Assembly (NCBI GenBank): GCA_051382295.1
Contig: JBBCAW010000086.1
Span: 1 to 28,425 of the forward strand
Source: Bdellovibrionota bacterium FG-1
Lineage (GTDB): Bacteria > Bdellovibrionota > UBA1018
Direction of reading: 5' to 3'
DNA length: 28,425 nt
How positions within the stretch are numbered: position 1 is the stretch's first letter; every line of letters begins with the position of its first letter. This document shows positions 1-28,425 of the stretch, piece after piece. A program made the position numbers and the translations under genes. The notes beneath the pieces are model-generated. The model searched no databases. It was not told the DNA's origin and saw only the letters and a list, made by a program, of their open reading frames with translations.

Positions 1-646
1 AGGGGTTGGTCCCGCCTGCGACTTCACGCCAGAAAAGATAGCCACTAAAGTTGGTGGCCATGTCGGCGTAAGAGCGGATGCCGTTGCCCTTCATTCCGTT
101 GACGTCATTTTCGTCATCAAAGCCCATGGATTCAATGGTCTGGCCAGGGTCACTGTGGTGAACGTAGATCGCTTCGTAATAGTCGTAACCTTGGTCAAAA
201 AAATGGCCGAGCTTATCCGTGCCGATGGAGTGGCCGCCGAGCACCAGCGAGGGGGCGATTCCCATGAGAAAAAGACCGCCCGACCCCGTATTCAGGCCCG
301 CATTGGCATAAATACTTTCGCCATAGGGCACCGTGACCTTCTTTAAAGAAGGGTTCTTTATGGCCCACGCTTCAAGCTTTCCCACTTCGCCGCCAGCAAG
401 CGTGTCTTTAATCGCAAAATGCAGCTTTTTCAGGTCACAGTCCTTGAGTCCGATAAGCGAGGTGTTGAGCAGCTGATTGGTTTTTTCATTGATGGAGTCA
501 AGGGCTTTGGTGTCAGCCAAATCTCCTGCGGCGGTCGGGCGATAGGTGATGTTGTCGGTTTCTGCAGCCACTGTGTTGTCCAGGGCTATCAAGAAAAAAA
601 TGGCCACAAGTGCGGCGTAGGGTGTGTATTGCGCTCTTAAGTTCAA
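1..646 (-). CDS. Secreted hypothetical protein, 3' end runs off the window (not in the ORF track)
   Basis: My translation from TTG at 646 (TTGA overlap with the upstream stop) is open to base 1: MNLRAQYTPYAALVAIFFLIALDNTVAAETDNITYR...IGTDKLGHFFDQGYDYY...SYADMATNFSGYLFW. It has a signal-peptide-like N-terminus, and I recall GTDKLGHFF/SYAD motifs from uncharacterised Bdellovibrionota proteins. Confidence 0.75.
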   Translation of the reverse strand, partial: MNLRAQYTPYAALVAIFFLIALDNTVAAETDNITYRPTAAGDLADTKALDSINEKTNQLLNTSLIGLKDCDLKKLHFAIKDTLAGGEVGKLEAWAIKNPSLKKVTVPYGESIYANAGLNTGSGGLFLMGIAPSLVLGGHSIGTDKLGHFFDQGYDYYEAIYVHHSDPGQTIESMGFDDENDVNGMKGNGIRSYADMATNFSGYLFWREVAGGTNP

Positions 647-1605
647 TCTGAAGTTCCTCCGATCTTCGGGTGGCAGATCCAGGTCACTTCGTTTTTGTTA
701 TGGCAAAGATGCAGCACCCGGCTATGAGGGAGTTTTCTAAACTGATCGATCATCCGATAATCTGGATTGCCGGCGAATTTGACGGAGCAGACAAATTTTT
801 GACAGTAGCCTGATTCAGTCCACGTCCGCATATACTCGTAAAGCTTCTCCGGATAGCAGATCACGTCGCTGAATACCCAGTCCATCTTGCGCGGGACAAA
901 CGAAAAGGCATCCCCCGCGGTGAATTCAATATTTTTGTATTTCCGAAGTTGGTCACTCAGTTCCGAGCGGTCAATACTCAGGACGTTCGCGCCCAGTTCT
1001 GCCAATGCCCAACTCCAAGAGCCAGGCGATGATCCGAGGTCCACGACCGTGTCGTTTGCCCTTGGCCAGTCACCGAGAACCGTCAGCGCTTCCCAAAGTT
1101 TCAGATAAGCGCGACTCGGCGGAATGCCTTTGTTTTCGATAAACGACACGTTTCCGTCGTAAGTGGGGCGACGAATCTCCTGGCTGTAAAGGATCAAATC
1201 AGGTTCGGCCAGCGTGAAGACGGGTGGGGGGCTTTTTTCTCCGCGAGAGGGAAAACGAAACGGCCGACTGGCTTTGGCGAGATTTAGGCCATCCGCGATC
1301 AGGGCGCCGCGCCGGTTGAAGAGATCTCCGTGGTAGCGCCAGGATTTCGAGATTTCCTTTAATTTTCGTTGTGCATCGCCGATGGATTCAATTTTTATCG
1401 ACTGAACCTTGCGCCAGACACTTTGCGCCCAGGCTGGCTCCACATCATCCTCTTGAACCCCGATAGTCAGGTCCGTCGCGTATAGCCGCGTAACACCCAG
1501 ATAAGCCAATTCTTGGAGCAGTTCGTCTTTGTGGTCTTTGGCGATGATGCAGAGCTGCCTAGGGTTCATTTCTGCCATCTTATTACGTTCCGGCTTTCGT
1601 TGCAT
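643..1605 (-). CDS. rlmM: RlmM/FtsJ-like SAM-dependent rRNA 2'-O-methyltransferase
   Basis: PPSRAYLKLWEAL, VVDLGSSPGSWSW (SAM binding), DWVFSDV, VK and HNKNEVT match the FtsJ/RlmM K-D-K-E layout. The start could be 1578. Confidence 0.75.
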   Translation of the reverse strand: MQRKPERNKMAEMNPRQLCIIAKDHKDELLQELAYLGVTRLYATDLTIGVQEDDVEPAWAQSVWRKVQSIKIESIGDAQRKLKEISKSWRYHGDLFNRRGALIADGLNLAKASRPFRFPSRGEKSPPPVFTLAEPDLILYSQEIRRPTYDGNVSFIENKGIPPSRAYLKLWEALTVLGDWPRANDTVVDLGSSPGSWSWALAELGANVLSIDRSELSDQLRKYKNIEFTAGDAFSFVPRKMDWVFSDVICYPEKLYEYMRTWTESGYCQKFVCSVKFAGNPDYRMIDQFRKLPHSRVLHLCHNKNEVTWICHPKIGGTSD

Positions 1606-1630
1606 CTACTGTTCAGTGTAATCTCAAGAG

Positions 1631-1972
1631 ATGCAGGACGATGACAGGGTCTGGAGCCTTTATGTGCTCGAGTGCGATGATGGCAGCTGCTATACCGGTA
1701 TCTCGCCGGATCCCGTCAAGCGTTTCGCCGTTCATTGCGCTGGCAAGGGGGCCGCCTACACGCGCATGCACCCGCCTAAAACCTTGTTAGTGACCGAACC
1801 CGTTGGGACCTACAGTCAGGCACTGCGCCGAGAGTGGCAGGTGAAGCGCCTTTCAAAAGTAGCGAAGCAGAAATTTGTGTTGGATCCAGCGGCATTGGCC
1901 CCGCCGGCTGTGGACGGTAAGATTTGTCTCACTGGGAAAAAAAAACGTCTAAAAACGCGCAAACGAAGGTGA
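1631..1972 (+). CDS. GIY-YIG nuclease family protein (UPF0213/YhbQ-like)
   Basis: WSLYVLECDDGSCYTGIS.DP.KRF..H..GKGAAYTR...ALRREWQVKRLSK. Confidence 0.9.
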   Translation: MQDDDRVWSLYVLECDDGSCYTGISPDPVKRFAVHCAGKGAAYTRMHPPKTLLVTEPVGTYSQALRREWQVKRLSKVAKQKFVLDPAALAPPAVDGKICLTGKKKRLKTRKRR

Positions 1973-2002
1973 TTTCTTGAGCAAAATTGATTCAGAAGTT
2001 CT

Positions 2003-3130
<1,128 letters not shown>

Positions 3131-3403
3131 TTAGGCTGGATCCTTATCCGCATAGCCATGGATGTCCACGTAAGTGGTTCCTTGAGCCAGGGAAGAGGAG
3201 GGGGTCGCTGGCTGACCTTTGATGCGGATTCTTTTTTTCTTGAAGAGTTCTTTGAGTGCGCCGCGGGACAGGATGCTCAGCGCGAGGTGGAGCTTCTGTT
3301 TGCGGAGTTCCTCGAGGAGTACCGTATCGAGCCGGGGTTTCGAGCTGCTGAGAACCAGGGTGACACGGAAGGCGTTTTGGGGTTTTTCTGGGATATTGTT
3401 CAT
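3131..3403 (-). CDS. Small S4-like RNA-binding protein (putative)
   Basis: RLDTVLLEELR...LSRGALKELFKKKRIRIKGQPA resembles the S4 motif (RLD...SR..A..LI..G.V.VNG). Co-oriented 9 bp upstream of tgt. Confidence 0.55.
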   Translation of the reverse strand: MNNIPEKPQNAFRVTLVLSSSKPRLDTVLLEELRKQKLHLALSILSRGALKELFKKKRIRIKGQPATPSSSLAQGTTYVDIHGYADKDPA

Positions 3404-3516
3404 AAAAGTACACTCAGGGCGTTATTGGTCACTGTGGGGCTTCTTAGCATAGTTTTGGTAAACCGCCACTCAATTGGCACTCGCCATCGCCCTCCCAATG
3501 CTTGTACACTTAACGG

Positions 3517-4038
3517 ATGCTCTCTCAATCTCAGCTCGCTGACATTCGTGCTCGAATCGAAACCGTCACTCAAAGCAGTGGCGACAATCCAATCATGAGC
3601 GACGCCAGCACGCTCCTTGCCGAGGTCATCCGTCTCTCCGTGTTCAGTGAAGACTTCACAAAGCAGATCCTCGCGCGAGTCCAGACCCTTGCGACGGATA
3701 TGGAAGCCCTCGAGAAAGAAAACGCTCGCCTGAGAAAAATTTCAGAGAGTACCTATTTCGAACGCGACGCCTGTATCGGTCTCATCGCACGCCTGGCGAA
3801 ACTTCAGGGCATGCCCGTGGGCACCGCCCTATTTGAACAGCAGCGTCGGGTGGTCGTCGATCTTCCGAGTGGTCAGGTCTCGTGGGAATATCTCGAGGCC
3901 GAGGCCCATCTCTTTGCCGATCTGCCCAGTTACGAGCGTACCCTTGAGAATCAGACCGTGAGCGAAGTGTATTCCAAGGTCATGAATCCAAATCTAGAAG
4001 AAGAATCACCCCACGGCGAAGCAAGCGGAAACGCCTAA
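3517..4038 (+). CDS. Hypothetical protein: N-terminal coiled coil plus a phage-type 'LP(S/T)GQVSW' domain
   Basis: 173-aa ORF with YFERDACIGLIARLA...VVVDLPSGQVSWEY, and a TACACT -10 box 6 nt before the ATG. Confidence 0.7.
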   Translation: MLSQSQLADIRARIETVTQSSGDNPIMSDASTLLAEVIRLSVFSEDFTKQILARVQTLATDMEALEKENARLRKISESTYFERDACIGLIARLAKLQGMPVGTALFEQQRRVVVDLPSGQVSWEYLEAEAHLFADLPSYERTLENQTVSEVYSKVMNPNLEEESPHGEASGNA

Positions 4039-4796
4039 AAAATATATCCGATCGTGAGATAAACCGACGGTAAAAACCTCAGGCTATTGGCGTAACTGGT
4101 CATCGCCTGATTGACCGCGCCGACGAGGTTGCTCTTGACCTCGTTATAGCTAGCGGTCGCGGCTGAATTGAGGACCACAAAACTGGCAAGACTTCCTCCC
4201 ATGGCGACTGAAGAGGAAGGTGGAAGTAAAAACGTCAGTCCCAGTCCCGCGTCCAAGTGAAAGTGCTCGCCCAGAAAAAACTGGTATCCCGGGCCGAGAT
4301 TAATCATGAGCTGGTTGATCATCACCGTGGCCGCGAGTGCGCCATTCACCGAAGTGTTGAGCGTTTCGTCTTTGATCATTCCTCCGATGGTGGCCGAGAG
4401 GCTCAGCGAATGCAGACTCAAATTCAGGAACCAACCCCGGCACCAAGGAAACCAACGCGCGAATGCATACACGCCCGAAAGTGTGTAGGTGCCCGAGGGG
4501 TAGATGTTATAGGTGTCGCCGGTCTGTAAATCGATGGGGAGCGGGGCAAAAGAGTAAAGCGACTGCGCCAAAGCATTGGCCGGAAATCCCCCTAGACCCA
4601 CTCCAAATTCGAGGTGCGAAACGGAAACAATGCGGAGTTCGCCGGAGATCAGTTGCGGAAAGCCGGTACTGGCTCCAATACCCACCCAATGCCCCTCTTT
4701 GGGATTAGACGAATCCCCTTGTGCGGTGGCAATTGAGGTGGCCAGGGCGATCAAAACCGTCAAAGTGAGGAGGGTTTTTGCGATGTTCATCATCAC
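4035..4796 (-). CDS. Putative outer-membrane beta-barrel protein
   Basis: Signal peptide, alternating Gly/aromatic beta-strands, and a C-terminal YLTIGYIF beta-signal ending in Phe. Confidence 0.7.
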   Translation of the reverse strand: MMMNIAKTLLTLTVLIALATSIATAQGDSSNPKEGHWVGIGASTGFPQLISGELRIVSVSHLEFGVGLGGFPANALAQSLYSFAPLPIDLQTGDTYNIYPSGTYTLSGVYAFARWFPWCRGWFLNLSLHSLSLSATIGGMIKDETLNTSVNGALAATVMINQLMINLGPGYQFFLGEHFHLDAGLGLTFLLPPSSSVAMGGSLASFVVLNSAATASYNEVKSNLVGAVNQAMTSYANSLRFLPSVYLTIGYIF

Positions 4797-4798
4797 CC

Positions 4799-5617
4799 CT
4801 ACATCGCGAGCGCCAGTCCCAGCGTGATCGTCTCGGGACTGTTATAGAGCAACGTGAGCTTGACCTGGCTTCCGGAGGGGGCCCAAAGCAAGCCCATGCT
4901 CTCACTGAACTGCGACAACGCTGAAAGGTGGGACGAAATACCCAAAGACGCACCAACGGGTCCAATAAAGAACATGCCCGCAAGATAGGGGATAGTGTTG
5001 GTACTCGAACCTGAATCAAAGAGCTGCGTGAGAAAAGGCAGACGTAAACCCCCCTCGAAGGCATAACTGCTGGCTTCTCGGTGCCCGATTCCCAATGCCA
5101 TCGTATTGACCGAACCCGTCACATGATAGAGAATGCCGGCAAATTGAAGCGCGCTGCCGTTTCCGATTTGGATCGAAACATCATAAGCTGGAGAAAAAGA
5201 AGTCGTGAGAAAGGGGCTGCTCATCGATAGCCCCACTCCTACGTCAGAAAACCGGGCGCCCGCGCCCGCGAGCAAGGCATGGCTCAGCCCCGCACCTCCG
5301 CCCGCCTGGGCACCTTCGTAGCCCACACCCAAAGCCCAAGTACCCTGGCTGTAGGAAAAAGTCGCATCATAACCTGTTTGGCTAGCGCCCAGCATCGCCG
5401 GCGAATACTCCAGTTGCAGGGCTTTTCCTTGTTGGTAGGGCAAGCCAGCGGCATCCGTTTGCAAGGCATGCGTAAACTCCGGAAACACGATCCCAGCCGG
5501 AAGAAAAAGCGCGGAGTCGGCGGCCCGGCTCTCGGGTGTCAGCACCGCGGCCACCCCAAAAATGACCGACATCGCACAAAGCCTGAAAATACCGATCTTT
5601 AAATCTATCCCCTGCAT
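4799..5617 (-). CDS. Putative exported/outer-membrane beta-rich protein
   Basis: Signal peptide (…ESRA), amphipathic Gly/Ser/aromatic strands, 2 bp from the next gene (operon). Confidence 0.65.
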   Translation of the reverse strand: MQGIDLKIGIFRLCAMSVIFGVAAVLTPESRAADSALFLPAGIVFPEFTHALQTDAAGLPYQQGKALQLEYSPAMLGASQTGYDATFSYSQGTWALGVGYEGAQAGGGAGLSHALLAGAGARFSDVGVGLSMSSPFLTTSFSPAYDVSIQIGNGSALQFAGILYHVTGSVNTMALGIGHREASSYAFEGGLRLPFLTQLFDSGSSTNTIPYLAGMFFIGPVGASLGISSHLSALSQFSESMGLLWAPSGSQVKLTLLYNSPETITLGLALAM

Positions 5618-5667
5618 CCCTTGATTGTACTCTAGAATTCGGTACCGTGCGAAGTGTGGTTTATTTG

Positions 5668-5696
5668 TTGACCTAAACTATTCTGTCAGGTATTGT
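5668..5696 (+). promoter_or_regulatory. Sigma70-type promoter, probably leaderless
   Basis: TTGACC(5668-5673)-17 nt-TATTGT(5691-5696)-6 nt-ATG(5703). Confidence 0.65.
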
Positions 5697-5702
5697 CCCC
5701 GC

Positions 5703-7394
5703 ATGAAAATGACGAGTCGGGATAAGGTGTGTATTGTTCTTTGGATATCGCAGCTTATGGTGGGGATGAGCGCTCGGGCGGATACCGGGGTTGAGCCCAA
5801 CTGGAAACATAAACAAATAGTTCGTGTTCAGTTGAGTGACCAGGGGGCGCAGCGCAAGAGCGGGTCGGCGTACACCTCTTTTTATGACGGCAGGCGCGAG
5901 GTCATCTCTGGCGAAGAACTCTTTGACCTCGTCGACCCTGAAGGCGACGTGGAACAGGGGATCGCCGTCTTGGCGTTAGCCCGGATCTTGGATCATGAGG
6001 CGGTTAAACACAGAATGGCCACTCAGGTTTCCGAGGATCGAGTGAGCTATGTGGTTCATTCGATTTTGGTTCAAAACGCCGCCAATTTGCAAAAAATGAA
6101 AGTGCGGGCCGAGGTTGTGATGATACCGGACACCTGCAAACCTGGACCTCGTTTGGATCAGGATTATGAAAAGTGCCGCGGCCATTCAAGAAATGTCATC
6201 GCTTATCACCCCTTGGAGGATATTTCGGCAGTGGGGAGCGACGAGTATCTTTATGGGCTTTTGAGAAGTGAGACCATTGGAACCGAACCCAATTCGTTTA
6301 GGTCGCGCAGCGCGACGTTCAACATCGATTGGAAGTTCCGCGAAGGTGGATTAGCCTTTGAACTTCAACGGTTACAGACCTCCAAAGACGAGTTGCGTTG
6401 GCCTAAGGTTTCGCTGGTGATCGGAAATGAACCCGATCCTGAGGTTGTGCTCTTAGCCGGGGCAGCGGTGCGTCCCAGTTTCCCCCTGTCTTTGCAGGAA
6501 TTCAAAAATCAAATTCGAAGAAAACTGCAGACCGTTCAAACGGGCCTCGTGCGGGCCGCTGTTCTTCAAAAACTTTTGCAAGAGCGGGTCCCGCCCTCAT
6601 CGGAACAGGCTTTTGGGGTGGTCACTCGTGAGGAGATGGACCAAATGTACCGCAGGCTGCTCCAGGGCCCGGCTTCGCCGTTGGGACGGTTGCAGGCCAA
6701 CATCTTGGAGATCAACGCCGTGGGCGTTCGAGCCATCGATTTCAGAACTGAATTTTTGCGACGTTTGACAGAAACCGAGAAAGACTATTTGCGGGCTTGG
6801 AAAGAGGATCCCCAACATCTTTTTACGGATGCGGACGAGGAACGTCTTAATCAATATGCGGCACGCATTCGACAAACCGTGCCGAGCGATATTTATCGAA
6901 AACTGCTGGTGGAATTCTCGTCCGATATTAAAAGTGGAAAATTGGGGGTTTCCATGGAGAAACGCGCATTGAGCCGCCGCCAAACCGATTCGAGCAGTCC
7001 GCTTGCGGCCGATCTGTTAGATGCCAAGGAAATGAATTATTTTTTCTTTGTGCCCACTGCCCAAAATCCTTTTCCACCGGTAGAAAGTTTATTGTTTCAC
7101 TTTGATGGGGTTGATTTTGACGGCAGCGTGAGAATTGCGGTGCTTGAATCACGAGAGCAGAGCCTTGAGGCGCGTGATTCGCCCGAAACTCAACAGATCC
7201 TCCGAAAGGGGGTATTGGCCGAAAAGCGTCAGCAAAGCGTGAACAAGATTTTGTTGAATTTATTGAGTCAAAATCACGTCGAAATCATGACCAATACTTG
7301 CGCCGAGCCGGGTTGGCCCTGCCTTGATGTTCAACCGCGGGTATTGGTGCCCCATTTGATGGGTGCACTGAGTCGAGTGTTCGACGTCAAATAA
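5703..7394 (+). CDS. Secreted hypothetical protein
   Basis: Long ORF. Start placed at ATG 5703 because of the promoter and the signal peptide MKMTSRDKVCIVLWISQLMVGMSARA. No family recognised. Confidence 0.7.
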   Translation: MKMTSRDKVCIVLWISQLMVGMSARADTGVEPNWKHKQIVRVQLSDQGAQRKSGSAYTSFYDGRREVISGEELFDLVDPEGDVEQGIAVLALARILDHEAVKHRMATQVSEDRVSYVVHSILVQNAANLQKMKVRAEVVMIPDTCKPGPRLDQDYEKCRGHSRNVIAYHPLEDISAVGSDEYLYGLLRSETIGTEPNSFRSRSATFNIDWKFREGGLAFELQRLQTSKDELRWPKVSLVIGNEPDPEVVLLAGAAVRPSFPLSLQEFKNQIRRKLQTVQTGLVRAAVLQKLLQERVPPSSEQAFGVVTREEMDQMYRRLLQGPASPLGRLQANILEINAVGVRAIDFRTEFLRRLTETEKDYLRAWKEDPQHLFTDADEERLNQYAARIRQTVPSDIYRKLLVEFSSDIKSGKLGVSMEKRALSRRQTDSSSPLAADLLDAKEMNYFFFVPTAQNPFPPVESLLFHFDGVDFDGSVRIAVLESREQSLEARDSPETQQILRKGVLAEKRQQSVNKILLNLLSQNHVEIMTNTCAEPGWPCLDVQPRVLVPHLMGALSRVFDVK

Positions 7395-7486
7395 TACACA
7401 CTTGTTCGATAAATCCCCTGGATGGTAGGCTTTTTATAGTAATACAAGCGAGAAGCTGAGTTTGACTTGAAATGGGGGTCCTTGCG

Positions 7487-9199
7487 ATGGAACGTAGGAC
7501 AATTCGTGGAGTCCATGTGATACGTGTACGTGGAGATTCAGTCGAGCGTGCGCGACAGCATGGCGCTTTGCTCAGGGAGGAAATTCAGCGCGGGGCCCTG
7601 CCGTATTTGGCAAAAAAAAACGAGGGGATCATTCGGCGGGGGCCGGGACTCGCTCGTATTCAAATGATTCAGGATATGGCGGCGTGGTTTTATCGCAACG
7701 TCATCATCAAGTATGTGGAGTTCAGGACGCCGGATGAGATCAAAAGAGTGATGCGTGCCATGTCTGAATCGACAGGCATTGCCTACCGGGACGTGGTGCA
7801 AGGGGTGTTTCAGGCCGATGGATTCATGCTCCTTTGTCGGCTGTCCGTGATGCGCCATACTTTGGGTGAAATTCATGCAGGTGGATTGCCGGGTTGCACA
7901 AGTGCCGTGGCGCTCAAGGGGTGGACCGCATCGGGGCGGCTTTTAGCCTGTCGCAATCAGGACTATCCGATGGTCGGTCCCTGGGAGCAAAATACCACGG
8001 TGATTTTTCATGAGCCGACGGAACCGGGGCATATCCCCCATGTGGCCGTTACGACAGCGGGGGTTCACACTGCCGGGTTGACGGCGATGAATCAAGAAGG
8101 GATCACCCTTTTTACGCATGCCCATTTTGGGCGTCACGTCACTCTGCATGGGATGCCGGTGGTGGATATCGGCAATGAGATTGTTCGTCGTGCAAAGACT
8201 TTGGGACAAGCGGTAGATATTGTTCGGCAGTGCCGGCCTTATGCGAACTGGGCCTTTGTCGTAGCGAGCGCCTACGAAAATGATGCGGCGGTGTTAGAGA
8301 TCACTCCTGATAAAGTGGCCATTACTTCCGCGAAAGACGGGTTTTTGGCGCATTCAAACTATTTTCATTCTCCTGAACTTCGGCAAGAGGAGGCCTTGAT
8401 CTCGGGAGGTTACGTCGAGGATCTGGGAGCGCGAGTTTGTCGAATTCGTGAAGTGATCGAAGCTCATCGGGGCACGCTCGAACCGGAGCACCTGAGTGCC
8501 GTTTTGGGAGATCAGATTGATTGGTGTACGGGCGAGGAGCGGGTGGTCGGCAATACGGTCGGGGTCGTGACGACGATTAAGTCCACCGTCTGGGATCCCG
8601 AGGCGCAAAAGTTGTGGGTATCGGCTCGCCAACAGAGTCCAACGGGACTCGGTGATTATATTGAAATCGATGGCAATCAGTTTTGGGCTATTCCCGAAGG
8701 GGAATTGGATGAGGCGCACTGGCCGACTTTGCCCGGCTATCAACCGAAGCATCCGGAGTTGATCGGGGCGATGGAGCATTATCGGAATGCCTATCAGGCT
8801 CATCATATGGAAGGCGTTTCGCCGGAGAATGAAAGGCGGACACTCGAGTCTTTACGTCTGGCCGCCGAGACTATGCCAAGCGATGGCAATCTGTGGATGC
8901 AAACGGCGATCGTGGCCTTTGGTCAACACAAGTTTGAAGAGGCGAAAAAGCATTTTGAACGAGCCCGCACGTTGAAACTTTCGCCGCATACCGCAGGAGT
9001 TTGTGAGCTTTACCTCGCGCGCTCCTTGGATTTGGCGGGAGATCGTGAAGGCGCCCTCAAACTTTATCGTCCTGGGGCCTCTCATCGGGATCCCGGTCTC
9101 CAAGAGGCGATGAAGCGTGGATTGAAACGCCCTTATCGCGCCGAAGAGACGGTGCAAATGATGATTGATTTGCAGTTCCCCGATACTTTTCATTATTAA
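7487..9199 (+). CDS. C45-family (AAT-like Ntn-hydrolase) autoproteolytic peptidase/acyltransferase with C-terminal TPR repeats
   Basis: G-C-T-S nucleophile site, GRLLACRNQDY, TAMNQEGI, HSNYF, and a helical TPR-like tail (FEEAKKHFERA). A GGGGG SD precedes ATG 7487; the ORF track starts at 7472. Confidence 0.85.
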   Translation: MERRTIRGVHVIRVRGDSVERARQHGALLREEIQRGALPYLAKKNEGIIRRGPGLARIQMIQDMAAWFYRNVIIKYVEFRTPDEIKRVMRAMSESTGIAYRDVVQGVFQADGFMLLCRLSVMRHTLGEIHAGGLPGCTSAVALKGWTASGRLLACRNQDYPMVGPWEQNTTVIFHEPTEPGHIPHVAVTTAGVHTAGLTAMNQEGITLFTHAHFGRHVTLHGMPVVDIGNEIVRRAKTLGQAVDIVRQCRPYANWAFVVASAYENDAAVLEITPDKVAITSAKDGFLAHSNYFHSPELRQEEALISGGYVEDLGARVCRIREVIEAHRGTLEPEHLSAVLGDQIDWCTGEERVVGNTVGVVTTIKSTVWDPEAQKLWVSARQQSPTGLGDYIEIDGNQFWAIPEGELDEAHWPTLPGYQPKHPELIGAMEHYRNAYQAHHMEGVSPENERRTLESLRLAAETMPSDGNLWMQTAIVAFGQHKFEEAKKHFERARTLKLSPHTAGVCELYLARSLDLAGDREGALKLYRPGASHRDPGLQEAMKRGLKRPYRAEETVQMMIDLQFPDTFHY

Positions 9200-9211
9200 A
9201 GGAAGCTGGTT

Positions 9212-9661
9212 ATGAATGTTTACGCCCGTTACAAGCGCGATCCTCAAGGGTTTCGTAATTTGGTCGAGCTTTTGGAAAGTACGCCCCTGATTCGACGCCA
9301 AAAAATGATCGATGTGGGCATGCAAGAGGACCCGGAGTTTACCGAAAAAGCCATGAGCTTTATGCTCAACTTCGAAGATGTCATGAATTTGCCAGACATG
9401 GAATTGGCGGAGGTCGTCTCTACTGCTCCTCCTCGGATCACGGGTATGGCCATTTCAAGGGCAGATGACGCGGTTAAAAAACGTTTCCTCAAAAATGCCC
9501 TTCCTAAGATCGGGGGGGATCTCAAAGAATACATGCAAGTGGAAGTCACTTTGAGAGAGGTCGGCGGAGCGCAGCTCAAGCTCATTCAAGTCACAAGGAA
9601 GTTAGAAAAACAGGGCTACGTCAAAACTAAAAAAATCCCGCTGCAAACGATAGACTTTTAG
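9212..9661 (+). CDS. Stand-alone FliG C-terminal-domain protein
   Basis: MLNFEDVMNLPDMELAEVV...KKRFLKNA...VTLREVGGAQLKLIQVTRKLEKQG parallels FliG-C (FTFEDL..LDD..IQ..L...V...DVE.AQ..IV...R.L...G). Confidence 0.75.
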   Translation: MNVYARYKRDPQGFRNLVELLESTPLIRRQKMIDVGMQEDPEFTEKAMSFMLNFEDVMNLPDMELAEVVSTAPPRITGMAISRADDAVKKRFLKNALPKIGGDLKEYMQVEVTLREVGGAQLKLIQVTRKLEKQGYVKTKKIPLQTIDF

Positions 9662-9870
9662 ACGCTGCGATTGGTGGCGGCCTCCCAGATTTCGCGCGAA
9701 AAGGCTCGGACTTCGCCCAAGACCTCAAACTGATTTGGCTTCCAGCCTCCTTCGCCCTCAAAGGTATCCCATTCCCAGCGTTCGGTGTCGCGCGCGAGAC
9801 GGGTCAGTGCGATATGGGCGCCCTCGGTGCGCGCGAGCTGGAGGTACTTTTCTTTGTCGAATTTGAACAT
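9658..9870 (-). CDS. Small hypothetical protein
   Basis: 70 aa, GGAG SD upstream, 4-bp convergent overlap with the FliG-C gene. Confidence 0.65.
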   Translation of the reverse strand: MFKFDKEKYLQLARTEGAHIALTRLARDTERWEWDTFEGEGGWKPNQFEVLGEVRAFSREIWEAATNRSV

Positions 9871-10026
9871 AAGCCATTCTCCTGGGATGAACGTACCAGA
9901 TCGAATTCTCTGGTGTCTACCGAATGGTCAGCTGGCCACACTTTTAAGGCATTGAAGGGGTAGGGGTTAAAACAAGGATTGATATAACCCATTGAAAATA
10001 AAGAATTTTAGTTAATATGCTCGAGT

Positions 10027-10042
10027 CGGCACACTCTCTGCT
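10027..10042 (+). promoter_or_regulatory. Sigma54 (-24/-12) promoter
   Basis: cGGCACactctcTGCt: GG(10028-29)-N10-GC(10040-41), preceded by an AT-rich tract, about 30 bp before the CDS. Confidence 0.6.
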
Positions 10043-10071
10043 TTACCTAAGCGCAAGAGAGTAGAGAGTGT

Positions 10072-11595
10072 GTGCCTATGTTAAGCTGGATGAAAGAAAA
10101 ACGCTGGATTGCCGCGTCCCTGGTGCTGAGCATCGTGGGTTGCGCTAAGGGAGATCTTCCGCGAATTGGTGCGGGAAATCCTCGCTATGACGCGATTTCA
10201 GCACCTTCGGCGGCCAATCAAAAAGCGACCCCCGACGGAGGGGCGGCCACATCACGTCCTGCCGTGAAGAATGCGGCGCAGGCGGTTCAAAACCTTTGTC
10301 AAAGTTTGGTCGATAAACAGGTTCCTCAAGGCCTCAAGCGAGCGGTCGGCGAATATGCCCCTCTGCGAGAATTGATCCGATCGATGAGTCAACTCGTGAG
10401 GGATGATCCCTCCTTGTTTGTGCGGGCCCATGCGCGTGCTTTGCAGGCGGTGAATGCTAATGTCCTTCAAACCTTATTTCGTGCTGGAATGAGCGCCGAG
10501 GCGCGGGTGTTTCGGAAAACCTTAAGTGAAAAAGTGCATTATTCGCGCTTGCATGGAAATGAAGAGGACCTCCAGTTCATGTTGGCCGAGGTCATGGGCT
10601 TAAGTGAGGGTTCTCTTTGCGCCAATTATTATCTGGAAGAGTTTTTCACCCAGTTCGTTCGGAATGTGGATATTTTCGGTGGTATTGTTTTTGGCACCAC
10701 GAGTACGCCCGCTCAGGCCGATACGCTTGGGCTTTCGGTGGGACTGCCTCCGTTCATCGCCAAGGCTGATCCTGTTTTGGACCGGACGGCTTTGCGATCC
10801 GGGACGCGGGCGCTTTGGATGACCTGGACCCATTGGGAACCTTCGACAGGAGTGGATTCGATCCTGCAAGCCCTAGAAAATGCATCGGCCGCTACCGAGC
10901 ACCATGGGGTCATTTTAGATCTTCGTTTTGCCGGCGGTGGAAGTGTTGCAGTTCTGCAGCGGGCGCGCGACAGTGCGGCCAAAGGCTGGGGAAAACGTCC
11001 AATCGTGATTTTGACCAGTCTGGAGACTCGAGGAATGGCTGCCATATTTGCCTTTGAAATGGCCCAAAAATCCAACGTACAGGTTTTTGGTACGGCTGAG
11101 GATACCTACGGGTATGGTCGCAAGCTCAAGCAACAGGCGACCACCTTGCTTGAAGGTTATTCTGAAGTGAATGTCACGATTGGTTCTGAGGTCGTGCAGC
11201 CTTCAATCGATCTATCCCAAGCGGGTGGCTTTAGATTGAAAATTTCATCGGACCGCGTGCTGTCGCGGGTCGATGTGGATGAACTCATTAAGAAGGCGGA
11301 TCATTGGGCTGAGACGGCCCACGCCGATGAGCCGCCCGCTCCTCCCGTCGGGACACAAGTGGCGGCCGCTGATGTCCTAGCAGAGCCTCCGGTCCTAGCA
11401 GAGCCTCCGGTCCTAGCAGAGCCTCCGGTCCTAGCAGAGCCTCCGGTCCTAGCAGAGCCTCCGGTTGAGATGTCCCCCCAGGCTGCGGAGCTACCCATGC
11501 AAGATGCTTCGCCCCCTGTTTTTGAGGTTCCGGTGGATGTGCCGATGGAGCTTGCTAAGAACGCAGCGGATCCCCAAGTGTTTGGGGTTCAGTGA
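10072..11595 (+). CDS. Lipoprotein with a degenerate S41-peptidase-like domain and a Pro/Glu-rich repeat tail
   Basis: Lipobox SIVG-C. GVILDLRFAGGGSV, PIVILTSLETRGMAAIFA and TYGYG echo the S41 motifs DLRxNGGG, VLxNxxSASASE and TFGKG. Confidence 0.65.
   Translation: MPMLSWMKEKRWIAASLVLSIVGCAKGDLPRIGAGNPRYDAISAPSAANQKATPDGGAATSRPAVKNAAQAVQNLCQSLVDKQVPQGLKRAVGEYAPLRELIRSMSQLVRDDPSLFVRAHARALQAVNANVLQTLFRAGMSAEARVFRKTLSEKVHYSRLHGNEEDLQFMLAEVMGLSEGSLCANYYLEEFFTQFVRNVDIFGGIVFGTTSTPAQADTLGLSVGLPPFIAKADPVLDRTALRSGTRALWMTWTHWEPSTGVDSILQALENASAATEHHGVILDLRFAGGGSVAVLQRARDSAAKGWGKRPIVILTSLETRGMAAIFAFEMAQKSNVQVFGTAEDTYGYGRKLKQQATTLLEGYSEVNVTIGSEVVQPSIDLSQAGGFRLKISSDRVLSRVDVDELIKKADHWAETAHADEPPAPPVGTQVAAADVLAEPPVLAEPPVLAEPPVLAEPPVLAEPPVEMSPQAAELPMQDASPPVFEVPVDVPMELAKNAADPQVFGVQ
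11374..11463 (+). repeat. Perfect 18-bp tandem repeat x5 (GTCCTAGCAGAGCCTCCG; encodes VLAEPP)
   Basis: Five identical copies starting at 11374, 11392, 11410, 11428 and 11446. Confidence 0.97.
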
Positions 11596-11609
11596 TTGAG
11601 GGCCAGGCC

Positions 11610-11960
11610 TTAGAAGGTCTCCGCCTTTTGAACTCGAATCGTATTGCTGTTTACAGGTGCGCCTTCGATTGCCACTTGGTGGGAGCCATTTAAATAAAGG
11701 CGCATGGCGGTAGAGGCTTCGATCAGATTGAAGATCGTCCCCGTTTTTGTTTCTTCTACTTTGAGTTGGCAGCCCTGTCCTTGGTTTTGAGTGGCTTGTA
11801 CGTCACACTTAAGAACCCCTTCTACTCGAATTTTGGCCTGTACTTGATTCTTAGTTTCTTGCCGAATCGCCGCAATATTGATCGAGTCTCCGCGATTGGC
11901 AAAGGCGAAAGACCCACTCATTGCGGTGACGGCAAGCAAGGCCATGATGACTTTTTTCAT
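11610..11960 (-). CDS. Small secreted protein
   Basis: GGAGGA SD before ATG 11960, signal peptide MKKVIMALLAVTAMSGSFAFA, one Cys pair. Confidence 0.8.
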   Translation of the reverse strand: MKKVIMALLAVTAMSGSFAFANRGDSINIAAIRQETKNQVQAKIRVEGVLKCDVQATQNQGQGCQLKVEETKTGTIFNLIEASTAMRLYLNGSHQVAIEGAPVNSNTIRVQKAETF

Positions 11961-12094
11961 ACTATCCTCCATGAAAAAGAGCCGCGGGTTCACGTGGCTA
12001 CTGACTAACAAAAATAGATGGGGTGGTCGCTGTTCGAGCTTGAAGTTTTGAGAAGAACTCTCTGGTGGGGCGCTTCATGTGCCCCATTGATTTA

Positions 12095-12124
12095 AGCGTA
12101 GATGATTTTTTGGTGAGATGTCAA
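12095..12124 (-). promoter_or_regulatory. Sigma70-type promoter for the 11960 gene
   Basis: TTGACA(12124-12119)-18 nt-TACGCT(12100-12095). Confidence 0.6.
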
Positions 12125-12234
12125 ATGAGGAATGTGCGATTTTCTGAACGACAGGTTTTGGATGGGATTTATCAATAGATTTTGGGTATTTAGATGATTT
12201 TCCTGGCAAGAGTGCCGTTTGATTGCTTTAGAGG

Positions 12235-12285
12235 TTGTCGCGGTTGAGCTTAAGGTTCGAGGACGTTAAGCTTAAACCTGACAAA
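12235..12285 (-). terminator. Imperfect long hairpin just downstream of gmhA (terminator or stability hairpin)
   Basis: TTGTC...GGTTTAAGCTTAA-loop-TTAAGCTCAACC...GACAA on the minus strand; no clear U-tract. Confidence 0.35.
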
Positions 12286-12289
12286 ATCC

Positions 12290-12889
12290 TTAAGTAATCG
12301 GATACCCCTCTGGGAACAGCTGTCGTTCACAGGTCTCGATGACGGTGTGGATGAGCTTGATATGCATCTCCTGAATTCGGTCTGAGGTCTGAGCCGGAAT
12401 CACAATCGCGAGATCAGCCATGGCTTTGAGCTTGCCTCCATCACGCCCCAGAAGGGCGATGGTGCGGATTCCTTTTTTGCGAGCTACTTCAAAGGCGAGG
12501 CAGAGGTTTTGCGATTGACCGCTGGTGGAGAGGCCCACAAGGAGATCGCCGCTTCGGCCGAGGCCTTCGAGCTGACGGGCAAAGACCTGATCAAAGCCAA
12601 AGTCATTGGCCACGCAGGTGACGTGGCTTGCGTCTCCCAGTGCCAGCGCACCCAGTGGGCGGCGATTGGCGCGATACCGGCCGGTCATTTCTTCGGCAAA
12701 GTGCATTGCGTCACAATGGGAGCCGCCATTGCCGCAGGTAAAGAGATTGCCATCATGGGAGTAGGTTTCCATGAGCATTTGGGTAAATTGCTCACATTTT
12801 TCAAGCTGTTGGGGGTCATTCAAAAAGGCTTGGAGGGCGGTGCGAGCGTCGGAGAGCGCGTTTTTCCAGATTTTTAGGGAGGAGGTCAT
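12290..12889 (-). CDS. gmhA: D-sedoheptulose-7-phosphate isomerase
   Basis: CGNGGSHCDAMHFAEE, NDFGF, GLSTSG, SDRIQEMH; GAGGAG SD before ATG 12889. Confidence 0.95.
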   Translation of the reverse strand: MTSSLKIWKNALSDARTALQAFLNDPQQLEKCEQFTQMLMETYSHDGNLFTCGNGGSHCDAMHFAEEMTGRYRANRRPLGALALGDASHVTCVANDFGFDQVFARQLEGLGRSGDLLVGLSTSGQSQNLCLAFEVARKKGIRTIALLGRDGGKLKAMADLAIVIPAQTSDRIQEMHIKLIHTVIETCERQLFPEGYPIT

Positions 12890-12952
12890 GCTCCTCACTT
12901 TAGCACAAAAGTATTAGCCTTTTCTTGGCCTTTTTTGCATACTCCCGCCCAC

Positions 12953-14287
12953 ATGGCATCACGTTCAAAGTTATCCTCTCGGGCATCGTCGCCAAAGCTG
13001 AATCAGGGTCAACAAAATGCGCTCGAACTTTTGACTGGCTCGGACGAAAACGTCTTTCTGACTGGCGTCGCAGGTTCTGGTAAAAGCTTTTTGGTTCGGC
13101 GATTTTTGCGAGAGCGAGAGTCCAGTGAGCGTCGCTTTCCGGTGCTCGCAAGTACGGGAGCGGCGGCGATTTTGGTGGGGGGGCGCACCTTTCACAGCTT
13201 TTTTGGACTCGGCATTTTAGAGGGCGGAGTGGACGCAACCGTCGAGCGCGCCATTCGCAATAAACGGGTTTGTAAACGGCTGAATGCCACTGACGGCGTG
13301 ATTATCGACGAAGTCTCCATGATTTCAGGCACCACTTTGCGGGCGGCTGAAAAGATTTGTCGCAAAGCGCGCGAATCCCAACGGCCCTGGGGGGGGCTCC
13401 GGGTGATTACGGTTGGAGATTTTGCGCAGCTTCCGCCCGTCAATCCGCATTGGAATCCTGGCAATGGGCTCACCCCGCGTGCGCTACGCGATTGGGCGTT
13501 TTTGGATGAGTCTTGGCTGACTTCGGGGTTTGTGTCGGCGGTATTATACGAAACCATGCGAACCACGGAACCTGAGTTGCTTCATGCGCTCAATGCCGTT
13601 CGCGCGGGACAACTGGATGGGCCATCGACGCGATTTTTGAATTCCCGCTTACTTGCGCCTCCTCATGATTTTGATGGAACCCGGCTTTTTGGCCGTCGAA
13701 TGGACACTGAACGCTTTAATCTGCAGCGCCTTTGCGAGATACCGGCGGAAGTTCAGACTTTTGAGACCATTTATACCGCGGCCTTATCCGCCTCCTCCAA
13801 AAAAGCTGACCAAAATAAGGCGATTGCAGATTTTAAGAAGAATGCTCCCGTCCCCGAAGTCCTTCAGTTGAAAGAAGGTGCTCTGGTGATGATTCGCCAG
13901 AATGACCCTGAGGGAAAATGGGTCAATGGAAGCGTGGGGATTTTGAAGGAAATTGACGATGAATGTTTGTCGATCGAGCTCTCGAACGGTTTAGACGTCG
14001 AGATCGAAAAAACGACCTTTCAGATGCTCAACGCGGAGGGGGGCATTGTGGCGAGCGCCACTAATTTTCCGGTCAATTTGGCGTACGCGATGACGGTTCA
14101 TAAGGCACAGGGGGCTTCGCTTGAAAAGATGCAGGTCGATCTTCGTGGCCTTTGGGAACCCGGTCAAGCCTACGTGGCCCTTTCAAGGGCACGCACGGCA
14201 CAAGGACTGTTTATCGAGGGCTGGAGTCCTAGCTCCATGATTGTGGATCCGGTGGTGACGGAGTTTCATCGCCGAATTTGGGAGTAG
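12953..14287 (+). CDS. Pif1-family (SF1B) 5'-3' DNA helicase
   Basis: GVAGSGKS, ASTGAAA..VGGRTFHSFFG, IIDEVSM, GDFAQLPPV, AYAMTVHKAQG, GQAYVALSRA. Confidence 0.92.
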   Translation: MASRSKLSSRASSPKLNQGQQNALELLTGSDENVFLTGVAGSGKSFLVRRFLRERESSERRFPVLASTGAAAILVGGRTFHSFFGLGILEGGVDATVERAIRNKRVCKRLNATDGVIIDEVSMISGTTLRAAEKICRKARESQRPWGGLRVITVGDFAQLPPVNPHWNPGNGLTPRALRDWAFLDESWLTSGFVSAVLYETMRTTEPELLHALNAVRAGQLDGPSTRFLNSRLLAPPHDFDGTRLFGRRMDTERFNLQRLCEIPAEVQTFETIYTAALSASSKKADQNKAIADFKKNAPVPEVLQLKEGALVMIRQNDPEGKWVNGSVGILKEIDDECLSIELSNGLDVEIEKTTFQMLNAEGGIVASATNFPVNLAYAMTVHKAQGASLEKMQVDLRGLWEPGQAYVALSRARTAQGLFIEGWSPSSMIVDPVVTEFHRRIWE

Positions 14288-14290
14288 CGG

Positions 14291-15667
14291 TTAGGTCTTT
14301 TGAAACAGTTTTCCGATTTTGACCAACAAGTCTGGATTGAATTTTCCGATCTCTACTCCGGAAGGCGCTGAGTATTTTTTGAGTTCAGCCCACGCTTCTG
14401 CGGGTTTACGGGCTCGATCCCCTTCACGTTTGGCATAGAAATGATCAAAGGCTCCCACAATGGAAAGCAAAGCGGCCTCGACCGGGATTTTGGGACCCCA
14501 GAGTCCATCCGGAAAACCGCTGCCATCATGTTTTTCGTGATGATGAAGAATGGCTTGCTGGACGACCGGAAATAGTGTGATGCGTTTTTGTTGCATCATT
14601 TGAAGAGAGGCGGCGGGGTGGGTGGCGTACGCCTTCAGCTCCAGGGAGGTGAGTTTAAATTCACTTTTTTTGAGGAGCTTTTGGTCAATCGTAGCCAAAC
14701 CAATGTTACTGAACAGCGCGCATACGGCCGTGATCTCGGGGTTGGGTATCCCACAGAGCCGCCCAAACAGGAGCGCATAAAGTGCGGAATTGATGCCGTG
14801 GGCGATCGTGCTGGCTCGAGCGTAGGGGAGGACTTCGATGCACAAGAGAGGAGACCCAAAAGTTTGGATTAAGGCTGAGAGCTTGTGAATAATCTGAAGG
14901 CCCTCGTTCCACATCCCCTCGCCATTCTTAGGGCGACCATCCGTGGAGATATCAAAAAACCGGATAAAAAGGTCGTGAAAGTGCTCCCGCACGACGTCCA
15001 TCTCCTCGGAGTAAATGAGTCGAGGCGTGGCGCGGGCGTCACGCAAGGCATTTAGGGCGGGTGGCAAATTTTCGGTTCGCACATAAACATGGTGTTCATG
15101 CGTGGAAAGTAATTTGTCGCGTCTTGCAGTCGTAAACGGAAGGCCGGCGGCCATATAGACTACATAGTGGTTACTGAGGGGGAGGTAGTGGTAGATGTCC
15201 ACCGGAAAAGTCATGTCGAGTGTCAGGTCTTCTAAAAAAATCGTGCGAAAAGTCCGTTTTCGGAGCACGCGAATGAGGTACGGAATTTCATTCGCTTGCA
15301 GCGTCTTGCGGTCGGCAATAAAAGTGGCACCGCATTTTTTAGCAAATTCACCGTCGCGTCCGTGAATTTTGTTGAGTAAAAGGATGATGGTGAGCTTCTG
15401 GTTGAGCTGGGAGGCGTATTGTGACAATTCAAGGTAGCTGAGGCGATCGAGTTCTTCCCTTTCTTCGAATTTGTCCTCGGGTTCTAATCCCTTTTCATCC
15501 ATGATCAACACGTTGAAATTTTTTTGATCGAGCTGGATCACGGCATCCGCCGGATGGTTGGTCATCACTAACTCGGTTTCACGTCCAAAAATAGGGGTGA
15601 GCTTTGCCCTCATTTCGCGATCACGTGAAAGGAGTAAGACTCTTTGATGCCATTCTGGAGCTTTCAT
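14291..15667 (-). CDS. HD-GYP-like protein with a receiver-like N-terminus and a degenerate HD motif
   Basis: HHEKHDGSGFPDGL and HP..S are present, but the usual LHDIG reads FSNIG. The N-terminus looks REC-like (VLLLS...NVLIMD). Confidence 0.8.
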   Translation of the reverse strand: MKAPEWHQRVLLLSRDREMRAKLTPIFGRETELVMTNHPADAVIQLDQKNFNVLIMDEKGLEPEDKFEEREELDRLSYLELSQYASQLNQKLTIILLLNKIHGRDGEFAKKCGATFIADRKTLQANEIPYLIRVLRKRTFRTIFLEDLTLDMTFPVDIYHYLPLSNHYVVYMAAGLPFTTARRDKLLSTHEHHVYVRTENLPPALNALRDARATPRLIYSEEMDVVREHFHDLFIRFFDISTDGRPKNGEGMWNEGLQIIHKLSALIQTFGSPLLCIEVLPYARASTIAHGINSALYALLFGRLCGIPNPEITAVCALFSNIGLATIDQKLLKKSEFKLTSLELKAYATHPAASLQMMQQKRITLFPVVQQAILHHHEKHDGSGFPDGLWGPKIPVEAALLSIVGAFDHFYAKREGDRARKPAEAWAELKKYSAPSGVEIGKFNPDLLVKIGKLFQKT

Positions 15668-15676
15668 GCGGAGCGA

Positions 15677-16816
15677 CTATTGAATCTGAAAGGCAAGTTT
15701 CATGGCAAAACGGCGATCTTGCAAACCGCCTGGGTTGAAAGTCATTTCTTCGCCGTAAGTATTGAGATCGAGGGTGACAAAACGCAGATCGATGCCAAGG
15801 CCGGCCGTTAAATAACCCTGATTGATGCCGGTGCGCAGCGCAAAGACCTTCCAATTGAATTCAGTTCCAAGATGAACCGTCCGCCAGAGGCTCCCATTGG
15901 TGTTGTTGCCGATATCGGTAAACTCCAGCGCAATGACGGTGTCATGGAATTTCCACCAAGATTGGCGGGTCGCCGCTAGGCCGAAGCCCATCGTGCGGGG
16001 TTGTTCATTGGGGAGGCACTTTCCACCGGCTTGGGTGCATTGGAGGCTTGAAATCATATTCATCCCCAAGTTGCTGTAGCCGCCACCCAGAAGGTTATTA
16101 AACGTTGCGCCGACCGTGTAGCGATAGGGACTGCCTTCGGCGACCGGTAAACGGTAGGTGGCGCCTAAGTCAAAGTCGAGCATGCCGCCTTGACCGATCG
16201 CATTTTGGGGCGAAAGCGAACTTCCCTTGAGCATGTCCACGAACGTATAGGCTTGGGTGGTTTGCAGGCGGTAGACGACGTGAGCGGTGGTGCCGACGGA
16301 GAGGCGATCCTCGGGTAGAAATTTTCGACCGACCGTGAGGGCTGGCCCGATATCCGTGACGCCATTGGGTACGAAAGAAAAGTTTTCTCGCAAGTCGATG
16401 TCCGCCTGGGTGCTCGTGATCAAAGCAAAGGCGAAGGCCCATTTTCCGGTTTCGCCGGTAGGGACGTAAAAGGCCGGAAACGTCGTCTGAAACCGCACAT
16501 GGTTGTTGAGGCCGGCGGTGTTGGCAATTTTCTGAATGGTATCGCCGCTGCCGGTGAGTTTACTGATGGTGCTCGGCAGGGTCGAGTTGGTTTCGATCAT
16601 GGGATCGAGGAGGGTGAAGCGGAAGCGGGGATTAGCGGTCACGCGTGCCGGATTGTTGAAAAAATTCTCGTCATAGAGCCCCGTTGTGATGCGTATCCCG
16701 CCCATGCCGGCGCTTCGCACACTCCAGTAGGGGCGAACGATTTGATCCAAGGCGTGAGCACAAGGGGAGAGAACGAGGAATATCGAGGCAATGAGGACAG
16801 TAGTGTTTTTGTTCAT
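15677..16816 (-). CDS. FadL/PorV/TraF-like outer-membrane beta-barrel
   Basis: Signal peptide, VRSAGMGG...FFNNPA N-terminal motif, C-terminal strands ALRTGINQGYLTAGLGIDL. Confidence 0.75.
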   Translation of the reverse strand: MNKNTTVLIASIFLVLSPCAHALDQIVRPYWSVRSAGMGGIRITTGLYDENFFNNPARVTANPRFRFTLLDPMIETNSTLPSTISKLTGSGDTIQKIANTAGLNNHVRFQTTFPAFYVPTGETGKWAFAFALITSTQADIDLRENFSFVPNGVTDIGPALTVGRKFLPEDRLSVGTTAHVVYRLQTTQAYTFVDMLKGSSLSPQNAIGQGGMLDFDLGATYRLPVAEGSPYRYTVGATFNNLLGGGYSNLGMNMISSLQCTQAGGKCLPNEQPRTMGFGLAATRQSWWKFHDTVIALEFTDIGNNTNGSLWRTVHLGTEFNWKVFALRTGINQGYLTAGLGIDLRFVTLDLNTYGEEMTFNPGGLQDRRFAMKLAFQIQ

Positions 16817-16818
16817 GA

Positions 16819-17664
16819 TTAGCCTGCAATTCCTTGATTGATCAACGTCGCGCGAAAGCAGCGCGCTTGAGGTTCTCCGGCACTCGGCGAGCCCGCTTGG
16901 CCGGTATTAAACAGATTTTGAAAGGAATTGAGGGTGGAGTCCGTGGCGTTGATCACGGAGAGTCCGTTGACGGCCTCATTGAGCGCAGAAAAAAGCTGGT
17001 CCAGCGAAGGCGTCGTACCGGAGGGGGCGGCTTGAGTGATGTCGCCGTCGGTGGCTGCCACGGATAGCACGCTTCCTACTGGGGCGTCACAGGCCGTCGA
17101 TAGCGCACAGCCCTCTAACACGTTTGTGGTATTCGCCGTTGCCCCGCAAGCGGTACCTCGGAGGGCCAGGGAATTTGAGGTCAGTTGACCGCCCGTAATG
17201 GCCGAGGCTTCGCTCAAAATCTCAGCCGCCAGCGCGCCTGCGGTTAAAAAGCGCACCAGGGATTTGAGTTGAGGAGTTTGAATGGCTGCTGTTTTTTGGT
17301 AGGCAGAATAGATGGCGAGGCGTTTGGTTTGGCCGGAACCTGACACTAGAAGTGAGCTGAGCTGATTAATCCCCTTGGCGTTGGGGCTTGATCCAAATGA
17401 CGTCGCAAAGGCTCCGAAGCCTGCGCCATTTTGAACTAAAATCGTATAGGCTTCTTCGCTGGCCGCAATGTCGGCGGAATCGCCTGAAAGTTTCTGGTAG
17501 GCATCCAGCGCTCCGGCATAGTCTCCTTGATCGAGTCTCGCGCGAGCGGCCGAGATGAGTTGAACATCGCCGCCAGGACTGCTGAAGGGGCTGAAAACAT
17601 TGCAGCTAGCGGTGGTGATGACTATCGCTAAGCTTGCGAAAGAACATGTAAATATCGATTTCAT
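16819..17664 (-). CDS. Lipoprotein with a TPR-like N-terminal region
   Basis: Lipobox TTAS-C after MKSIF…, ARARLDQGDYAGALDAYQKL, 2 bp from the beta-barrel gene. Confidence 0.75.
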   Translation of the reverse strand: MKSIFTCSFASLAIVITTASCNVFSPFSSPGGDVQLISAARARLDQGDYAGALDAYQKLSGDSADIAASEEAYTILVQNGAGFGAFATSFGSSPNAKGINQLSSLLVSGSGQTKRLAIYSAYQKTAAIQTPQLKSLVRFLTAGALAAEILSEASAITGGQLTSNSLALRGTACGATANTTNVLEGCALSTACDAPVGSVLSVAATDGDITQAAPSGTTPSLDQLFSALNEAVNGLSVINATDSTLNSFQNLFNTGQAGSPSAGEPQARCFRATLINQGIAG

Positions 17665-17776
17665 GAGAGAAGTTCCTTCTTCTTCAGTATTCGGTCCATG
17701 AGTCACTCTTTGGAGGCATCAAAAAGCGTAAAGGGCTTTGAAGGGTTTGTAAAGGATTCCCATTGGTTAAACGATA

Positions 17777-17806
17777 TTGACATCGATAGTGATATAGTTT
17801 AACACT
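17777..17806 (+). promoter_or_regulatory. vapBC promoter, probably leaderless
   Basis: TTGACA(17777-82)-18 nt-AACACT(17801-06)-6 nt-ATG; no SD. Confidence 0.5.
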
Positions 17807-17812
17807 TAAAGA

Positions 17813-18025
17813 ATGACGGTTAAGGTCTCTCCTAAGTATCAGGTAGTGATTCCAGAAGCGGTTCGAACAGCCTTGGGGATCCGAGCAGGGTCACAGATTG
17901 AAGTGATTGCTAAGGGTAAGGTGGCTTACCTTGTGCCCGTGCAAACGATTGAGGAGCTTCAATCGGAGATGGCGAGTCGTCTCAATCATAAAAATCTTCG
18001 CGAAAAGAAGGACCGCGCGTCGTGA
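17813..18025 (+). CDS. vapB: AbrB/MazE/SpoVT-family antitoxin
   Basis: MTVKVSPKYQVVIPEAVRTALGIRAG swapped-hairpin motif; GTGA overlap with the toxin gene. Confidence 0.9.
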   Translation: MTVKVSPKYQVVIPEAVRTALGIRAGSQIEVIAKGKVAYLVPVQTIEELQSEMASRLNHKNLREKKDRAS

Positions 18026-18405
18026 GTTCGTCATTGGTTTTGGACTCTTCTGTTTGGATTGAAATCCTCAATAAGGGACCGCTTGCTAAGGATTGCCTCA
18101 GGGCCCTCAAAGGTGCGCACGCTATTTATGTTCCCACCTTGGTTTTGTTTGAAGTTTATAAAAAGCTGGCAAGTTCTCGGTCCGAGGATCAGGCGCTCTC
18201 TGCCGTCGCAATGATGAGCCAATACAAAGTGACAGATATGACTCGGGAGATTGCCTTGGCTGCCGCGGATATCTCTCTCCAGCGCGACTTGGCGATGGCA
18301 GATAGTGTTGTACTTGCTCATGCTCAACAGACGGGGGCGACTTTGGTCACCCTGGATAATGATTTTGCAGGAATTTCAGGGGTCGAGGTTTTTCGTAAAG
18401 AGTAG
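18022..18405 (+). CDS. vapC: PIN-domain toxin
   Basis: VLDSSVWIE, VLFEV, LAMADSVV, LVTLDNDF acidic PIN residues. Confidence 0.92.
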   Translation: MSSSLVLDSSVWIEILNKGPLAKDCLRALKGAHAIYVPTLVLFEVYKKLASSRSEDQALSAVAMMSQYKVTDMTREIALAAADISLQRDLAMADSVVLAHAQQTGATLVTLDNDFAGISGVEVFRKE

Positions 18406-19011
18406 GCGCAGTGATTCAATCGCGCGCCGGAGGTCATCAACGCTCCCATTATTTATGAGGACGTGAGTGGCTGCTTGCCGTCTTACGGAGTCGGAGATCT
18501 GAGAGGCCAAAATTTGGTCGGCCAGGGTTTCTGAAATGCCATCGCGGGCGATGAGGCGGGCTCGCCGGATCGCCGGATCAGCGTCGACGACAATCAGGCC
18601 CGCGAGGTCACGATAACGGCCAGTTTCGACTAAGAGAGCGGCTTCGTAAAGGATGGGAGAGTCGCTGAGCGTACCGATTTGGCTGAGCTGTCGGATTTGA
18701 TTGATGCGTTTAAGGCTTTCCGCCTGAATCAGAGGATGAAGGATGGCCTCAAGATCCTGACGGGCTTTTGGGTCGGCAAAGACGATCTTTCGGAGTTCGG
18801 CGCGATCGGCAGTCCCAAAGCGTGTGAGGATTTGCGCATACGCCGCTCCGCCGGGGCTTGCGAGTTCGCGCGCGATGGTGTCGGCATCGACGACCGGGAT
18901 TCCGCGTTCCGCAAAAATTCGCGCCGCCGTGGATTTGCCTGAGGCGATTCCGCCGGTGAGACCCCAGACTTGGGCCGGGAACTGAGTTTTAGGGTTAGCT
19001 TTTGGAGTCAC
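18376..19011 (-). CDS. coaE: Dephospho-CoA kinase
   Basis: GLTGGIASGKST, VVDADTIAR, LEAILHPLI, EAALLVE, INNGS. Likely GTG start at 19011, overlapping the mazG end. Confidence 0.93.
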   Translation of the reverse strand: MTPKANPKTQFPAQVWGLTGGIASGKSTAARIFAERGIPVVDADTIARELASPGGAAYAQILTRFGTADRAELRKIVFADPKARQDLEAILHPLIQAESLKRINQIRQLSQIGTLSDSPILYEAALLVETGRYRDLAGLIVVDADPAIRRARLIARDGISETLADQILASQISDSVRRQAATHVLINNGSVDDLRRAIESLRLLFTKNLDP

Positions 19012-19882
19012 GTTCCTGTGCCTTCGCCTGTTCCCAAAATCGATCCATTTCAGGGAGGTCGGATTGGTCCGGGGTTTTCCCCATTTCCTTGAGTTTCTTT
19101 TCAACAAACCGAAAGCGGCTCTCAAATTTTCGAAGAGTGGCGCGGAGGGCGTCCTCGGGGTTGATCTTCATGAGAGAGGCAACGTTGGCTAAGGTAAAAA
19201 GTAGATCGCCTACTTCTCCTTCGAGTTTTTTGCGGGCGGCTAGGACATCCCCCTCTTTGGCATTGCGGCTGAGTGATTCCAGAGCCAGGACTTCGTCCTT
19301 CATTTCACGCAGCTCTTCGTCGAGTTTTGCCAGCGGCCCGTGCATGTCATTCCACTGAAAGCCGACTTTGGTGACTTTTTCGATGATTCGCGCGGCTTTT
19401 TGCAGGGCCGGCAGGCCTTTGGGCACCCCTTCCAAAACGCTCGACTCGGGCTTATGCGCTTTTTCCTGCGCTTTTTGCTTTTCCCAGTTTTTAAGAACGT
19501 CATCAGGGGAGTGAACCTGATTTTGCTCCGTTTTTGCAAAAACATGGGGGTGCCGGCGAATCAACTTTTCATCGAGTGTCGCGGCCACGTCCAAAAAGTT
19601 AAAGGCTCCGGCTTCGCTTGCTAATTCGGAGTGCAGCAGAATCTGCATGAGCAAATCCCCGAGTTCTTCGCGAAAAGCGGTTTGGATGGGCTCGCGCTTG
19701 AGGTCTTCGGGTGTGGCTAGTTGGTCCAAAACATCCAAGACTTCATGGGCTTCTTCGATCAGGTATTGCCTGAGTGACTGGTGGGTTTGGACGCGGTCCC
19801 AGGGGCAGCCATCGGGAGCCCGCAGTTGCCGAACGGTACCGATCAGGTGAGCTAAGATCTCGAGTTGAGTTGACTGTGTCAT
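18995..19882 (-). CDS. mazG: Nucleoside triphosphate pyrophosphohydrolase
   Basis: LRAPDGCPWDRVQT, EEAHEV, EELGDLL, KLIRRHPHVF, and a second domain EVGDLLF. Confidence 0.95.
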   Translation of the reverse strand: MTQSTQLEILAHLIGTVRQLRAPDGCPWDRVQTHQSLRQYLIEEAHEVLDVLDQLATPEDLKREPIQTAFREELGDLLMQILLHSELASEAGAFNFLDVAATLDEKLIRRHPHVFAKTEQNQVHSPDDVLKNWEKQKAQEKAHKPESSVLEGVPKGLPALQKAARIIEKVTKVGFQWNDMHGPLAKLDEELREMKDEVLALESLSRNAKEGDVLAARKKLEGEVGDLLFTLANVASLMKINPEDALRATLRKFESRFRFVEKKLKEMGKTPDQSDLPEMDRFWEQAKAQERDSKS

Positions 19883-19903
19883 AACCCTCGTCCATAACAC
19901 GAA

Positions 19904-20362
19904 ATGATGAAAACCGACATGCAGAGGCTGGCAAACCGGAAACTTCAGGCGATTCTCAAAGCGGCTTGGGCGATGCCAAGTTTGCGGCGTCGGGCTCGCC
20001 TAGGGAGGGGCGTGGTGGAGTGGGGCGCCACGGTTCAGCTCGTGGGTACTGTGGCGATGAGTCGCTTGAATGCTCAATATCGGCAAAAGGCTTATGCGAC
20101 GGATGTGCTGAGTTTTCGGTCTCCTGACGTCTTTTTTCAGCAGGGGCAGCTGGGTGAACTCGTGGTTTGCGCGCCCGTTTTGCGGCGTCAGGCCGGCGAA
20201 CGGGAGCATTCGGAGCAAAAGGAGTTAGCGGTTTTGCTCGTTCATGGCGTGCTTCATTTGCTGGGTTTTGATCACGAATTGGGTGCGCGGGAGGCTCGGG
20301 CGATGGCTCGTTGGGAGGCTCGTCTGCTGAAGGGTAAGCGGGGACTTATTCAGCTGGCCTGA
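19904..20362 (+). CDS. ybeY: rRNA maturation endoribonuclease YbeY
   Basis: LNAQYRQK..ATDVLSF, GELVVC, HGVLHLLGFDH. Confidence 0.92.
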   Translation: MMKTDMQRLANRKLQAILKAAWAMPSLRRRARLGRGVVEWGATVQLVGTVAMSRLNAQYRQKAYATDVLSFRSPDVFFQQGQLGELVVCAPVLRRQAGEREHSEQKELAVLLVHGVLHLLGFDHELGAREARAMARWEARLLKGKRGLIQLA

Positions 20363-20405
20363 GGTGGGTTGACCCCCAGGGCAATTCAGGTTAATGAAGT
20401 CAGCT

Positions 20406-21546
20406 ATGACATTAGCTCCTCATGAAATCCGCGAGCAACTCGCTTCGATGAAGCATAAACTCGACTTCCTACGGGGGTCGCTTTGACCTCGCTGCAAAAA
20501 CCCGTCGAATTGAAGAGCTGAGTCATCTTTCTACCCTTCCTGAATTTTGGAGCGACAATCGTCAAGCGCGAGAAATGACGACTGAAAAGTCACGTCTTGA
20601 AGACGAAGTGAATCAATACAATGATTTAAGTCGTAGCTATGCCGATGTCGAGACGTTGTTTGAGCTCTCGCAAGAAGAAAAAGACGATTCTGCGATGGCC
20701 GAGGTGTCGGGGTTGGTTTCGGAACTCTCGCAAAAGTTTGAAAAAGCAGAGTTTCGTAAAATGCTCTCTGAGGATCATGATTCGCGAAATGCGATTGTGA
20801 CGATCAATGCCGGGGCCGGGGGGACTGAGTCCCAAGACTGGGCGCAGATGTTGTTGCGCATGTACCAGCGTTGGGGTCAAGACAAGGGATTTAAGGTGGA
20901 GTTGATGGATGCGCTGGCCGGTGAAGAGGCTGGGATTAAAAACGCCACGTTGACGATCACCGGGCCTTTTGCCTACGGACAGCTTAAATCTGAGGCTGGT
21001 GTGCATCGTTTGGTTCGAATTTCGCCGTTTGATTCGAATGCACGGCGTCATACTTCTTTCACCTCAGTTTATGTGACTCCCGAAGTGGATGATGACTTTG
21101 AGGTGGTGATTAACCCCGCTGACTTGCGCGTGGACGTTTTTAGATCCGGCGGCAAGGGGGGGCAGGGCGTGAATACCACGGATTCGGCCGTCCGACTGAC
21201 CCATTATCCTTCGGGACTGGTGGTTGCCTGTCAGCAAGAACGTTCGCAAATTAAGAATAAAGCCTTAGCCATGAAGGTTCTGAAGTCGCGCCTCTATGAG
21301 CGACATCTCGAAGAGGAGCATAAAAAGCAGCAAGCGGTCGAGGAGACTAAAAAGGATATTGCCTGGGGCAGTCAAATTCGTTCCTACGTCCTGCATCCTT
21401 ACAAAATGGTGAAGGATCATCGGACGGGGTTTACCGTTCCGGTGGCGGATAAAGTGTTGGATGGGGAGTTGGATGGCTTTATGAAGGCTTATCTTACTTG
21501 CCGCATCACGGGCGAGTGGGCTCGGGGTGGAAGCGACGAAGTCTAA
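20406..21546 (+). CDS. prfB: Peptide chain release factor 2 (programmed +1 frameshift at codon 26)
   Basis: SPF and GGQ motifs. The frame from ATG 20406 (MTLAPHEIREQ…FLRGSL) ends at CTT-TGA-C (20481-87); GAC at 20485 is in frame with the 20575-21546 ORF. Confidence 0.97.
20473..20487 (+). promoter_or_regulatory. RF2 autoregulatory frameshift signal
   Basis: Internal SD-like GGGGG, 3-nt spacer, then CTTTGAC. Confidence 0.93.
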
Positions 21547-21611
21547 AAATAGGGCAGGATTTGTTGACAAGCCCTTAGCCCTGAATTATGCATGTTCACA
21601 CATCTGTTTGC

Positions 21612-21688
21612 GGGGGCGTAGTTGAGTTGGTTACAACGTCGCCCTGTCACGGCGAAGGTCGTGGGTTCGAGTCCCATCGCTCCCGCCA
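21612..21688 (+). tRNA. tRNA-Asp (GTC)
   Basis: Acceptor stem GGGGGCG/CGCTCCC, anticodon arm TCGCC-CTGTCAC-GGCGA, GGTTCGAGTCC T-arm, encoded CCA; TTGACA at 21564 upstream. Confidence 0.97.
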
Positions 21689-22047
21689 TTTAGATGCACA
21701 TCCGTACTTTGTTTCCTCCCATCGATCCGTGACAAGCTGGGGGGACAAGGTTCCCCAAAAATCACCAATTCAATCCGGTTGTCCTTATAAATAATGATCT
21801 TTTTGACGATTTTTTCGATCAGGTTACGCTGCTCCGTGCCCGTGAGTTGATCGAAGCGGTCGCGGAACCGAGTGACGGCGTCCTCAAGTCGTTCCAGCCC
21901 TGATCGGCGCATAATTTCATCCCTGTAACGTTCAGTCGCATCCAGCTCGGCGGTTTTTTGTTCCTTATTTTGCAGGAGATGTTTGACCTGCTCCTCAAGC
22001 CAAACCATGAACCCTGCTCGGTCCCTGCCATCGTATTCAGTAACCTG
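21631..22047 (-). pseudogene. C-terminal remnant of a large serine recombinase/integrase
   Basis: Coiled coil followed by EQRNLIEKIVKKIIIYKDNRIELVI, typical of LSR C-termini. The frame runs through the tRNA antisense and is cut at 22047 by the IS110 end. Confidence 0.7.
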
Positions 22048-22051
22048 TTAT

Positions 22052-22391
22052 GTGAAAAATCAAGCAAGGACGCCCTCAACTGACTTTTTTTGTGTGTTGA
22101 AATTCAAATAGTTAAAATTTACGATCTTTTTCCTTCCTTCTTCTGCTTCGATAAATTTAGCTGAACGACCTGTTATTCGTGGTCAGGGCCTTGGCTCCGC
22201 CACCAGTTGCGAAATTCGCTGTCTAAAAATTTGGCGCCGCGCCTCACACTGCCCAACGTGACGAAGATATTTTCTTCTCACCAGGTAACCACCGAGGTCA
22301 CGGCCGTAGCTTTTAGTTCATACTTTGTTATCGAGGCAACACTGACTGTAGACGATGAATGGGTTTTTAGGCTGGTTTTTCTTTTTTTGAC
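22052..22391 (-). ncRNA. Candidate IS110/IS1111 bridge (seek) RNA region
   Basis: Lies downstream of the transposase and contains several stems (CGTGAC/GTCACG, GAAGA/TCTTC, CGCCA/TGGCG, GCGAA/TTCGC). A hairpin loop ATAACAGG matches the element junction. Exact RNA ends unknown. Confidence 0.55.
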
Positions 22392-22592
22392 TCACATGCA
22401 AACCCCCAATTGATAGGTCACTTCCTGCCTAAAACAGGCTCGAATTCGGCCAATTAGTTTTCTGGCAATCGCGATAATTGCCCTCTTCTTGCCGCGCTTC
22501 ACTGCAATCCTCTCGAAGATTGCCTTGAGTGCATCGTCCTTTTTGATCGCAAACCAGGAGGCTTCCACTAAAATTTTCCTAATTCTGGTCGA
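22392..22592 (-). pseudogene. IS110-family transposase C-terminal fragment
   Basis: STRIRKILVEASWFAIKKDDALKAIFERIAVKRGKKRAIIAIARKLIGRIRACF matches the IS110 C-terminal helices (R..LVEAAW…GKK.AI.A.ARKL). Confidence 0.85.
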
Positions 22593-22812
22593 TTGGAGCA
22601 ACGGGGTTACGCCATCGGATATTCCAGCAATCGGCAAGTTTTGTAAAAAAATGGGCATAGATTTTAGCTGGCTTATGCTTGGCGAAAGCGCAAAAGTCAG
22701 CCCGTTCGATGTCCCGCTTGAAGCCATATTTGACGAACAGGACGCTGGTTTCGAGGGGGTTTATAAGATCAAGGCGGTCCGGTTGGTTCGTAAGATTGGA
22801 GAAAAGAAATGA
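22585..22812 (+). pseudogene. 5'-truncated XRE/HTH phage-type repressor
   Basis: LVDWSNGVTPSDIPAIGKFCKKMGIDFSWLMLGE is the second half of an XRE HTH; the N-terminus is replaced by IS110 sequence. Confidence 0.65.
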
Positions 22813-23198
22813 GCAAATTTGTTGTAACCGGACTGGTACTTGCTCTGACCTCTACAGGTGTGGCAGGGGCTGAGGAAGGGAACTGGAATTTCTCCGCGCA
22901 GTTTAAGAGTGACTATGTTTCGGCGGTGCTCGAAGCGAAGAGAGAAGCAGAGAGCGGTTCGTCATCGTTGAAGAAAAAGGCGAAGCCGTTATGCCCAGAC
23001 CTAAATCTGCTCCTTAAAGATTCAAAACAGCCGGTTCAAGATTTAGTTCCGATAGAGGCCGCGATTTGTAAAGACGCCCTTGAGGCTCAGAATATCCCGT
23101 GTGTTTGCGGAGGATTTACTGGCATTGGTGCTGCGCGAGCGTTACTTCGATCAAAACTGAATGAAGTCTGTAAGTGGAAAGCAAAGGTTCAAGGATGA
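22809..23198 (+). CDS. Secreted Cys-containing hypothetical protein
   Basis: Signal peptide MSKFVVTGLVLALTSTGVAGA; ATGA overlap with the XRE stop. Confidence 0.75.
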   Translation: MSKFVVTGLVLALTSTGVAGAEEGNWNFSAQFKSDYVSAVLEAKREAESGSSSLKKKAKPLCPDLNLLLKDSKQPVQDLVPIEAAICKDALEAQNIPCVCGGFTGIGAARALLRSKLNEVCKWKAKVQG

Positions 23199-24229
23199 AG
23201 CACATGAGAAAGATTGCCGCGACGTTATTACTTCTGGTTGCTTTTGGTTGTAGCACCATGTTCGTAACCCATTCACCTGAGGAAAATACGGAATCATTGC
23301 GAAAGCTAGTTACGAGTGGGAACCGCGCAGAAATCGAAAAGTATCTCAAGGATAATCAAAGTTATATTGATCGTAGCTGTGGAGCGTCTTGTGGTGTTGC
23401 AGTTCAGTTGACGAACAATATTTCCTATGGAAGTGATGAGTTCCTAAATGAGTATGATCGAAACATACGCTCAGTTGAACAAAGCCTTGAAACCTGCGGT
23501 AAATATAAAGGTTCGATCACCGAGGAGTATCTTAACTGCCTCCTTAAAGTTGAACTCGGAAAAATAGGGGATCAAAACTACTTCGCCCGAACCTGTGCCT
23601 TGGAAGGTAAAGTCGAATCTGGTGGAGGATGCCAAGTGATCAAAGCCCGCGTAGAGGGAACCAGTAGTTACAAATACGACCTCCAATATGAGGGTCAGAT
23701 CGCTCAACAAGCGTGGTTGTCCAATGCGCTCAAAGGTAAATACCTAGATGCGATCAAGGTAGCGGTCAATAATGCTAATGCTGCGTCAAATCAGCGCGGG
23801 GTTGATGACAAGAAGGCGAATGATGAATGGGAATATAATCAGAAGGAGTGTCGGAAGGCTGGTTTGAGTCGTGCCGTATATGCCCAGATTCGAGTCGAGC
23901 AAAAAATTTCTGCTGAGGCAATGGAGGCCAGACTGATAGCCGTAAATGGGTATGTTTGTGGTGAAATGCAGGAAATCACAAAAGTGCTGCCAAAGGTATT
24001 CGTACTACTTGGTGCCTCTACGGTGAAACAGGATAATTGCGCGACAGTTTACATGAATCATGCCGGATTTTTGCGGCAAACCAATAGACAAGGTTTCGCG
24101 GTTGAAGCGCCTACTTGGAAAGTGCTTTCGCCAGCGGAGGTGAAGCTGATTCCAGCAAGTGCCAGGAAAAGCAGGGCGGGAACCCTGTTAGAGTCGTCTG
24201 AATGGAGCTATTGTCAGCCTTTCCCGTAA
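23195..24229 (+). CDS. Cys-rich lipoprotein
   Basis: Lipobox VAFG-C after MKHMRKIAATLLLL; ATGA overlap with the upstream gene. Confidence 0.8.
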   Translation: MKHMRKIAATLLLLVAFGCSTMFVTHSPEENTESLRKLVTSGNRAEIEKYLKDNQSYIDRSCGASCGVAVQLTNNISYGSDEFLNEYDRNIRSVEQSLETCGKYKGSITEEYLNCLLKVELGKIGDQNYFARTCALEGKVESGGGCQVIKARVEGTSSYKYDLQYEGQIAQQAWLSNALKGKYLDAIKVAVNNANAASNQRGVDDKKANDEWEYNQKECRKAGLSRAVYAQIRVEQKISAEAMEARLIAVNGYVCGEMQEITKVLPKVFVLLGASTVKQDNCATVYMNHAGFLRQTNRQGFAVEAPTWKVLSPAEVKLIPASARKSRAGTLLESSEWSYCQPFP

Positions 24230-24255
24230 CACAGTAGGAGAATTGGACTCGATTG

Positions 24256-24678
24256 TTATTCGGAGATGAGGAGTCCAGAGCGGTGGTCCTCATATACTGC
24301 CTTTCGCAAATCAGAGTCACCCACAGCCGTCAACGCTTTCACCAGCGCACATAATTCTTGTGTGCTGTACCGAATGGCACGTTTTGGAATTTTGCCCTCA
24401 TAAAAGGCACGATGGTCGAGAAAACCGTCTTGAATGATCGCGTATAGTTTTCCACCGATTCCTTTATCCCGAATGGCACCGTTTTCGACATGTGCCTTGA
24501 TGACCGCTTCTCTTTTTGCACTCCATGCTCGCTGTCGCTGGATGCCCCAACACTCAGCCGATGACCACCGCTCCACGGTCGCCTTGCCGATGCCGAGTTC
24601 GCTGGTAATGCGCCGGAGGCTCCATCCCTTTTCAACATAGAGGGCAAAAGCGTGATGCTTGGTGTCTGCCATCGTCAT
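24256..24678 (-). CDS. HTH protein, phage terminase-small-subunit/gpP-N-terminal-like
   Basis: AFALYVEKGWSLRRITSELGIGKATVERWSSAECW; extended -10 TGATAAAAT 6 nt before the ATG. Confidence 0.65.
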   Translation of the reverse strand: MTMADTKHHAFALYVEKGWSLRRITSELGIGKATVERWSSAECWGIQRQRAWSAKREAVIKAHVENGAIRDKGIGGKLYAIIQDGFLDHRAFYEGKIPKRAIRYSTQELCALVKALTAVGDSDLRKAVYEDHRSGLLISE

Positions 24679-24855
24679 GCTATCATTTTATCAACAACGG
24701 GCACCTATGGCGAGCTTTGGGTCGTGTAGGAACACGGGAATTTAGCAACTGATGTGTACGAACAGTACCATCCTTTCTAATGATCGCGAGCCTTTGCAAA
24801 TGCACCGCCTGTATGATCGTTTGTTGCTCTTGATTGCTCTGTCCAAGTAAATATT

Positions 24856-27354
24856 TTATGCTGCAAGCAATGTTTCCAGGTCAAGCCAAGTTGGTGCTTC
24901 TTTAACTTTCTTTGTCAAAAATGCAAGGTTCTCGAAAGACTCCGACTTCGATGGATCAAACGCGACTATTTTTACTTTCCGTTTTAAATCATTTCCAATC
25001 GCCTGGAACGTCAGCTTAGTTGCCATCTTGTTTCTTAGTTCTTCGAGGCGTGATCCTATCATAATTACAAATTGAACATCGAGATTCTTTTGCCTCAATA
25101 GCGGTGCAACTCGTTCAAATGCGTCGATAAAATTCGTGGTCGTTTCCACCTCAATACAGTAGATCGTGCTAACAAGTTCGCTTTCTTTTTTGTCAGTCCA
25201 TGCGATCAGGTCAATATTGGTAATTCTTTTTAAATCCTGCTTTGAAATTCCAGTTGTTTCACATTTATTCAGGAAATTAAAAATAGAACCCATTGATTTG
25301 CTTAAACCACGAAAAATTCCATCCGACTGTTCTGGCTTTCCAACGGCAAGACTAAACCCCTTTCTCTGAAGTGCCTTGCCACAGTGAAGAATGATGCGAT
25401 TGTGAATGGTCGATTTTCCGCGCATAACTTCCTGTTTCGCTTCCCAAAGACCACCTTTTTTTGGACTGGCAAATTTCTTTAATGCGGTCGTAATGCTAGA
25501 TGAATCAGGTGTTAGGGAATTGGGATATTCTTTTAGCAGCTCGGTCCAGATGTCAGTATAGGTCACCACTCTGGAAGCTGTGAGCATCTCTCTCACCGTT
25601 TTTTCGACTCGAAGTGAAAGTGGGGTTCCTTCATATTCAGAGCCTTTTTTGAAGGCTACAAGGCCCTCTTTATCTACTTTGAAACGATCAGATTTCTTGA
25701 TTATCTTCTCAACGTCATTCTCAAGGGCTGATTCATCATCAAAGAAGCCCGACTTAAAGAGTTCCCGCTCACACTCAGCCGTTATGACGTTAATCGGGGT
25801 CGCCTCGCCTCTGTGTTTCAACATGTAAACTGTACGTTCATTGACAATAGATTCTAGCGACTGGGTTCTTGATCGCGCTGGGACAGTGGCTGACTTAGGT
25901 TTGAAAAACCGGAAGATGAAATCGCCAAAGACAGAGCCAAACGGCTGTTCGATAGCCTTCTTGCTGGTGCGCACTGATTGCTGAAAGTGTAGCTTTTCAA
26001 AATCTAGGCCAGCAAGTCGTGCAGCTCTTAAGGTCAAATTTCTATATTTAACTTTAGGTGAAGAATAGGTGACGTGAATATAGGACTCAGGGGATACCGC
26101 GTCGGCAATTTGAGAAAATGCCGCCCTTAGGTGCTGGTAATAATCAGGAAGCTTTTTATGCTGGCCCTTGTTTTCAGTTAATTCACTGGCTTCAATGTTA
26201 CCAAGATATGTTTTATTATCCATGTCGCTCCTCCATGCGTTCCACATGAAAGAAAGCTCGCCATATTGAATCATGCCGTTGTATGGAGGATCGGTAAAAA
26301 CGTAATCGGCTTTCTTCTTTGAGTTCGCTATCGCCCTAAGAAAAGAAGCGCAATCCTGGGTGGTGAACAAGATATCGGCCTTTCCGGACAATACCTCATC
26401 AATAGTTCTAGCAATTTTAACAGGGGTCTTTCTTATTGAACTCCAATCCGTGATGACAGCCAAGTATTCAGTGAGCTTGCGATCAAAAGCACCCCAGACA
26501 TTGATTTCTACGGGGTTTTTGGCAAACCAAAAGCTGTGCTGAGTCCAACCTGCACTAAGTGGTCGAACCCTCCTATCGCCAGAAACTCGGCTGCAAAGAT
26601 GAACAAAAGAACGAAAGAGAGTCTGTAAAATGCGCTTTTCAGACGACTTCCAGTCGCGATTTTCGATTACATCCCATATGTAAGCTAAGGCAAGGAGATT
26701 TCTTGGTGTGAAAAGATCGCGATAGAATTGATATTTTTCTCTTTTATTAAATGGTTCGCCATTAGCGTATTCTAGTTTTGTGTCAGGCCACCAGATGCCT
26801 TCATTATCCAACTGCCGTTCGAAGCGGTTATAATAGCTCGACTCGTCTATTTTTTCCCGTATTAGGCCGTCGCGACATTTACAGTTATACCGAAGCTCGA
26901 TTGGTTCAACTTTGTTATTACTGATTACGTTGACCGAGGTTGCAAGAATTTGAACCTTACCTTCACAGTGCTTGCACTTGTGGCTGTAAAGGGCTTGAAC
27001 TTTGTCTCGTGTCAATTCTCTGGCTTTTAATGCCAGTTTTGTGAAGTCATCAAGGTTAAGTGGGTTGATCGTTGCATTGATAATGTCTGCACTCATGGGA
27101 TTGAGGTCGCAAACCAATGCCCTACGTCCTGCTCTGAGGGCTTCGATCGCGGTAATGCCTGAGCCTACAAAGGGATCAAGTACCACACCATTCGGTGGAC
27201 AGTAATTTTCAATGAACTCCCGAACTACATTGTGAGGTTTTCGTCCCCAATATTTTTGCCATTGATAGATTGCCGAGTTCCCATCGGGCGGAATGGCAAA
27301 TTCAATATGTCGAAATTGTTCATCTGCGCTTGCTGGTTTCGCCCTGGTGGTCAT
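24856..27354 (-). CDS. Amino-DNA-methyltransferase (motif I then DPPY, Zn-ribbon insert) fused to a C-terminal PD-(D/E)XK-like nuclease domain
   Basis: YWGRKP, VLDPFVGSG, CKHC…CKC, FTDPPY and C-terminal NIDLIAW…IEVETTT. GGAG SD before ATG 27354; the ORF track starts at 27390. Confidence 0.85.
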   Translation of the reverse strand: MTTRAKPASADEQFRHIEFAIPPDGNSAIYQWQKYWGRKPHNVVREFIENYCPPNGVVLDPFVGSGITAIEALRAGRRALVCDLNPMSADIINATINPLNLDDFTKLALKARELTRDKVQALYSHKCKHCEGKVQILATSVNVISNNKVEPIELRYNCKCRDGLIREKIDESSYYNRFERQLDNEGIWWPDTKLEYANGEPFNKREKYQFYRDLFTPRNLLALAYIWDVIENRDWKSSEKRILQTLFRSFVHLCSRVSGDRRVRPLSAGWTQHSFWFAKNPVEINVWGAFDRKLTEYLAVITDWSSIRKTPVKIARTIDEVLSGKADILFTTQDCASFLRAIANSKKKADYVFTDPPYNGMIQYGELSFMWNAWRSDMDNKTYLGNIEASELTENKGQHKKLPDYYQHLRAAFSQIADAVSPESYIHVTYSSPKVKYRNLTLRAARLAGLDFEKLHFQQSVRTSKKAIEQPFGSVFGDFIFRFFKPKSATVPARSRTQSLESIVNERTVYMLKHRGEATPINVITAECERELFKSGFFDDESALENDVEKIIKKSDRFKVDKEGLVAFKKGSEYEGTPLSLRVEKTVREMLTASRVVTYTDIWTELLKEYPNSLTPDSSSITTALKKFASPKKGGLWEAKQEVMRGKSTIHNRIILHCGKALQRKGFSLAVGKPEQSDGIFRGLSKSMGSIFNFLNKCETTGISKQDLKRITNIDLIAWTDKKESELVSTIYCIEVETTTNFIDAFERVAPLLRQKNLDVQFVIMIGSRLEELRNKMATKLTFQAIGNDLKRKVKIVAFDPSKSESFENLAFLTKKVKEAPTWLDLETLLAA

Positions 27355-27490
27355 TGTTGCTCCCGATGAGGTGGTTTGACAAACTCTCATCGGCTCGCAA
27401 CCGTTTCTTATTTAGTTGTTTCGGCACCTTGCAGCCTTTGAGCGGGAAGTGGTAGTCGATCGCCTTATCGAACTGCGGATTTGAGGGCAT
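27320..27490 (-). CDS. Possible 56-aa leader ORF overlapping the methyltransferase start
   Basis: MPSNPQFDKAIDYHFPLKGCKVPKQLNKKRLRADESLSNHLIGSNNDHQGETSKRR*, preceded by TG-C-TATCAC-6 nt-ATG. Confidence 0.3.
   Translation of the reverse strand: MPSNPQFDKAIDYHFPLKGCKVPKQLNKKRLRADESLSNHLIGSNNDHQGETSKRR
27363..27393. promoter_or_regulatory. Inverted repeat/hairpin abutting the methyltransferase SD
   Basis: CCGATGAG(27363-70)…CTCATCGG(27386-93) with an inner GTTT-GAC-AAAC stem. Confidence 0.55.
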
Positions 27491-27601
27491 TATTTTGTGA
27501 TAGCAGTGCCTTGGTCACGAAAATTCTCATCGATAGGGAGGCATCGTGTTTTTTTTGTCGCAAATGCCGACAAGCGTTTGGCGTCAATTCAAAGTCAGTC
27601 G

Positions 27602-28222
27602 TTAAGGGAAATGTGCGGAGCGCATGCGCGCGTTGGCAAGCGTTTTAGCGCCATAGTAATTTTTTCGCCCGACCACCGGGCCGCGCTGCAAGCGCTCGAT
27701 CCAGTTCGTATCCAGCGGCACCGCAGGATTATCAAGAAAAACAATGAGCCCTGACCAAAGCTTGAGTGTGTACTTGACCGCCCGCCCGAGCGGCGATTGT
27801 GGAAGGGTGGTCTCCGCGAGTTCCCGGCATTTCGCGCCAATCGCATCCACAATCGGCTTGGACTGCGCTTGGCGAATCCCTAAGATCTCAAACGAAGACT
27901 TGCCCTCGACACTGTCCTCCGTCACCTGCATCCTCTTAAAGCCAGACGTTTTCATAACGCTCTTCTTCCGACGAGCGCTCCTGACTTGTCTGGCAATCCC
28001 AAATTTGGCCTGCCATTTACAAAGAGCGGACAAACTTACCGATACCGCTATTGAAAATTCACTGGTTCGCATTCCACTTCGACTTAACTCTTGAACTACC
28101 CGGCGTTTGAGTTCATCCGGGATGCCGTGGCGTTTGCCACCCCGCCCTTGAGGTAGGGCTGCGATTTCGGCGCGCAGCTGCGTTATTGCAGCAGGTACCT
28201 GACGATGATTGACTGCATTCAT
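27602..28222 (-). pseudogene. IS66 TnpA::TnpC in-frame deletion fusion
   Basis: N-terminal TnpA-like HTH (ELKRRVVQEL…SALCKW) joined near 27878 to the TnpC core PQSPLGRAVKY…PLDTNWIERLQRGPVVGRKNY; the TnpC tail is missing. Confidence 0.85.
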
Positions 28223-28271
28223 GAGATTCGTTCCTCCGTTGGGAACTTGGTCTCACGGTTTTTCAACTTAC
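27628..28271 (-). mobile_element. IS66-family remnant
   Basis: Left end GTAAGTTGAAAAACCG at 28271 (IS66 ends begin GTAA). No matching right IR found, so the inner boundary is approximate. Confidence 0.7.
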
Positions 28272-28425
28272 GTCAGACGGGGGCGGCAGAGTCTTTACGT
28301 TGAAATCGATCCATTCAAAAGGCGCTTGCCCAAGGCAAAGCCAGGATTCCTTGATGCTCAGTCGATTCGGTCAACGGTGCGAGTAGGGCGGCCGAACGGA
28401 CGCGGCTTGGCTTGAGCGTTTCGAC

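Follow-up and report, generated by a model that had tools for sequence, protein, structure and literature searches.

In the 28,425-nt window, which is the whole stretch of DNA that was analysed, prfB (20575-21546) and a tRNA-Asp gene (21612-21688) lie on the plus strand and are followed, on the minus strand, by two remnants. Adjoining the tRNA gene is the C-terminal remnant of a large serine recombinase gene (21730-22043), which is cut off at the right end of an insertion sequence (IS). The IS itself (22044-22595) is a 5'-truncated member of the IS1111 group of the IS110 family and consists of a transposase tail and a complete non-coding right end. The minus-strand frame in the flank is open from 21634 to 22047, and its only relatives at E <= 0.001 among 257 candidates are the large serine recombinases P0055 (PF07508) and P0056 (PF00239). 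A first-pass annotation of this DNA, made from the letters alone, was thus right to place a broken recombinase frame at the element end. The setting is a degraded integrative island beside tRNA-Asp.

What is left of the gene for a presumably DEDD-type (RuvC-like) transposase is a C-terminal stub (22392-22595, minus strand), made up of 67 codons (22395-22595) and a stop codon (22392-22394). These codons correspond to residues 286-352 of the 352 in a full-length relative, P0001, with 88% identity, and to positions 281-341 of the 343 in the NCBIfam profile NF033542 (IS110 family RNA-guided transposase). The score against this profile, 27.5 bits, falls below the cut-off of 140 bits because only the transposase tail remains; a Pfam scan gave no match on the stub or on the neighbouring open reading frames. 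Homology to the transposase ends near 22595 and the DNA beyond is unrelated, so the left end and some 285 transposase codons have been lost. Without a left end and a catalytic domain, this copy cannot move by itself. The NF033542 and P0001 matches bear out the original description of an IS110 transposase stub followed by non-coding DNA, the latter being 348 nt long from the stop codon to the terminus (22391-22044).

A protein search with the stub over 88 longer candidates gave 53 proteins at E <= 0.001; almost all are 350-352 aa in length and carry both PF01548 and PF02371. The consensus of 28 relatives contains GLTPSEHSSG, at a position upstream of the start of the window's stub, and this fits the motif GL-P----S(t)G described for the C-terminal part of IS1111 transposases (Siddiquee et al. 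2024, PMC11187229). With an alignment of the 28 transposase relatives (A1), 160 loci were fetched, 80 from the genome_contigs and 80 from the metagenome_contigs collection. The segment 22262-22150 of the window was found again by blastn in 74 fetched loci, always downstream of the transposase gene, where the non-coding DNA of the relatives is 248-632 nt long. A search of 60 other genomes from the same family and order did not find the element; the sole match to its DNA was 40 nt long and lay within the transposase part (G038, E 5e-5).

The non-coding right end contains a bridge/seekRNA gene (22150-22307, minus strand). A covariance model, R1, was built from 40 dereplicated non-coding regions (less than 88% identical, picked from 79 relatives), which were aligned (A2); the trimmed alignment (A3) has 39 distinct rows. 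Its structure of 36 pairs was obtained with RNAalifold on the alignment and extended by a basal stem read manually from the alignment. In the window, R1 matches 22307-22150 with all of its 155 positions (107 bits, E 2.3e-23). Among the 80 genome_contigs loci, the collection to which this count is confined, 50 match R1 at E <= 0.001. Each of these matches spans the whole model and lies downstream of the transposase gene on its strand, and they extend to loci whose transposases are only about 34% identical. Further out, R1 gave no credible match (best E 0.25) in either IS5075 or a relative from a Klebsiella plasmid, with transposases that are 26-30% identical (about 26% for IS5075), nor in the second IS110-type tail that this genome contains. 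A scan of 21400-23000 against Rfam 15 at E <= 1 found no matching family, the only matches being the tRNA and two at chance level.

The pairing in this structure is conserved. In A3, 90.5% of the cells are paired, against 78.6 +/- 0.6% in shuffles (none of 500 as high) and 35-43% when the register of the structure is slid, and 27 of the 36 pairs show compensatory changes on both sides. One G-U pair is invariant (39/39) and G-U pairs are frequent elsewhere, so the strand that encodes the transposase is also the RNA coding strand. The RNA is made of two modules, each consisting of an internal loop between a basal stem and a capping hairpin. In the target-binding-loop module (22237-22303, minus strand), the basal stem is CCGUG-A-CCUCG/UGAGG-CGCGG and the distal hairpin lies at 22281-22258; helices 1 and 2, which belong to this module, are paired in 96.4% and 90.1% of cells, with compensatory changes in 12 of 17 pairs. 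The donor-binding-loop module (22156-22227, minus strand) has the basal stems UUUAG/CUAAA and GAAU/GUUC and a distal stem-loop at 22203-22179. Its helices 3-5 are paired in 77.2%, 80.8% and 95.1% of cells, the basal stems, where covariation was read manually, being the weakest helices of the structure (77-81%). Single-sequence folding energy is uninformative here: the 348-nt non-coding stretch folds no better than its shuffles (z = +0.23) and the 158-nt RNA alone gives z = -1.37. The earlier characterization of this DNA as 'hairpin-rich' is therefore not upheld.

The right end forms a repeat (22044-22351 of the window) with other copies in the same genome, 96-99% identical to it. They lie in contigs C96 (1-309), C28 (3683-3953), C26 (1-127) and C73 (4240-4374). 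Position 22044 is a real element end, as three other same-genome copies agree with it up to ...CACATAACAGG and then diverge. The right-end terminus (22044-22063, minus strand) reads TTGATT-TTTCACATAAC-AG-G, in which TTGATT is a -35-like hexamer that, by analogy with the relatives, would meet a left-end -10 hexamer in the circular form of the element. The left ends of the relatives start AG-T(C/T)GCTATG, and if AG is taken as the shared core, their reconstructed circle junction contains TTGCAA, 17 nt and TATGCT, a sigma-70-like promoter. A promoter across the circle junction has been described for this IS family (PMC12288879). Imperfect inverted repeats join the left end (225-244) and right end (1747-1764) of one relative, L101, and by eye TATGCTGAAT faces ATTCACATA at the relatives' ends.

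The sequence at the terminus recurs within the RNA gene. ATAACAGGT is present exactly twice in the window, at 22176-22168 and at the element/flank junction (22051-22043), against a chance expectation of 0.10 matches; two or more were seen in one of 100 shuffles. The identity of the internal copy with the junction, as given in the first-pass annotation, is accurate at both positions. The repeat is also a property of the family. The internal motif is carried by 95 of the 160 loci, and 81 of them repeat the 8-mer 95-235 nt further downstream, where it is preceded in the relatives by TTGnnnnTCAC and followed by unrelated flank. In the remaining 14, which have no terminal motif, fewer than 250 nt are left downstream in six and more than 500 nt in eight.

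Comparison of the two copies identifies the internal one as a guide. The donor 8-mer has two variable positions, and in 81 of 81 loci both agree with those at the locus's own terminus, in four classes: ATAACAGG (AG, 64 loci), ATAGCAGG (GG, seven), ATAGCAGA (GA, nine) and ATAACAGA (AA, one). The proposal that AUAACAGG is a donor-matching guide, for which covariation of loop and end had been named as the check, is in this respect supported. The 3' strand of the donor loop (22168-22176, minus strand) thus reads AUAAC-AG, which is the right-end terminus plus the core, and then G(U). The 5' strand of the same loop contains GCAACUG (22204-22210, minus strand), complementary to C-AG-TTGC on the left-end side of the relatives' circle junction. 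In the 32 relatives whose left end is defined, this guide pairs with left-end bases 3-6 at 3.28 of four positions on average. In the window, whose own left end is lost, GCAACUG is the probable left-end donor guide, judging from these relatives.

The one or two bases that follow the core in the donor loop (G, U) are those with which the right flank begins. Across the family, the eighth base of the donor 8-mer matches position 6 of the target guide (as C/G or U/A) in 36 of 39 rows. In these respects the base after the donor-loop core resembles the handshake guides of IS621 (Hiraizumi et al. 2024, PMC11208158). Of the nine identical nucleotides, five then belong to the right end and two to the core, and the last two are handshake bases.

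The target loop contains a corresponding pair of guides, which follow the flanks instead of the ends. On its 5' strand lies GGUUACCUG (22282-22290, minus strand), complementary to the top-strand sequence C-AG-GTAACC, that is, to the last left-flank base, the core AG and the right flank. On its 3' strand, GUUGGGC is followed by the core AG (22249-22257, minus strand) and repeats the predicted left flank as read on the top strand. The 5'-strand guides match the right flanks of their own loci at 4.12 of six positions, against 2.32 after permutation (24 unique guide sets), and the 3'-strand guides match the left flanks at 4.15 of seven, against 1.78 (20 unique guide sets); in both cases none of 5000 permutations reached the observed value. 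A few of the rows are one base off register, so this permutation test is conservative. The second segment singled out at the start, GGTTACCTG at 22290-22282, is indeed where it was placed, and flank covariation makes it the 5'-strand target guide.

Individual sites vary in how closely they fit. The match of the right flank to the target guide is perfect in L018, L035 and L048, and that of the left flank is perfect in L041, L114, L152 and L164. In this genome the right flank agrees at 4/6 positions in the window, where it alone exists for the comparison, and at 5/6 in C73, 3/6 in C96 and 1/6 in C28. The predicted target of the window's RNA, TTGGGC-AG-GTAACC, occurs as an exact 14-mer once in the genome (C54:25818), where about 0.03 occurrences are expected. 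The target guides of the relatives follow natural targets of recognizable kinds, among them ribosome-binding-site-like GAA-AG-GAGG sites and REP-like palindromes.

We therefore regard the element in the window as a dead, 5'-truncated IS1111-group copy with an ordinary two-module bridge (seek) RNA in its right end, and give this reading a probability of about 0.9. That the non-coding DNA is an IS110/IS1111-type guide RNA gene, as first proposed, follows from the covariation of the structure together with the covariation of the guides with ends and flanks. If the RNA works as its published counterparts do, the junction at which the excised circle joins right end to left end would be base-paired on one strand with GCAACUG and on the other with AUAAC-AG. 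On the target side, the partner of GGUUACCUG would be the top strand of the core AG and right flank, and that of GUUGGGC-AG the bottom strand of the left flank and core. The work on IS621, ISEc11, ISKpn4 and ISPa11 would further suggest that the RNA is transcribed from a promoter formed at the circle junction, that it binds a transposase tetramer and that recombination takes place at the AG core. For ISEc11, the published account reports no promoter besides the one at the circle junction (PMC11187229), and so the truncated copy in the window may not be transcribed. A scan of 21950-22750 for sigma-70-like promoters found no minus-strand site and one plus-strand site, at chance frequency.

Could the internal copy of the terminus be an alternative element end that acts at the DNA level, as the A'/B' boxes of ISPpu9 do, and not an RNA guide? 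ISPpu9 is reported to form modular circles and to have unlinked copies of its small RNA (PMC12288879), RNA-bearing fragments without a transposase gene exist in this genome too (C28, C96 and the window), and contig C73 stops one base into the internal 9-mer. However, the 8-mer lies inside a covarying RNA structure, and its eighth base tracks the target-loop guide in the rows noted above, a behaviour not expected of an end box in DNA. At their upstream edges, moreover, which are arbitrary (22314 in C28 and 22225 in C26), the fragments carry no left-end-like sequence. A DNA-level end is thus a very improbable explanation of the repeat.

Slightly less probable still is a new guide-RNA architecture, with the donor guide displayed in the 8-nt terminal loop of a hairpin at 22186-22161, which is how the first-pass annotation had interpreted this region. 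The hairpin, CTGA-CC-ACGA[ATAACAGG]TCGT-TCAG, can be drawn in the sequence of the window and its loop does equal the element end, but the alignment speaks against it. Its bases are paired in 63.1% of cells, which is below the shuffle mean of 66.4% (500 of 500 shuffles were as high; 39 rows), it shows a single compensatory cell, and three of its eight pairs are unpaired in 20-32 of the 39 rows. Neither the MFE nor the centroid fold of the window's sequence contains it. Three of the four 5' bases of its inner stem, CAC (22181-22179), are engaged instead with a GUG further upstream, in the covarying distal stem, whose middle pair occurs as A-U (22 rows) and as U-A (10 rows). With CAC taken up in this way, AUAACAGG comes to lie in an internal loop, on its 3' strand, which is the arrangement in the described bridge RNAs. 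The block GACCnCGA-AUAACAGG-UnGUUCAGC is almost invariant, and the bases that the proposed hairpin stems would use vary without compensation. Both the terminal loop and the suggestion of a different RNA architecture are accordingly given up in favour of internal-loop modules of the described kind; there is no sign of another fold. The notion that the 9-mer recurs by chance in decaying, functionless IS DNA, to which the unremarkable folding energy of the non-coding stretch and the lack of an Rfam family might seem to lend weight, is scarcely credible, being already contradicted by the comparative data (a conserved structure, guides that covary with ends and flanks, and a repeat beyond its chance expectation of 0.10).

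An IS1111-type bridge RNA gene in the right end agrees with what is known of the group. IS1111 elements are described as having long right ends and sub-terminal inverted repeats of 7-17 bp, and bridge RNAs were predicted in the right end of 93.0% of them (Durrant et al. 2024, PMC11208160). The seekRNAs of ISEc11, ISKpn4 and ISPa11 derive from the non-coding region downstream of the transposase gene, those of ISEc11 being 154 nt and 82 nt long, and of the two guides in the IS1111 seekRNAs, the 5' one is complementary to the top strand (Siddiquee et al. 2024, PMC11187229). In the present family, likewise, the RNA is encoded in long non-coding DNA downstream of the transposase gene, R1 with its 155 positions is close in size to the 154-nt long form of ISEc11, and the guide complementary to the top strand precedes the one complementary to the bottom strand. 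The relatives share with the IS1111 group the transposase of 350-352 aa with the GL-P----SG motif, the sub-terminal inverted repeats and the right-end -35 hexamer that faces a left-end -10 hexamer. The window copy differs from the group in having neither transposase body nor left end. A further difference from ISEc11, ISKpn4 and ISPa11 to be listed is the core dinucleotide inferred here, AG. R1 has no credible match in the two elements compared, IS5075 and the Klebsiella plasmid relative, and this comparison yields no sequence homology to an experimentally tested seekRNA.

The similarity extends to IS621, of the IS110 group, as it has been described (Durrant et al. 2024; PMC11208158). There too, the RNA has two internal loops, each with a basal stem and a hairpin cap, each loop has guides for both strands of the DNA around a common 2-nt core, and the bases after the core mirror the partner DNA in the manner of handshake guides. 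In contrast, the RNA is encoded in the left end in IS621 and in the right end here, the core is CT in IS621 and AG here, and the order of the guide strands within a loop is reversed. The window itself, as an IS remnant, is of little importance. The by-product, modestly useful for work on bridge recombinases, is a well-populated IS1111-type clade whose two-loop RNA is 155 nt long and whose putative core is AG, together with covariation evidence for a handshake-type base in IS1111-group RNAs as well. The known mechanism of bridge RNAs is unchanged by these results.

Whether the RNA gene is truly 'orphaned', as was first supposed, depends on the level at which the question is put. With R1, the RNA gene was located at full length in C28 and C96 as well as in the window, and as a half copy in C26. 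Besides these three complete RNA genes and the half copy, the genome holds one right-end fragment, but an intact transposase of the family is not in the assembly. The assembly (158 contigs, 97.7% complete) has neither a further piece of this transposase, its catalytic part included, nor an IS110-family match above the family cut-off. However, the C96 and C26 copies run off the ends of their contigs 44 nt upstream of the RNA (at 22351), and a second, unrelated IS110-type tail lies at a contig end of C41. With IS copies and tails stopping at contig ends in this way, IS bodies are plainly under-assembled. The term therefore holds for this copy and for this assembly, and the organism itself may possess intact copies.

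ISPpu9 offers a parallel for RNA genes of this kind that stand alone. Copies of its small RNA gene, ssr9, are reported without an adjacent transposase gene, as here, but they are bounded by duplicated A'/B' boxes that allow them to form circles of their own, unlike the fragments in this genome with their arbitrary upstream edges; ssr9 is described as dispensable for transposition (Pares-Guillen et al. 2025, PMC12288879). It is conceivable, although improbable, that the orphan RNA copies are kept because they act in trans, by supplying or retargeting guides for a transposase encoded elsewhere or by being mobilized as non-autonomous modules. The C28 and C26 fragments look like truncation products. 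A miniature element in C28, composed of a left end, the RNA and the right end, was considered and rejected, there being no left-end-like motif upstream. Self-insertion at the internal site does not account for the end of contig C73, which falls at 22168, where divergence at 22177 would be expected. On the same improbable reading as action in trans, genomic copies of the guides (ATAACAGG, CAGGTAACC) might also serve as pseudo-sites in the generation of such fragments.

The 14-nt target predicted from the guides of the RNA, TTGGGCAGGTAACC, has one exact occurrence in the FG-1 genome, on the minus strand at G000:C54:25818, and by its sequence this position may be a candidate unoccupied cognate site for the guide RNA.

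Agreement between target guides and insertion sites is seen amongst the relatives. Loci L041-L046 are six identical copies from a single MAG, and the insertion site of all six is one palindromic repeat, CCCCTCTCCCCTTGCGGG-AG-AGGGTTAGGGAGAGGGG, to which their 3'-strand target guide, UGCGGG-AG, is a perfect match. In the soil metagenome relatives, the target guides UCCCUCCUU and GGUCGAA-AG agree with GAA-AG|GAGG sites. Such a site, seen at the right flank after ...ATAAC-AG, is occupied by many of these relatives (L101, L109, L112, L113, L115, L119 and L123 among them), and the right end re-forms AGGAGG at the junction. Judged by sequence, the GAA-AG|GAGG insertion sites look like ribosome-binding sites. 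An ATG often lies a few bases past them.

Upstream of the RNA, the motif GTATGAAC (window 22316-22323, minus strand) lies 9 nt before the start of the RNA model, and most of the 40 relatives in the non-coding alignment keep it (A2, columns 44-51). It could be a candidate -10-like element or a processing signal.

Further fragments lie elsewhere in the genome. A second, unrelated IS110-family transposase tail (L006; G000:C41:94387-94497) lies at the extreme end of a 94.5-kb contig, and a non-coding stretch specific to it, ~250-300 nt long, comes after; the covariance model of the RNA, R1, found no match in this tail and stretch. Another, G000:C73:4240-4374, is a more diverged right-end copy (96% identical), equivalent to window 22033-22168. 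Both this copy and its contig stop at precisely the same point, a single base inside the internal ATAACAGGT; the break may have arisen by accident in the assembly or may be a real junction.

In the window, 21612-27390 resembles an integrative island that has degraded beside tRNA-Asp, with an 844-aa ORF at 24856-27390 (minus strand). A serine recombinase gene there is cut by the IS, which is itself broken off at ~22595 against an unrelated ORF (22489-22812, plus strand).
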